A stretch of 64,000 bases of DNA from Bdellovibrionales bacterium (GTDB lineage: Bacteria > Bdellovibrionota > Bdellovibrionia > Bdellovibrionales > UBA1609). Positions 1 to 64,000 of the stretch are shown here, one piece after another (position 1 is the stretch's first letter; every line of letters begins with the position of its first letter). The notes beneath the pieces were generated by a model. The model searched no databases, had not been told where the DNA came from, and saw only the letters and a list, made by a program, of their open reading frames with translations. A program made the position numbers and the translations under genes. The stretch spans positions 416,001 to 480,000 of the forward strand of contig OZ241329.1 of the NCBI GenBank assembly GCA_965199825.1, given 5' to 3'.

Positions 1-5
1 TTATC

Positions 6-236
6 TCACTTTAAATAATCGACTGCCGACTCGATATTTTCATTCATATGATTTTTGACATCGTAAAGCGGAACAAATTGAACCCCACGTTTTTGGACAA
101 CGTTTGCACCGTCTGGAGTTCTGGCAATCCCGTCGACTTCGGATCCCTCGAAATTGACATCTTGAGATTTTTTAAAATGGCCCTTTGGGGATTCTGCAAA
201 TGCGCTGAGTGATAAGATTAAAAAAATAAAATTCAT
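6..236 (-). CDS. GltF/CglF-like small secreted gliding-motility protein
   Basis: Signal peptide, then 'QDVNFEGSEVDG..TPDG...QFVPL', which resembles the myxobacterial CglF/GltF pattern; follows two TPR genes in gltD-gltE-gltF order. Confidence 0.6.
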   Translation of the reverse strand: MNFIFLILSLSAFAESPKGHFKKSQDVNFEGSEVDGIARTPDGANVVQKRGVQFVPLYDVKNHMNENIESAVDYLK

Positions 237-1105
237 TTTGCTCCTTTAACGCCCGCTGGTGCGCGAGCCGCTTTTTCAAGTACCGCAACTTGAGCTTCTA
301 GTTTTTTTATTTTTTGCTCAACATCCAATTTTTCATCTAGCCGTCGTGAGCTCTTGATTTGTTTGTAAGAGGCCAGGGCTTCAGGGAGATCCTTAAGATT
401 CTCTTCCAAGATTTGGGCTCTTTTTAAGCGAATTTGGGCCTTATTGGGCTCGAGGTCTTGGGCCGCGGTGAGATAGACCACGGCTTGTTTGTAATCATTT
501 TTTTCGATCAAACACTGCGAGGCCGCAAGGAGTGCCGAAAAATTTTGGTTATCTTTTTTAAGAGCCTTTTCGAAGTAGGCCAGGGCTTCGGAATGATACT
601 GTTCGCGGTAAAGAATATGGCCCAACGCAAGGTTGGCCTCAAGCATATCGGGATCAAGTTTTAAAACACGACGAAAAGTTTCGACACTTCCACGCGTATC
701 GCCCATTAAAAAAGCGATGCGGCCCATTTGGTAAAGTACAACCGCACTTTGGTTGGCCTTTTTACTGCTGAGCTCAATCATCCACGCGGCACGATTGAGA
801 TCCCCCTTCATTTCACTCACCACGCTTAAGTAATAAGTACCCCAAGGAGCCGTTGGATCTTGGGTTGCTAAACGATTGGCAATCTTTTCGGTTTGGTCAT
901 AATTTTTGGCTTGCACACAGCGTGCGGCAAGACTCAAAAGTTTTTCCCAATTGTTTTCTTTGAGTTCACCGGTTGGACACGTTGATGGTTTTGCAGCACG
1001 AAAAGTCACCGCTTGGACATTTTTTAAGTAGTTCGAAGTCTCAACCGGTTTGACTGCGGTTGAGGCACAGCCGGTTAAGAATAAAAATAAAACTAAGCGC
1101 TTCAT
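233..1105 (-). CDS. TPR lipoprotein, GltE/AglT-like
   Basis: Lipobox LTGC, multiple TPR repeats, ATGA overlaps with both neighbours. Confidence 0.65.
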   Translation of the reverse strand: MKRLVLFLFLTGCASTAVKPVETSNYLKNVQAVTFRAAKPSTCPTGELKENNWEKLLSLAARCVQAKNYDQTEKIANRLATQDPTAPWGTYYLSVVSEMKGDLNRAAWMIELSSKKANQSAVVLYQMGRIAFLMGDTRGSVETFRRVLKLDPDMLEANLALGHILYREQYHSEALAYFEKALKKDNQNFSALLAASQCLIEKNDYKQAVVYLTAAQDLEPNKAQIRLKRAQILEENLKDLPEALASYKQIKSSRRLDEKLDVEQKIKKLEAQVAVLEKAARAPAGVKGAK

Positions 1106-4002
1106 GTGCCCATCCCTTGTGGCAACGTCAATGGTGGCGCCGAAAATTCGACTTTGAATTCCTCACGCTTCTTCATATTCATTTGATCCAGTTGAGATTG
1201 AAGACTCGCAACAGTGCCGTCATAGATTCGCATTTTTTTTGCGGTCTCTAAAGCTTGAGCGATCGTCTCAACACCTTTTTCTTCAAGCGGAATTGAGAGT
1301 TTGTCGACTTCGGCCCGAAAGGCTTGCTCTTCGGGAGCGCTCATCCCTTCAGGTGCTGGCATTGTTTTTAGAGCCTGCACATAATGGGTGTAGCAATTTG
1401 CCAAATGCTTCAAGGATTGGATTGTTGTTTTGGGCTCACCAAAACGCACAACCGATTGAAAAGCCTGTTGGGCTTTGTCCAGTTTTTCGGTTTTGATTGC
1501 GAGCACGGTTCCAAGTCTTTCGAGCCGGGCTTTCACGCTGGCTTTAACAAATTCATCTTCCAAAATTTCGGCCTGAATAAATCTTGCGCGGGCCTTGGCT
1601 TCGCTTGACGCTTGATCGCCCATATTCATTACGTCTTTGGCTTGGCTAAAGGCTTTGGTGTTGTCGCCCTTTGCCAAAATCTCTTCGGTCAAAGTGACAA
1701 GCGCAATACTGGCTTGAGGCTGCATTTTTCCGCGCGCGATACCTTCGAGCACAAGATGATAATCTTGAGGATTGAGTAGAGCTTTTTTGAGCGCCATATT
1801 TTTATCAAGCGCATAGCTTGAGATTTTTTTGTCTTCTTGTTGGCGGATTAATTCTTCGTAAATTTTTTGGGCATTGATCTTTTGATCACACAAAACCATA
1901 AAGTCGGCAGCCATGGTTTTCCACTTCATCGCATTTTTTGGATCAACCCCCGAAAGTTTGATAAGGACTCGTGCTGCAGGATCAAGTTGCCCCATAGCTT
2001 CAAATGTCTCGGCCGATTTTAACAACGCCTCAACAGATTGATTGGCTTTGGGAAATTGATCAAAGTAAGCCTCTGCGGTGATTGCGGCCTCTCCGTAGCG
2101 CCCGGTGCGAAATTCGATTTGCATCGCATTCCACCAGGCCTTGGGAGCTAAGTCGGACTGATTATTTTCTTTGGCGAATTTTTTGTATTCAATTGCGGCT
2201 TCTTTCAGAGTTGCAGCCTCTTCCATTTTTTGGATTTGGATAAAGTAGGATTCGCGATAAATCTTTTGTAATTTTGCAATGCGGTCTGGGGTGGCTGGAA
2301 GTTTTAAAAGATCGCCCGACGTTTGTTTAAGACCAGCGTAATCTTTTTTGATATTTAAAATATCGAGATAAAGATCTTGTGATTTTAATCCCTTTTCTTC
2401 TTTTGCATACTTGCGCCCCAATTCTAAAAACAAGGGTGCGGCCTCATCAAAATGATCTTTGCCGTAAGCAATCAATCCTTGTTTGAAACGGATATCGAGA
2501 GTGTATTTGGCTTGTGGAAAATTGGTGGTATAAAACAAAGCCAATTTCTTAAACTGAGTCTCGTCGGCATCATTCCATTTTTCGCCCACCGCTTTTTCTA
2601 GACTTAACAGTGCTCCGTAGGCGGCATCGTGACCCATCGGTTCTTTGACAAGTGCCGGTGCGGTCAAAGCATATTGATTTGAAGCTTCACGAAATTTACC
2701 CAATTGAAATAACAATTCACTATATGCAAAACGAGCCTCATCTTTTTCGTGTGAGGGTGTTGCAACTTTTAAATAAATCTCAAATGCTTTTTCTGAAGCC
2801 GAAGCAAACTCAGTAAAAGTCTGATTCTTTTTCCAGGTGCGGAGCCATTTTGATCCAAGTTGCAAAGCGGCTTCGGACAACATGATTTTACATTTTTCGA
2901 GTTTGCTTGAATCACACACCCGATCAAAAGATTGGAGGCTTGATACGGCTTCTTTGCGGTTGCGCATATCTTCGTATGTGTGAACGAGCCCATCGTAAGC
3001 CTCGGGCAGTTGATCCGAATCGCTCAGTTTTCGTACAAAATCGAGGAGCAAAATTTTACGGTCCTCGTGACGCGAGTGACGTTGATAAAGGCCCGAGAGT
3101 TTAAGTAACAGATCGGGCATCTCTTCTTTTTTGGCTTGAGTCGAAAAATAGTGGTACGCATCGTTGGCTTTTTGATCGTCTTCGTAAAATATAGTCATGT
3201 CGGCAAGGGCTTCTTTTCGTAAATCAAGCCGCTGATCAAAGTTTTTTTCTTCAACCATCTTGCCAAAGGCCACAACCTTTTCGAGTTCGGTCAGAGCTTT
3301 ATGATTGTCTTTGAGATTATAGAGCGACCAAGCCCCTTTATAAATTCCATAAGGATAAACAGGTGAGTTGGGATACTCTTGAATAATCTGAAAATGATCG
3401 AGAGCGAGTTTAAAATTATGACGATCAAATTCGATTTCTCCCACCGCAAGATGACAATCCGGAATCAACGGCGAATCGGGAAAATTTTTGATCACCGCCA
3501 AATATAAATTCTCTGGCTCTTTGTTTTGACCAATCTCTTGGCGAGCAAATGCATTGTTAAAATAGACCGTGTCCATTTTTGAATAGCGTGGAAAGTCCTT
3601 GGCGATCTTGTCATAAACATCAATCGCAAGATGGACCGCCTCTTTGCTTGCAGCGGACTTGGCGAGTGGTGCAATAAAGCTCACAAGTGTGGGCGAAGAG
3701 CGATTGATTTCAAAAAATCTTTCGGTCTTACTTCGTCTCATGTAGAGCTCGGCCAGTCGCAGTCGCAAATCAGGTTCAAGAGGTGAACCTTTATATTTTT
3801 TTAATAAAAGTTTGAGCTGATCCAGTGCTTGATTTTCGGCACTGGTAATAAGGAGCTCGGTTTTTAGAGCCTTTAAATCATTTTCTTTTTCATCACCCGA
3901 AGTCATCTTCAATGGATCAAGTGCTTGAGACGTAGTCTTGGCTACAGAATCAAATCCGATAACTGACAAAACAAAAATAAAAATTTTAAAGCTAAATCTC
4001 AT
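1102..4002 (-). CDS. Large secreted TPR protein, GltD/AgmU-like
   Basis: 966 aa, signal peptide, TPR repeats ('YGIYKGAWSLYNL', 'LRKEALAD'), position in the cluster. Confidence 0.7.
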   Translation of the reverse strand: MRFSFKIFIFVLSVIGFDSVAKTTSQALDPLKMTSGDEKENDLKALKTELLITSAENQALDQLKLLLKKYKGSPLEPDLRLRLAELYMRRSKTERFFEINRSSPTLVSFIAPLAKSAASKEAVHLAIDVYDKIAKDFPRYSKMDTVYFNNAFARQEIGQNKEPENLYLAVIKNFPDSPLIPDCHLAVGEIEFDRHNFKLALDHFQIIQEYPNSPVYPYGIYKGAWSLYNLKDNHKALTELEKVVAFGKMVEEKNFDQRLDLRKEALADMTIFYEDDQKANDAYHYFSTQAKKEEMPDLLLKLSGLYQRHSRHEDRKILLLDFVRKLSDSDQLPEAYDGLVHTYEDMRNRKEAVSSLQSFDRVCDSSKLEKCKIMLSEAALQLGSKWLRTWKKNQTFTEFASASEKAFEIYLKVATPSHEKDEARFAYSELLFQLGKFREASNQYALTAPALVKEPMGHDAAYGALLSLEKAVGEKWNDADETQFKKLALFYTTNFPQAKYTLDIRFKQGLIAYGKDHFDEAAPLFLELGRKYAKEEKGLKSQDLYLDILNIKKDYAGLKQTSGDLLKLPATPDRIAKLQKIYRESYFIQIQKMEEAATLKEAAIEYKKFAKENNQSDLAPKAWWNAMQIEFRTGRYGEAAITAEAYFDQFPKANQSVEALLKSAETFEAMGQLDPAARVLIKLSGVDPKNAMKWKTMAADFMVLCDQKINAQKIYEELIRQQEDKKISSYALDKNMALKKALLNPQDYHLVLEGIARGKMQPQASIALVTLTEEILAKGDNTKAFSQAKDVMNMGDQASSEAKARARFIQAEILEDEFVKASVKARLERLGTVLAIKTEKLDKAQQAFQSVVRFGEPKTTIQSLKHLANCYTHYVQALKTMPAPEGMSAPEEQAFRAEVDKLSIPLEEKGVETIAQALETAKKMRIYDGTVASLQSQLDQMNMKKREEFKVEFSAPPLTLPQGMGT

Positions 4003-4012
4003 AATTCCTTAT

Positions 4013-4798
4013 TTAAGCAGCCATCGCCTTTTTACCCGCAAAATCGGTTAAGAATTTTTGGGTGGCTTGGCTAACATTGATAAATTTTAACCCGTACTCA
4101 ATCGGCGCATTACGCTCTTGAACAGTACTGCTAAAACGTTTGTTGACCACTTCACAAATTGCATTAAACGGTGGGACGCCATCGCCTGGTTTAAAATGCA
4201 GATACAAAATTTGACCGGGCACAACCATCGCATTTTCCATCACAACACCCGCTCCACCAGCCGAAATCTCAACGCCTTGGCCTTTCCAAACCGTTTTGTT
4301 GTCGTGAACCAAAATTGTTCCACCGTAACCCACACGTTGGTGACGACGACGAAAAAATACTTCTTCAACTTCACCGGATTGATTGTCTTTTAAAGTACGA
4401 ATTGATTCTGCCGCAAACTCAGTGCACTCAGCCACTCGTTTCCAAGCGTCAAGTCCGGGGTGCCAAGCAAAATCAAATTCAAATACCGCTTTTTGTTGCA
4501 GCATGCGAATCACATCGGTGTAAGCAAAAGGTCCAAATTTATTTTCACCCTTTAAAATATACCACTCACGATTGACCACGGGAACTGGCTGAGGGGCTGG
4601 CTTCATTGGAACTGGCTTTTGTGGTGCTGGCCGATTTTGCAATTCGGGAACATCCATAAACAAAACCCAATCTTGTTTGGTTTCGTCATAAAGATAATCA
4701 ACCATCGCTAGTTCGTTGTTCTTAATCTTGCCCATGATCTCTAGTATAGACCAAGGCCCCATCTGTTCGCCATTGTGTGACACATAAAAACTCGACAT
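4013..4798 (-). CDS. Tandem GYF_2 (DUF4339) domains + PilZ domain protein
   Basis: Two 'W/FY....g...GP(W/F)' GYF_2 units; PilZ motifs RRHQR and EISAGG. Confidence 0.8.
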   Translation of the reverse strand: MSSFYVSHNGEQMGPWSILEIMGKIKNNELAMVDYLYDETKQDWVLFMDVPELQNRPAPQKPVPMKPAPQPVPVVNREWYILKGENKFGPFAYTDVIRMLQQKAVFEFDFAWHPGLDAWKRVAECTEFAAESIRTLKDNQSGEVEEVFFRRRHQRVGYGGTILVHDNKTVWKGQGVEISAGGAGVVMENAMVVPGQILYLHFKPGDGVPPFNAICEVVNKRFSSTVQERNAPIEYGLKFINVSQATQKFLTDFAGKKAMAA

Positions 4799-4819
4799 CT
4801 GGCCCCCCTGTGAAGGTAG

Positions 4820-4846
4820 CTATCGGCAAGTCAAATCACCGACTTA
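4820..4846 (-). promoter_or_regulatory. sigma28 (FliA)-type promoter
   Basis: Minus strand reads TAAG-N15-GCCGATAG, close to the TAAA-N15-GCCGATAA consensus, upstream of a GGGGGG SD and the PilZ gene. Confidence 0.7.
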
Positions 4847-4882
4847 AACCGAGGATGCGCCATGAAAAGAGGTTCGACAGTA

Positions 4883-5428
4883 TTAGAAACTTTGGTCGAG
4901 TTTTGGGCGAGCAAGTGCAAGCGACGCAATCATTAATGAGTGATCAATCTCGCCATTATTGAGCATTTCATAAACAGTTTTAATTGGTCTTAGGACAACT
5001 TCAAGATCTTCATAGGGGTCGAGGTCCTGGTCCTGAATTTTATGGCAGTCCTGCGCAATAAAAGTCTTGAGTCGGTTGGATTGGGTTGCTGGATTTGGAA
5101 AATGCGGTGCAAGTTCAATCCAATTGTCAGAATGGTATCCGGTCTCTTCGAGAAGTTCTCGTTTTGCAGCCGAAAGCGCTTGTTCGTCGGGATCAAGCGA
5201 ACCTCCAGGAATTTCGATAAAAACTTTTTTGGCTGCATGACGATATTGATTGAGTGTGATCATTTGCTTCTCGCGAGTGATCGCAACGATCTGCACCCAA
5301 TCTAAAAATTCAAAAACAAAATAGCCCGGCATAATTCGTCCATCAGGCAATTCACATTTGTCTTTACGAAGACAAAAAAACTTATTTTTAAAGAGTTCAG
5401 AAGTGCTTAATATTTTCCACGCTTTCAT
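4883..5428 (-). CDS. NUDIX hydrolase (ADP-ribose pyrophosphatase-like)
   Basis: Nudix box GGSLDPDEQALSAAKRELLEETGY; start trimmed to ATG 5428 (MKAWKIL), which avoids overlap with rsmI. Confidence 0.85.
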   Translation of the reverse strand: MKAWKILSTSELFKNKFFCLRKDKCELPDGRIMPGYFVFEFLDWVQIVAITREKQMITLNQYRHAAKKVFIEIPGGSLDPDEQALSAAKRELLEETGYHSDNWIELAPHFPNPATQSNRLKTFIAQDCHKIQDQDLDPYEDLEVVLRPIKTVYEMLNNGEIDHSLMIASLALARPKLDQSF

Positions 5429-5442
5429 GCTACCCGTTTGCC

Positions 5443-6102
5443 ATGGCTCTTTATGTGATTGCAACCCCCATTGGTGATATTGGCGACTTAAGTGTGCGGG
5501 CTCGCGAGATTTTGGCGCGCGTGGATTTGGTGATTGGCGAAGAAGCAAAACCGACACGACGACTGTTGTCTGCGGCAGGCTTGAGCCAAAAACCAATTGA
5601 GTTATTAAATGAGCACTCTGGTGTCGATGACATCGCGGCGCTGAGTCGGATGTGCGTAGATCAAGAAGTTGCTTTAGTGAGTGATTGCGGAACGCCTGGG
5701 TTTTGCGATCCCGGTGCAGAACTTGTTGCCGCTTGCAGACAGTCAAAGGTTGCGGTGATTTCGGTCGCGGGTCCGTCTTCGCTGATGAGTTTTATAAGTG
5801 TGCTTGGTGTGCGCATCAGCAGCTTTGTGTTCTGGGGATTTTTACCGTTGGATAAGATCCTTCGTTCACAATCGTTACGAGCATTAGCCTTAGAAAAGCG
5901 CGGCGTATTTTTAATCGAAACCCCCTACCGCTTTCGCCGTTTGCTGGAAGAACTCAGCGTGGCTGTGGGTGCGCGCTCTTTGATTGTAGGATTAAATTTG
6001 TCGTGCCCCGATGAGATGGTAGTACGCGGTCGCGCCTCTGAAATTTTGGCGATGGATTTGCCCCCAAAGCCCGAGTTTTTGATTTATTTGGAAGGTGTTT
6101 AG
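5443..6102 (+). CDS. rsmI: 16S rRNA (cytidine1402-2'-O)-methyltransferase RsmI-like
   Basis: LYVIATPIGDIGDLS, ALVSDCGTPGFCDPG, ETPYR motifs. Confidence 0.85.
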   Translation: MALYVIATPIGDIGDLSVRAREILARVDLVIGEEAKPTRRLLSAAGLSQKPIELLNEHSGVDDIAALSRMCVDQEVALVSDCGTPGFCDPGAELVAACRQSKVAVISVAGPSSLMSFISVLGVRISSFVFWGFLPLDKILRSQSLRALALEKRGVFLIETPYRFRRLLEELSVAVGARSLIVGLNLSCPDEMVVRGRASEILAMDLPPKPEFLIYLEGV

Positions 6103-6169
6103 ATTTTGTTTGAGTGGGCTTTTTAGATTTGAGTAAGGTTAGGATACTTTAGGGGTTGGATTTTGATGA

Positions 6170-6910
6170 GGGGTTTGGCTTTATAAATGAACAGCCTTAT
6201 TCTTAACAAATCTGGATTGAACAGCTTGCGAAAGTTTTGTTCGGTATCATTGAAATGACATTGCCCCGTCGGTTTTAATTTTTTGCGAGTAAAAATTAAT
6301 CACAAGCGGTCTTGTTATTCTTAATTGAACAAAATCCGAACACCTCGGAGTCTTGTTTTTCGGGTGAGATGCGGATGGCGGTTCGGTTTTATAAATTAAA
6401 CCGCTTTGCTCTTAACAAATCTGAATCAATCCGGTTGCGAAAGATCTGTCCGGTATCATTGAAATGACATTGCCCCACCAGTTTTAATTTTCTTGGTCGA
6501 GTACAAAACGAAACGCATGCGGTCTTGTCATTTTTTAATTGAACAAGATTTGAACACCTCGGAGTTTTGTTTTTGCGGTGAGATGCGGATGGCGGTTTGG
6601 TTTTTGGATCAAATAAATCTGATAGGCACCGGATACGAGTAGCTCTATTTGATATAAATAAAATGACATTGCCCCATCAGTTAAAATTTCGAATGGAATA
6701 CAATTCTATTGCAAGCAGTCTTTTGAAATCTAATTGAACAAAGTCCGAACACCTCGGAGTTTTGTTGTGGCTGCAACATTAGATTTTTATATGGGATCGT
6801 GCCACTCTTCATCTTGGTGAGGGTTCAATCATTGCCCAAACTTTGATGAGACTACAGTGAGTAGGATGCGAATACATTTATTTAATGAAATCGAAATGAC
6901 ATTGCCCCGT
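6170..6910 (+). repeat. Degenerate ~200-210 bp tandem units with two conserved motifs
   Basis: (G)AAATGACATTGCCCC at 6252, 6461, 6661, 6893; GAACACCTCGGAGT at 6338, 6552, 6747; units 1 and 2 align along their length. Confidence 0.9.
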
Positions 6911-7039
6911 CGGCAGCGCTTGAATAAAAGTAGCACGATCACTTCTTAAAAAAATAAATTCGTCCCAAAATTTCAATTTTAAAATTAACTTTTTAACCAT
7001 AAATAAATTGTAATTTAATGTATATAAATATAGTTTATA

Positions 7040-7591
7040 GTGATGAAACAGCTTCCTCTTTTTTCACTTTCCAAATCAAAAAGTTACGGCGGCCAAATGA
7101 AAGGTCGGCGAAAAACCGCGCGTCCATTAGATAAAAAGCGCTTGCATCACGTGATTCTAAAATCGCAATATGCTAAGGGTGGCCGGAGCTTTAAAAAATT
7201 TGATATGCAAATCAAATACAAAAATTTGATTTATTCCAAAGCGAAAAAGTATGGAATACGAATCGCGGCTTACAGCAACGTAGGCAATCATTTTCACTTG
7301 CTCATCCGCTTTCAAGATCGCAATCTCATCAAAACTTTTTTTCGAGTTGTCGCCGGAGTGATCGCAAGGCTTGCCGTCGGCGCACAAAAAGGGAAAAGGT
7401 TTGGCAGATTTTGGGACTCGGTCATTTTCTCTCGTATCGTTAGCAAAGGTCGGGATGAAATCCGCATGTTTGATTACCTTGAAGCAAATTTGATTCAGTC
7501 ACACTTTGGGAAAGCGGCGCGCAAACATTTCGAATCGATATGTAAGGAATATTGGAAGGAATTTTTTAGAACTTCACGTGCTCCGGGTTGA
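7040..7591 (+). mobile_element. HUH Y1 transposase, RAYT/IS200-like
   Basis: HHVILKS, NHFHLLI (HUH), RFW, SRIV and catalytic-Tyr region DYLEAN; 183 aa and basic. Confidence 0.8.
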
Positions 7592-7852
7592 GGGAATCAA
7601 ACTTGAACTTACCCAATTAATTTCCAAACGAACGATCTCAGTGCAAACAATCACATAATCTTCGTATTCCTTCGTTCACGATACAAACTAATTTTAATTA
7701 TCCCTGTCTCGAATTGTTGCGGCCAAATGTGGTTCCTTCGTGATTCACACTCCCAAAAAACGCCCGCCATCACTTAGCGATCAAACAAAAAATCCACACA
7801 AAGATTTCAATCTTAAACCAAGACCAACCGCTCAACCAATTCTAACAAGCAG

Positions 7853-7866
7853 AATGACATTGCCCC
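7853..7866 (+). repeat. Downstream copy of the AATGACATTGCCCC motif
   Basis: Exact 14-nt match to the upstream array motif, same orientation. Confidence 0.85.
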
Positions 7867-7886
7867 ATCCAAGCACTCAACCCCCG

Positions 7887-8429
7887 TCACTTCACAATAT
7901 GCAAAGTCCCTACGCGGGCGGCTTCTTTGTCCATCACAAAAAAGTAAAAAGTTCCCCGCAGGATTTTGAGATGGGAGTTGTCTGCGGTGTTGATGAGTTC
8001 GCCGGTTTTTGAGAGGACGTTTCCGAAATAACTGCTCAAGTTTAATAATTTTCCGGTTGTTTCACTGTAAAAATAGGCGGCGGTGGTGGGAAGGGATTCA
8101 TGGGCCAGGACAGGATGAAGTTCAAATCGCATCGAGAATGTGCCGCGACGATTGGGGACAACGATTTCTTCTAACGAGATCACCGCTCCTGTGCCGTCAC
8201 TATTGAGTTCGAGTTTTGGTGAGGACAGGATGCCTTCGGTTTTTTCGACAAGTTCAAAGGTAAAAGGTAAAGGCCTGCGCACAAAAGAATGATCGGGGTC
8301 GAAATCTTCGGACTTTACTTTTTTGTAGAGGGTTTGGACTTCTTCAACCAAGACCGCGGGAATTTTTACGTCTTTTTCAAATTTTAAATTTTCGGCAAAG
8401 GCCATGCAGCAAAAAATAAGTGCGAGCAT
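7887..8429 (-). CDS. Hypothetical secreted protein
   Basis: Short signal peptide; start overlaps the upstream stop by 1 nt. Confidence 0.7.
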   Translation of the reverse strand: MLALIFCCMAFAENLKFEKDVKIPAVLVEEVQTLYKKVKSEDFDPDHSFVRRPLPFTFELVEKTEGILSSPKLELNSDGTGAVISLEEIVVPNRRGTFSMRFELHPVLAHESLPTTAAYFYSETTGKLLNLSSYFGNVLSKTGELINTADNSHLKILRGTFYFFVMDKEAARVGTLHIVK

Positions 8430-10192
8430 TATTTTACGACCTTTAACCCGAGGCTCTCAGCCTTGTGGACCAATTTTCTTAATGGGCGGTAGTCAGGAGA
8501 AATGGTGAGGCCTTTTGCGATCAATGCCGCCACATCCGAGTTTTCGCCCGTGTCCATATGATTTTGGGCAAGCCCTGCGATGGCGGTCAGGTGCTCGGGG
8601 TATGTGGCCAAAATACGCGACCAATTTTTTGTAGCACAGGCATAATCTTTTTGTTTTTCGCAAAACTGCGCCTGCAGGATGAGGGGCAGTTGATACTCAT
8701 TGTGACTGTCGTACTCAATCGATTTACCCAGAGCGACGCTCGCCTGATCGTCAAGATTTGAAGAGCGCAAAATAAAACTGTAGAGCGCCTGGACCAGCGC
8801 ATCTTTTGGTGATTGTTGAACTGCGGTTTCCATCGTTTGTTTGGCGTCCATAGCGCGATCACTGCGGTACAAACAATAGGCATACAAACTTGTGCCTAAA
8901 ACATTTTGGGCCATCGAGGTGTGAACGCTATCGCACCAGCGCAAATAATTTGTCCATGTGAGGCGGCGTGAAAAAATAAATAAATTATGCCGATGATCTT
9001 CGGTCAGTTTGGGATCGGAATCTAACAGCTGCATCACCGTGCGCAGAGTTTTTTCTGAATTTTTCTTGAGCGAGTAGGCGTAAGCCAATGAGAGGCGCGC
9101 CTCTTGCGAATAATCGGTTGCGGTTTTTAAAAAATCAGAAAGCTCGCTGATCGCCTCATCAATCATTTCTTCTTTGCCCGAGTTGAGCAAGGTGTCGGCT
9201 AACAACATAAAGGCTTCGGGCTCGGTGTCTGTTTTGTTGACCACCGATTCAAATGTGTTTTTGGCATTGGTGTAATCTTGCCTGAGCAAAGCTAAAGAGC
9301 CTTTGTTGATCAGGGCAGGATAAAAATACGGATTTGAATCAAGAGCTTTGTCAAAAGCCTCGCGCGCTTGCTCGTAATGACCGTTGATCATTTCGGCCAA
9401 ACCAATTCCTGTTTGGACTTGGGCGAGTGAATTGGGGTCGGCACTGAGTGCTTCTTGCAAGAGCTGTTGACCCTGCACCGTTTGATTTTCGAGTTGGATC
9501 AACAAGGGGCCAAGATAGAGGGCCACTTTTTTGGTGTCATGAAATTTTCCTGAATATCTTGAGAAGCGATCGAGCGCTTGGGCGTAGTCGCCTTCGTCCA
9601 TAGCGTACATGCCCTTGTCGTAATCATCTTGGGCCACCGACTCAACCATTTTTGGTTTACGATAAAAATATTGATAGCCCAAAATTCCAAATCCGCATGC
9701 GGCCAAAAAGAAAAGTAAAGCCGGAATAAAACGGGTTTTGCTTTGCACATCCTTTGCAAACTGCGCCGAATTTTTTGAGCCATAAACGGTCACACCGGTT
9801 GAAGGCGAAGCATTCACGCTTTGTTTTGATTTTGTTTCGACCACCGAATCATAAACAATTTCTCTTGAGGCATTTTCTGCAAAAGCCATTTCGTCGGTAA
9901 ATTCGTCGGCGTATTCGATCTCTACCGGAACGGTTGCGGTTAAACCTCGATTTGTAAATCCATCGTTGATGCTTGATGTGTCTTCGGAAGTGCTAAAACC
10001 TTTTTTGCGCATCTCTTCGATGGCATCGCGAAATTCATCGCACTCTTGAAAGCTCACCCATCGCTTGAGTGGGCGACACACTTCATCAAGCAGATAGAGT
10101 TCGCGCGAGTGGATGAGTGCCACAACTTCAGAAAATGCAAAAGGACCCAATATTCGGTTAGAACTTTTAACGAGCCAAAGTTGATCTGCCAT
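8429..10192 (-). CDS. Membrane-anchored TPR protein with N-terminal GYF-like domain
   Basis: 'WLVKSSNRILGPF' N-terminus, one TM segment, periplasmic TPR repeats. Confidence 0.75.
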   Translation of the reverse strand: MADQLWLVKSSNRILGPFAFSEVVALIHSRELYLLDEVCRPLKRWVSFQECDEFRDAIEEMRKKGFSTSEDTSSINDGFTNRGLTATVPVEIEYADEFTDEMAFAENASREIVYDSVVETKSKQSVNASPSTGVTVYGSKNSAQFAKDVQSKTRFIPALLFFLAACGFGILGYQYFYRKPKMVESVAQDDYDKGMYAMDEGDYAQALDRFSRYSGKFHDTKKVALYLGPLLIQLENQTVQGQQLLQEALSADPNSLAQVQTGIGLAEMINGHYEQAREAFDKALDSNPYFYPALINKGSLALLRQDYTNAKNTFESVVNKTDTEPEAFMLLADTLLNSGKEEMIDEAISELSDFLKTATDYSQEARLSLAYAYSLKKNSEKTLRTVMQLLDSDPKLTEDHRHNLFIFSRRLTWTNYLRWCDSVHTSMAQNVLGTSLYAYCLYRSDRAMDAKQTMETAVQQSPKDALVQALYSFILRSSNLDDQASVALGKSIEYDSHNEYQLPLILQAQFCEKQKDYACATKNWSRILATYPEHLTAIAGLAQNHMDTGENSDVAALIAKGLTISPDYRPLRKLVHKAESLGLKVVK

Positions 10193-10201
10193 ACGTTATT
10201 T

Positions 10202-11683
10202 TTAGTGGAGAAAGTGCCTTTGTCCAGTAATCACCACACTCACGCCACGCTGTTCAGCCATTGCACGAACCGAATCATCCTTAATGCTGCCTCCGGGTTG
10301 AATCACCCAGCGAATGCCGGCATCGGCAATTTTTTCGATCGAATCACTGAACGGAAAAAATGCATCGCTCGCCAGGACCGGGGTCGAGGCTTCGGGATGA
10401 AATTTTTTGTATCTCAAAATCGCTTGCTCAACCGCATCAACCCGATTGACCTGACCCATTCCTAATCCAAGAGTTTGGAGCTCACTGGTGATCGCGATCG
10501 CATTGCTTTTCAAATGAGCGCAAATGCTCCAGGCAAATAAAAGCTCTTTGGTCATTTGAGCCGATGGTGTCTCGCCCCAATATTGCCAATCGCCGTGATG
10601 AACTCGATCTGAGTTTTGGATCACCATTCCACCACTGATCGATTTGATCCGCCACTCGTCAAAGGGATTGGCCATTTGAGCCCATTTTAAGATGCGCAGA
10701 TTTTTTTTGGTTCTAAATAGATCAAGTGCATCTTGATCAAAATCTGGAGCGATCACACATTCTAAAAATATTTCTGAAAGAAGTTTTGCGGTTTTCAAAT
10801 CCACCTTTTGCGATAAAGCAACGATCCCTCCAAACACGCTCACCGGATCGGCGGCTAATGCTTTTTTGCACGCTTCAAATAAATTCTCACCCGCTGCAGC
10901 CCCGCACGGAGAATTATGTTTGACCGCCACACATCCAAAAGGATTTTTTAAATCCCGCAAGGCTCTGGTGGAGGAATCAAGGTCGAGCAAATTATTATAA
11001 GAGAGTTCTTTTCCTTGCAGGATTTGGGCTTGATGCAAACCAAAATCGACACCTGTTTTTTTATACCACACACCTTTTTGGTGAGGATTTTCGCCGTAGC
11101 GCAGGGTTAAAACTTTTTCTGCGCCATAAACAAAGGGTGTTTGGGGTTCAGAACTTAAGCTTTCGGCAATAAGAGCATCGTAACTTGATGTGAGTCGAAA
11201 CACTTTGGCAGCAAGTTCCTTAGGAGTGAGCTGGTCAACTTTGTCGTAATCTTTGGGGTCACACAGCACTGTTACCCGATTAAAATTTTTTGCCGCCGCC
11301 CTTAACATCGATGGGCCACCCACATCGATAAATTCGATCAGCTCATCGCCGATTTTGCCCGAGCGCAAGGCCGATTCAAAAGGATACAAATTGACCACCA
11401 CAAGATCAAAGGCCTCGATGCCGGCATCGCTCAATACCGAATCATCAATCCCCGCTCGAGCTAGCAAACCCATATGAACAAGTGGGTGAAGAGTTTTAAC
11501 CCGACCCTCCATCACTTCCTGAAATCCGGTTTGTTCAGAGACGTCGACCACCTCAAAACCATTTTGTCTTAAATATTTTGCGGTTCCGCCGGTCGAGACA
11601 ATGCGTAAGCCCTCAAAGGGCTTTAAAAATTCGAGCAGTCCCGATTTATCAGAACAGCTCACCAAAGCATTTTTGAATTTCAT
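10202..11683 (-). CDS. purH: Bifunctional AICAR transformylase/IMP cyclohydrolase
   Basis: ALVSCSDKSG, STGGT, GRVKTLHP, LRYGENPHQ, ASDAFFPF, RHFLH. Confidence 0.97.
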   Translation of the reverse strand: MKFKNALVSCSDKSGLLEFLKPFEGLRIVSTGGTAKYLRQNGFEVVDVSEQTGFQEVMEGRVKTLHPLVHMGLLARAGIDDSVLSDAGIEAFDLVVVNLYPFESALRSGKIGDELIEFIDVGGPSMLRAAAKNFNRVTVLCDPKDYDKVDQLTPKELAAKVFRLTSSYDALIAESLSSEPQTPFVYGAEKVLTLRYGENPHQKGVWYKKTGVDFGLHQAQILQGKELSYNNLLDLDSSTRALRDLKNPFGCVAVKHNSPCGAAAGENLFEACKKALAADPVSVFGGIVALSQKVDLKTAKLLSEIFLECVIAPDFDQDALDLFRTKKNLRILKWAQMANPFDEWRIKSISGGMVIQNSDRVHHGDWQYWGETPSAQMTKELLFAWSICAHLKSNAIAITSELQTLGLGMGQVNRVDAVEQAILRYKKFHPEASTPVLASDAFFPFSDSIEKIADAGIRWVIQPGGSIKDDSVRAMAEQRGVSVVITGQRHFLH

Positions 11684-13030
11684 TTAGAATGACAACCTCG
11701 TCGCAAGGATTTTTAAATCATCATTGGTGATGAAAAGTCCTGCGCCGACGAACGTACTAAATTGATGATCTTTGTTCAACAGGTTGTCCGCACCTGCTGC
11801 AACGTAGAGACCTTTAAAGAAATTATATTTTGCGAACGTACGAATATCTAAATTGGAAAAATCAAAGGCCTCAACCGACAACCTTAAATGGCGATCAAAT
11901 AAAAAGTAATCGATCCCAAAACCACCGGTGCTCTCGATCAAGCCGCCTTTAAGAGTAAAATCATAAAAGTTTTTGGCAAACAATCCGGTAAATTTCAGTT
12001 TGTTTTTATTCGTCACCGATTGTGAAACGGTTGTGTCAGGCCCACCATTCACATTGGTGGTGGATGAAGACTGTGTGGTGTATCCGCGCGCATCGTCGAT
12101 CAATTGAACTTCGTAATAGCGATCAAGCCCGGGTTGGAGGCGAAATGCCAAATAACTTTTTGCACCGGGGGCTTGAGCTAAATACTCAGAATGAAAATCA
12201 ATACTGGTTTCCCAACGCGAAATTCCGCCAAGGGCTTGATTGACCGTACTGATTGCGGTGTTGATCTCATCCACAGTTTGTTCGTCATTGATCAACTTGC
12301 CGATTGTTCCTTGACCACTATTAATTTTGCCCGATATCTCATCCACATTTTTAAGCGTGGCCTGTAAGTGCTTTAAGCTTTCGGGTGTAATGTAATTGCT
12401 TAAATTGTCGGTGATGGTACGGATCTGATCAACAATTTGATTTACCTTTTCGCGATTCTGGCCAGTGACGTTCGCAAGATCTTTACTCACTTTTTCGATA
12501 TGTAAAATAATTCGACCAATCGGAGTAGAATCATCACCCGAACCGGTTGCCGCTTTGTTAAGATTATCAGTCAAGGAATGAAGGTTTTTGGCAACCCGAC
12601 CAATTTCCTTCATCATGTCATCAAGCCCGCCGCCTTCGGTTGAAATTTGCAAAGGTGCATCGGCATTCAAGGCGGGATCACCGGGTTTACCAGGAATCAA
12701 CTCAACGTGTTTATCTCCCAATATTCCATCGGTGCGCAGCTCAACACGTGAAGATGTGGTGAGTGGGACGTCTTTATCGAGAGCTAACGTAATTTTGGCT
12801 TTGCCATCTTGCAGTTCGATGTTGTCGATGGTTCCGACTTTGATGCCGGCCATTTTAACCGCACTATTTTTAACAAGCCCGCCAGCATTGTCGATCACAA
12901 AACTTTGTTTACGACCGCTTGCAAATATTCCAGGCCCACGAGCCACTTTAAATGACATGGCGCCAATCAAACTTGCCACAGCCAAAATCATCAATCCAAC
13001 TTTAATTTCTGCAGACGCTAAGAAGCTCAT
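11684..13030 (-). CDS. mlaD: MlaD/MCE family protein with long C-terminal extension
   Basis: N-terminal TM, AGGL..NSAVKMAGIKVG, GILGDKHVEL.PG, helical region. Confidence 0.85.
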   Translation of the reverse strand: MSFLASAEIKVGLMILAVASLIGAMSFKVARGPGIFASGRKQSFVIDNAGGLVKNSAVKMAGIKVGTIDNIELQDGKAKITLALDKDVPLTTSSRVELRTDGILGDKHVELIPGKPGDPALNADAPLQISTEGGGLDDMMKEIGRVAKNLHSLTDNLNKAATGSGDDSTPIGRIILHIEKVSKDLANVTGQNREKVNQIVDQIRTITDNLSNYITPESLKHLQATLKNVDEISGKINSGQGTIGKLINDEQTVDEINTAISTVNQALGGISRWETSIDFHSEYLAQAPGAKSYLAFRLQPGLDRYYEVQLIDDARGYTTQSSSTTNVNGGPDTTVSQSVTNKNKLKFTGLFAKNFYDFTLKGGLIESTGGFGIDYFLFDRHLRLSVEAFDFSNLDIRTFAKYNFFKGLYVAAGADNLLNKDHQFSTFVGAGLFITNDDLKILATRLSF

Positions 13031-13785
13031 TCTTTACGAAATCCTTTGGCCAAAAACTTTTGCACCAATTCGATATCTGAATTGCGAAAATCATCGGGTG
13101 TACCCGAAAGAAGCACATGCCCCTTGTCGAGCATCACAATGTAATCGGCCATTCGAAAGGCAGAAATTAAATCATGGGAAACTATCACGCTCGTTGCTCC
13201 TTGAATTCTTTTATGAGTTTCCACGATTAGATCATCCACCATTTCGGTTAAAATGGGATCAAGACCGGTTGTTGGCTCATCGTAGAGTAAAATTTCTGGA
13301 TCTAAGGCCAGCGCGCGTGCAAGCCCCACACGCTTGCGCATACCACCGCTCAATTCACCAGGAAGCTTATGAAAATGTTTTTCGTCAAGACCGCTACTCG
13401 CCAATTTTTTTTGGGCGATATCTAAAACCTCAGCTGGTTTTAATTCTCTACGATGCTCGGCAATAGGAAAACAAACATTTTCGATCGCGGTCATATCATC
13501 AAACAACGCCGCATACTGAAAGAGCACCCCAAGCTGACAACGAAATTGAATCAACTGGCGCCGATTCATCTTCCACAAGTCTCGGCCTAAGACCACAATC
13601 TCTCCGGAAGTTGGTTTTTCGAGACCCAAAATATTTTTGAGTAAGACACTCTTGCCGGTACCGCTGTAACCGATAATGACTGTGATTTGACCTTTGGGAA
13701 TTTGTAAATCGATTCCGTTTAGAATAAATTCTTTGCCATCAAAAGACTTTTTTAAATTTTTGAGTTCAATGGCTGACTCTTTCAA
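13027..13785 (-). CDS. mlaF: MlaF-type ABC ATPase
   Basis: GYSGTGKS, LSGGMRKRVGLARAL, YDEPTTGLDP. Confidence 0.9.
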   Translation of the reverse strand: MKESAIELKNLKKSFDGKEFILNGIDLQIPKGQITVIIGYSGTGKSVLLKNILGLEKPTSGEIVVLGRDLWKMNRRQLIQFRCQLGVLFQYAALFDDMTAIENVCFPIAEHRRELKPAEVLDIAQKKLASSGLDEKHFHKLPGELSGGMRKRVGLARALALDPEILLYDEPTTGLDPILTEMVDDLIVETHKRIQGATSVIVSHDLISAFRMADYIVMLDKGHVLLSGTPDDFRNSDIELVQKFLAKGFRKE

Positions 13786-14603
13786 ACTTTACCTGTCACG
13801 ATATAAAAAAGTCGGATCATGTTGGTCAAAAAATAATTGAGCACGATGATCAAAACCATGCTGTTGACCACACCCTCGTTGGTGGCTTCGCCCACACCCT
13901 TTGCCCCACCACGACAATAAAATCCGCGAGCGGTACAAATAGACGAAAAGGCCAAGCCAAAAATGGCGGCTTTAAATAAGCCCTCAAAAATATCGCTCGG
14001 ATCGCCCCACTGTCGGATTTTATCCCAAAAAACCGCATCGTCTAAGCCGAGCACTTTCACACACAAGAGGTAAGACCCCATGATCGCCACATAATCGAAT
14101 ACGCCACATAACAAAGGCGCGCTAATCAGTGAGGCTAGAATTCTTGGAGCCACCAGATATTGGCGCGAGTCGACGCCCATCACCTCGAGCGCATCGATCT
14201 GCTCTGACACTCTCATTGTTCCTAAACGTGCCGCCATTGCGCCGCCCGCCCGTGCCGCAACAATCAACCCCGTCAAAACCGGACCCAACTCTTTAGTGAC
14301 GCCGAGAGTGACTGTGGGTCCCACAAGATTTGTGGCGTTGACCAAACTAAAACCTAAAAAAATCTGATACGAAAGAGCAAGCCCTGTAAACAAACCGGTT
14401 AATGCAATGATGATCAACGAGCGATTGCCCACAAACTCAATATGTTTAACAAGCTCGTCGAAGCGGTAGGGTTTGGTAAAAATAAGTTTGGAACTTTGCA
14501 CAAAGAAAATTGCGGTGCGACCAGAACTAAACGCCAGTGTTGAAATATGGCGCCAAATATATAAACCCAAATTGTCGATGTAGCCCGCAAGAGTTTCAAT
14601 CAT
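13782..14603 (-). CDS. mlaE: MlaE-type ABC permease
   Basis: ELGPVLTGLIVAARAG, GTMRVSEQIDALEVMG, GGAKGVGEAT. Confidence 0.9.
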   Translation of the reverse strand: MIETLAGYIDNLGLYIWRHISTLAFSSGRTAIFFVQSSKLIFTKPYRFDELVKHIEFVGNRSLIIIALTGLFTGLALSYQIFLGFSLVNATNLVGPTVTLGVTKELGPVLTGLIVAARAGGAMAARLGTMRVSEQIDALEVMGVDSRQYLVAPRILASLISAPLLCGVFDYVAIMGSYLLCVKVLGLDDAVFWDKIRQWGDPSDIFEGLFKAAIFGLAFSSICTARGFYCRGGAKGVGEATNEGVVNSMVLIIVLNYFLTNMIRLFYIVTGKV

Positions 14604-15666
14604 GAATCAAAATCCGTGGCACTCGTGAGCTAATACCCGTAAAGATTTCGTAGGAAATTGTGTTCGCCACATCGGCTAGTTCTATTGCCAAAATTTGTTT
14701 TTGATCTTGGGTACCAATGACCACGACCTCGTCTCCCACTTGAGCTTTTGGAGCCGCATCGGTTAAATCCAGCATGGTATAGTCCATACAGACAGTGCCG
14801 GCCACGGGAGCGAAATTTCCATTGATTAACATTCTTCCTTTATTGCTCAAACCTCTACGGTAACCATCTGCATAGCCAAGGCTCACAACCCCGACCACAG
14901 AGGGCTTTTTGGCCACAAAGTTTGCACCGTAACTCACGTAATCGTGGGGTTGAATATGTCTGACTCTCACAAGCTCCGATTTTAGCGTCATCACCGGTCG
15001 AAATGAAAGCTCTTGTGACAAACCGCCGTAGAGAGCAATACCAGGACGAAATCCCATGGTCATTGGGGCCTGCGAAATTGTTTTGGTGCTGCTATAAATA
15101 TGAAGGCCCTTTGTGCCGAGCGCATCGACGATCTGATCAAACCGCTCAAGTTGCAATTGATAGGCAGAATGATTGGGGCTAACACCAAAGTGGGTCGAGA
15201 GACCTTTGAGCTCGAGATATTTCGAATTCGCTAAAATTTTTTTTGCCGCATCAAGATCTTTAAGATCCAGACCCATCCGGTTCATACCTGTATTGAACTT
15301 AAGATGGATATCCAACTTTTTTTGTTGATCCATTAACAGCTCGAGTTGCTCAATCGAATTGACCACAGGGGTGATGTGATCATCATAAAACACATCCACA
15401 CCTTTTTTATCAAAAGCCCCAAACATCAAAATATTGAGGTCTTTAAATTTTTTCCTGAGTTCAATTGCTTCTTCGAGTGTTGCGACACCAACATTCTTCA
15501 CCTGATTGTCGACAAGAATCTGAGTCACCATCAAAGCGGAATGTCCGTAAGCATTCGCTTTGACCATGGGGCAAAAAAAATTATTTGCCGCCAAGAGTTT
15601 AAGGCGCTCAAGATTTGCTACAAGTGCCGATCGATCAATAAAGGCCGCAGTGTTGCGGTAGCTCAA
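14596..15666 (-). CDS. alr: Alanine racemase
   Basis: VKANAYGH, NTGMNRMG, GYADG, VCMD, TISYE; probable TTG start at 15666 overlapping the upstream TGA. Confidence 0.93.
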   Translation of the reverse strand: MSYRNTAAFIDRSALVANLERLKLLAANNFFCPMVKANAYGHSALMVTQILVDNQVKNVGVATLEEAIELRKKFKDLNILMFGAFDKKGVDVFYDDHITPVVNSIEQLELLMDQQKKLDIHLKFNTGMNRMGLDLKDLDAAKKILANSKYLELKGLSTHFGVSPNHSAYQLQLERFDQIVDALGTKGLHIYSSTKTISQAPMTMGFRPGIALYGGLSQELSFRPVMTLKSELVRVRHIQPHDYVSYGANFVAKKPSVVGVVSLGYADGYRRGLSNKGRMLINGNFAPVAGTVCMDYTMLDLTDAAPKAQVGDEVVVIGTQDQKQILAIELADVANTISYEIFTGISSRVPRILIHD

Positions 15667-17075
15667 CGTTTTTCCTTTAACCACTCGGGCTCCGGCACAA
15701 TAAAATCGGAAATAAAACCATCGGGCACCGAGGCCATACAAACTCGATTTTTATATTCCTTGGTCAATTCAAAAAGTGCAGAGTCCGAAGAAGATAAAAG
15801 CTCATCGGCATCACGACACAACGAGGGATACTCGCTGACCCCTGCACTGACTGTGATATTGGCAACATTCTTAAATAATTTTGAAAAATCGGCAGACTCA
15901 ACAATCCTGCGCAATCGTTCGGCCTTGATCGCAGCACCTTGAGTGGGGGTGTGGGGCAAGAGTAAACCAAATTCATCTACAGCGGTGCGACCCACAATAT
16001 CATTGACCCGCGAATGACGCCTAAAAATTTTAGCGAGCATTTTTAAAATTAAATCAGACTCATCGCTTCCCCTTGGCAAATCGTCGACTTTGAGTCGCAC
16101 AAGCGATACAGGCAATTGAACACGTCGAGCTCTCGCAATTTCTTGTTGCACAAAATCGATAAAGCTTTGGCGGTGATACACTTCCGTAGTGATATCGCGA
16201 GTGGAATACAAATGGATACGGCGCCGAAGCTCTAAGAGCTCCAAGCGATCACGAGCCTGTTGCAAAACCAATTTGATATCGCCAGACAAAACAATTTGTG
16301 AGTCACTAAAAAAAACAAAAAGGCCAACGAGGCCTTCACTTCCTTCGATCAGTTCACTTACAAAAAAAGATTTTCGAAAAGCCTGCTCGGCCATTTGAAC
16401 AAATTCTGGAATCCGATCCGGTTGACGCAAATCTTCAGCCTGAAAGGATCCCGAGAGTTCATTTAAGGAAAGGCCTACGCCGTAGTAATTTTCATCATCA
16501 AGACCACCGGCGTAAACAAGGGAGCGCCGATTTACAAAATATTTAAAAAATACAATTTGATCATCGGGCCGCTCAAGCCTTAATCGCTTGAGTGTGACTT
16601 CCACCACTTGCTCGAGCGAATAGGTTTGGAGCAGTTCTTGATAATAACTTTCTGTGGTCTGGGGTAAAAGATTTTGATCTTGGTAGCGAAAAAAATCTCG
16701 CTCGGTGGCGCGGTCCAAGCATCTTACCAACTGCAATGGCGTGACCAGCGGATAAGGCAAGCAATCATACGCCACACCTTCAAAACGCTGAAAGGCCTCT
16801 TTCAGATCTTGCTGCGGAGTTAAAATGACCAAGTGGGTGTGAGGCAAGCGCTCATGCATTTGATGAATCACTTTTTCGATATCTGGCCGATCATGGTCCC
16901 AGTAACTCAAACACATTTTTGGAGCATGCTCAAAAATATCATGAAGCTCTGACCATGGCTTTATAGCAACGTTGTATTGCACATGTCTTGAGGCATCAGC
17001 CAGAGATTTGGCATCAAACCCATCGGACTGCATGATGACCACTTGAAATGCTTTTCTAAGGCGTTCGACTTTCAA
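15663..17075 (-). CDS. Degenerate GGDEF-domain protein (AVDEF), probable c-di-GMP receptor
   Basis: C-terminal GGDEF fold with RVND I-site and GRTAVDEF; REC-like N-terminus. Confidence 0.8.
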   Translation of the reverse strand: MKVERLRKAFQVVIMQSDGFDAKSLADASRHVQYNVAIKPWSELHDIFEHAPKMCLSYWDHDRPDIEKVIHQMHERLPHTHLVILTPQQDLKEAFQRFEGVAYDCLPYPLVTPLQLVRCLDRATERDFFRYQDQNLLPQTTESYYQELLQTYSLEQVVEVTLKRLRLERPDDQIVFFKYFVNRRSLVYAGGLDDENYYGVGLSLNELSGSFQAEDLRQPDRIPEFVQMAEQAFRKSFFVSELIEGSEGLVGLFVFFSDSQIVLSGDIKLVLQQARDRLELLELRRRIHLYSTRDITTEVYHRQSFIDFVQQEIARARRVQLPVSLVRLKVDDLPRGSDESDLILKMLAKIFRRHSRVNDIVGRTAVDEFGLLLPHTPTQGAAIKAERLRRIVESADFSKLFKNVANITVSAGVSEYPSLCRDADELLSSSDSALFELTKEYKNRVCMASVPDGFISDFIVPEPEWLKEKR

Positions 17076-18853
17076 AGTTTTGCTCGCGATCTCACAGAGG
17101 GATCAGATAGGATTTGTTTAGGAAGCTGTTCCCATTCTTCATCCTCTTCGTTTGACTCTGAGATCGCCACCTCCACAGACGGAGCCGCAACCACAGGCGG
17201 AGCCGCAACCACAGGCGAGGCCGCAACCACAGGACTCAACTGAGCCAGTGGCAATTCTAAGGTGACTTTTGTATACCGATTGGGCTCAGATTCTATTCGT
17301 AAATCGCCGCCCCAACCTCGAATCATCTCACGCGCCATTGTGAGCCCAAGCCCTGCGTGAACGATGGTATCTTTGGTGGAATAAAAAGGATCAAACATCT
17401 TTTTTTGTTGCTCAGGGGAAAGTCCACACCCGGTGTCGACAATTTCGATTTCGATGCGGTTATCGCGATTTAATGATCGCACGTTGATTTTTTTTCCTGA
17501 AGCTCCCTGTAAGGCATCGCAAGCATTGTTTAAGATTTCAAATAGGAGATCTTTAAATGAGTGCTGAGCAATGACAGCCTGGCCAGTGGCATTGAGATCA
17601 AAATACATTTCTAAATTTTCAGATTCGCGCGCCTTAAATAACGCCAAGGTTTCCGCCAAAGCATCGTCAATTTCGATTCGCTCGAGTTTGGTGTTTTGAT
17701 CGATTCCACACAGCTGACTAAATCCTTCGAGAGTGTCTCGCAGTCGTCGGGCTTCTTTCTCTAAAGCTTCATGATGGGAGTTTAACATGGAGTCATGATT
17801 TTTAGATTTGGCGAGCTGAGTGTGACCAAGGATCAATGAGATTGGCCCATTCATCGCCTGCACCAAACTTGGCCCTACCATTTTGTAAGCCTCCATTCGG
17901 TCTATCGGCTTTTCGATAGCTACAGGTTCTGATGGGGTAAACACCTCGACGATATCTTTTGGTCGGTGTGTGAGTGCAACCCCAACCAATATTGCTATCG
18001 AAAACCAGATCAAAAAATCCTGAATGATGATTTTTCGCAAATCAAATCCAAATGTGGGCAAAGGCTTTGAGACCAACGCAAAAAGATTTGTGCGCTCAAG
18101 ACGAATGGCGGTGCCCAAAACACTTTGACCTTCAAGATTGCGAGTTTCGGCACTAAATATATTTTGTTTTTTATCCAAAACTTGCGACACAAAAGGATGC
18201 TTGTTGAAAAGCGTACCGACGTAGCCAATATCGCTTAATGCCAAAGCATAGCCGTGATCATCGATGACAATTAAGTCGCGATTGCTGCCTTTAAAGACCT
18301 CACTCCAGCTGGTTAAAAGCGCTTGCGGCAAGATCGCCACGGCCATCAAGGATTCGCCAGCAAGACTTTTTTTGATTGGCGTAATAAAGGCAAAACTGGT
18401 GTTGAGCAAAGGATCAGAGAGACGAATAAAAACTTGGTTGTACGCGGTGGTGGTCTCAAGTTTGAGTTGTTTGAGAGCCGAGCGCAATTGTCCATCGGTC
18501 ACCCGCGATTTAAAACCTTGGGAAATCTCGAGCCACTCAGGCTCCCATTGGCCCTGCACATCAGTTCGAAGAACGGCTACCGCAGAAAACTGGTTCAGCG
18601 CACCTTCAACATCAACACCAGAACTTGATTTGATTGCGGTGATGCGTCCGATGGTATCACGAAGTTGCTCTGCCAAAGAGTCGGATTGAACTTGAACAAG
18701 TCGTGACACAATCATCGCCTCGCGCTCAAGACTTTCAAAAGCCTCGCTGAGTTCTCGATTTTGCAAATATCGTGTGTTGATCAATGCGGTTGTGATCACA
18801 AGAATTGTCAGCGCCACAGTGGAGCATAAGATAACAAACCAATGCTGTTTCAT
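17072..18853 (-). CDS. Membrane sensor histidine kinase-like protein with atypical H-box
   Basis: Two TMs, Cache-like periplasmic region, N box NNACDA, G1 DTGCG, F box FDPFYST, G2 GLGL. Confidence 0.85.
   Translation of the reverse strand: MKQHWFVILCSTVALTILVITTALINTRYLQNRELSEAFESLEREAMIVSRLVQVQSDSLAEQLRDTIGRITAIKSSSGVDVEGALNQFSAVAVLRTDVQGQWEPEWLEISQGFKSRVTDGQLRSALKQLKLETTTAYNQVFIRLSDPLLNTSFAFITPIKKSLAGESLMAVAILPQALLTSWSEVFKGSNRDLIVIDDHGYALALSDIGYVGTLFNKHPFVSQVLDKKQNIFSAETRNLEGQSVLGTAIRLERTNLFALVSKPLPTFGFDLRKIIIQDFLIWFSIAILVGVALTHRPKDIVEVFTPSEPVAIEKPIDRMEAYKMVGPSLVQAMNGPISLILGHTQLAKSKNHDSMLNSHHEALEKEARRLRDTLEGFSQLCGIDQNTKLERIEIDDALAETLALFKARESENLEMYFDLNATGQAVIAQHSFKDLLFEILNNACDALQGASGKKINVRSLNRDNRIEIEIVDTGCGLSPEQQKKMFDPFYSTKDTIVHAGLGLTMAREMIRGWGGDLRIESEPNRYTKVTLELPLAQLSPVVAASPVVAAPPVVAAPSVEVAISESNEEDEEWEQLPKQILSDPSVRSRAKL
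17181..17234. repeat. 3 x 18-bp coding tandem repeat (PVVAAS/P)
   Basis: GGAGCCGCAACCACAGGC twice plus one variant, in the kinase C-terminal tail. Confidence 0.9.
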
Positions 18854-18894
18854 TGTTTGTCATTCTAGTTTTGTGGCGAAGACCAAAGCAAGCT

Positions 18895-19374
18895 TTAGAT
18901 GCGAATCATAAATCCGAAATCAACGAACAAGGATGTTCCCGGATTGAAGGTGAATTTCACATCCGATCTTAAATAAAATTGGTGACCAAGTTGAAGGAGC
19001 ACTCCACCACCCAAATCCACACCACCAAATATTTTTGATCGCTCGTTTAGACCCGCATAGTCGGTCAAATCAAGACCTAAAAAAAAGAATCCCGAAAAAC
19101 TTTCGATCGGAACATCAAGCCTCAAGTCCACCGCAAGATTTCTATAATTTGCACCATCGCCATTACCCAAAGTGGCCGTGGCCTCCACTGTTGGCAGCCC
19201 CAACTTGTAGCCCGCACGAACACCGCCAAGCCCAGTAATCTCGGTGAGTCCAGAAATACCAGACGGAAGAAGTGTTCCGACAAGTGCACCCACTTCGATC
19301 CGACCATTGGATTGATCTTGTGCGTGTGCAGAACTCATAAAGAAACAAAATGGAATAAAAAAAAGAAATTTCAT
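18895..19374 (-). CDS. Small outer-membrane beta-barrel protein
   Basis: Start at MKFLFFIPF (signal peptide), amphipathic strands, C-terminal 'VDFGFMIRI'. Confidence 0.7.
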   Translation of the reverse strand: MKFLFFIPFCFFMSSAHAQDQSNGRIEVGALVGTLLPSGISGLTEITGLGGVRAGYKLGLPTVEATATLGNGDGANYRNLAVDLRLDVPIESFSGFFFLGLDLTDYAGLNERSKIFGGVDLGGGVLLQLGHQFYLRSDVKFTFNPGTSLFVDFGFMIRI

Positions 19375-19452
19375 ATCGAAAGTGTATCCGAGAGTTTTGA
19401 TCCTCACAATCTTGTGGTTGACGCTCATCGCCTTTAGCTCGAAAATCTTTGA

Positions 19453-20292
19453 ATGACAAAACGCTTTGAAGGCACAGTTCCTGGACGTCAGGATGCCGAA
19501 CTTTTTTATCAAAAATGGATTACCCCTAACTCTCGCGGCACAATCTTGATCACTCATGGTCTTGCCGAGCATTCTGATTGTTATGATCAGTTGGCGCATG
19601 AGCTCAATACCGATGGCTGGAATGTTTATGGCTGGGATCTGCGTGGGCACGGAAGATCGAGTGGAAAACGCGGCTATGTCGAAAACTTTTTGTATTTTAT
19701 CGAAGATCTGAAGCATGTTGTTTCGTTTGTGCAACGCCAAGAGGATTTTAACGTCAAACATCCACTGATTTTATTTGGTCATTCGATGGGTGGCCAAATT
19801 GTGACCCGTGCGGTTTTGAAAGAAAACTTGATGGTTCAGGCTGTGGTGTTGTCGTCCCCTGCGATGGGTTTAAAAATGGCAGTTCCTCAATGGAAAGTGG
19901 CACTTTCAGAAACCGCGGTAAAATGGTTTCCCAAAGTCACATTATCTAATGAGATCGAATTTTCTGATCTTTCGCGAGATGAAAACATGATCGATAGCTT
20001 TAAGCGCGACAGTCTTCGACACAGCAAAATCAGTCCAGAAGTTTTTTTAGGCATGCGCGCAGGATTTCATGAAGTTTTAGAAAATGCCGAAAATTTTAAA
20101 TTGCCGTTGTGTGTTCAAATTGGTGGTGCAGACCCGATGATCGATGTCGAAGCAACAAAAACTTTTTTTGCCAAAACAACTTCCACAATTAAAGAACTAT
20201 TTGTTTATCCCGATAGTCTCCATGAAATATACAATGACTTAGATCGCGATCAGGTGATCAAAGATCTTAAAACTTTTTTAACTAAGGTTTGA
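19453..20292 (+). CDS. Alpha/beta hydrolase, lysophospholipase family
   Basis: HGLAEH, DLRGHGRS, GHSMGG, HEIYND. Confidence 0.9.
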   Translation: MTKRFEGTVPGRQDAELFYQKWITPNSRGTILITHGLAEHSDCYDQLAHELNTDGWNVYGWDLRGHGRSSGKRGYVENFLYFIEDLKHVVSFVQRQEDFNVKHPLILFGHSMGGQIVTRAVLKENLMVQAVVLSSPAMGLKMAVPQWKVALSETAVKWFPKVTLSNEIEFSDLSRDENMIDSFKRDSLRHSKISPEVFLGMRAGFHEVLENAENFKLPLCVQIGGADPMIDVEATKTFFAKTTSTIKELFVYPDSLHEIYNDLDRDQVIKDLKTFLTKV

Positions 20293-20293
20293 T

Positions 20294-20884
20294 ATGCGCT
20301 TTTTAGTTATTGCATCAGTTGTTTTTGTCGCAGCCTGTACATCAACCCCACCCGTTGTTGATGAGAACAAATCGGTTTCGGCGATGTCTGATGCCGAATA
20401 TGCCGCACTACTGCAAAAAAAAACGGTTCACGATCGAAAATACGAAGGTTTTTATCAGATCTTTGAGGCCTCGGCTTTGCTGCTCAATCTCGAAGTCCAA
20501 GATATTTTGCTCACCCGACAAATTCATTTTAATCAATGGGTGCCCGAAAAAATTCGGACCGAGCGCGAAAAGACAAACCAGCTCAACGCAACACAAACTC
20601 GGGTGATCTTAAGCTTTTTTAGTCCTGACTTTCAGTATGACGATTTGGCCAAAACGAATAGTGTCTGGCATTTGTATCTCGAAGTGGGCACGGCCCGCTA
20701 CGAGGCCAAGGTTAAAAAAGTTTCGTCCAAATTGGTCGAGGTTAAAACTCTTTATCCCTTTCACAACCGGTTTAGCACTCCTTATGAGCTGACATTTATG
20801 GTTCCGGTTGCCCAGGTGGAACAAAACCCAGTGAGTTTAACCCTTACCAGTACCCTTGGCTCATCGACCATGAAGTTCAAATAA
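20294..20884 (+). CDS. Hypothetical lipoprotein
   Basis: Lipobox VAAC; starts 1 bp after the hydrolase stop. Confidence 0.75.
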   Translation: MRFLVIASVVFVAACTSTPPVVDENKSVSAMSDAEYAALLQKKTVHDRKYEGFYQIFEASALLLNLEVQDILLTRQIHFNQWVPEKIRTEREKTNQLNATQTRVILSFFSPDFQYDDLAKTNSVWHLYLEVGTARYEAKVKKVSSKLVEVKTLYPFHNRFSTPYELTFMVPVAQVEQNPVSLTLTSTLGSSTMKFK

Positions 20885-23809
20885 TTTTTGGCTGAACGTT
20901 GGACTATAGTCTTCAATGGCAACCTTTTGCTCAAACGGAAAAATGGCGCACACCTTAATTTTTGCATCTGGATATCGTTGCTTGAGGCACCACGCATAAA
21001 TCTGCAGCTGCGACAGCGCCTTTTTCAGTGCGGCCATCGATCCCGACTTATAATCAATAATCCACCACTGCCCCTCGACCTCGCCCACAAGATCCATTTG
21101 GCCTTCGAGAATTCCATTGGGCGTGCGAGTTTGAAATCCCCATTCGGCAAAGCCTTGGGCGATCAGAGTCTTCATCGGTGGTGTCTCTAAGGATTGAACG
21201 TAGTCGACAGCCAATTGCCATTCCTCAGGAATGGGCAAAGAGCTATGATAACGAAGATTTTCAAACAAGCGATGCACGTCCATGCCTCTTTTTGCTCGGG
21301 TCAGATCATCCAATGAAAATTCTTTTTCATTTCCCAACAGATCGGTCACTGACTGTGATGACGCTCGGTGAAATTGATGAGACCAGAGGTCTCGCACCGA
21401 AATCTGGTGTTGAGAGGCGGTTTTGAATTCGTTCGAGGTTAAAGGCATCTTTAAGATCTCAACCGCGAAATCGGAATAAAAATGAATGCCCTCGTCGAGA
21501 ACTCTGAGCCAATCAAGACCATAGACCCACGATTCTTCAGAAGGATTTTTTGAGCTGTTAAAAAGATGGACCGAAGTTTTGGCACGAGTCATTGCCACAT
21601 AAAGCACTCGAGAATGCTCTTTGAGTTCTTGATCTTGAAATTTTTCGAGCACCATTTTTTCGGTCTGGGTGCCTTTGAGAGAATTATCCACGGGCCAAGC
21701 GATCGAGACTGATTTTTTTTGTTCATCAAACATGAGCGATGTCAGTTTGCTTTTTTGGGGGCGGGCACCCATACGCACAATCAGCACATGCGGAAACTGC
21801 AAACCCTTTGAGGCATGCACCGTCATCAAATTGATTCGGTCGGGCTCAAGACTGGAAACCGCATCGCCCTCGTCGCTATTTTCATCAATGACATCACTTT
21901 GCTCTTTGGCAAATTTGAGAAGTGAAAACCCCGGTCGGCTGGATTCCTGATGAAGAAGATTTACAAGTTTCCATAAGTTGGCCTCCATCCTTCCTGTGGG
22001 ATCAAGACTCAAACTTTTTTCCCAAAATTTTAGATCCTTAAGAGCATCAAAAAAGGCTTGCAGTAACCCTTTCTCTTTTGCGCTTTGCTGCAGGCGCAAC
22101 AGCTCTTGAAGTGCGGGCTCGTCTTTTAAAACTTCCTTAAAATGAACAAAATAATTCTCTGGATGATCCTTTAAAGCTTTTGCAAGTTGGGCATCTTGAA
22201 TTCGGGCAAAGGGCGATCGCAACAAAAGTATAAGATTGTCGTTATCAAAGGGGTTGACCAAAAATTTTATCAACGCCAATGCATCAATGATTTCTCTCCG
22301 CTCAAAAAATCCTTTGGTCTGATGGAGATAAAAGGGCAATTGCGACTGATGGAGCAACTGCGCCAAATGTTTTAAAACCTTATGGGTGCGGCCAAGAACA
22401 ACAATATCACTTAAGCTTGCTCCGTCATTGAGCAGTTTTTGAATGCGTGCAACAATCGCCTGGTCCTCAATCTCATCGGACTCGAGTTCAGAGTAACTGG
22501 CCACAACTGTTTTTTGATTTTGGGGCAAAGTTCGCGGCTGCATCGAAATAAAATTGCCACCAAAATTTTCAAATACTTTATTAAAGAAAGATAAAAGCTC
22601 TGGCTCTGAGCGGTAATTGCGATCGAGAATGTCGCGCTCGGCATTAAGCCCAGACATTTCTTTTTCAAAATTAACAAAGACATCGGTGCGAGCCCCGCGA
22701 AACAGATAGATACTCTGTTGCGGATCACCCACCACAAACCGGGGTCGATTGCCAATAAGTCCTCTTAACACTTCGACCTGTAAGGGCGAGGTGTCTTGAA
22801 ATTCATCGATCAACCACAGATCAAAACTTTCAGAAAAATTTTGGGCTAATGTGGGATAGTCACGCAGACCCTTTAAAGCGAGCAGCTCGACATCGTCCAT
22901 GGTGATTTGGCCGCATTCGTTTTTGAAAACATCAAAGCGTTCGCAAACCTTTTTCAAAAACAAAACAAAATTTTCGCTATTCTCAATCCTCTCGCTCCAG
23001 GTTGATGGATCAAGAGTGTCGTCACAAAAAAATTCTTTATACTTCTTTGACCAAATTCGGATTTCATCATCTAGAGTGCCAGAGATTTTTTTTTGATTAA
23101 AATTAGGCTTTCTTGGAAAATTGAGTTGGCTCGCAACAAACGAAAAGTTTTCTTCCGAAACAGATTGATCTAAGATCGATTTTAAATTGATCGCAAAGGC
23201 ACGAAAGGTTTTGTCTTCGGTTGTTTCAAAAAGCTGTTGAACAATTTCTTGCCCTTGCTCGGTCAAATTTTTTACAGTTTCAAGAAAGTCCTCACTTAAA
23301 TCTTTGAGTGTGACCGTTTTGATATCTTTGTGCTCGCGAAATAATCTCGAATATCGAGCCGCAATTCGAGAGAGTTCTTTAAGATCAAAAAAATCCATCC
23401 ACTGGGCATCTTCAAGTAAAACACCTCTGAGACTGAGCTTCATTAAGCGGTTTTCTTCAAAACTCGAAAGCACCGAAAAGCTAGGATCGAGATCCAAAAG
23501 ATGGGCAAATCTTTTTAAAAATAAACTAAACACACCATGAATGGTTGAAATAAAGGTTTGGGATTTGCTGCTCACAAACTCAAGCAGCTCCTGGTCCTCC
23601 CGCCGAAAGGCCTCGCGAATCAGCCGCTCACGCAGCTCTTGGGTGGCCTTGCGAGTAAATGTGGTCACCACCACAACCGGAAATTCATGATTTGTTTTTT
23701 TAAATTTTAAGGCAGAGTCGATCACGAATTGGGTGAGTGCTGTGGTCTTGCCAGCGCCTGCACCCGCACGCACCATTTTAGAAATTAATTGAGATGAGGG
23801 GCTCGACAT
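20861..23809 (-). CDS. addA: AddA/RecB-like UvrD helicase-nuclease
   Basis: AGAGAGKT, DEFQDT, VGDPQQSIY.FRGA, HASKGLQF, YVAMTRA, C-terminal DYKSG nuclease; SD GGAGG before ATG 23809. Confidence 0.85.
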   Translation of the reverse strand: MSSPSSQLISKMVRAGAGAGKTTALTQFVIDSALKFKKTNHEFPVVVVTTFTRKATQELRERLIREAFRREDQELLEFVSSKSQTFISTIHGVFSLFLKRFAHLLDLDPSFSVLSSFEENRLMKLSLRGVLLEDAQWMDFFDLKELSRIAARYSRLFREHKDIKTVTLKDLSEDFLETVKNLTEQGQEIVQQLFETTEDKTFRAFAINLKSILDQSVSEENFSFVASQLNFPRKPNFNQKKISGTLDDEIRIWSKKYKEFFCDDTLDPSTWSERIENSENFVLFLKKVCERFDVFKNECGQITMDDVELLALKGLRDYPTLAQNFSESFDLWLIDEFQDTSPLQVEVLRGLIGNRPRFVVGDPQQSIYLFRGARTDVFVNFEKEMSGLNAERDILDRNYRSEPELLSFFNKVFENFGGNFISMQPRTLPQNQKTVVASYSELESDEIEDQAIVARIQKLLNDGASLSDIVVLGRTHKVLKHLAQLLHQSQLPFYLHQTKGFFERREIIDALALIKFLVNPFDNDNLILLLRSPFARIQDAQLAKALKDHPENYFVHFKEVLKDEPALQELLRLQQSAKEKGLLQAFFDALKDLKFWEKSLSLDPTGRMEANLWKLVNLLHQESSRPGFSLLKFAKEQSDVIDENSDEGDAVSSLEPDRINLMTVHASKGLQFPHVLIVRMGARPQKSKLTSLMFDEQKKSVSIAWPVDNSLKGTQTEKMVLEKFQDQELKEHSRVLYVAMTRAKTSVHLFNSSKNPSEESWVYGLDWLRVLDEGIHFYSDFAVEILKMPLTSNEFKTASQHQISVRDLWSHQFHRASSQSVTDLLGNEKEFSLDDLTRAKRGMDVHRLFENLRYHSSLPIPEEWQLAVDYVQSLETPPMKTLIAQGFAEWGFQTRTPNGILEGQMDLVGEVEGQWWIIDYKSGSMAALKKALSQLQIYAWCLKQRYPDAKIKVCAIFPFEQKVAIEDYSPTFSQKLFELHGR

Positions 23810-25683
23810 AGCTTCCTCCATGCACAAAGCTCACATAATTTTTGATCGCGAGGGTTGGGATAGAATTCTCCCTTTTGAATATTTTCGACGGTGTTGAACA
23901 CAAGCTCGCGCAGTTCATTCAAAAATTTTGCTTTTTGTGTGGGCGACAACCAATTTTTAATTTTATCTACGCTTGAAAACAAGCTTTCATCGGTATCTTC
24001 AAGACGAAATCCCTTTTCGCGCTTTTTATCTTTTAAAACATAGTACAAAGCGCCCACCACTGGCGAATGCTCAAGGGATGTCACCCCATCCTCAACCGCA
24101 AGCATATAGATTCCGAGTTGAAGTTTCGCGTTGGAAATCCAACTCGACCAATGAAAAAGATTATGACTCGAACTTTTATAATCAATTAGCACCACATCTC
24201 GCGATACGTTTTGATCCACCCGATCAATTCGACCCAAAAATGGAATTCCGTCTCCCTCTTTAATAAATCGTTTTTGTTTTTGAGACCACAATGCTTTTAT
24301 TTCTAATTCGCGGGCCACGGTTTGGGTTTGTGGAAACCTCTTTCGCCATTCTTTTTCAAATTCTAAAAATTGGCTGCCGATTTTTATATATTTCTTTTTT
24401 ATTGAGGGCCAAAATTCTTTTTCGCCCAGTTGCACCCGATCTTTAATTTGCTCGAGCAGCTCCCCCACTTCATTTTCAGAAAGGTCAAACTTCATGGGCT
24501 CAATCGCCAACTTTTCAAAAAGAGCATGGAGCAATAAACCGCGCATCCTATGATCCAAATCAAGATCAAGAGCGGGATCATTGCTAAGATTAAAAACCTT
24601 TTCGGCGGCAAAGATAAATGGGCAATCCAAATACTTTTCGATTTGTGTGGCCGAGAGGCGCGTGATCTCAAAGGGACCAAATTGATGCGGTAGAGATTGG
24701 GCTTGATCCTGATTTTGCAATTCTGAAAGCCGAGTGGATTCGGGTTGTTCAAGATGCTCATGCGATAAACCAAACTCGACACTTTTTTCTAACCAAATCA
24801 AACTGGCGGCTTGAGCTTGCCCTGATAAATCATTGGCCGAAGTCGACAGATGAAGCTCCCTAACCTCACGCTCGAGCAACCACAGGGCCTCAAATTCTTT
24901 GTGCCGCTGATCGGGCAGCGGCAACTGAAATCCAGTTTGTTGTGAGAGCGATAAAACCTCTCGCACCGAGAGACCCATCGGCTCAAAACTCTTCAACGCT
25001 TCTTCGTTCAGTCCCATCACCCAGATGTACTCGGCCGATAACCAATCGGCCGATTCAAGATTGAGTATTTTTAAACCGTCGTCGACCCCGCGCTCCAAAA
25101 CAATTTCTGTTTTAACTAAGAGTCTTTCAAAATACTGAATCCAAAGTTTAAATGGCCACTCGATGTCACTTGGAACTTCAGACATCATTCTTTGCACAAT
25201 CGGTTTAAGCCAAAGCCCTTTTTGACCACCAAATTTTTTAATCACCACGTCTAAAAAATCTTGGAGAGAAAAGTTGTGATTCGAAAGATTTTGGATAAAG
25301 GACTGAATCTCGGGATCATCTTCGGTTTGGTAGGCCCCATAAAAGTTGTGGTAGCGGCGCACAAAATTTTTATAAAGCATCTGGGGTGCTGCCTCAAACA
25401 GGACCGACTCTAAAAGAGATCGGTCCACTTCACCCGCCATCAGTTTTAATTTTGAATTGAGCAATTGCATTTCGGGATGCAATAAAACTTTTGTGACAAT
25501 GGACTTATCGCAAGGAATACCTTCGATGCGAAAATATTCGGATAAAGTTGGCCACACATCCTCCATATTGGGATGAAGAATTGCAATATCAGAGGGGCTC
25601 ACCCCTTGGTCGAGCCACTTTCGCGACTGCGCAACCGCCGCCTGAACTTCGCTCAAGGTGCTTGCATAACGATGGAGCTTCAA
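23785..25683 (-). CDS. addB: AddB-like PD-(D/E)XK nuclease with Fe-S cysteines (C-terminal part)
   Basis: LSATQIEKYLDCPF, GRIDRVD, IDYKS, QLGIY, CELCAWRKLC. Confidence 0.8.
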   Translation of the reverse strand: MKLHRYASTLSEVQAAVAQSRKWLDQGVSPSDIAILHPNMEDVWPTLSEYFRIEGIPCDKSIVTKVLLHPEMQLLNSKLKLMAGEVDRSLLESVLFEAAPQMLYKNFVRRYHNFYGAYQTEDDPEIQSFIQNLSNHNFSLQDFLDVVIKKFGGQKGLWLKPIVQRMMSEVPSDIEWPFKLWIQYFERLLVKTEIVLERGVDDGLKILNLESADWLSAEYIWVMGLNEEALKSFEPMGLSVREVLSLSQQTGFQLPLPDQRHKEFEALWLLEREVRELHLSTSANDLSGQAQAASLIWLEKSVEFGLSHEHLEQPESTRLSELQNQDQAQSLPHQFGPFEITRLSATQIEKYLDCPFIFAAEKVFNLSNDPALDLDLDHRMRGLLLHALFEKLAIEPMKFDLSENEVGELLEQIKDRVQLGEKEFWPSIKKKYIKIGSQFLEFEKEWRKRFPQTQTVARELEIKALWSQKQKRFIKEGDGIPFLGRIDRVDQNVSRDVVLIDYKSSSHNLFHWSSWISNAKLQLGIYMLAVEDGVTSLEHSPVVGALYYVLKDKKREKGFRLEDTDESLFSSVDKIKNWLSPTQKAKFLNELRELVFNTVENIQKGEFYPNPRDQKLCELCAWRKLCRAPHLN

Positions 25684-26378
25684 TTTTTTAATCTCTCATA
25701 GCACGCACTGGATGCACTAAAGCGATGGGTCCATGAGGTCGTCGGCACAATGACGGTGACCGAGTTTGATTTTGACATCCGGTGGATCAAATCAACTTCT
25801 AGAGGCGAAATTTCAGAGCCCAAATCAAAAACCAAATGTTTAGACCAATTGAGCTCTTCAACATCATATTCAATTAAAGCCCCACTGACCATGTTGAGAG
25901 GAGTCAGCCCCTGTGCCCGAAGGTAATCCCAGGCTCTTTTACTGAGCTCAAACCAAGATCTCCAACGGATTTGACTCTCGGGGTGCTCTTCCATCCACTC
26001 GAGCAAAAGCTCCTCGCCGTTTTTTTGCACAAGCAAAGGAAGCAGCTGCTCAAGATAAATCAGCAATGTCTTTTGGCTCTCGGCACTCTTGGTCCACTGA
26101 AGCTCCATTGGTTTTAACCAATGAGAAAGAATCGTGGCGGTCAAATCTTGCGAAATAAGCCGCGCCTGCGGATTGAATCTGAGATAAATCGTTTTCCACA
26201 ATTCGCTTGCCCGCAGCACATTGATATCTTCAACAAAATTTGTTTGTTTCATAATTCGCTTTTGTAATTCCGATTTTGATTTGAGATCGGAAACAATCCA
26301 CGAGGTTTCAAATGGATCAATACTTTCCAAATGACTTTGTTTTTCGCTAAAATTTTTTACCGGTTTAAGTTGCAGCAA
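25680..26378 (-). CDS. Probable N-terminal part of the AddB-like protein
   Basis: Lies directly upstream; TTGA overlap after an A6 run; one extra A would fuse the two ORFs. Confidence 0.6.
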   Translation of the reverse strand: MLQLKPVKNFSEKQSHLESIDPFETSWIVSDLKSKSELQKRIMKQTNFVEDINVLRASELWKTIYLRFNPQARLISQDLTATILSHWLKPMELQWTKSAESQKTLLIYLEQLLPLLVQKNGEELLLEWMEEHPESQIRWRSWFELSKRAWDYLRAQGLTPLNMVSGALIEYDVEELNWSKHLVFDLGSEISPLEVDLIHRMSKSNSVTVIVPTTSWTHRFSASSACYERLKN

Positions 26379-26386
26379 ATATTTTG

Positions 26387-27475
26387 TTATCGACGTCTTT
26401 TAACCCGAGCCGAATTCCTTTTTGGGTTTGAGTTAAACCCAAGATCAAAGCCAAGTTCAAGAGTTGCCTGAACAACATAGCGGCGATCGACAAGCTGCCC
26501 CGCATATTCACCAAGCTCAACTCCATAAGTCGCGGCATCGAGATGAACCAACCACAGATTGACGCCCGCGCCCAAACTGTAAGCCCCTTGAGACAAGCCG
26601 CCGCGGACAGTAAATAAAGGAAAAACAATCTCGAGGCCCACATTTACTTTTTTTGAAGTTTGAATTTCGTAATGGTTGAGATACCGCAGATCGACACTGG
26701 GTGTAATGTCGATTAAAAAATTTGAAAAAGTGGTGGCAAATCCAAAACTCACATCATCGGTCTCATGCGGGGGAAGTCCATAGCTGGTTACACCCACATT
26801 GCGATAAGTTGCGGCAATAACAGTCTCACTCCCATTGAGATTAAAAATGGTGTTGAGACCAAGATCAATCTCAATGCCGTCGCCACTCACCCGAAATTGA
26901 TCAAGCAATTGTTGCGAACTGAGGGTGCCCACCGTACTTGGCCCCAGCACTTTACGCATGCCCATCCGTCTAATTTTTTTTATGACCACGCCGGCTTCGA
27001 CACTGTGATTCAATGGGACAGCGACACCTGCCGCATAGCCAAAATCATTAACCGCATTGGCTTGTAGGGAAGTCATCGCCGGATTTTGTGCTTTGAAGCT
27101 CACATCCAAATTATCAAAAATTGCGAAACCAAAATACGGCCCGACCAAACTTAATTTGTCCGACACCGCTGCGGCCTCTTGAGACCCATAAAGACCTTGC
27201 ACCACATTTGAGTAATCGTTACTCGTGCCGCCTTTTAGATCTTTTAATTTGTCGTAGGCCTTGGTGTCGTCCACCGAAACTTCTGGATCAGCCACCGTGA
27301 CATAAACTCCACCAATTCGTCCCAAGGCTGCCGGATTATAAAACAGGGCATCCGAATCTTTTACCACCGCCGTATAGGCATTGCCCATTCCAAGTGCTCG
27401 AGCATTGGTCCAAGTTTGAAATAGCTCACTGGCCCAAGAGCTACTCAAAAACAAAATCGCTAGTAACACAAACAC
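26387..27475 (-). CDS. FadL/TraF-like outer-membrane beta-barrel
   Basis: ARALGMGNAYTAV..DSDALFYNPAAL N-terminal motif; basic C-terminal tail. Confidence 0.75.
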   Translation of the reverse strand: MFVLLAILFLSSSWASELFQTWTNARALGMGNAYTAVVKDSDALFYNPAALGRIGGVYVTVADPEVSVDDTKAYDKLKDLKGGTSNDYSNVVQGLYGSQEAAAVSDKLSLVGPYFGFAIFDNLDVSFKAQNPAMTSLQANAVNDFGYAAGVAVPLNHSVEAGVVIKKIRRMGMRKVLGPSTVGTLSSQQLLDQFRVSGDGIEIDLGLNTIFNLNGSETVIAATYRNVGVTSYGLPPHETDDVSFGFATTFSNFLIDITPSVDLRYLNHYEIQTSKKVNVGLEIVFPLFTVRGGLSQGAYSLGAGVNLWLVHLDAATYGVELGEYAGQLVDRRYVVQATLELGFDLGFNSNPKRNSARVKRRR

Positions 27476-28257
27476 ATCGCAAGAGAATTCCCGCAGGACC
27501 CGACACCGACGTATTGATTTTCACCAATCATCGAGCGAATCCCTTTGAGTTGATCAGAGGTCACGCTTGCAGTGTCGGTCACTCCACAAAAATTAAATGA
27601 ACTTGGTATGGGTGCCTGTGAGAGCACCCCGCAAACAGTTTGAAGAGTGATGGCCTGGGCAAGCCCAATCGAAGTCGTTGAAGCAATATAGGTTAATGTG
27701 GCTGCGGCATGACCTAACGCGGTCACAATTTGAGCGGCATCTTGATCAGTCAGACTCGAAGTTGAACACGAATTAAAGCTTGGATCAGGATTTGGGCCGC
27801 CCAAAGTTTCGGCGCGCAAATTAAGAATAGTTCCGATTTTGGTAAAACTTAAAAAAACCAAAAATAAATTTTCATCCAGCGATCGCAGATCAGGTGTGGC
27901 GCCGAGAGTTTGGATGATTGATTCAGCAGCAATGCAATCTGCCATTTGACTTAAAGTACTGTGAGCAAAAGTTTGCATTAAAAAAAGAAATAACCGCGTG
28001 TTGTCGATATTTAATAAATCGGTCACAAGCTTGACGTAGTTGAGTCCGCAACGACCCGCATAAGCCGAAGCCAATAAGTTTTTTGTGCTCCGCTGTCCGA
28101 GCACATCCGGAGTCAACTTTGGAAAATCGTCAATGGCTTGAGACCACCGCGAATGATCAATATTATTTTGAACCTCAAAAAGAATCGATTCATTGGTGTC
28201 TTTTTTGGTGCACGAAATCAAACACACCATTAGAAATAAAAATAACCATCGCGTCAT
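27460..28257 (-). CDS. Cys-rich helical lipoprotein
   Basis: Lipobox LISC, TPR-like 'LASAYAGRCGL', several Cys. Confidence 0.7.
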   Translation of the reverse strand: MTRWLFLFLMVCLISCTKKDTNESILFEVQNNIDHSRWSQAIDDFPKLTPDVLGQRSTKNLLASAYAGRCGLNYVKLVTDLLNIDNTRLFLFLMQTFAHSTLSQMADCIAAESIIQTLGATPDLRSLDENLFLVFLSFTKIGTILNLRAETLGGPNPDPSFNSCSTSSLTDQDAAQIVTALGHAAATLTYIASTTSIGLAQAITLQTVCGVLSQAPIPSSFNFCGVTDTASVTSDQLKGIRSMIGENQYVGVGSCGNSLAMCLCY

Positions 28258-29288
28258 TAAAACCTAACCGCAAATTTTGCATCGAATCTGCGATCTTCTT
28301 GTTGAACCTCGCTCGTGCCCACATCGATTCCATAACTTGCGATTTGCAGTTGATAATGAGCATGAGAAATTTCAAACCCCGCAGTCCAATATCTTTGATT
28401 CATTCCGGCTCTCAAAAAAACGGCATCAAACACATTGATCTCAGCCCCAATATGAAAATGTTTGATCGCCTCATCTTTGGATCCAATGTTTGTGTATTCC
28501 ACCGTAAATGATGAGCGCGTGCCGCGATCAAAAATTGGAAACAGAGCAAGAGCCACATCGACGCTGGATTTCACCCCATCGGGACGAGTGGTGGTTTGAT
28601 TTATAAATCCTTTGCCGCGAGTAAAAGTTGTATCGCCCACATCGCGCGCCACCACCGAAAAAGTGGGAAGCCACACGGTGGGTGCCGCAAGCAAAATTCC
28701 AATATCACTAGCCACACCCAAACCCTCAGAGGCGGTTGCGTCAAGGCTGAGACCCGTAGATGTGCTCGGCATATCCTTGGCAATTTGTGTGCGATCGATA
28801 AAGCGGGCATTGGCGCCAACTTTAAGAACACCGCCATACAACCGGCGGCTCAAACCCAGAATTGCCGCAAAATCATTGGTGTAATCTAAACGGAAATTGT
28901 TTGTAGCTGAGTTGACCTGAGCATCGGTCTGATATTTGCCAAAAAGTCCAAATCCTAAATTTGGAACAACAGCTGAGGGAAAAACTTGCGCCTTACTGTG
29001 ATAGTGTTTGTTGGGCAAATTGTTAAGGGAGTCTAAAAGTTTTTGGGGATTGTTGGCGGTAAAAACGCTCGTTCCTAAAACCGGCTGGGTGTTGACGTTG
29101 ATTTCAACTTCGGGATCGATCACGGTGATGATTTTTTCTTTTAATTTTCCAAGCCCAGCTGGATTCGACATGAGCGAGGTTTCGTCATCCACCACCGCAA
29201 TCGAAGCCCCACCCATTCCCATTTGTCGAATGCCACTATAAAAACTTTCGGCTCTACATTGAATGATAAAAAGAATTAAAAAAATCAT
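28257..29288 (-). CDS. FadL/TraF-like outer-membrane beta-barrel
   Basis: IRQMGMGGASIAVVDD...NPAGL; terminal Phe; ATG 29288 overlaps the upstream TGA. Confidence 0.75.
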   Translation of the reverse strand: MIFLILFIIQCRAESFYSGIRQMGMGGASIAVVDDETSLMSNPAGLGKLKEKIITVIDPEVEINVNTQPVLGTSVFTANNPQKLLDSLNNLPNKHYHSKAQVFPSAVVPNLGFGLFGKYQTDAQVNSATNNFRLDYTNDFAAILGLSRRLYGGVLKVGANARFIDRTQIAKDMPSTSTGLSLDATASEGLGVASDIGILLAAPTVWLPTFSVVARDVGDTTFTRGKGFINQTTTRPDGVKSSVDVALALFPIFDRGTRSSFTVEYTNIGSKDEAIKHFHIGAEINVFDAVFLRAGMNQRYWTAGFEISHAHYQLQIASYGIDVGTSEVQQEDRRFDAKFAVRF

Positions 29289-29800
29289 TTGGGTTGAAGC
29301 TGAGGTGAAGAGTAAAGAGCTAAACAACCCTCATTGAGACGGATCAGTAGATCCCTTTCAAATTCAGAAAAATGTTTAAATTTTGAAGGCATTTTATAAA
29401 GGTCATCAATCCGAGGTAAGGGTGAGGGCACAAAAAGTGAGGCCACCGACAAAATGACCGCCAAAAGTTCGGCTCTCACCAAGTTTTCGACACCCACGTG
29501 CTCAAACCCCAATGTCCAGGACTGACTCGTCATTTTAGAAAGCCCCGCAATGGTGAGTGGCGCTACTAACGCGGTCGACATGGTGATGCCAAAGACAGCG
29601 ACCGGAAAATCAAATGGTTTTTTAAATCCGTAAGATATCATCACGTGTTCTAAAACTTCTTTTGTATAAAGCCCCTCACCCAGTGGCCTTACATTTTCGT
29701 CATCGACCACTTCAAGTTTATAGTGGTGGCCTAATTTTTCGACATACAGTTGTTGGGAAAAAACAGGCAATGACATCAGCATAAAAATTAAATTTGTCAT
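29285..29800 (-). CDS. Hypothetical protein with signal peptide and two hydrophobic segments
   Basis: Fills the gap between coupled genes; C-terminal 'GCLALY'. Confidence 0.6.
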   Translation of the reverse strand: MTNLIFMLMSLPVFSQQLYVEKLGHHYKLEVVDDENVRPLGEGLYTKEVLEHVMISYGFKKPFDFPVAVFGITMSTALVAPLTIAGLSKMTSQSWTLGFEHVGVENLVRAELLAVILSVASLFVPSPLPRIDDLYKMPSKFKHFSEFERDLLIRLNEGCLALYSSPQLQPK

Positions 29801-29832
29801 ATTTAATTGCTATCACTCCATCAGGTCAGAGT

Positions 29833-30510
29833 CTATTGGGCCAGTTGCTGATACAGTTCGAGTGCCACATTGGTGGGATTGCCATTGCTTGCCGCAATAG
29901 CTTGATTGATCTTGGTGCAAACATCAGTGTTGGCATTGCTACTGGCGCAGTAGGTTTGCCCCACATTTTCAGCCGCAGTACCGATTGCATGATCATCACA
30001 AACTCCACCAAATCCACCATTCGAGCATCGAGTCAGCGCATCTTGCACTTGAGTTTGGGTCGGAGGCTGGCCAGAGTTTGGATCGTAACCCGGCACCACT
30101 GACATCAGTTGCGATCCGACAAGACTCAGTTGAGCAAGATAACTAAAAATGGGCACACCCGATTGATTGCAATAAGTCACCGCCTGTTGGGCCAACGACA
30201 CTGGCGTCAAGGCCAGAGCACCAATGTAGATCACCTCTTTTTGTACCGAATTGTCTTTTAAAGATTTTGCCGCATTTGCAATTTTGGTTGTGGTTAAGCC
30301 GCCCGCCGTAAATTGAATCGAGCACTTAATCACATTGGCAGCAGGTGAAGTTAAATTTTGAATCGATGCCAAACACGCATTGGCTTGTGAGGGGTTGGAA
30401 TCATCCACTTGGTCCAAACATTTTTGTGCAGTGGTAAGCTCATCAGTCTCTTGACTCTCACATCCACAAAAAACAATTAACAAAACAGAAATAAGTATTT
30501 TAGAAATCAA
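29833..30510 (-). CDS. Cys-rich lipoprotein
   Basis: Lipobox-like FCGC, eight further Cys, Gln/Asn/Ser-rich. Confidence 0.7.
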   Translation of the reverse strand: MISKILISVLLIVFCGCESQETDELTTAQKCLDQVDDSNPSQANACLASIQNLTSPAANVIKCSIQFTAGGLTTTKIANAAKSLKDNSVQKEVIYIGALALTPVSLAQQAVTYCNQSGVPIFSYLAQLSLVGSQLMSVVPGYDPNSGQPPTQTQVQDALTRCSNGGFGGVCDDHAIGTAAENVGQTYCASSNANTDVCTKINQAIAASNGNPTNVALELYQQLAQ

Positions 30511-31630
30511 GACTGCACTCCGCGACGTAGCGTCGGTTTTGTTGGGGGCTTGATGCGGTTGCGACCTCTTCGCCCACGGTTGCTAACTCAAGCTGAAACC
30601 ACAACAACTTTGCACCGAATCCGGCTGTTAAATAACCTTGATTTAGTCCAAGAGACCAATGTCCCTTCCACCGGCTCGACATCGTCCAATAAAATTCAGA
30701 CCCCAAATGTAAACCTTTTCTAAAAGTCCAGTGCGGATCATTGACGTCTCTTAAATCGGCCGCCACACGTGGGGCAAACATCCAAAACCTTGGCAAATCG
30801 TAAACGCTTCCGAAATCAAATTTTCTGCCGGTGCGATTGGGATTTAAAGATTGCGGATTTATAAAATGAAAATTTTTGAAGTAACCTTCGTTCACCACAT
30901 TTCTCACCACAACCGCAAAAGTGGGTTTGATAAACGAAGACGTCTCATAGCTATATAAGGCTCCAAGGTCCATATCCACCGTCAAACCCTCTTGGGCATC
31001 TTTAGAATCAAATATTTTTGTGTTGTCGGCCAATTGGGCTGCAATCAAAATGGTATTGGCCTGGATGCGGTGAATCGCCTTGACTGTAGCTCCGAGTGAT
31101 AAATGATTTTTATTTGATTCACTTAAGATTTCACCCGCATAGCTGTAAGCAAGTGTCGTATCTGCATAAGCATTAAAATTGATAGCGGGGCCAACTTCAC
31201 GATGAACACTCGCAGTCACCTCCACATCGGCAGGAACAAAGGCAAGCCCCCACTTTGGCCGAACATAGAGAGCCGCTAATGTGGGTACCCGCGCGTAATG
31301 GGTTTTGCCATAATTTTGCGAGATCAAATTGGTAAAGGCATCAATCTTTGAATTGTCATCGGGTTGATTGGCGGCGGCTTGGGCATCTTTGACAAATTTT
31401 TGGGCTTGGGTACTCACCGCTGCGCCAATCCCAAGATGCAAATTAGAATCTGATCTTCTTGAGAGTGCTGCGGGATTATAAAAAATGGCGGCCGAATCAT
31501 CCACTGCGGCAGTAAAGGCATTGCCCATTCCGAGGGCTCGGGGACTGACAAAGTCTTGATGAATTTGGGTGCTCATCGATGGACTCGCCTGTGCAAAGGC
31601 CGAAACAAAAATAAGTAAATAAAATTTCAA
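30500..31630 (-). CDS. FadL/TraF-like outer-membrane beta-barrel
   Basis: PRALGMGNAFTAAVDD..AIFYNPAAL; terminal 'SLDF'. Confidence 0.75.
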   Translation of the reverse strand: MKFYLLIFVSAFAQASPSMSTQIHQDFVSPRALGMGNAFTAAVDDSAAIFYNPAALSRRSDSNLHLGIGAAVSTQAQKFVKDAQAAANQPDDNSKIDAFTNLISQNYGKTHYARVPTLAALYVRPKWGLAFVPADVEVTASVHREVGPAINFNAYADTTLAYSYAGEILSESNKNHLSLGATVKAIHRIQANTILIAAQLADNTKIFDSKDAQEGLTVDMDLGALYSYETSSFIKPTFAVVVRNVVNEGYFKNFHFINPQSLNPNRTGRKFDFGSVYDLPRFWMFAPRVAADLRDVNDPHWTFRKGLHLGSEFYWTMSSRWKGHWSLGLNQGYLTAGFGAKLLWFQLELATVGEEVATASSPQQNRRYVAECSLDF

Positions 31631-31633
31631 AAT

Positions 31634-32242
31634 TTATCCCCTACCTGGAGTGTTCATTGGGTTTCGAAGTTTTCCAAGTAGCACCGTGACATCTGATTGG
31701 AGCTGATGGATGTCGCCATTATTGAAGATCACAAAAGGTGTTTTGAGTTCCTTTTCCTTAAGTGGCATTTGTGAGTCGATTCGCTTTTTTGCATCACTTT
31801 CGCTTAAATGATCTCGCTCGATCGCTCGGCGAAGTTGAATATCGGGACTACAAGTCACCACAACGACCGCATCAAATTGAGATTGCAGGTTTTTTTCATA
31901 AAGTAAGGGCACATCATAAAATCCAAGTTCGGTTTTAATATTTTGTTTTTTTTGTTTTAAAAGATTTTGAATCAATGGATGAACGATCGCTTCGAGTTGG
32001 AGCAATCGATCGGGATGACCAAAAACAAGCCCGCCTAATTTTTGGCGATCCAAACTTTGGTCGGGGTTTAAAACTGCTGGGCCAAAGACCTGAACTATTT
32101 TTTTAAGTCCAGGAGTTTGAGGCTCAACCACCTCTCGAGCAAGGCCGTCAGCATCGACAACGTCGTAGCCTTGATCGCGTAAAAGCCTTGCCACTGTTGA
32201 TTTTCCACAGGCCATGCCGCCGGTTAATCCAATCCATTTCAT
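31634..32242 (-). CDS. coaE: Dephospho-CoA kinase
   Basis: IGLTGGMACGKSTV, DAD, LDRQKLG, HPLI, DVPLLYE, RIDSQM. Confidence 0.95.
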   Translation of the reverse strand: MKWIGLTGGMACGKSTVARLLRDQGYDVVDADGLAREVVEPQTPGLKKIVQVFGPAVLNPDQSLDRQKLGGLVFGHPDRLLQLEAIVHPLIQNLLKQKKQNIKTELGFYDVPLLYEKNLQSQFDAVVVVTCSPDIQLRRAIERDHLSESDAKKRIDSQMPLKEKELKTPFVIFNNGDIHQLQSDVTVLLGKLRNPMNTPGRG

Positions 32243-32300
32243 CGTAACCTAACCTTAGTATGGGCATTTAGCAGAGATCAATGCCTTCCGATGTACTGAT

Positions 32301-34310
32301 ATGGCGGACGCATACGAATATTTTGGCAAATACATTTTGCTAGAAAAATTAGCCACAGGTGGCATGGCCGAGGTGTTTTTAGCACGCGCGCCGGGCGCCG
32401 ATGGCATTGGAAAATTCGTTGCGATCAAACGGATTCTTCCACAGTTTGCCGAGAGCCCTGAATTTATCGATATGTTTCGCGATGAAGCAAAAATCGCAAT
32501 CAATCTTTCACACAGCAATATCGTCAGCATTCAAGAATTCGGAATCCAAGCCAATCAATTTTATATTGTTATGGATTTTGTTGAGGGTAAAAATCTTCGA
32601 CAAATATTAAACAAGCTTAAAAAAGTTGGGCAAACCTTTACCTTTGAGCAAATCGTTTTTATTTGCAAAGAAGTTTCCGGTGGGCTTGATCATGCGCATC
32701 GCTGTCTTGATGGCACAACCGGCAAACCTTTAAATATCACTCATAGAGATATGAGCCCCCAAAACGTTATGACCTCGTACGAGGGTGAAGTTAAAATTGT
32801 CGATTTCGGAATTGCCAAAGCCGAAAGTCAGATGGAGACCACGCGTGCAGGGACTTTAAAGGGAAAATTTGGCTACATGAGTCCCGAACAGGCCGAAGGC
32901 CAAACGGTTGATTTACGTACCGATATTTTTTCGCTCGGAATTGTTTTGTGGGAGCTGTTAGCAAATGATCGTTTGTTTATGGCAAACAACGAGATCAACA
33001 CCCTTCGAAAAATTCGCGATTGCCAAATTCCATCGCTTAGAAAAATTAATCCCAACATCGATGCCGAACTCGAACGTATCGTGATGAAGGCTTTAACTCG
33101 GGATCGATCCATGCGCTATCAAACTGGTGCAGCACTTCATCGTGATCTGAATCGATTTTTAAATCGCAAATATCCCGATTTTTCGCCTCACGATTTTTCG
33201 GTCAGCATCAAAACACTCTTTGCCGACGAGATTCTTTCAAATCGCAAAAAATTTATTGAGTACGCACGGGTTCCGTTTCGTCAAGAACCTCAAACTCGCA
33301 CCGTACTCACCCGAACGTTTGAGACCAACGCAGATTTAGACAAGAACACGATTGCAACTGGCGATTATTCGAATCCTACATTTGAGCGTTCTGATTATCA
33401 CAACGACGACAAGGCCGCCGCACCCCAACAGGTGCAACAATCGGCTCGCGACGCTTACCAACAAAATCAAACAGTCCCCCAAATCGTAAAGCCACCGCCA
33501 AAATTTAAGCCCAAAATGGTGGATGACGATGACATCGAAGAGCTCTCACTCACCCGCCGCAACAATGGCGCTTGGGTTTTGCGCGCGATGATGATGAGTC
33601 TTTTTGTATTCGTGTGCTATTCGTATTTTGCAAAATACTACACTGCCTCCATGAAGGGTGTGATTCGCTTTACCAACCCGGTACTTGCACCTCTTCATGC
33701 CGCACTGGGTGTGGATGGAAATCAATCGCTCTCAAGCACAGCACCGGTTCAACAACAAAGAACAGTGCCACCTGTCGCAGCCACTCCACCGCCGCCTCAA
33801 GCCGCGATCGAGCCGGTGCACGAGTGGATGACTTCGATTATTGTTACGAGCAATCCCTCTGGCGCAGAGATTTATATCAAAGGAAAAAACACCGGCCTTT
33901 TGACTCCCTCACGAGTGGAATTGCCGCAAGAAAGAGTGTTTGCACTTGGACTTAAAAAAACAGGTTACGCCGATATTTTAAGAAAAGACGTGGACCGTTC
34001 CAACTTGTCGTCCCGATTAAGTTTTGAACTTCCAAAAGCGGTTGTGGGTTATCTCGAAATTGATGTTCGCCCCCCTCGCTTTGTGCGTCTCTTCGTCAAC
34101 GGCCAGCCCGTCAGTTTTGATCATATGCCGATTTCAAAGTTTCCGGTTGCCGCAGACACTCCTGTGGTGATTCGGGCTGAAGATCCAGAAACCCGAACAT
34201 TCGTCGAAAAAACAACAAGCGTGTCGCTCGAAAAATATTCGCGCGTGCTTCTTGATTTTAGAACAGCAAAGCCTTTAGGTCGTTTGCGCCGAACATCAAG
34301 CCAAAATTAA
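32301..34310 (+). CDS. Hanks-type Ser/Thr kinase with TM and PEGA domain
   Basis: GGMAEVF, VAIK, HRDMSPQN, DFG, YMSPEQ; TM; 'VTSNPSGAEIYI' PEGA. Confidence 0.92.
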   Translation: MADAYEYFGKYILLEKLATGGMAEVFLARAPGADGIGKFVAIKRILPQFAESPEFIDMFRDEAKIAINLSHSNIVSIQEFGIQANQFYIVMDFVEGKNLRQILNKLKKVGQTFTFEQIVFICKEVSGGLDHAHRCLDGTTGKPLNITHRDMSPQNVMTSYEGEVKIVDFGIAKAESQMETTRAGTLKGKFGYMSPEQAEGQTVDLRTDIFSLGIVLWELLANDRLFMANNEINTLRKIRDCQIPSLRKINPNIDAELERIVMKALTRDRSMRYQTGAALHRDLNRFLNRKYPDFSPHDFSVSIKTLFADEILSNRKKFIEYARVPFRQEPQTRTVLTRTFETNADLDKNTIATGDYSNPTFERSDYHNDDKAAAPQQVQQSARDAYQQNQTVPQIVKPPPKFKPKMVDDDDIEELSLTRRNNGAWVLRAMMMSLFVFVCYSYFAKYYTASMKGVIRFTNPVLAPLHAALGVDGNQSLSSTAPVQQQRTVPPVAATPPPPQAAIEPVHEWMTSIIVTSNPSGAEIYIKGKNTGLLTPSRVELPQERVFALGLKKTGYADILRKDVDRSNLSSRLSFELPKAVVGYLEIDVRPPRFVRLFVNGQPVSFDHMPISKFPVAADTPVVIRAEDPETRTFVEKTTSVSLEKYSRVLLDFRTAKPLGRLRRTSSQN

Positions 34311-34349
34311 CTTGCTAATAAATTTGATATTGCATCAAATTTTTAGACC

Positions 34350-36020
34350 ATGGAATCAATCATTTTATCGGCTTTGTCTCAATGCACGAATCGCTCCCCC
34401 AAAGGGGCGGGTCTCAAATTTAAAATCAAAAACAAATGGCTTACCTATTCGTGGCCTGATGTTTACGAGAGCGTCGATCTCTTAGCTAAAGCGATCGATG
34501 CCCTTGATTCCAGTCAAAACATTGTGATCTGGGCTCACACCTCAAGATTTTGGTTTTTGACTGATCTTGCAATCATGGCGCTAGGAAAAGTGAGCGTGCC
34601 GATTTATCCCAACTCAAGTCTCGACGACGTCAAAAAAATTATTGATGAAGTCAAACCGACCCTGGTGTTTATCGATCATCCCTCACAAATCGAAATACTA
34701 TCAAAAACGTATAAACAGATCTCATTTGTTTGCTTTCGCGAAGAACATAAAAGTCTTATGACCTTTGATCATCTTCTACAAAAGGGTCAAAAAATAAAAG
34801 GGCCCAAACTTGACGCACGAATTCAAAAAATAAAACCAGATGTACCTGTCACCATCATCTACACTTCGGGAACAACGGGTAAGCCGCGCGGCGTGGTGCT
34901 CAGTCATAAACAAATTAATAGTGAAATCGAGGATCTTTCAAAATCAGCACTCATCACAGAAAAGGATTGTTTTTTATCCTTTTTGCCCTACGCCCATATT
35001 GTTGGCCGCACCGAAAGTTTTTTGGCTCTCTTCACCGGAGCAACTCTCGCCTTTGCCGAAGAAGTTGAACATCTCCGTGCCGATCTTAAAGTTGTTCGCC
35101 CCTCGATTTTGGTTGCAGTCCCCAGAGTGATCGAAAAAATTGGTTTAAGCCTCGATACGAAAATGAAATTGGATCTGTTTCGATTTCGAATTTTTGATCG
35201 TGCAGCCCAGTTGCGCTCAGTATTTTTTAAAGGGCCTCAGCGACAAGTGGGATCAAACCTGCGGTTTATAATTTCTGGTGGTGCAGCACTGCCAAAATCA
35301 ACCGCCGAATATTTTTTTCGTTTAGGAATTTTGATTCTCGAAGGCTATGGGCTGACCGAAACAACCGGAGCAATCACCCTCAACACACAAATCGCTCACC
35401 GCTTTGGAACGGTAGGAAAGCCCCTTGGCCACACCGAAATCAAACTTGCCTCTGATGGCGAAATTTTGGTTCGCAGCCCCAAGGTGATGGAGGGCTACTA
35501 TAAAGATCCCACGGGCACCAAAGAATCGATCACTCAAGATGGCTTTTTTAAAACCGGCGATATTGGCGAATTATCCGAAGACGGATTTCTGACCATTACC
35601 GATCGCAAAAGAGATCTTATCAAAACCTCGTTGGGCAAATTTGTGGCTCCCCAAAAACTCGTCCAGCTTTTTAGTTCTCATCCTTTGATCTCAAATGTTT
35701 TGATTTATGGCGAAAACCAAAAATACATTGTGGCTCTGGTTACACTTCATAAATTGCGTGTGATGAAGATTGCAAAAGAGATGAAATTGTCGTTTCAAGA
35801 TTACCCGTCACTATTAAAGCTTGAAGCAGTACAAAAAATTGTTCGCGAAATCGTGGCTGAGGTGAATGCTCACTTGAGTCCACACGAAACCATTAAGAAC
35901 TTTGCAATCTTGCCCAAAGATTTTTCGGTTAAAAACGGCGAGCTCACACCCTCACTCAAAATTCGGCGCAAATTTTGTGGCGAAAAATATGGTGAGGCGA
36001 TCGCGCGTCTCTACAATTAA
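34350..36020 (+). CDS. fadD: Long-chain fatty acid-CoA ligase
   Basis: YTSGTTGKPRG, EGYGLTET, FKTGDIG, DRKRDLIKTS, ELTPSLKIRR. Confidence 0.88.
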   Translation: MESIILSALSQCTNRSPKGAGLKFKIKNKWLTYSWPDVYESVDLLAKAIDALDSSQNIVIWAHTSRFWFLTDLAIMALGKVSVPIYPNSSLDDVKKIIDEVKPTLVFIDHPSQIEILSKTYKQISFVCFREEHKSLMTFDHLLQKGQKIKGPKLDARIQKIKPDVPVTIIYTSGTTGKPRGVVLSHKQINSEIEDLSKSALITEKDCFLSFLPYAHIVGRTESFLALFTGATLAFAEEVEHLRADLKVVRPSILVAVPRVIEKIGLSLDTKMKLDLFRFRIFDRAAQLRSVFFKGPQRQVGSNLRFIISGGAALPKSTAEYFFRLGILILEGYGLTETTGAITLNTQIAHRFGTVGKPLGHTEIKLASDGEILVRSPKVMEGYYKDPTGTKESITQDGFFKTGDIGELSEDGFLTITDRKRDLIKTSLGKFVAPQKLVQLFSSHPLISNVLIYGENQKYIVALVTLHKLRVMKIAKEMKLSFQDYPSLLKLEAVQKIVREIVAEVNAHLSPHETIKNFAILPKDFSVKNGELTPSLKIRRKFCGEKYGEAIARLYN

Positions 36021-36514
36021 AGCGGCGATTTTTTAAGATCGAGAACGAGGCGCGCCTTGCCTTTTAATTCATAAACTTCCATTGCGACCGAAGACTTCAG
36101 GTCTATGACCAAACTTAACGAGTGATCTTCGGGATCCATCACCGCTTTGACGTCTGCAATGAGCGGCGACGATTTTAAAATCTTTTTGATCTGTGGCTCG
36201 GTCAGGGCCGACTGATAGATATACGACAAATCCACAACAATTCGGCGTGGAGTTTTTTGTAAGGCCGCATGGTAGGAGCCCATCGGCGACATCAACGGCT
36301 TTAAGTGTTCATCACCAATATCTAAAATAATCCTTTGCATATTGTGAGTGCCCACATATTTGCTGCGGACATTGATCAGTGCCAAAGGTTTTTGAGCGCC
36401 CCCGCCATACACCACCCCCTCATTGAGATAAGATTGGGTGCGGCGATCTAAACCATGTTTATATATAGATGCGGCAAAGGTCGGCGACAAAAGCAAAATC
36501 AACATGTAATTCAT
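36017..36514 (-). CDS. Secreted AMIN-domain-like protein
   Basis: Signal peptide; RIILDI, RRIVVDL and RLVLDL beta motifs. Confidence 0.6.
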   Translation of the reverse strand: MNYMLILLLSPTFAASIYKHGLDRRTQSYLNEGVVYGGGAQKPLALINVRSKYVGTHNMQRIILDIGDEHLKPLMSPMGSYHAALQKTPRRIVVDLSYIYQSALTEPQIKKILKSSPLIADVKAVMDPEDHSLSLVIDLKSSVAMEVYELKGKARLVLDLKKSPL

Positions 36515-36558
36515 ACGCTTGATCTTAGAATCATATTTTGTGATTTACATATTAAAAA

Positions 36559-36574
36559 AGGCGTGTTTACTGCA
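36559..36574 (+). promoter_or_regulatory. sigma54-like GG-N10-GC element
   Basis: AGGCGTGTTTACTGCA; a matching element GGGCATACTTACTGCA at 37574-37589 sits at the same distance from the paralog ATG. Confidence 0.45.
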
Positions 36575-36588
36575 CTCCAGTAAATCTT

Positions 36589-37503
36589 ATGACTTCAATT
36601 CTATTTTTATTTTTAGTAAGCTCCTACGCGGTCGATCGTCTTCCTCCGTTAAATGAAATGAAGGCAAGGCTCGAACAAGGCTCGCTTGAGACTAGGGTTG
36701 ACCTGATTCATGTTGGTTCATTAGTTGTCCATCAGAAGATGAGCGGCGCCGGATACACGGAACAAGATTTAGCCAACGTGAACCTCTTATTGCTTACAGA
36801 TTTGCATCCGATCGGTCCAAAACTTTTACAAGCAGTGGCTTATTATTCTGATGATTTTATAGCGAGCCAAAAAAGAATTTCTTTGTTTCTCAAAAATTTT
36901 CCGAAAGACAAAGAATTTTCTAAACGCGCCAGCGAGATCAACGCCTCTGTTTTTTATCTTAAGTATATTGAAAATCCTGGAGCCGAAATTTATGATCACA
37001 TCGCGCAGAAGATAGCTGAGCTGATCTTTGAAGCCGCTTTAAAATTTAAAAATAATTACGAACAGATTGAAGATTTTTATATTAAAACTTTGGGAGAGAT
37101 TTTTCGCGATTGTTCTACCGAAGTGCGAAGCCAAATCTACTCTCGCCTCGTCAACCCCAAAATGAATGACGGGTTTAATCATCTTGTCAAAGGGATGATC
37201 GAGAAAAAACTCGAGAATTTGCCAATAGCGATATTTTCAGCCGTGTTTGGAGCACCTTTGCTTGTGAGCACATTCGCTCTAGCAGAAAAATTTGAACCTC
37301 TCCCTTATCTCATTTTTCCGAATGATCCTGTTTACGCAGGCGTGGCTCTTACACTCTTTGTCGCATTTTTTGGCTATCCAAAATATGCGGCTTATCGAGT
37401 CGAAGCCCGACTGCAAAAAGTTGCACCCCTGATCAATCAACTTTTTGATACCTGCCGTTCCTTATTGCTGGCAAAACCAATGAACGATCTTCAGGATTTA
37501 TAA
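36589..37503 (+). CDS. Orphan secreted/membrane protein, family A paralog 1
   Basis: Signal peptide, helical, two C-terminal hydrophobic helices, near-terminal CRSLL. Confidence 0.75.
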   Translation: MTSILFLFLVSSYAVDRLPPLNEMKARLEQGSLETRVDLIHVGSLVVHQKMSGAGYTEQDLANVNLLLLTDLHPIGPKLLQAVAYYSDDFIASQKRISLFLKNFPKDKEFSKRASEINASVFYLKYIENPGAEIYDHIAQKIAELIFEAALKFKNNYEQIEDFYIKTLGEIFRDCSTEVRSQIYSRLVNPKMNDGFNHLVKGMIEKKLENLPIAIFSAVFGAPLLVSTFALAEKFEPLPYLIFPNDPVYAGVALTLFVAFFGYPKYAAYRVEARLQKVAPLINQLFDTCRSLLLAKPMNDLQDL

Positions 37504-37603
37504 CAAAATCAACACTCTCCATGCGGATGAGCTCAACAGGTTGATTGCAGTTCGAAGTTGCTAAACATTTTAAGGGCATACTTACTGCAAACCAGGAGCA
37601 GAT

Positions 37604-38512
37604 ATGATCCAAACTCTCATTTTAGTTTTGTCACTATTTCAAGCCCATGCGGATCATTTTGAAGATTTCAAAACACTTCGGCGTCAGTTTGTATCTCAAT
37701 CTTCTAAGGTTACCGACTCATCCCTAGACAAAACATTAACAACCATCGCGACCAAGCTCTTTCATCATAATCCAAAAGATATTTATGCAATGGGATACAC
37801 CTTTACAGATGTCGCTAATGTTTTAGAGCTCATCGTGACGACCGACAGAGGCACAGGAATTATTGGCAATATTTTGTCACAATCGCCGCAATTCAAAGAA
37901 TCTCAATCCCGCATCTTAAAAATCTTTGAGACTTCTCCGTTTCAACACGATTTAAGTGAACAGGCGGCTCGTCTGCAACAAGTTGTTTTTTATCTCTCTC
38001 AAGTCGAAGATGAGGGGTTTGATGATTACGCTTTGGTTGGCAATAATTTGATTGTTCTTCTGGCCTCGTCACTCCCCTATTTGGCGAAGGATTCGGAAAA
38101 GGTTATTGATTCTTTCGAACACATTCTTATTGAGATCTTTAGCTCGGCCTCACCCCTATTTTTGAGCGAGATACGGCGACACCTCGTAGGAGAACGATTT
38201 ATACAAAGATTCGAGACCGACAGTCGCCTGGCATTGAGCAGTCGGCTGCTCAATGCTTTGCAAACCCTTGCTACACCAGTAACCCTTATGCCCATTGGAT
38301 TAGCCATCATGCAGCTGGGCCAGACTTATCATTTGATTTCCTCGGGCGTTCCAACCATTCAAAGCCAATATCTTATAACAACTGGTATCTTGGCTTTTGT
38401 TAATTTTGTTGCGATTCAATTATTGGGTAACCACCGAGCTCATGTTCAAGAGAAATTAAGGCCGCGAATCAACGAGCAACTGATGAAATGTCGCTCTCTT
38501 CTGAATCGTTAA
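37604..38512 (+). CDS. Orphan secreted/membrane protein, family A paralog 2
   Basis: Shares 'GYT..D.ANV' and 'VFYL..VE' with paralog 1; ends KCRSLLNR. Confidence 0.75.
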   Translation: MIQTLILVLSLFQAHADHFEDFKTLRRQFVSQSSKVTDSSLDKTLTTIATKLFHHNPKDIYAMGYTFTDVANVLELIVTTDRGTGIIGNILSQSPQFKESQSRILKIFETSPFQHDLSEQAARLQQVVFYLSQVEDEGFDDYALVGNNLIVLLASSLPYLAKDSEKVIDSFEHILIEIFSSASPLFLSEIRRHLVGERFIQRFETDSRLALSSRLLNALQTLATPVTLMPIGLAIMQLGQTYHLISSGVPTIQSQYLITTGILAFVNFVAIQLLGNHRAHVQEKLRPRINEQLMKCRSLLNR

Positions 38513-38523
38513 ATGAAAGACTT

Positions 38524-39444
38524 ATGACTTATATCTTGTTTTTTATTTTACAGTTACCCACTGCTCTAGCTCAGCGCATGCCGGACTTTGGCCAAATGCA
38601 GATGGATTATAACGGCGATTCTTTACTAAGGGGCGCATATGAACTTAATAAAGACATTCCTCATGTCATGATGGCCGTTGCTATTGGCAAAACCCAAACC
38701 CTTTTGGATGAAGGATTTACGGCCGAGGACATTCTTAAGGTTCAAACCCTTTTATTTTTAGTTACCGGACCTCAAGCTAAACAATTACTGAAAGACAGTG
38801 CGCTTCAATCGGAGCGGTTTAAAGATGCCGATCAACAGATTCAAAAACTACTTTTAGAAATTTCGAAAGATGCTTACGTTTTGGACCTCGCCCAAGGGCT
38901 TCACGTCACTGTCTTTCATCTTAATCTTATGGATGATCCCGCCAATGCTATTTATGAAGACGTCGCTCGCCTTTTAGTTCGGCTACTCAGCGAGGCCGTT
39001 CCTTATATTAAAAAAAATCCAGTTCAAGTAAACCAAACTTATATAAACGTGGTCCAAAAGATTTTTGAAAACACCACCCCAGCAACTCGGTCGAGAATAA
39101 ATTTTGAGTTGGTTAGTCCCACCATGCGCAACGAATTTGATAGACGAGGTCTTACAAACCTTTGGCGGATACCAAAAAAGATCATGTCGACCGGAGTGAT
39201 CCTTGCGCTTTCGGGCCCATTTTTTTTGACCGCTTATAAATTTGTAGAATTATTGCATCCAAGGCAGACCCTTCTCCCTCAGATTTCACTGCAAAATGCG
39301 GCAGTCAGCGGCGTAACTTTACTGTTGATGCTTGCTCTCGATCAGGTTTTTAAAGCACGTCGTGATGCTGCTTATAGATCAATTGAACCTAAGGTCGACC
39401 TCCTTTATCGAGATTGCCGTAGGCTTCTCAGCCGCAACTTGTAG
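38524..39444 (+). CDS. Orphan secreted/membrane protein, family A paralog 3
   Basis: Start MTYILFF; 'GFTAEDI', 'VFHL', 'LVSPTMRNEF'; ends DCRRLLSRNL. Confidence 0.75.
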   Translation: MTYILFFILQLPTALAQRMPDFGQMQMDYNGDSLLRGAYELNKDIPHVMMAVAIGKTQTLLDEGFTAEDILKVQTLLFLVTGPQAKQLLKDSALQSERFKDADQQIQKLLLEISKDAYVLDLAQGLHVTVFHLNLMDDPANAIYEDVARLLVRLLSEAVPYIKKNPVQVNQTYINVVQKIFENTTPATRSRINFELVSPTMRNEFDRRGLTNLWRIPKKIMSTGVILALSGPFFLTAYKFVELLHPRQTLLPQISLQNAAVSGVTLLLMLALDQVFKARRDAAYRSIEPKVDLLYRDCRRLLSRNL

Positions 39445-39591
39445 CCAATTCTCGGCAATACCCAAGCTCCCCACTGACATTTTTGAGCTCTCATTCTGAG
39501 ACAATGCCCCTCAGATCGCATATAACCCCTGGCATTCTTCTTGATATGTAATCTCTTCGTAGAGGCTTAAATTTTTTATAGGAGAGAGAAA

Positions 39592-40119
39592 ATGAAATCG
39601 TTATTATTGGCAAGTTGCGCATTCGTAGCTGTGGCCTTATCGGCTTGCGGTGGTGGTGGTGGCGGCGGCGGAACAGCTGCACAACCCTGCGTGAACTATC
39701 AATCCCAGGGATATCAAAACATCGGTAACAATAGCTACCGCGATCCCTATAACCCACAAAACGTTGTGACGTGCAGCCCAAATTCAGCGCTGTATGGAAA
39801 TCAAAATTTCAATAATTTGAATTTTAATAACATCAATGGCATCCAACCTTTTGGTGGCGATCAAGCATGCGCAGCTTACAACGGCGGATCAGGTTGGGTT
39901 GTTGTTGGAACACCAAATGGATTAGTGTGTGTGCGCCAAGTTTTGATTCCACCAACTATTCAGCCTGCATACTTTCAAGGACCATCAAATAATATTCCAG
40001 TGTATCAGACTTGCGCATTTGGTGGATGTAACCGTTGCGGTCTTGGCGGATCAATTGGAGCAGCATTTAATGTTCCAGGTCTTTCTGCTAGCCTCAACTT
40101 TTGCGGCGGCGGATACTAA
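39592..40119 (+). CDS. Gly/Asn/Cys-rich lipoprotein
   Basis: SD AGGAG, lipobox LSAC, poly-Gly linker, eight further Cys. Confidence 0.75.
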   Translation: MKSLLLASCAFVAVALSACGGGGGGGGTAAQPCVNYQSQGYQNIGNNSYRDPYNPQNVVTCSPNSALYGNQNFNNLNFNNINGIQPFGGDQACAAYNGGSGWVVVGTPNGLVCVRQVLIPPTIQPAYFQGPSNNIPVYQTCAFGGCNRCGLGGSIGAAFNVPGLSASLNFCGGGY

Positions 40120-40141
40120 CAAGTACCTGACAAACGAAATC

Positions 40142-40195
40142 GAGATCCTTATAGTTAAAGCCACCTAAAAAGGGCTTTAACACCATAAGGATCTC
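40142..40195 (+). promoter_or_regulatory. Long hairpin covering the RBS of the M3 peptidase gene
   Basis: GAGATCCTTAT/ATAAGGATCTC outer stem and GTTAAAGCC/GGCTTTAAC inner stem. Confidence 0.6.
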
Positions 40196-40199
40196 TAGC

Positions 40200-42218
40200 A
40201 TGAAAACCCAAGTGATCTCTCCATCTCAAGCGCCACACGGCGCTTTTGATTTTCCAACTTTTCAACTTGATCAAGTCCTACCCGAACTCAAAAAAGCAAT
40301 CGTCGAAGCACAAACAAATCTCAACGCGGTCAAATCCCACGCTGTTGCAAAAAGCACTTTTGATAATACGGTCCTCGCATTAGAAAATGCGTTTGAAAAA
40401 ACCGAAATTATCACCACACTTTTTGGTAACCTCTTAAGTTCAAACTCCAATGCCCAAATGCATGCGATGGCTCCCGCAGTTTCGGCGCTCACCAGTGACC
40501 TCAGCAATGATCTGTTGCTGGATGCCGGAATTTTCGAACGGGTGAAGTATGTCCACGACCACCCAGGATCTTTATCTAACGAAGAAACAAAATTACTCGA
40601 CAACACCTACAAAGATTTTGTGCGCAACGGAGCTTTGCTCAATACGAGCGACAAAGAAAAATTGCGCGAGGTCGACAATGAACTCTCGCGCCTCACACCC
40701 AAATTTCAAGAGCATCTTTTAAAGGCGACCAATAAATTTGTGATTCATCGCACAAGCCCGCCTGCGGGATTATCTCCTTTTAGTTTAGAGCAAGCCAAGG
40801 TGGCGGCGCACGATCGCGGATTTTCGAGTGGCTATGCCTTTACCCTTCAAGGACCTTCATATTCGGCAGTGATGCAAGAATGCTCAGACCGCAGTCTGCG
40901 TGAAGAGATTTACTTCGGCATGGCCCAGCGATGTGTGTCTGGTGAATTTGATAATCGCGAAATCTTAAAAAAGATTTTAGAACTGCGCCACAGACGAAGC
41001 GAAATCTTAGGCTATAAAACTCATGCCGATTTTGTGCTCGAGCGCCGCATGGCTGAAAATCCCCAAAATGTGCATCAATTTTTGAACCGACTTGTAAAGG
41101 TGGTCAAACCGGCAGCCCAAAAAGATTTAAATGAAATTCGGGCATTCGCCGAGCGCCACCAAATTAGCGATCTTAAACCTTGGGACGTCACCTATTTTTC
41201 TGAACGCATGAAGGAAGAAAAATTTAAGATGGATCCAGAAACCCTAAGGCCCTACTTTCCGCTCGAGACAGTTCTTAAAGGAACTTTTGAGATCGCAAAA
41301 AAACTTTATGGCCTAGATTTTACCGAATCCACTGAATATCCCGTTTATTTTTCTGACGTGCGGGTGTTTGAAGTCACTCGTGAAAAAGAATTTATTGGCC
41401 TCCTTTATTGCGATTTTTTTCCGCGTACGAGCAAACAAGGTGGCGCTTGGATGACAAATTTTGTTCAACAAGGTTTGTTTAGTGGAAAAGTTTTAAGACC
41501 ACACGTGAGTTTGGTTTGTAATTTTCCAGCACCCATGGGCCAAACCCCCTCGCTTTTGACCATGCGAGATGTGCGAACTCTTTTGCACGAGTTTGGTCAT
41601 GGGCTTCATTCTTTGTTATCGAATGTGCGATTCCGTAGCCTTTCGGGCACCAATGTGTTGTGGGATTTTGTTGAGTTGCCTTCGCAGTTTATGGAAAATT
41701 GGGTTTCTGAACAAGAAAGCCTGGCTCTCTTGAGCGGTCATTATCAGACGCACCAACCTCTTCCTTTAGAAGAGGCCGCAAAAATCAGGGCGTCTCAAAA
41801 TTTTCATTCTTCACTGATTGCTTTGAGACAATTGAGTTTTGGAATGCTCGATATGGCGCTGCATTCCACACCTGTTTCGGAGTGGTCCGACATTGAGGAG
41901 TTTGAACGTGAAACAATGAAGGAGGCCATTCTTATTGCTCCGCCAAAAGGATGTTCGATGGCAGCATCCTTTGGTCATATTTTTTCTGGCGGGTATGCGG
42001 CTGGATATTACTCTTACAAATGGGCTGAGGTTCTAGAGGCCGATGCCTTTGAACATTTTAAAGAACAAGGTTTGTTTAGTCGCGAAGTGGCCCAAAAATT
42101 TTACGATCACGTTTTGTCGCGCGGCGGAACAGAACATCCCAAAGAACTCTACAAAAAATTTCGGGGCCGCGATGCCGACTTAAGTGCATTGCTCAAGCGT
42201 GAGGGATTTAGCGCGTGA
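40200..42218 (+). CDS. M3 family metallopeptidase (oligopeptidase A/Dcp)
   Basis: HEFGHGLH, WDFVELPSQFMENW, GYAAGYYSYKWAE. Confidence 0.93.
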   Translation: MKTQVISPSQAPHGAFDFPTFQLDQVLPELKKAIVEAQTNLNAVKSHAVAKSTFDNTVLALENAFEKTEIITTLFGNLLSSNSNAQMHAMAPAVSALTSDLSNDLLLDAGIFERVKYVHDHPGSLSNEETKLLDNTYKDFVRNGALLNTSDKEKLREVDNELSRLTPKFQEHLLKATNKFVIHRTSPPAGLSPFSLEQAKVAAHDRGFSSGYAFTLQGPSYSAVMQECSDRSLREEIYFGMAQRCVSGEFDNREILKKILELRHRRSEILGYKTHADFVLERRMAENPQNVHQFLNRLVKVVKPAAQKDLNEIRAFAERHQISDLKPWDVTYFSERMKEEKFKMDPETLRPYFPLETVLKGTFEIAKKLYGLDFTESTEYPVYFSDVRVFEVTREKEFIGLLYCDFFPRTSKQGGAWMTNFVQQGLFSGKVLRPHVSLVCNFPAPMGQTPSLLTMRDVRTLLHEFGHGLHSLLSNVRFRSLSGTNVLWDFVELPSQFMENWVSEQESLALLSGHYQTHQPLPLEEAAKIRASQNFHSSLIALRQLSFGMLDMALHSTPVSEWSDIEEFERETMKEAILIAPPKGCSMAASFGHIFSGGYAAGYYSYKWAEVLEADAFEHFKEQGLFSREVAQKFYDHVLSRGGTEHPKELYKKFRGRDADLSALLKREGFSA

Positions 42219-43072
42219 TAAAAAAAGTTGCGATTGTTTACCGGCGCGAAACTCCAAAGGCCCAAAAGTTGGCAGTCGAAGTTGCTGATTGGTTAAAAGG
42301 TCGAAAGCTCTCGGTGTTTTCGCATCCCAATCAAAAGCTCACCGATAGCCAGGGTCATGTTCTTAAAAAAGCCAAACCTTCTTCCACCGATTTGGTGATC
42401 GTGCTTGGGGGCGATGGAACATATCTAGAGGCGGTCAGAAGTTTTGGCGCTTTTCAAACTCCCATCCTCGGGGTCAACCTAGGCTCACTCGGATTTTTGA
42501 CCGAGACGCGGGTTGAGGATCTTTATCCCAATTTGCTCGCGACCCTCGATGGCAAAATGGAAAAACGCCCACGTGCGATGCTGCGGGTGACCCTTAAACG
42601 CAAAGGTAAAATTATTTGTGATGAATGTGCACTGAATGATGTGGTGATTGAGCGTGGATCGCATCCCCATTTGATCGAGATGGCAATTTACTCCAACAAA
42701 CACTTGGTCAGCACCATGAAGGCCGATGGTTTAATTGTCGCCTCACCCACCGGTTCTACCGCGTACAATTTGGCAGCGGGTGGGCCCGTTCTTCATCCCG
42801 AGGTCAAAACCCTTCTTGTCACACCGATATGCCCGCACTCGCTGACCTCTCGGCCTATTTTATTTCCTGACAATGTGAAGCTGTCTTTCCGTATGGTCGA
42901 AGAGCCACAAAAAGCCCATTTGACTGTGGATGGACAAAAATACGAAATGGTCTCAAACGAAGATGAGGTCAATATCGAGCGGGCGTCTTATGATCATTTG
43001 GTTCTGCGTCGCCCCTCGCATAATTTTTTTGATCTGTTGCGCGACAAAATGCGATTTGGCGAAAGGTCTTAA
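42215..43072 (+). CDS. nadK: NAD kinase
   Basis: GGDGT, GSLGFL, LND, DGLIVASPTGSTAY. Confidence 0.95.
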   Translation: MIKKVAIVYRRETPKAQKLAVEVADWLKGRKLSVFSHPNQKLTDSQGHVLKKAKPSSTDLVIVLGGDGTYLEAVRSFGAFQTPILGVNLGSLGFLTETRVEDLYPNLLATLDGKMEKRPRAMLRVTLKRKGKIICDECALNDVVIERGSHPHLIEMAIYSNKHLVSTMKADGLIVASPTGSTAYNLAAGGPVLHPEVKTLLVTPICPHSLTSRPILFPDNVKLSFRMVEEPQKAHLTVDGQKYEMVSNEDEVNIERASYDHLVLRRPSHNFFDLLRDKMRFGERS

Positions 43073-44770
43073 GTGCTCTCAGAATTAAAGGTTTCTAATT
43101 TTGCCATTATCGAAAATATCCATATTCATTTTGAAGATGGTCTTAATATTTTATCTGGTGAAACCGGAGCCGGTAAATCGGTTCTTCTTAAAAGCTTAAG
43201 CCTTTTGATAGGCGAAAAGGCCTCGGTCGAAATTATCAAGAGCGGATGCAATCAAGCGGTGATCGAAGGTCGATTTGAACTTTCAACCCGTCCTGATATT
43301 CGCCAAAATCTTGAAGATATGGGAATCGATGTCGATGACGAACATTTGGTAGTCAGGCGCACCATCAACACCAAAGGCAAAAGCAAAGTGTATCTCAATG
43401 GCTCGATGAGCACTTTGAATTCACTTAAAGATTTAATCTCACCGATGATTACAGTTACCGGACAAGCAGCCCCACTGATTGAGATGACCGGCCAACACGA
43501 CAATCGCCATCTGCAATCAAAAAGTTATCACCTCGATACGCTCGACCGCTTTGCGGGGCTCTGGAAAGACCGCGCCCATTTTAGCTCGCGCTTTCATGAT
43601 TACCTTCAAGTAAAGCAGCAAATTGAAAATTTAAAATTGGATGCGCTCTCGCGGGAGCAGCGTTTAGATTTTTTGCGCTTTCAAAAAGAAGAACTCGAAG
43701 CCCTAAATATTCAGACTGGCGAAGACGAGCAAATGATTCAGCAAATGAAGCGGCTCAAAAATATCAAAAAAATCAAAAACTTTTTTGAAGAGGCCGAGTT
43801 TCAGTTGTCGGAATCCGAAAACTCAATCGTCGATCAATTGCGAACTCTTTCCACTCGAGCCGAAGAGATCATGACCTTTGATGATTCGCTCAAAACAAAA
43901 TTACTCGGATTAAAACAAGCCGAAGCCTTGCTTGAAGATGTCGCCTTCGAACTTCACGCAGGAAAAAAAGATCTCAACGAAGATTCGGACGATGTCGAAT
44001 CTCTCGAAGAACGGTTTAGCCAATTTCGCAAACTGCAAAAAAAATATGGCGAATCCGCAGAGCAGTTTATTGCGGCACTCGAAGCGATCAAGCTCGAAAT
44101 CGAAAGCTTATCCAATAGCGATAGCCGTCTTGAGGAATTACAAAAATCAGAAGCTGCCATATTATTAGAACTCAAAAGCCTGGCCCAAAAACTTCATAAG
44201 ACGCGCCTCTCGGCAGCAAAAGAATTCCAAAATTTGATCAACGAAGAATTAAGAGAGCTCAACATGAAAGGTGTGGGACTTGAGGTGGTGATCAATCAAA
44301 AACCCGATTACTCGCCCACCGGAATCAGCGAAGTCGAATTTATGATTCGCGCCTCAAAAAAAGAAGAACCCCGAAGTCTTGCCCGCTTTGCCAGTGGCGG
44401 CGAATTGAGCCGAATTCTTTTATCGATCAAACAAGTGGGCGGTGATCACGATGTGCCCCGCACCTATTTGTTTGATGAGGTCGACGCTGGTGTGAGCGGG
44501 GTCACCGCAGAAAAGGTGGGCAAAAAATTGCGCAGCATCGCCAGTGGCCAACAGGTGATTTGTGTGACCCATTTGGCCCAAGTGGCCGCCTTTGCCGATG
44601 TTCATTATTTGATTGAAAAAACAAACTCAACCAAGGGGGTTGAGATGTCGGTGCGCCCATTAAGCAAAAAAGATCGAGTCGACGAGATTGCCAGATTGAT
44701 CTCGGGCGAAAACATCACCAAGAGTTCGATCACTCATGCTAAACAATTGCTGAAGCACCAGTCGGCTTAG
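43073..44770 (+). CDS. recN: DNA repair protein RecN
   Basis: GETGAGKS, ASGGELSR, FDEVDAGVSG, VTHLAQVAA. Confidence 0.95.
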   Translation: MLSELKVSNFAIIENIHIHFEDGLNILSGETGAGKSVLLKSLSLLIGEKASVEIIKSGCNQAVIEGRFELSTRPDIRQNLEDMGIDVDDEHLVVRRTINTKGKSKVYLNGSMSTLNSLKDLISPMITVTGQAAPLIEMTGQHDNRHLQSKSYHLDTLDRFAGLWKDRAHFSSRFHDYLQVKQQIENLKLDALSREQRLDFLRFQKEELEALNIQTGEDEQMIQQMKRLKNIKKIKNFFEEAEFQLSESENSIVDQLRTLSTRAEEIMTFDDSLKTKLLGLKQAEALLEDVAFELHAGKKDLNEDSDDVESLEERFSQFRKLQKKYGESAEQFIAALEAIKLEIESLSNSDSRLEELQKSEAAILLELKSLAQKLHKTRLSAAKEFQNLINEELRELNMKGVGLEVVINQKPDYSPTGISEVEFMIRASKKEEPRSLARFASGGELSRILLSIKQVGGDHDVPRTYLFDEVDAGVSGVTAEKVGKKLRSIASGQQVICVTHLAQVAAFADVHYLIEKTNSTKGVEMSVRPLSKKDRVDEIARLISGENITKSSITHAKQLLKHQSA

Positions 44771-45465
44771 GGCTCGAAGGCGAGGAGCTGGATCACGCCC
44801 TCTCGAGTTTTGTGAAACACAAAACGACGGGCACTGGAAATTTTATTTTTAGCAATTTCTTTTTCTGGACGCAAAAAAGTAATCTGCGAATCTTTTGGCA
44901 TATTGGCGAGATCAATCAAATTCTGTTTGTCATCCATCAAGTTTTTAATTTGGAGTTCAAGAACAGACATCGCGAGTCCACGATAAACAGGTAAGCCATA
45001 TGAGATTTCAATATCGAATTTAGATTTCTTCCAATTCGTTTGGGTTTGTTGACTGAGTCCGGCGAGCAAAATCAAAAATTGATCATCATTTAAGGTTTTA
45101 AAATTTTCAAGAAAGTAGGAAACCGATCCTGCGACGTTTTTAGTCCGGGTCACTTCAATGGACAAAATCAAATCTGTTGATTTCCGTTGCAACAGTGCTG
45201 TGACAGGAAAAGAATAGGTCTGGCCATTTTTTAAATTAAATTGCTGAAAAATTCTCTGATGAATCATTCTCTTGATCCAAGTGAAAACCAGATTTTTATA
45301 TCTTTTATAGTTTTGAAAAGGATCTTCTGCTGACAGTGTGATAGCTGCGGGACGACCATCTTCGATCACCTGTTCCCAAACGAGTTGCGGCTCGCTCAAG
45401 CTTTTTTCACAATCCGCAGCATGGGCGGTTCCGATCAATAAAAAACAAATCACAAAAAATTTCAT
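44767..45465 (-). CDS. Orphan secreted protein, family B paralog
   Basis: Start MKFFVICF; mature N-terminus ADCEKSL; C-terminus RRFVFHK...LLAFEP. Confidence 0.75.
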   Translation of the reverse strand: MKFFVICFLLIGTAHAADCEKSLSEPQLVWEQVIEDGRPAAITLSAEDPFQNYKRYKNLVFTWIKRMIHQRIFQQFNLKNGQTYSFPVTALLQRKSTDLILSIEVTRTKNVAGSVSYFLENFKTLNDDQFLILLAGLSQQTQTNWKKSKFDIEISYGLPVYRGLAMSVLELQIKNLMDDKQNLIDLANMPKDSQITFLRPEKEIAKNKISSARRFVFHKTREGVIQLLAFEP

Positions 45466-45469
45466 TTTA

Positions 45470-46177
45470 TTAAAATCCATAGGACAGCAAAACGATTTTT
45501 CCTGAACCATCTTTATAAAAGACAAATCGGCGTGGCTCGTAGGCCTTCTTTTTATCGATTTGAATTATTCCACTTTGTTTGATCAATTCGGTTTCAGGCT
45601 TCATTGCTTTTAACTCATCACTAATATCAGAATTTTGAAAAAGATATCGCAGTTGGGCCTCAGTGCTTGAAGTGGGGACATTGAGGTAAGCGGAAAGACC
45701 TGCTGGCATTTCAAATCCCTGTTTGGTTATTATCCAATTTTGTTGAACTCGTGAACCCAACTTGCTGAGGAGCTCTAAAAATTGATCAGCATCAAGCATT
45801 TTGAGATTTGAAATGGTGTACAAAAATTTGCCATCAGACTGCTTCACCCGCATCATATTCATCGAATAAAATTGGTTGGCCCTCTCGCGACTGTACATCC
45901 CCTGAATCGGCATGGTGTAAGATTCGCCATTTTTTAATTCGTATTGCGCAAACAATCGGCTACGTACAAATTTCTGAATCCAAGATCCAATCAACGTGGA
46001 CTTTCCCGATTCGAGCACAGTTTCATTTCGATCAGGCCAAGTGACCAAAGCGACGTCACCGGAATCAAGAATCTGCTTCCAAATAGAAATTGTATTTCCT
46101 GTGTTTAACGAATCACAGTTGGTGGCGTGTACCAAATTAGAAAATAAAAACAGACAAATAAACGTGATTTTAATCAT
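45470..46177 (-). CDS. Orphan secreted protein, family B paralog
   Basis: TNCDSL; WKQ..G; RRFVFYKDGSGKIVLLSY. Confidence 0.75.
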   Translation of the reverse strand: MIKITFICLFLFSNLVHATNCDSLNTGNTISIWKQILDSGDVALVTWPDRNETVLESGKSTLIGSWIQKFVRSRLFAQYELKNGESYTMPIQGMYSRERANQFYSMNMMRVKQSDGKFLYTISNLKMLDADQFLELLSKLGSRVQQNWIITKQGFEMPAGLSAYLNVPTSSTEAQLRYLFQNSDISDELKAMKPETELIKQSGIIQIDKKKAYEPRRFVFYKDGSGKIVLLSYGF

Positions 46178-46256
46178 AGACTCAAAGTCGCTAGCACGGT
46201 TTTTTTAAAGGGTAAAGAGAGTGGCGTTCACACTGAATATTTTATGAGTGTCGCTT

Positions 46257-46982
46257 TTAAATTTCGTAAGCTATTAAATTGATGACGTTATTTTTGTCTT
46301 TGGCAAAGATAAAACGTCTTGCGTGATGGGTCACGCGGCCTGTCTCCGAATATTCTGGACGCTCTAAAGTTATCTCTGAATCGGGAGCTAGTTTATTTAG
46401 TTCATCTAGAATTTTTGGATTTTTAAATAGAATATTGAGTTGAAATTCCAAAGAGGAGAGCGTGATTCCACGATAAACAGATAGCGCGCGTGGTGTCTGA
46501 ATTCCAAATGTCAGATTCACACGATCTTCTTGAGAAGGTTTTATCAACTCTCTTAAATTTTTAAGAATGTCCTCTGAATCAATAATTTTAAAGTGAGACA
46601 AAACAAAAAACACTGGCCCGTTGGTTTCCATAGTTCTTTTTAAATTGATTGAAAATTGAGATTTGCTTCCGTATCCGCCTTGGATCGGGAAAGTGTAAAT
46701 CTGATTATCAGTCAAATTGAGCTGCTGAAAAAGTCTATGACGGATAAGGGACTCTACCCATGTGCTGATGAGCTTTCGTTGACCAACATTAAGTTGATTT
46801 CTTTCTGAGAGAGACCAACTGATGACATAGAGACGACCCGATTCAGTGAGCTGCTTCCAGATTTCTTGTTCAGTATGAAAGGTGGAGCGCTTGTAATTTT
46901 TGTTACCGCTAAGAGAATCGCAGCCAGCTGCCTTGGCATGAGATGCAAATAACATTGAGATCAGTAAGAGCAGCGTTCTCAA
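46257..46982 (-). CDS. Orphan secreted protein, family B paralog
   Basis: AGCDSL; YTFPIQ; RRFIFAKD...LIAYEI. Confidence 0.75.
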   Translation of the reverse strand: MRTLLLLISMLFASHAKAAGCDSLSGNKNYKRSTFHTEQEIWKQLTESGRLYVISWSLSERNQLNVGQRKLISTWVESLIRHRLFQQLNLTDNQIYTFPIQGGYGSKSQFSINLKRTMETNGPVFFVLSHFKIIDSEDILKNLRELIKPSQEDRVNLTFGIQTPRALSVYRGITLSSLEFQLNILFKNPKILDELNKLAPDSEITLERPEYSETGRVTHHARRFIFAKDKNNVINLIAYEI

Positions 46983-47131
46983 TTACAGCTCATAATTCAA
47001 AAGTTGAATATTTCCGCCGGCATCTTTTTCGAATAAAAAGCGTCGAGCATGATAGACCGTCTCTTTCTTTTTATATTCTGGCCGAGTCAAACCAAAGTGT
47101 GAAAAACGAGGAGCGCAAGAATCTTAAGCAT
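46983..47131 (-). pseudogene. Internally deleted family B paralog
   Basis: ATG 47131 gives MLKILALLVFHTLV*; another frame gives LTRPEYKKKETVYHARRFLFEKDAGGNIQLLNYEL*, which is the family C-terminus. Confidence 0.8.
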
Positions 47132-47299
47132 AAATCGGCACATCTCACTTGTGATGAAAACATATTCATCTTAAAAAAATTTACAGCCAAACTTGATTTT
47201 AATAAACCAAAACAGTTTGTAGTGAGAGATAGCAAAATCGATTCCGCTTCATTCGGTTGGGTCGATGAGAAAGTGGCAGCCTTGGTAGCTGCTTAAAAA

Positions 47300-48022
47300 T
47301 CAATCTTTATAAATGGTATAAGCGAGTAAGAATACGACTCCAGATTTATTTTTATAAAACACAAATCGACGAGGCTCATTAACAACAGCTTCGTCCCGCG
47401 TACGAGCTGCGCTCTGGAGAACAAGTTCGGCATCGATCGCTAGATTTTCGATTTGAGCCCGAGCTTCGGGATCTTTTAACAAATGACCAATTTGATTTTT
47501 TGTACTCGCTGACGCCACACTTAAATAATCAGAGAGGACGCCATGGTATCGAATGTCAGATTTTGCAATCATCCAGTTATTTTGGATGCCCCGGCTTAAG
47601 CTGCTGATCTTTTCTAAATAATCTTTTGCAGAGGACGGCTGTAATTTTGAAAGTGTGTAGACATAAACACCTTTCAAGCGTTCACGTTCAACAGTGATTG
47701 AAGCATAGTGTGTGGGAGTGTCCCGCCGAATCATTGTATGAAAAGGAAAATTATAAGCTTTGCGATCTAAAAGTTCGAACTGATCAAAAATGCGATTGCG
47801 GACGAACTTTTCAATCCACTTTGCGACGCTGGAGTTAACACCCGGATCTAGGCCGACACGCTCTTCAAGAGGCCAGATAATGACCGATCGATCTCCATGG
47901 GTACTGAACTGTTTAAAAACTCTGTTTGGATCTAAAAGATCCGTATACAAGCTTTTACAATCAGAGGCTGACGCCAAACCTGTGGAGATCAGAAAAATAA
48001 AAGGCATCAATTTAGAAATCAT
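47300..48022 (-). CDS. Orphan secreted protein, family B paralog
   Basis: SDCKSL; WIEKFVR; RRFVFYKNKSGVVFLLAY. Confidence 0.75.
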   Translation of the reverse strand: MISKLMPFIFLISTGLASASDCKSLYTDLLDPNRVFKQFSTHGDRSVIIWPLEERVGLDPGVNSSVAKWIEKFVRNRIFDQFELLDRKAYNFPFHTMIRRDTPTHYASITVERERLKGVYVYTLSKLQPSSAKDYLEKISSLSRGIQNNWMIAKSDIRYHGVLSDYLSVASASTKNQIGHLLKDPEARAQIENLAIDAELVLQSAARTRDEAVVNEPRRFVFYKNKSGVVFLLAYTIYKD

Positions 48023-48028
48023 TTTGGA

Positions 48029-48733
48029 TTAACCCTCAATGGCAAGAAGATACACAAAGCCGCTTTGATCTTTAAAAAATTTGAGTCGACGAGCACTCGC
48101 GGTTCTTTGGCCGCTCATTAAAAATTCTGGCCGCTCGAGCGTCAAAGCAGTGTCGCTCGGCATATTATTAATTTGATCCAATGCATCTGTGTTTTTAAAT
48201 AATTCAATAATTAAGGACCGTATCGACGCCTCCGTAATATTTAAAAAATCCACAAGACCTGCTGGCATTTGGATATCTTGACCGACGGTTATCAATTGCC
48301 TTTGGGAGTGTAAGCTGAGTGCGGCTAAATTTTCAAAATTCTCGTCTGCACTTACGTTTTTTAAATTGGAAAGCTCAATCACGGTGACGCCTTGAGATTT
48401 TTTTATTCGTTTGAGTTGGATCGATAATATTATTTTTTTGTCACGGTTTCTTATCGTATTTTGGATTGGAAATGTGTAGGCCTCACCATCTTTTAAACCA
48501 AATTGATCAAATATTTTTTTAACAATTATTGTTTGGATAAAGGGCGCAATAACAGAAATAGCCCCGACTCTTGCTTTTTTCTCGGTTTTATATTGAGGCC
48601 AAACAAGGGTGTATCTCTCTCCTCTGACGACCAGTTGATTCCAAATAGAATCACTGTTGAGTTCGTTGCAGTGATTTGCAAAAGCAAAATTCCCAAGACA
48701 GCACACAAATATAAACAAAATCTTTAATCGCAT
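48029..48733 (-). CDS. Orphan secreted protein, family B paralog
   Basis: NHCNEL; YTFPIQ; RRLKFFKDQSGFVYLLA. Confidence 0.75.
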   Translation of the reverse strand: MRLKILFIFVCCLGNFAFANHCNELNSDSIWNQLVVRGERYTLVWPQYKTEKKARVGAISVIAPFIQTIIVKKIFDQFGLKDGEAYTFPIQNTIRNRDKKIILSIQLKRIKKSQGVTVIELSNLKNVSADENFENLAALSLHSQRQLITVGQDIQMPAGLVDFLNITEASIRSLIIELFKNTDALDQINNMPSDTALTLERPEFLMSGQRTASARRLKFFKDQSGFVYLLAIEG

Positions 48734-48844
48734 TCGCCCATTCCTTAATAAACGAATTCCGTAGCATCCAAGAAAGAAGGTGTAAAGAGTCCGTTAGTTT
48801 TAGGAAATTTCGATAAAATGGTGGCTGAACTTAGAGTTCAAATT

Positions 48845-49564
48845 CTATTTATAAATTGTGCAAGCGAGCAAGAATACAGCACCTGATGAATTCTTATGAA
48901 ATAAAAATCGACGAGCCTGATTCACCAAAACTTGGCCCACCGAATGGGATTCGCTCTGTAAAATAAGATCCGATTGATGAGGCATTTTTTTAATTTGGAA
49001 CAGAGCTTCGGGATTTTTAAATAAATGATTCATTTGCTTTTTTAAACCTATTGGTGATCCGCCGATTTGATCCAGGAGAACAGGATGAACCTGAACTCCT
49101 CGATCCAGCATCACCCAATTTTTTTGAAGCCCGCGGCTCAAATCGCCAAACTGTTTTAAGAACTCATCAGAAGCCGAAAAAGTTAAATCTGACAGAGTAA
49201 AGACCATCAAACCGTTAGACCGGGTCTGACGTTGAAGCCGGATCGAGGCATACCGATCGTTAGGTCCTTGCGCCCGTAATTTTTGAATTGGGAAAACATA
49301 AGGCATATTTTCTTCAAGTTCGAATTTTTCAAAGCTACGATGACGCACAAACTTTTCGATCCATCTTGCAATCATCACCGATACATTGACACCGAGACCC
49401 ACTCGTTGTTCCTGCGGCCAGATAACAATTGATTTTTCACCATGCTCAATAAGTTGCTTAAAGACCGGGATTGGACTTTCAAGCTCTGTATTTAAGGCTT
49501 TGCATTCGGCGGCCACCGCCAAGTTTGGAAACACCAAAAGAGAAACTAAAAATTGAATAATCAC
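48845..49564 (-). CDS. Orphan secreted protein, family B paralog
   Basis: GTG start 49564 after SD GAGGGG; AECKAL; RRFLFHKNSSGAVFLLA. Confidence 0.75.
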   Translation of the reverse strand: MIIQFLVSLLVFPNLAVAAECKALNTELESPIPVFKQLIEHGEKSIVIWPQEQRVGLGVNVSVMIARWIEKFVRHRSFEKFELEENMPYVFPIQKLRAQGPNDRYASIRLQRQTRSNGLMVFTLSDLTFSASDEFLKQFGDLSRGLQKNWVMLDRGVQVHPVLLDQIGGSPIGLKKQMNHLFKNPEALFQIKKMPHQSDLILQSESHSVGQVLVNQARRFLFHKNSSGAVFLLACTIYK

Positions 49565-49599
49565 TTTTGATTCCCCTCTTGCTTTAGAAATGCGCAGGA

Positions 49600-50322
49600 T
49601 CACTCAACGATTTCAATAAATTTCTGACTCGATTCCTCAACAAAAAAAGCAACTGGATTTTTTAGCCAGGTACCAAGATTGATCACGCGAGCACCACCAA
49701 TCCTGAAATCGGCTTGTTCATGAACGTGTCCTGAAATCATCAGATCAAAGGGCTTTTTATCATAGGACATTTGAGCATGCTGCTTTAAGGCGCGAAGGTT
49801 GTGCTCGCTGGGCACACTCTTAATGGTCGATGTATAAGTCCGGCTCTGTTGGCTCAAGGTCTGCCCAAGCCAAGCGACAAGCGCGCCAGGGAGATGATGT
49901 GCCATCCACACCACGACCTTTGTTCGCAAGAGCCAGCGTAAGAAATGATAGCCTCGATCAGATGGATCCATCTGATCGCCGTGTTCCACCCGAATTTTAA
50001 GACCGAGATCAAAGTATTCGGCTTGAGTATGAACATGAATTCCAATTTTCGAAAAATAACGATCCAGATACAAATCGTGATTGCCTTCGAAATAATGGAT
50101 CTGAACATTTTCAGATTGAAGACGCTGAAGCTCATCGAGGATCAATTTGAATCGATCAACAAAGTAGGTATGATCTGAAATCCACAGATCAAAAATATCG
50201 CCCACCAAAAAAAGATGGGTACAATTAAAAACCGAAATGCTTTTTAAAAACTTTAAAAACAAAAGGCCTCGTTGATCTGAGGCCTCGACAATATGAATGT
50301 CTGAGATAAAATAGGCTTTCAC
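49600..50322 (-). CDS. lpxH: UDP-2,3-diacylglucosamine hydrolase
   Basis: FISDIH, GDIFDLW, GNHD, HGD, GHVH, NLGTW. Confidence 0.8.
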   Translation of the reverse strand: MKAYFISDIHIVEASDQRGLLFLKFLKSISVFNCTHLFLVGDIFDLWISDHTYFVDRFKLILDELQRLQSENVQIHYFEGNHDLYLDRYFSKIGIHVHTQAEYFDLGLKIRVEHGDQMDPSDRGYHFLRWLLRTKVVVWMAHHLPGALVAWLGQTLSQQSRTYTSTIKSVPSEHNLRALKQHAQMSYDKKPFDLMISGHVHEQADFRIGGARVINLGTWLKNPVAFFVEESSQKFIEIVE

Positions 50323-50366
50323 GATTTTCGACTATAACCCAAATGCTGCGAGAGCCAATAACAGTT

Positions 50367-52502
50367 TTAGTTCGGCACACATCCTAACACAGCTTCCATT
50401 TCTCCACCCGCCTTTAAGCCCTCATTCAGATCGGTCGAGATGAGGTGATCCCCATTCGATGGAATAAAAAATCGATACAGGGCTGAAGTCTGATTTTTTT
50501 GTCTTTGATAAATCGCACCATAGCTCGATTCGAAGTGTTGTCCTTCACAGTCTGGACTGATCGAAGCAAAGTGAAGTCCACTCGACTCCACAACACATCG
50601 GTTGAGATTCATTGTTAAGGCCTGATTATTTTGACTTACAACTTTGAGGACAGGTGCACCCTTATTTTCAAGGAACCAAGTGGGAAGACTCACTTCGTTG
50701 TTGATCACCGAATACAGATGGAGTCCGTTGGTCGTATTAAAAAATCGATAGATACCTTGAGTGTCGTAGCCGGGGTTTGAAGCAAATTGATTTACAACAC
50801 CGGGTTGGATGAGCGCATGAATTTGTGTTTCAGAACTTAAGGATGCGCTGTCACTCGAAACTGATAGAAAATGAACAATACAATCGCCCGCGTTGACGTT
50901 GATAAATGTGGATTGATAAATTGGACTTTGCAAAACACCTTGGGTTCCTGCTGGATCACGAAATTGCACATTTGCCACTTTGGTCATTTCACTTGCTTGA
51001 GCTGAAAAATCACCAGATGTCCATGGTGTTGGATGAGAACATTTACGATCAATATAAAAATCATGTGTGGTTCCCCAAGCTTGATTTGAAGTTCCTTGAC
51101 CAGGGATGGTTTGATTACTGATTGATCCATAAAGCGCAAGCAAGGTTCCCGAAGTTTCGATTGGAATGGATCGAGCAAAAAGAAAATTGCCAGACTTTTG
51201 TGGCGTTGAAATAAAACCGCATGTGTTGGGTTGCATACCTGTGCAAAATTCATCGCCTGGCGCGACCAAAACAGCTGTGGCTGGTCCATTATTAATCAAA
51301 TCAAGAACCAGGTGACTTTCCATTCGCAGATGTGAGTCGCCCACAAATCCACCATCCATAATGATAAATGCGCAACCGCCCACAGGAAGAGCCGCAGGAA
51401 AAGAGAAATTGATGCTTTGATTTTTTTGATCGTTGTAGAGACCCTTTACAATAAATGTAGCTAAAGTAATTTTGTTGAATTGATCTTCATTAATTCCTAA
51501 TGCATCTTCAATTGCTTGATAATTTCCTCCACCAAAAGACTGGCCGTTAAGAGCACAGGCGGCAGGAGAACTTCCGATTGTTGCAAGTAAATTAAATTCT
51601 GAGGTGCCTTGTTCTCCGTTTACAACTCCAGCATGAAGGCTACCATGGATACCGACCGTCCCTGTGGTACCGGCTGGGAGTGGAAACGAGTAAATATATT
51701 TTTTAAATTGGCCCGCATCGCGATTCACTTGAGCCGAAAGACTGACGCTTGCGGTGGACGGTAAATCTGGAAGAACGCCACCAGCAGCATGAGTCGCCAA
51801 AACTGTTTCGCCCGAATAAAATGTTGAGGATAAAGTTTGCCCCACCATTGCGATCGCTCCCCCACAATACTGATAAAAATCTTGGGCACGAGTGGCACAA
51901 GCATTTTGATCTCCTGAGGCATTATTTAGAATATCAACCACTGTTGTGTTGGCCAATTCGGAATGTGCAGGGCAAGGACCAATCGTAATTTGACAAGAAG
52001 TTGAAGTTCCAAGTGCAACTGTACCTTGATCCGATGAAACAACTAAGTGTGGAGCTGAAGCCTGCAGATTGTATGAAACATTCGTATGCCCACCAGTTGC
52101 AGTCTGAAAATATAATTTTCCATTTTGGGTGAGTGTGATGTTTCCATCTTCACCAAGTGAGGCCACACATCCAGAAGAGCAATCCCGACCCGAAGTATGC
52201 GAAGTCCAAAGAACCGCTGAATCTTTTGTCATCACCAAATTTCCGTCAGTCTGAAGCTTGAGTTGAATTGATCCTTGTTGCAGCCACTGGTTGGCCACAA
52301 TACTTTGTGCCCGTAATTGTGAAACTTGAGGGGCTACCGATGAAGACGGCGAGGCTGAAGGAGATGGTGAGGGTGCGGGGTTTGCGACTGAGCTCGAAGA
52401 GAGCTGGGTCGAAGAGACTAACGAAGAAATTGATTTGAACCCACCGCCTGTGCACGCCACCATCGCGGTTTGTATCAAAATAAGAATTAAATATTTTTTC
52501 AT
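50367..52502 (-). CDS. Lipoprotein with bulb-type lectin domain and C-terminal DUF5648-like repeats
   Basis: Lipobox MVAC, LQTDGNLV...LWTSHT, 'YRFFN...HLYS' repeats. Confidence 0.75.
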   Translation of the reverse strand: MKKYLILILIQTAMVACTGGGFKSISSLVSSTQLSSSSVANPAPSPSPSASPSSSVAPQVSQLRAQSIVANQWLQQGSIQLKLQTDGNLVMTKDSAVLWTSHTSGRDCSSGCVASLGEDGNITLTQNGKLYFQTATGGHTNVSYNLQASAPHLVVSSDQGTVALGTSTSCQITIGPCPAHSELANTTVVDILNNASGDQNACATRAQDFYQYCGGAIAMVGQTLSSTFYSGETVLATHAAGGVLPDLPSTASVSLSAQVNRDAGQFKKYIYSFPLPAGTTGTVGIHGSLHAGVVNGEQGTSEFNLLATIGSSPAACALNGQSFGGGNYQAIEDALGINEDQFNKITLATFIVKGLYNDQKNQSINFSFPAALPVGGCAFIIMDGGFVGDSHLRMESHLVLDLINNGPATAVLVAPGDEFCTGMQPNTCGFISTPQKSGNFLFARSIPIETSGTLLALYGSISNQTIPGQGTSNQAWGTTHDFYIDRKCSHPTPWTSGDFSAQASEMTKVANVQFRDPAGTQGVLQSPIYQSTFINVNAGDCIVHFLSVSSDSASLSSETQIHALIQPGVVNQFASNPGYDTQGIYRFFNTTNGLHLYSVINNEVSLPTWFLENKGAPVLKVVSQNNQALTMNLNRCVVESSGLHFASISPDCEGQHFESSYGAIYQRQKNQTSALYRFFIPSNGDHLISTDLNEGLKAGGEMEAVLGCVPN

Positions 52503-52612
52503 CAGATCCCCCGGCTTTCACAATTAGAAATTGCAACGGGTGGACCTGTTCACTTGTAATTTAAATCAACTCGCCAATTTAAGTTCGACACCTGTTAGGA
52601 TACTCGACAGTG
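52503..52612 (-). promoter_or_regulatory. sigma54-type promoter with candidate upstream activator site
   Basis: Minus strand AGGTCCACCCGTTGCA (GG-N10-GC); 45 bp nearly identical to 54737-54781; plus-strand ATACTCGACAGTG conserved at the same offset. Confidence 0.65.
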
Positions 52613-52636
52613 AGTCTCGTTTTAAGAATCCTATTT

Positions 52637-54736
52637 TCAATTGGGTGCATATCCCATAATGCCTTCCAGATTTTGGCCGGATTTTAATCCCTCATTGATA
52701 TCAGTCGTAATCAAATGGTCTCCAGTCACAGTATCAAAAAAGCGATAAAGAGCACTGGAATTTGATTTTTGCCGTTGAAGAATGGATCCCATCACTGATT
52801 CTTTTTGTTGTCCTTCGCAAGCCGGATCGGTGGTCAGAAGATGCTGTCCATTACCGTTGTTCACACATCGATACAATAACGAGCTCGAAGCTCCAGCCGC
52901 ATTCAAAATATGAAATACCGGTGCGCCATTATTTTCTAAAGACCATGGATTGCTAGAAACTTCGGACGCTAATATTGAAAATAAATGAGTGCCGTCGTTT
53001 GAATTAAAAAATCTAAAAATATCTGTGTTTGTCGAACTTGGTCTTGAAGCAAAATCGGTGACCAAACCGGTTTGAATCAGCGCATGGATTTGGGTTTCGG
53101 TGCTCATCGGCATTGTTGCATTCTGAATCGACAAAACATGGATCAGACAATCGCCCGCATTCACGTCAACAAAGAGCGATTGATAAATCATACTTTGTCT
53201 TACACTTTGATTTCCTGAAGTATCATTCAATTGAAACTTTGCAAGTAAAGTCATCTTCGCGATTTGCGAACTATAGTCTCCATCGCCATAAACACTTTCG
53301 GGCATAGTCGAACAATTGCGATCAAGGTAGTAAGCGTGTGTCCCACCCCAAGGAGCCGAAGGCAATGGATCAGGAAGTGTTCCCTGACTGATCGTTCCAT
53401 AGAGACCCAACATTTTACCTTTGGTTTTAATCTGGACTGAACGAGCAAAAAGAGATTCACCGGATAAACGCGGTGAATTCGCCTGGCCACACGCTGTGCC
53501 GTTTGGAACGCCTGTGCAAAATTCATCGCCCGGTGCAACAAGTTGAGCGGTAGCACGACCATGATTGACCAGATCCACACTCAAATTAGCCGCCAAATTA
53601 AGATGAGAAAATCCGATAAATCCACCATCTAAAATCACAAACATGCACCCACTGACAGGTACTGCTGCAGGCAATGAAAAATTAATCGGAATCGTTCTTT
53701 GATCGTTGTGAACACCTTTTAATATAAAAGTTGAAAGAACCGTGTTGTTAAATGAATCAATATCCAAACCAAAATCACTCAAAATCAAATCGTAGCTGCC
53801 TGTGTAGGAACGCCCATTGAGAGGGCAAGCTTTAGGTGAAGCGCCTACAGTCACAAGTAAATCATAAGCAACATCGCCTTGCTGACCATCGACAACCCCT
53901 GCCGAAATATCACCATGAAATCCGACAACACCGACCGCACTCGCAGGTAATGGAAATGAAGACATGTACATTGTAAAACCATATTTATCGGTTGTGGCAT
54001 GAGCCGAAATATCAAAATTCAAATCGGGTTTTAAATCTTCAAGAGCTCCACCAACCAAGACGGCTGGAGCTGCAACTTCGCCAGTATAAAATGTTGAGCT
54101 GAAAGTTTGCCCAGGCATTTGTTCAGCACCGCCACACATATCATAAAAATTTTGGGTACGAGTGGCACAGTCTTGAGCGGTCAGAGCGCCATCAATTAAA
54201 GATGTTTGTGCAAGTTCTGAATGAGCGGGACATGTTCCAATCGAAATTTGACATGAAGTTGCATTGCCCACACTGACTTGGCCTTTATCATTTGATATCA
54301 AAAAGTGTGGGGCTTGAGCCTGCAAACTAAAAGAAGCGTTCGAATTCCCACCCGTAGAAGTTTGAAAATACAATTTTCCATTTTGTGAAAGAGTGATGTT
54401 GCCGTCATCATTTAAACTTGCAACGCAACCACTGGAACAATCGCGTCCCGCAGTGTGAGAGCTCCATAACACTCCACCATCTTTGGACATCACCAAATTT
54501 CCGTCTGTTTGCAGCTTGAGTTGAATTGATCCTTGCTGAAGCCACTGATTAGCCACAATACTTTGTGCCCCCAATCGTGAAGCTTGGGTTGCTACCGATG
54601 GAGAGGGCAAAGGCTCTGGGGTGGAGCTTGAAGAAAGCTGAGACGAAGACACCAAGGATGAGAGAGATTTAAACCCGCCGCTTGTGCAGGCAACTAAAGA
54701 TGACTGTATCAAAATGAGAATTAAATATTTTTTCAT
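52637..54736 (-). CDS. Paralogous bulb-type lectin lipoprotein
   Basis: Same architecture and near-identical N-terminus to 50367..52502. Confidence 0.75.
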   Translation of the reverse strand: MKKYLILILIQSSLVACTSGGFKSLSSLVSSSQLSSSSTPEPLPSPSVATQASRLGAQSIVANQWLQQGSIQLKLQTDGNLVMSKDGGVLWSSHTAGRDCSSGCVASLNDDGNITLSQNGKLYFQTSTGGNSNASFSLQAQAPHFLISNDKGQVSVGNATSCQISIGTCPAHSELAQTSLIDGALTAQDCATRTQNFYDMCGGAEQMPGQTFSSTFYTGEVAAPAVLVGGALEDLKPDLNFDISAHATTDKYGFTMYMSSFPLPASAVGVVGFHGDISAGVVDGQQGDVAYDLLVTVGASPKACPLNGRSYTGSYDLILSDFGLDIDSFNNTVLSTFILKGVHNDQRTIPINFSLPAAVPVSGCMFVILDGGFIGFSHLNLAANLSVDLVNHGRATAQLVAPGDEFCTGVPNGTACGQANSPRLSGESLFARSVQIKTKGKMLGLYGTISQGTLPDPLPSAPWGGTHAYYLDRNCSTMPESVYGDGDYSSQIAKMTLLAKFQLNDTSGNQSVRQSMIYQSLFVDVNAGDCLIHVLSIQNATMPMSTETQIHALIQTGLVTDFASRPSSTNTDIFRFFNSNDGTHLFSILASEVSSNPWSLENNGAPVFHILNAAGASSSLLYRCVNNGNGQHLLTTDPACEGQQKESVMGSILQRQKSNSSALYRFFDTVTGDHLITTDINEGLKSGQNLEGIMGYAPN

Positions 54737-54846
54737 CAGATCCCTCGGCTTTCACAATTAGAAATTGCAACGGGTGGACCTAGAGGCGTGTGCGAGGACC
54801 GCAGCTGCCGCAAAAAGTTAGACAGGAGTTCGAATACTCGACAGTG
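54737..54846 (-). promoter_or_regulatory. Duplicated sigma54-type promoter region
   Basis: Copy of the 52503-52612 elements at offset 2234. Confidence 0.65.
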
Positions 54847-54863
54847 TGTTTTGTAGTGGGATT

Positions 54864-54885
54864 TGTGAGTGAGGCGCCACTCACA
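54864..54885 (-). terminator. Hairpin downstream of ftsZ
   Basis: TGTGAGTG-AGGCGC-CACTCACA; no clear U-tract. Confidence 0.4.
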
Positions 54886-54899
54886 GCGCCCATAAACAA

Positions 54900-56303
54900 T
54901 TAAAGTTTGTTATCGTTTTCGGTGGTTTTACGCCGCCGTAAAAATGCAGGAATTTCGAGACTCTCCGAATCGAACGGAGCTTTGACCACTTCTTGAGCCA
55001 AGCGTTTTGCTGTGCTCAAAGGATCAAGCTCATCTTCAACATTCATCGAGAGCTGCTCTTGAGATTCTGGCTTATTACGAGATTGGCTTTCGCGATAGGC
55101 TCGTGCTTTGGCAAGCAAAATGTCTCGCGGAAGTGAAGCTTCGGTTTCCATATCTGAGGCCTCGAGCGGCGGCAGGGGTGGCAGCTCTTCAAGTGGAGCT
55201 TCGGTTTCCATCGGCTTCAAAGTTTCGAGCGGTGGCAGCTCGGGCATGGGTTCAGGCGGAAGTTGTGCCATTTGATTTTGCATCGCAAGTTGAGCTTCGG
55301 CCATGGCTTGAAGTTTGGTGATCTGATCGTTAACCATCAAACCTTCTTCGTTTCCAAAACCTGTGGCAATCACGGTGACGCTGACATTCGCTCCCATGCT
55401 TTCATCAATCACCGCACCAAAAATAATTTCGGCATCTTCGTGAGCCGCTTCGGTAATTAATGTTGAAGCCTCGTTGACTTCCCACAATGTAAGATCAGAT
55501 CCGCCGGTCACGTTGATAATGATTCCGGTCGCACCGTCGATCGAAATATTTTCGAGCAAGGGCGAAGAGATGGCTTGAGTCGCAGCTTCAACCGCGCGAT
55601 TTTCGCCAGTCGCAACACCAGAGCCCATGATCGCCATACCTTTAGCGGCCATCACGGTTCGAATATCTGCAAAATCTAAATTGATTAAACCACGAATGTT
55701 TATAAGATCAGAAATCCCTTTGACGGCATGAAGCAAAACTTGATCCGCACGCTTAAATGTTTCAAGAAGCGGAGTTTTTTCGCTCGAGACAGATAAAAGT
55801 TTTTGATTTGGAATTACAATGAGTGTGTCGACATTTTCTTTTAAGTCTTGAATTCCATAATCGGCTTGGCGTTTTCGTTTTTTACCCTCGAACATAAATG
55901 GACGAGTCACAACACCAATGGTCAATGCACCAAGTTCTTTTGCGATTTTGGCAACAACGGGTGCGCCCCCTGTGCCGGTTCCACCGCCCATGCCAGCGGT
56001 AACAAAAACCATGTCGGAGCCTTCAATGGCTTTAACAATATCGTTGTACGATTCGATTGCGGCACGTTTACCGATTTCGGGATTTGCTCCAGCGCCCAAA
56101 CCTTTTGTGAGTTCGCGACCCACCTGAATTTTGATATCGGCTTTGTTATGCTGAAGGGCTTGTCGATCGGTGTTGGCAACAATAAATTCCACACCAGTCA
56201 ATCCACCTTCGATCATGGTTTGAACAGCATTGCTGCCGCCGCCACCGATGCCGCAAACTTTTATACTCGCGCCAAAGTTGGTGTTCTCTTCCAACTCAAA
56301 CAT
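54900..56303 (-). CDS. ftsZ: Cell division protein FtsZ
   Basis: [23 protein letters not shown]-terminal LEIPAFLRR. Confidence 0.98.
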
Positions 56304-56314
56304 TTAAACCCTCC

Positions 56315-57556
56315 TCAAGAAAACAAATCTCTAATTTTTTGGGTGAAAGTCGAAAAAAACATCCCAAGATCATCTTGAGATTTATCGTTTCGCCTTTCAT
56401 TCGTGTTGAGTTTTGCATACTGCAAAATTCCAACAGCGCAGGCACAACTTGCAGATCGAACAACATCGGTCAGCCCACCGACTCGTTGGGGAATTCCTCG
56501 GCGAACGGGCACATCAAAAACATAATCACCCATTTCAACAAGTCCCTCGAGTTGGCTTGCTCCACCTGTTAACACAATTCCTGAACCAAGGCTTGCCATG
56601 AGGCCCCGACCTTCGAGTTCTCTTCGCACCAATGTCAAAGTTTCTTCGGCGCGCGCTTCGAGCACATCACAAAGGTCGCGACGCGCCAAGGTGCGAGGAT
56701 TACGCCCGCCCACACTTTCAACTTCGATCACTTCACTCGAATCAACCAGATCTGACAATGCATGACCAAATTTTTTCTTTAAGGCTTCGGCATGAACTTG
56801 GGTGGTTTTTAAACCCATCGCAACATCATGAGTAAAGTTTGATCCACCAACCGGAATGACAGCGGTATGCATCACACTTCCGTGGAGATACGTGATCAAA
56901 TCAACAGTTCCACCACCAAGATCAACGACGCACACTCCCAGATTTTTTTCGTCATCGCTCAGCACGGCAAGTGCCGTTGCATATTGTTGTAGAACTTTAC
57001 CTTCGATTGTTAATCCAGATTTTGTGATGCACTTTTCAAGATTCTGAACCGCAGAAAGACTTGCGGTCACGATATGAACAGAAGCTTCTAGGCGCACACC
57101 CGACATTCCGATAGGATCAAGAATTCCTTCTTGGCCATCGATTTTAAAACTTTTTGGTAAAACATGAAGCACTTCGCGATCGTTTGGAATGGCGACCGCT
57201 TTTGCGGCTTCGATCACGCGTGCGATATCTTCAGAGTCTACTTCTTTATTGCGAATCGCAATCATGCCGCCCGAATCAAATGATTGAACATGTGTGCCGC
57301 CAACGCCGAGCCATACATTCGTACACTGAACGCCCGCCATCAGCTCTGCTTCTTCGCGAGCTTTTTGAATTGCTTCACTTGTTGCATCGATATTTACGAC
57401 AACGCCTTGTTTTACGCCGAGGTGGGGTGCTGTACCAAGGCCGACGACTTCGAGTGCTTTCGTGTTGTCGTTTAAAACGCCAATTGCGAAAGTCACTTTG
57501 GTGGATCCGATATCGAGTGCGGCCAAAGTCAGAGACCGTTGAGATTGTTTAGCCAT
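56315..57556 (-). CDS. ftsA: Cell division protein FtsA
   Basis: LDIGSTK, PIGMSGVRLE, DLGGGT, VLTGGAS. Confidence 0.97.
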   Translation of the reverse strand: MAKQSQRSLTLAALDIGSTKVTFAIGVLNDNTKALEVVGLGTAPHLGVKQGVVVNIDATSEAIQKAREEAELMAGVQCTNVWLGVGGTHVQSFDSGGMIAIRNKEVDSEDIARVIEAAKAVAIPNDREVLHVLPKSFKIDGQEGILDPIGMSGVRLEASVHIVTASLSAVQNLEKCITKSGLTIEGKVLQQYATALAVLSDDEKNLGVCVVDLGGGTVDLITYLHGSVMHTAVIPVGGSNFTHDVAMGLKTTQVHAEALKKKFGHALSDLVDSSEVIEVESVGGRNPRTLARRDLCDVLEARAEETLTLVRRELEGRGLMASLGSGIVLTGGASQLEGLVEMGDYVFDVPVRRGIPQRVGGLTDVVRSASCACAVGILQYAKLNTNERRNDKSQDDLGMFFSTFTQKIRDLFS

Positions 57557-57631
57557 CCGAGCCTCATCATCCGTGTGAAGATCACTTTTCCAAATGATTT
57601 TGGAAACTTGAGTGGTCCCTTATGAAAAAGC

Positions 57632-58378
57632 CTAGGGTTGCTTACGCAGCTTGACAACTACTTTCTTTGCGTAGCGAGCGTCGATGACGCGACCCTTAAT
57701 GCGCTGCCCTTGCAGATATGCGAGCACTTGCTCCACATGATTTACACTTTCCGAAAGCGTGTCTTCAGAAACTTTCACAGTCAGACCATTGCCGATCAGA
57801 ATAAATGAAAATCCAGATTTATCAAAATGAACTTCTGAAACAGAAGCCTTCGAAAAATTTCCTTTTTCGGGAAGTTGCTCAATCAACTTCACCGCTTTTT
57901 CGCGCAAACTTTGATTGGTAAAAAATTGCGGCCCTCTGAGCGTTGGCCGATCCGGAGCTTGTGTCGGATGAAACGGCGGAAGAAGTGCGCCGTCATTAGT
58001 CACCGGATGCAGATCGCCATCTTGATCCAGCAAATTAAGGTTGCTCAGCTTTGGCCGAATGACAACCGTCACGCGATTAGGAAATGTGCGTAACACTTGG
58101 GTTGTTTGAATGCGCGGATCGAGCTCGATGGTCTTTAACACATCAGGCAAATTCAAATTCCAAACCCAAATATTTTCATAAGGCTTAAGTTGAACTCTCA
58201 TTGCATCATAGATTTTGTCGAAGGCGGCTTGTTCGTCTTTTGCGGTTTCATCAAGAACAAGCTCCACCGGCTTTGCCTTTAAAAATCCTTGGCTAAAAAT
58301 ATAATAAAAGATTGTGGCTGTACCTAGTATGGCCGCAAGACCTAGAAAAAACGAAAGCGAGATTTTAAATTTCCGCAT
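57632..58378 (-). CDS. ftsQ: Cell division protein FtsQ
   Basis: TM, POTRA 'PRI....V.RTFPNRVTV.I', C-terminal IDARY; synteny. Confidence 0.85.
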   Translation of the reverse strand: MRKFKISLSFFLGLAAILGTATIFYYIFSQGFLKAKPVELVLDETAKDEQAAFDKIYDAMRVQLKPYENIWVWNLNLPDVLKTIELDPRIQTTQVLRTFPNRVTVVIRPKLSNLNLLDQDGDLHPVTNDGALLPPFHPTQAPDRPTLRGPQFFTNQSLREKAVKLIEQLPEKGNFSKASVSEVHFDKSGFSFILIGNGLTVKVSEDTLSESVNHVEQVLAYLQGQRIKGRVIDARYAKKVVVKLRKQP

Positions 58379-58469
58379 GAGTTGAACTGTAGCTTAAGGA
58401 TTGGTGGCTTGTCTAATTTTTGGCGAGCGATGGTAGGGGTTTGGTTTAGGTTGGGTGGGCCTGCGGTTG

Positions 58470-59380
58470 ATTTTTGGCTTGGGGGGTTTTGTCGTGCCCG
58501 CTAAGTTTGGGTTTTGTGTTTAGGATTTTGTTGTGCCCGCTGGTTTGGGTTTTGTGTTTAGGATTTTGTCGTGCCCACAGAGTTTTGGAATTTTGGCTTG
58601 AGGGATTTTGTCGTGCCCGCTGGTTTGGGTTTTGTGTTTAGGATTTTGTCGTGCCCACACAGTTTTGGAATTTTGGCTTGAGGGATTTTGTCGTGCCCGC
58701 TGAGTTTGGGTTTTGTCTTGAGTATTTTGTCGTGCCCGCTAAGTTTGAAGGGAATTATTTGTCGTGCCCACAGAGTTTTGGAATTTTGGCTTGAGGGATT
58801 TTGTCGTGCCCGCTAAGTTTGAAGGGAATTATTTGTCGTGCCCGCTGAAGTTGAGGTTTTGTGTTGAGGATTTTGTCGTGCCCGCTAAGTTTGAAGAGAA
58901 TTATTTGTCGTGCCCGCTGAAGTTGAGGGGATCGACTTTGTGTTGCACGTGAGTTTTGTAGCTTGAAGGAATTTGTCGTGCCCGCCAGTCTAGAAAAATT
59001 TATGAACACGAAAAACTATATGCGATTTTTTATAAGTTCAAAAACTGATGTCGTGGCTGCGAGTTTTGAAATTGGCTTCAGAGATTTTGTCGTGCCCATG
59101 AGTGTGAAGGAATTGATTTTGTCGTGCCCCCTGAGGTGAGGGAACTGATCTTGTCGGGCCCGCTGTATTGTAAGGAAATTAAATTCTCGTGCCTGCGATT
59201 TTTGGAATTGTGGCTTGCAAAATTTTATCGTGCCCGCTGAGTTGGGAGAATTGATCCTATCGTGCCCGCGAGATTGGTATCCGCACTTTGAACAACTTCG
59301 TCGTGCCCGCTGAGTCTAGGTTAATTTTAAATTTCGATAACGTCGGCGCGATTTTCGAAAAATAAAATTCGTCGTGCCCA
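58470..59380 (+). repeat. Array of ~22 short direct repeats (core TTTGTCGTGCCCGC) with G/T-rich spacers
   Basis: Core starts at 58491, 58530, 58568, 58610, 58648, 58690, 58729, 58761, 58803, 58835, 58875, 58907, 58975, 59050, 59089, 59121, 59153, 59186, 59227, 59259, 59300, 59371 (some degenerate). Confidence 0.95.
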
Positions 59381-59592
59381 CAAAAAGTTATTGACGAGTT
59401 TTTTACCTCATAACATTCGCCTCCATTCGCGTTTCGTCACATAGCGATTGTTTTTCAAAGCAACGCCTCTCCCAAGCGCTTTCAAAACAAAATCTCCAAT
59501 GAAAATCGGCACGTCTGCCGACATTAGGCACTCTCTCAAAAACCGATTTTAAAAAACCCATGATACACTCTACTTATAAACAGGAGATATTT

Positions 59593-60411
59593 ATGGAGCA
59601 TTCAAAAATTCATTTGGCTGCGGTTGAGGCAGCCGACACTCATCGTAAATCTGAAATGGAGTTGCTCAATGCTTTGGAGCTCGTTTGGAAAAACAAAACT
59701 TTTGTGAAATATGGCTGTCGTTCATTGTTTGAATATTCAACCAAGCACCTCAAATTATCCGAAGAGATGGCGAGCATCGTAAATAAAATTGCAAAAAAAT
59801 TTACCGAAATTCCTGAACTCAAACTTCAAATGGAAACGGGCGATCTTTCGCTTTCAAAAGTGAATCGCATCACCGCAGTTGTAAACAAAGAAAATCTCAA
59901 TCACTGGGTCAATGTGGCCAAAGGAACCAAACGCAATCTCGAAAAAGAAATCGCAAAAGCTCAACCCGAAAAGGCTATACCCGAGCGGGCACGACATCAA
60001 AAAGCTGGAGATACACTACGAGTCGCAATATCTTACTCAATGACCCAAGAGGAGTTCGCACTTTTTGAACGAACCCAAGATCTCTTAAGTCAAAAATTGA
60101 AACGGCCCGCAACCCTTGGTGAAGTTCATCTTGCCGCAATTCAAGAGCTGAGCGCGAAATTGGATCCGCTCAAAAAACCTTTACGTTCAAAACAAGGCGG
60201 TACAACAAAATTGACCATCACTTTAAAACGTCAGGTTCATCACAATTATAATAGCCAATGCACTCATGTTGATGAAAATGGCGAGCGTTGTTCAGCCCGA
60301 CGCCATTTAGACATTCATCATATCATTCCGAAATCGAGAGGTGGAACGGACCTCGAAGACAATTTAACCATTTTATGTTCGGGTCATCATCGTGCCCATC
60401 ATCGAAAATAA
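59593..60411 (+). CDS. HNH endonuclease with DUF222-like helical N-terminus
   Basis: SD AGGAG at 59582, ATG 59593; 'GCRSLFEY...LKLSE', 'GDLSLS'; C-terminal CTH...C...LDIHHIIP.SRGG...NLTILCSGHH. Confidence 0.85.
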   Translation: MEHSKIHLAAVEAADTHRKSEMELLNALELVWKNKTFVKYGCRSLFEYSTKHLKLSEEMASIVNKIAKKFTEIPELKLQMETGDLSLSKVNRITAVVNKENLNHWVNVAKGTKRNLEKEIAKAQPEKAIPERARHQKAGDTLRVAISYSMTQEEFALFERTQDLLSQKLKRPATLGEVHLAAIQELSAKLDPLKKPLRSKQGGTTKLTITLKRQVHHNYNSQCTHVDENGERCSARRHLDIHHIIPKSRGGTDLEDNLTILCSGHHRAHHRK

Positions 60412-60414
60412 ATT

Positions 60415-61323
60415 TTAGCGAACACCTGCGTAATCCAAAGTTGCTCGCTGAACCAAAATATCTACGACTTGAGCAAACTCAATTCCATCTTTGGCCGCCG
60501 ACTTCGGCAGTAAAGATGTCTTGGTGCAACCTGGGAGGGTGTTGATTTCAAGAACATACAATTGGTGATCGGGTGTCACACGAAAATCTACACGCGAGTA
60601 CACGCGGCATTGAGTCACTTGATGCACCTTTAAAGAAATTTTCCTGATCTTTTCGACCACATCATCGGGCAATCGGGGCGGTAAAATGTATTCGGTTTTG
60701 CCGGCGGTGTATTTTCGTTGGTAGTCGTAAAATCCTTCTTGAGGCACGATCTCGATTGGAGTCAATACTCGATCATCCAAGATGGGCACCGTGATTTCCA
60801 TGCCTGGAATAAATTCTTCTACCAAAATTTCTTTGTCGTATTTTAGTGCGTCCACAATGCCGCGATTAAATTCATCGAGATTGTGCGCAACCGAGATGCC
60901 GACGGTGGATCCATCTCGCGAGGGTTTGATCACCACCGGAAATTTTAATTTTTTCAAAACTGGCGCGGTTTCATTTTTAAAAAATTCGAATTCAGGACTT
61001 AAAATATTGTGAAATGATAAAATTTGTTTAGTGAAATATTTGTTCATACAAAGGGCCGAGGCCATGACGCCCGAGCCCGTGTAGGGAATTTTCATATATT
61101 CACACAAGCCTTGCACCGTACCGTCTTCGGCATACTTGCCGTGAAGTGCTAAGAGTGCAACATCCGGCTTCACCCCAGCAAGGCGTAAAGGTAAATCAAG
61201 TCCAGCATCGATCACGACATACTCGTGACCAAGAGTTCGTAAGGCCTCTTCAAAAGCCCGACCCGTGTTGAGTGCAACCTCGCGCTCCGAACTCATTCCG
61301 CCCATCACAAGTGCAATTTTCAT
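60415..61323 (-). CDS. ddl: D-alanine--D-alanine ligase
   Basis: MGGMSSEREV, LHGKYAEDG, GSTVG, YDYQRKY, EINTLPG. Confidence 0.96.
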   Translation of the reverse strand: MKIALVMGGMSSEREVALNTGRAFEEALRTLGHEYVVIDAGLDLPLRLAGVKPDVALLALHGKYAEDGTVQGLCEYMKIPYTGSGVMASALCMNKYFTKQILSFHNILSPEFEFFKNETAPVLKKLKFPVVIKPSRDGSTVGISVAHNLDEFNRGIVDALKYDKEILVEEFIPGMEITVPILDDRVLTPIEIVPQEGFYDYQRKYTAGKTEYILPPRLPDDVVEKIRKISLKVHQVTQCRVYSRVDFRVTPDHQLYVLEINTLPGCTKTSLLPKSAAKDGIEFAQVVDILVQRATLDYAGVR

Positions 61324-61335
61324 AATCCCCCCATT

Positions 61336-62238
61336 TTAAAAACGACCTAAAAACTGAACCTCAGGCTGCAGTTCGATACCGAATTTTTGCAGCACCACAC
61401 TTTGTATATGCTCAATCAGCAGCCTTGCATCTTTTGCTTTAGCCAAACTTTTTTTATTTACTATAAAATTGGCGTGTTTTTCAGACACTTCAACTTCACC
61501 AATTTTAAAACCTTTAAGTCCTGCTTTTTCGATCAATGAGCCGGCAGACTGACGAGGTGGATTTTTAAAAACAGAGCCACAACTCGGAAATTCGAGGGGC
61601 TGCTTTGAGAGCCTCACGCGAGTGGCCTCTTTGACTCGACCCATTACCGAAAGATCTGGCGTCATCGGCCAACTGATCTCGACTTCAGCAATCACACCCG
61701 GCTTCCAGCCTAAGGATTTTCGGTAAGACCATTGAATTTCAGACTTCTCAAATCGCCTTAGGACACATTCTGAATTTTCGATTCGTAAAACAGTCACCGC
61801 ATCAACAAGCTCGTTGAATTCGCGAGGCTCCATGAGTTCGCTGACTCCGGCATTCATCACCACGCCCCCACCTACATCGCCTGGAAGGCCACATAAAAAA
61901 AGTGCGGGTGAGAGTTTGTTTTTTAAAAAGATTTTGAGCAATTCGGATTTTGGTGTTCCGGCTAAAGTTTTAATAAATATTTTTTGGTCGCGAATTTCGT
62001 GATCGATTTTTTTTAATTCTTTCATATGAATCACGAGGCCCTTGATGCCCTCATCCGAAATCAAAACATTGCTGCCGCCACCAAGCGGCACAACCGGCCA
62101 AGAATTTTTATGAGCCAAAACCAACAGACTTTTGAGATCTTCAAGCGTGCGAGGTGTGGCAAAGTGCTCGGCCGCACCGCCGATCTTCCACCAGGTGAGT
62201 TCCTTAAGACTGACCTCACTCAAAACTTCGAGCGACAT
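61336..62238 (-). CDS. murB: UDP-N-acetylenolpyruvoylglucosamine reductase
   Basis: KIGG.A, GGGSN, PGDVGGGVVMNAG, SCGSVFKNP, SEKHANF; start trimmed to MSLEVL. Confidence 0.94.
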   Translation of the reverse strand: MSLEVLSEVSLKELTWWKIGGAAEHFATPRTLEDLKSLLVLAHKNSWPVVPLGGGSNVLISDEGIKGLVIHMKELKKIDHEIRDQKIFIKTLAGTPKSELLKIFLKNKLSPALFLCGLPGDVGGGVVMNAGVSELMEPREFNELVDAVTVLRIENSECVLRRFEKSEIQWSYRKSLGWKPGVIAEVEISWPMTPDLSVMGRVKEATRVRLSKQPLEFPSCGSVFKNPPRQSAGSLIEKAGLKGFKIGEVEVSEKHANFIVNKKSLAKAKDARLLIEHIQSVVLQKFGIELQPEVQFLGRF

Positions 62239-63559
62239 CGTCCCCCACTTTCCAAACATCGCCGGCACCCAAGGTCACCAAGATACTGAGAGGCGATAAA
62301 GCAGCAATGAGGCTTGCCAGATTTTTGCGTGAGGATAAATAAAATATGTTTTTATGCAAGTTTTCGCTCACCAAAGCTTTTGAAGTGACACCTTGGATGG
62401 GCTCTTCGCCGGCAGCGTAAATATCGAGAACAAAAACCGATGAGGCATTTTCAAAACAATCTTTAAATTGATTCCAACACAAGTCGGTGCGCGAGTAACG
62501 ATGCGGTTGAAAGAGCACCACCACTTTTTTATCAGGAAACATCTCATGAAATCCTGAAAGCACCGCTTTGATTTCGGTGGGATGATGAGCGTAGTCATCA
62601 TAAAATAAGATATCTCCCACTTCGTTGCGTTTTTGAAAGCGGCGGCCCACTCCACGAAAATTTTTGAGCGCAAGGGCTGCCGACTCATAAGAAATGCCTG
62701 CTTCATTGGCCGCAATAAAAGCAGCCGTGGCATTCAGAGCGTTGTGCACTCCTGGAAGAGGCAAAGCAAACCGCACTAAGGATTCGCCCTCGCGGAAAAT
62801 TTCGAAGCCAGTGCCTTGGCGCTTAAGGATCACGGTATTGCTCGAGTCGAGGCCATAAAAAACGATGCGCTTACCAAAATCAGCAAATAATTTTCTGGTG
62901 ACGGGATCATCCCCGCACACAATCAACAAACCATAAAAAGGAATGCGCGCCGCAAATTCTTGAAAGGCCCGGTGCAAATTTTCGATTGTGCCGTAATGAT
63001 CGAGATGATCATTGTCGACGTTGGTAATGATGATCACCTCGGGCGACAAGCGATTAAAGCTGCCATCGCTTTCATCCGACTCGGCGATCAGCCAATCGCC
63101 GCGACCAAACTGGGCGGTGGATTGGATCACCTCAAGTCGCCCGCCCACAACAATTGTGGGATCAAGGTGAGCATTCAAAAAAATGGAGGCCACAAGGCTC
63201 GTTGTTGTGGTTTTGCCATGTGTGCCCGCGACTGAGAGTCCCCTCTTGAGGCGCATCAACTCGGCAAGGGCCTCGGCTCTTGGGATCAATGGAATTTTAT
63301 CAAGAATGGCTTGGCGGTATTCGGGATTGCTCGGCTTGATTGCTGAGGAATAAACCACCACTTCGCAATTGTGAAGATTTTCGGCACGGTGACCAATCGC
63401 AATCGGAATATGATGACTGCGCAAATGCTGCACCTGTTGATTTACCGCAACATCTGAGCCTGAGACCTTGGCACCCATTGTATGAAGGAGCTCGGCTATG
63501 CCACTCATGCCAATGCCGCCGATACCGATAAAATGAACTTTAGCTTGCGAAAGACGCAT
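62216..63559 (-). CDS. murC: UDP-N-acetylmuramate--L-alanine ligase
   Basis: HFIGIGGIGMSG, GTHGKTTT, DESDGSF, DDYAHHPTE, FQPHRYSR. Confidence 0.97.
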   Translation of the reverse strand: MRLSQAKVHFIGIGGIGMSGIAELLHTMGAKVSGSDVAVNQQVQHLRSHHIPIAIGHRAENLHNCEVVVYSSAIKPSNPEYRQAILDKIPLIPRAEALAELMRLKRGLSVAGTHGKTTTTSLVASIFLNAHLDPTIVVGGRLEVIQSTAQFGRGDWLIAESDESDGSFNRLSPEVIIITNVDNDHLDHYGTIENLHRAFQEFAARIPFYGLLIVCGDDPVTRKLFADFGKRIVFYGLDSSNTVILKRQGTGFEIFREGESLVRFALPLPGVHNALNATAAFIAANEAGISYESAALALKNFRGVGRRFQKRNEVGDILFYDDYAHHPTEIKAVLSGFHEMFPDKKVVVLFQPHRYSRTDLCWNQFKDCFENASSVFVLDIYAAGEEPIQGVTSKALVSENLHKNIFYLSSRKNLASLIAALSPLSILVTLGAGDVWKVGDDVARSFE

Positions 63560-63565
63560 GGCCGC

Positions 63566-64000
63566 TCATAGTGATGATGTGCTCTGGTCGAAGTCAAAAA
63601 GAAAGTGTGCGAGCTGCTGTGCAGCCTCGGGGATATAAAATTGCGCAGCCTCTTTCGACATCGATTCAAGCTTTGATGGATTTTTGATTAAACTCTCAAC
63701 CGTAATTTCTAAAATTTCTGGAGAGAAATTTTTTTGAGCGATCATCACCGCAGCCCCTTTTTTTAAAAACGCCTCGGCATTTTTAATTTGATGATCATCA
63801 GCCGCCGTGGGTAGTGGAATTAAAATTGCCGGTTTTTTTGCGGCTGCCAATTCAAACAGAGTTCCCGTGCCTGAGCGTGCCACCACGAGATCGGCATGGG
63901 CATAGCGCTTATCCATATCGTAAAGATAAGGCACGACCTCAATCCACGAAGGAGCTTCACCATAAATTTTTTGAACCCGTTCAAAATCATGCGGGCCTGT
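63566..64000 (-). CDS. murG: MurG, C-terminal part (truncated by the window edge)
   Basis: ADLVVARSG, ELAAAKKPAILIP, DDHQIKNA; position upstream of murC. Confidence 0.9.
   Translation of the reverse strand, partial: TGPHDFERVQKIYGEAPSWIEVVPYLYDMDKRYAHADLVVARSGTGTLFELAAAKKPAILIPLPTAADDHQIKNAEAFLKKGAAVMIAQKNFSPEILEITVESLIKNPSKLESMSKEAAQFYIPEAAQQLAHFLFDFDQSTSSL

Follow-up and report, generated by a model that had tools for sequence, protein, structure and literature searches.

CRISPR-Cas loci combine a constant repeat with unique spacers, and type III toxin-antitoxin loci combine an RNase toxin of the ToxN, CptN or TenpN type with antitoxin repeats that form pseudoknots. Homing elements generally disrupt or lack their own site. 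In TIGR-Tas systems the protein has a Nop domain and the array is processed into 36-nt units (PMC12045711). A free-standing HNH homing endonuclease is exemplified by mobE of phage T4 (PMC2790892), and REP13E12 has been listed among repetitive elements (PMC10589994). The omega2 repressor binds repeats upstream of its own gene (PMC2441792), and a nickase together with a polymerase yields repeats of the nickase site in vitro (PMC10520511). We found no description of an array-HNH system in the literature searched (subscription journals and supplements lay outside its scope), in agreement with the original prediction, which had called such a module undescribed. HNH, DUF222, Bdellovibrio and ParB are absent from the main text of two 2026 preprints on non-coding mining.

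The window analyzed here, that is the whole stretch of 64,000 nt, belongs to the Bdellovibrio-like genome of a predatory bacterium, 2.84 Mb in total, and the nearest named homologues of its 272-aa HNH protein are found in Pseudobdellovibrionaceae. The features of the locus and its flanks are the following:

57632..58378, minus strand: ftsQ, host dcw gene, left flank of the insertion (Pfam FtsQ_DivIB_C and POTRA_1)
58423..58435, plus strand: copy of M2, with one mismatch to the genome-specific 13-mer GYGAACGAWGGTA, 55 nt before the first core
58487..59381, plus strand: array of 22 cores with consensus RTCGTGCCCRC, found by repeat search and supported by short reads
59371..59381, plus strand: proximal core, putative left end of the copied unit from the paralogue positions; the homology of recent duplicates begins here
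59391..59565, plus strand: leader of fixed length (175 nt), with a TTGAC box, T-tracts to the left of its middle, A-tracts to the right of it and an extended -10 at its end
59505..59522, minus strand: hairpin, terminator-like on the minus (dcw) strand and private to this copy
59559..59587, plus strand: extended -10 box (59561-59569) and ribosome-binding site, conserved in the paralogue leaders
59593..60411, plus strand: HNH gene, 272 aa, intact ORF with predicted ParB-like helix-turn-helix, ribbon-helix-helix and HNH nuclease
59638..59967, plus strand: ParB/KorB/Noc-like DNA-binding domain (aa 16-125), predicted recognition helix at aa 53-70
59984..59996, minus strand: internal core, reversed, codons E-R-A-R (codon conservation 0.90-0.95)
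60022..60180, plus strand: ribbon-helix-helix-like dimerisation region (aa 144-196), matching TraM, NikR, MazE6 and PutA (Z 4.2-5.2), with strand pairing in the dimer model
60190..60211, minus strand: degenerate core in the linker before the HNH domain; a full core in either orientation in many paralogues, a palindrome in relatives
60199..60408, plus strand: HNH nuclease domain (PF01844, E 5e-8)
60389..60398, plus strand: 3' core in the last codons H-R-A-H (conserved at 1.0 and 0.96 on the codon level), where the copied unit would end on the right; the homology of recent duplicates stops at +804 to +812
60415..61323, minus strand: ddl, host dcw gene, right flank (Pfam Dala_Dala_lig)

The array of about 22 copies announced by the original prediction is real: 22 cores lie within 58492-59379, 18 of them as exact octamers, three with one mismatch and one with two. 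The period of 32-42 bp given there is correct for 18 of the 21 spacings and fails for the other three (68, 71 and 75 bp), and the perfect hairpin, the extended -10 box and the intact HNH ORF on the same strand are all present. The 11-mer RTCGTGCCCRC matches the window 17 times against 0.09 expected (100 shuffles), sixteen of these matches being in the array and one, reversed, inside the HNH gene. The listed contigs, built from the short reads of run X1, extend over most of the array with 0 differing letters, no single one spanning it, and they rule out an assembly artefact as its source. The distal half of the array is a recent tandem duplication (higher-order units of 72 and 80 bp) and the proximal half has diverged. 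Among the first 11 spacers, eight have a near-copy of 96% identity or more, so that they lack the uniqueness implied by the term repeat-spacer array. Since the spacers are tandem duplicates, the array is a minisatellite and not a repeat-spacer memory. The spacers had no significant phage match (4 matches, all with E 3), and searches for the inner spacers elsewhere in the genome gave only short matches with 3 mismatches. Helical phasing of the core spacings was not significant (R 0.16, p ~0.2), and a by-eye reading of the array ends did not reveal a fixed register to the core, hence no fixed nick register.

Array and HNH gene form an antisense insert of 2,036 bp between ddl and ftsQ. In 20 of the 29 family relatives these two genes directly adjoin each other (gap -43 to +95), as they do in every relative with both genes visible, and in the remaining 9 ddl is absent from the 1.5-kb flank; a family HNH gene at the ddl-ftsQ junction was found in none of the 29 family relatives fetched. 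By this comparison of gene order, the insertion into the dcw cluster is lineage-specific. In a diverged strain (short reads, run X3, from another study) the HNH gene adjoins ddl and the array start adjoins ftsQ, and 15 of the 18 differences between its HNH gene and that of this genome are synonymous.

The HNH gene, which had been presented as lone, has many companions: its copies in this genome amount to 27 near-full paralogues and one fragment, with an open frame of at least 268 codons in 24 of the 27 and with neighbour genes that differ from locus to locus. The suggested coupling of core and HNH gene was borne out. All 27 paralogues have an upstream core and 25 have at least two, compared with 13.6% and 0.4% of 500 control genes; 173 of these upstream cores are forward and 3 reverse relative to the gene, and the proximal core lies at -220 to -266 in 22 of the 27. 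The core is present in 28 of 28 HNH ORFs and in at most 2 members of any other gene family among those listed. The leader pattern has 28 matches in the genome, 24 of them at HNH genes, and occurs in 100 of 181 family loci (24 from this genome) versus 0.06% of shuffles, with a length in family loci of mostly 172-175 or 191 nt. The arms of the hairpin were found in one of 25 paralogue leaders.

The core is in part scattered over the genome without HNH genes, a pattern that the original prediction had counted against itself. Ten further intergenic core arrays, mostly of 16-20 bp units (16-114 bp across all loci), have no HNH gene, and nhmmer found no HNH remnant at any of them, which rules out that they are decayed HNH loci; identical 18-19 bp units are common to some gene-linked and gene-free arrays. 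Ordinary genes, too, show a 3-fold enrichment of the core (78 against 25). A core 12-mer is present in 234 copies here versus at most 4 in each of 300 phylum genomes, and 14 of the 21 chromosomal tandem-repeat loci contain the core, including all that score above 250. The M2 13-mer has 85 exact copies in this genome and at most 5 in each of 30 relatives; 52 copies are in ordinary genes, versus 1.1 expected, and the core lies within 30 nt, on one side, of 6 of the 85 exact sites versus 0.4% at random. M2 adjoins several arrays on one side. No replichore bias was seen for M2 (173 of 328 in one orientation), single cores (31 of 67) or the genes (16 of 28). A scan of genome contigs for a triple-core pattern gave at least 115 stretches, the 80 listed being mostly from distant taxa, and the family HNH gene was not found in the listed stretches. 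A metagenome scan gave 37 loci, each matching the HNH tip only.

Five recent duplicate pairs (88-96% identical) have in common only the DNA from around the proximal core (-222..-247) to shortly beyond the 3' core (+804..+852), about 1.03 kb, and in two further pairs the homology goes one core further upstream. The DNA common to recent duplicates does not include the arrays, which differ between copies that are 96% identical. Within the paralogues, the internal core at +394 is reversed and the one at about +790 is forward; at +584 or +605 both orientations occur. When codon fixation was scored in 25 paralogues (leaving aside the fragment and two damaged copies) at 79 conserved codons of 4- or 6-fold degeneracy, the top five codons were all in internal cores (0.90-1.0; median 0.5); read from these codons, the internal cores are under constraint or repeated homogenisation at the DNA level. 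Comparable ends were found in relatives: in the G113 duplicates homology runs from -99 to 875 with sites at -99 and 858, and in the G226 duplicates it ends 3' at a site, sites recurring every 107 bp downstream. In many other relative pairs the homology ends elsewhere or no site was called.

The full-length structure model of the HNH protein has a mean pLDDT of 92 and its residues 203-272 match HNH folds; the catalytic and zinc residues are intact, with 9 of 10 checked positions invariant in 25 of 25 paralogues. Concerning the domain assignments made earlier, the absence of ToxN and Cas/Nop domains agrees with Pfam and PADLOC, neither of which gave such a match, and the DUF222-like label is left with a weak match in 4 of 80 family members (best E 0.005), the query itself having none. 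When the N-terminal part was folded alone, ParB, KorB and Spo0J were 4 of the top 5 fold matches, with Z scores of 5.7-6.9, a range that is possibly non-specific, and rmsd of 3.5-5.2 A over 98-103 residues. Foldseek gave TM values of 0.53-0.61 to ParB-type folds but E above 0.7, Pfam HTH_ParB matched 13 of 80 family members (best E 4e-6), and a PDB sequence search with the N-terminal profile returned mostly designed helical proteins. The fold matches listed included no protein with a Nop domain, an outcome that carries no weight against one. The homodimer model scored 0.77 versus 0.01 for the best control, its runs agreeing in at least 95% of contacts and with pLDDT of at least 81; the threshold for this score is passed by 20 of 30 homodimers of known structure and by 1 of 23 monomers. 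A homodimer is supported by this modelling. The interface takes in residues 52-59 and 86-89, which are part of the supposed reading surface, and it may reflect likeness to solved ribbon-helix-helix dimers. Fifteen residues are the same in 25 of 25 paralogues, which are 48-97% identical to one another, but are seldom seen elsewhere; six of them belong to the predicted recognition helix of 18 residues, and the ribbon-helix-helix has none. We take this helix (aa 53-70) to correspond to the ParB recognition helix with R173-A184, by manual alignment to the ParB sequence. The ParB specificity residues were those of PMC7383237.

Across the phylum the HNH family is present in 119 of 251 genomes with a patchy distribution, and no phage homologue of the protein was found in 50,697 records. 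The original prediction expected homologues to have their own arrays. All 27 paralogues here have at least one core upstream, but the loci of other genomes mostly go without an array: upstream tandem arrays were found in 14 of 149, mostly with unrelated units. Among loci outside this genome with leader and flank, 19 of 76 carry, upstream, a stretch that repeats part of their own gene (match score of at least 14), versus 0 of 380 cross-genome controls. The usual copied piece is a palindrome of 16-17 bp in the linker before the HNH domain. A perfect linker palindrome is present in 45 of 163 relative loci and absent from 118, and per kb the linker holds about 11 times as many palindromes (46 sites in 27.6 kb) as the gene body does (14 in 93.8 kb). 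They resemble parS and NBS (PMC7383237), and their sequence is clade-specific, differing even among the clades of one genome. In the relative G256 one arm pattern occurs 38 times versus 2 for the control; a hand count gave 35 with a central CG, made up of 20 perfect palindromes and 15 mixed half-sites, the 20 comparing with about 9 expected under free assortment, a comparison weakened by the kinship of the copies. In a quick tree of 113 rows, in which 25 of the site-less relatives were drawn at random, the 25 paralogues form one clade beside the relatives G010 and G226 (support 80 and 91, long branches), and paralogues are monophyletic per genome. The half-sites of the G010 and G226 palindromes end in TGCCC, like the core, which is itself non-palindromic; the full palindrome is absent from this genome. 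Site similarity follows recognition-helix identity weakly (rho 0.17 vs 0.05 for HNH; 63 loci, the pairs not being independent), and near-identical helices occur with different palindrome centres. A single site is general in relatives, and its amplification into arrays is special to this lineage.

Our preferred reading, to which we give a probability of about 0.6, is a selfish nuclease element bounded by its own binding site, which was amplified here into minisatellites. It builds on what the sequences show, namely the association of core and gene, the constraint on the internal cores at the DNA level, the homology that ends at cores, the insertion particular to this lineage, purifying selection and the lineage-specific sites of relatives, together with the domain folds and the dimer predicted for the HNH protein. 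A dimer with a ParB/Noc-type domain, a ribbon-helix-helix and an HNH domain would recognise the cores; that the core is bound by the HNH protein as a double-stranded DNA site is the part that we consider quite probable. Site, leader and gene would constitute a selfish element of about 1.03 kb, from core to core, copied to 27 intergenic places and here into the ddl-ftsQ junction. The balance leans slightly towards the cores being the true mobile ends of this element. The HNH domain would nick or cut near bound cores, and host repair would use the cores as junctions, with the outcome that the element is copied to other core sites. Repair would also duplicate short core-bearing units in tandem and give rise to both the upstream and the gene-free arrays; we hold this nuclease-driven amplification of cores tentatively, at somewhat less than even odds, and its precedent in vitro is the repeats made by a nickase together with a polymerase (PMC10520511). 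Weighing against this mechanism are the weak covariation of site and helix, the absence of helical phasing and of a fixed register at the array ends, the non-palindromic core, a dimer interface that takes up part of the supposed reading surface, and the enrichment of both core and M2 in ordinary coding DNA. The HNH gene is probably also repressed through the same cores.

This last step would be the whole function of the cores if the gene were a domesticated, self-repressing nuclease, with the cores acting as operators only, old paralogues homogenised by gene conversion and arrays produced by neutral slippage. We consider this unlikely, though the likeliest of the alternatives. Strong purifying selection on the HNH gene would suit it: dN/dS is 0.07-0.18 in 6 pairs, by which measure the paralogues are under purifying selection. 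The same is true of the presence of the locus in the diverged strain X3, of the leader length, which is fixed across the phylum, and of the precedent for repeat operators (PMC2441792); for the mycobacterial 13E12 HNH genes, a role in DNA repair has been proposed (PMC4181829). The homology ends fall on the functional ends, so that conversion among old paralogues would leave the same trace as the copying of an element. A resident gene of this kind fits poorly with a lineage-specific insertion of 2,036 bp into the dcw cluster and with paralogues that are monophyletic per genome and patchy (119 of 251 genomes). It also fits poorly with ten arrays that lack any HNH remnant and yet have units identical to those of gene-linked arrays.

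The distribution of the core in ordinary coding DNA bears on a second alternative, in which the core is tied to something other than the HNH protein: a DNA-binding or repair protein of the host would drive it, or it would be a REP-like repeat mobilised by the Y1 transposases of the genome. The HNH genes would then only target or accumulate it. HIP1 and uptake sequences are the analogy for such a host-driven motif. A host factor behind the core retains some probability because the core and other motifs are enriched in ordinary genes, M2 far more so (52 vs 1.1), and because the core is found near 6 of the 85 exact M2 sites (0.4% at random). Seventeen Y1 genes are present in the genome and modules of Y1 type are mixed into some arrays, but just one of the 17 has a core array within 1.5 kb, one more has a single core, and the Y1 genes carry their own motif; Y1/RAYT as the cognate enzyme of the core is rejected on these grounds. 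Another factor would also leave aside that the core is found at 28 of 28 HNH ORFs against at most two members of any other family listed, that lineage-specific invariants lie in the recognition helix of the HNH protein itself and that different clades in one genome bear different sites. We regard this alternative as improbable.

The original prediction left the role of the array between guide or antitoxin small RNAs and DNA-binding sites, and of these the binding-site branch fits best. The array units show no unusual RNA structure (four folded on the plus strand and two on the minus, z -0.13 to +1.86, pseudoknots being outside the folding model), nor do the paralogue leaders exceed shuffles (mean z about -0.1, n=25); the Rfam search of the array gave a single chance match (E 0.54) and no CRISPR repeat family, and the phage searches were equally negative. 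An RNA-based system, in which RNAs from the array would direct or inactivate the nuclease or bind its mRNA as antisense, is very improbable. In its favour, the upstream cores do face the gene direction (173 to 3), 13 nt of a plus-strand array RNA would be complementary to the mRNA (59984-59996) and IscB has a similar HNH domain (Z 6.9 over 57 residues). Against it, arrays and leaders give no structure signal, spacers are duplicated, units vary from 16 to 114 bp, internal cores take both orientations, arrays vary even where copies are 96% identical and seldom occur in relatives (14 of 149), no Rfam family was matched and the IscB model scores 31.8 bits against a cut-off of 175.

The selfish-element reading could be extended to the phylum as a class of transposase-free mobile elements in which a ParB-derived dimeric nuclease would nick self-encoded, parS-like end sites and host repair would copy from site to site, each clade evolving its site together with the recognition helix and seeding its genome with minisatellites and future landing pads. 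We advance this generalisation as a speculation that is rather doubtful at present. Multi-copy genes annotated as hypothetical HNH are common in the phylum and a similar class is known in mycobacteria; no account of the binding target or the multiplication mode of such genes was found in the literature searched. The present locus offers a concrete site, element ends and a candidate recognition helix. If the reading is true, it would account for where most minisatellites of this genome came from, REP13E12/DUF222-HNH genes could multiply in a like manner, and the family would be a natural library of ParB-type domains paired with dozens of sites, of use in the study and engineering of protein-DNA specificity.

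Compared with known systems, the locus has only its layout, a tandem array upstream of one nuclease gene, in common with TIGR-Tas (TasH) and with type III toxin-antitoxin loci. Unlike TIGR-Tas, the protein has no Nop domain (Pfam to E 1 gave HNH-type families only) and there is no fixed 36-nt unit (32-42, 68, 71 and 75 bp here, 16-25 bp in other arrays). Unlike type III toxins, it has no toxin-type match in Pfam or PADLOC, where matches in the HNH region and one weak JetC were all that appeared. CRISPR-Cas differs in that the spacers here are duplicated, no Rfam CRISPR repeat was recognised and the best phage E-value is 3, and OMEGA IscB in that its curated full-length model reaches 31.8 bits (cut-off 175) in the HNH region only. 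ParB-parS, Noc-NBS and KorB-operator pairs have a DNA-binding fold similar to the one predicted here, and 16-bp palindromes like those of the relatives, and omega2-parS has a ribbon-helix-helix with repeats upstream of its own gene. Unlike ParB, Noc and KorB, our protein leaves no room for a CTPase domain before residue 16, is fused to HNH and is encoded by multi-copy genes whose neighbours vary.

REP13E12/DUF222-HNH genes are likewise dispersed and multi-copy, with a helical N-terminal part and a C-terminal HNH, and the atlas score is 0.94 to a neighbour cluster with DUF222 in 12% of its members. The DUF222 profile is weak here (4 of 80 members, E of at least 0.005), and the family is probably a remote relation of these genes. 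For DUF222-HNH genes, the literature searched describes neither a cognate DNA site nor a fixed leader nor a site-bounded unit. As in REP/REPIN-RAYT (PMC3116915), a genome-specific short repeat is dispersed and in tandem, intergenic and tied to one enzyme family. The differences are that the adjacent enzyme is an HNH and not a Y1 transposase, that the site is also conserved in coding sequence and that hairpin doublets are absent (on the chromosome, head-to-head core pairs at most 25 nt apart number 0 and tail-to-tail pairs 1). With free-standing homing endonucleases the locus shares an intergenic HNH gene with an intact active site, which would spread in a site-directed manner through host repair; unlike in homing elements, each chromosome here has dozens of non-allelic copies, and the gene retains the putative site both within itself and in its surroundings. 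By analogy, we propose that the element comes closest in its way of working to a free-standing homing nuclease joined to a self-propagating site of the REP kind.

The leader of the HNH family, which occupies positions 59391-59565 of the window at the locus studied here, is fixed in length and shows an internal identity of only about 35%. T- and A-tracts are mirror-placed within it, and these features together suggest that the leader DNA would be wrapped on a symmetric complex. In relative G015, the part of the gene encoding the HNH domain was found copied in inverted orientation at three loci of the family (L057, L059 and L067), starting at the internal site and located just 5' of the leader. 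At locus L130 of relative G123 (C17:5600-9500), an identical 147-nt stretch is present twice, upstream of the gene and in its linker; it represents a miniature inverted-repeat element lying within the palindrome, and a similar spacing was seen at about eight sites in G123.

Two minus-strand elements lie at the insertion into the host dcw cluster:

59505-59522, minus strand, terminator-like hairpin after ddl
58386-58415, minus strand, weak promoter-like site before ftsQ

These two elements may be how the cluster tolerates the insertion; promoter counts were not above chance. Next to ftsZ (50367-54736) lies a tandem pair of paralogues, each about 700 aa long and with a lipoprotein-like start.

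The window also carries a transposase gene:

7043-7591, plus strand, Y1/RAYT-like transposase gene within the region 6250-7870

Tandem units of about 200 bp lie 5' of this gene in that region and bear its own motif, AATGACATTGCCCC, with four copies upstream and one downstream of the gene. The genome harbors 17 Y1/RAYT-like genes, most of them preceded by AATGACATTGCCCC. Another gene family has six members (C1:2255216-2256142 and five paralogues), whose products are about 308 aa long, carry cysteine pairs near the start and have a transposase-like look.

All three motifs were absent from the four small contigs, C2-C5, which may not be part of the chromosome; C5 contains a duplicated block of tandem repeats.

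Contig C1 has 85 exact copies of M2 (GYGAACGAWGGTA), of which 52 lie in coding DNA versus 1.1 after synonymous shuffling, and each of 30 relatives has at most five. M2 abuts several core arrays of C1, on its GGTA side, and a one-mismatch copy lies in the window:

58423-58435, M2 copy

No cognate protein was found for M2. Among 9-mers, TGCGGTGAT is likewise over-represented in C1 genes (120 versus 23), as are CTTCGATCA and CGGTCAAAG in C1 coding DNA. These over-represented coding 9-mers resemble uptake-sequence or HIP1-type motifs.
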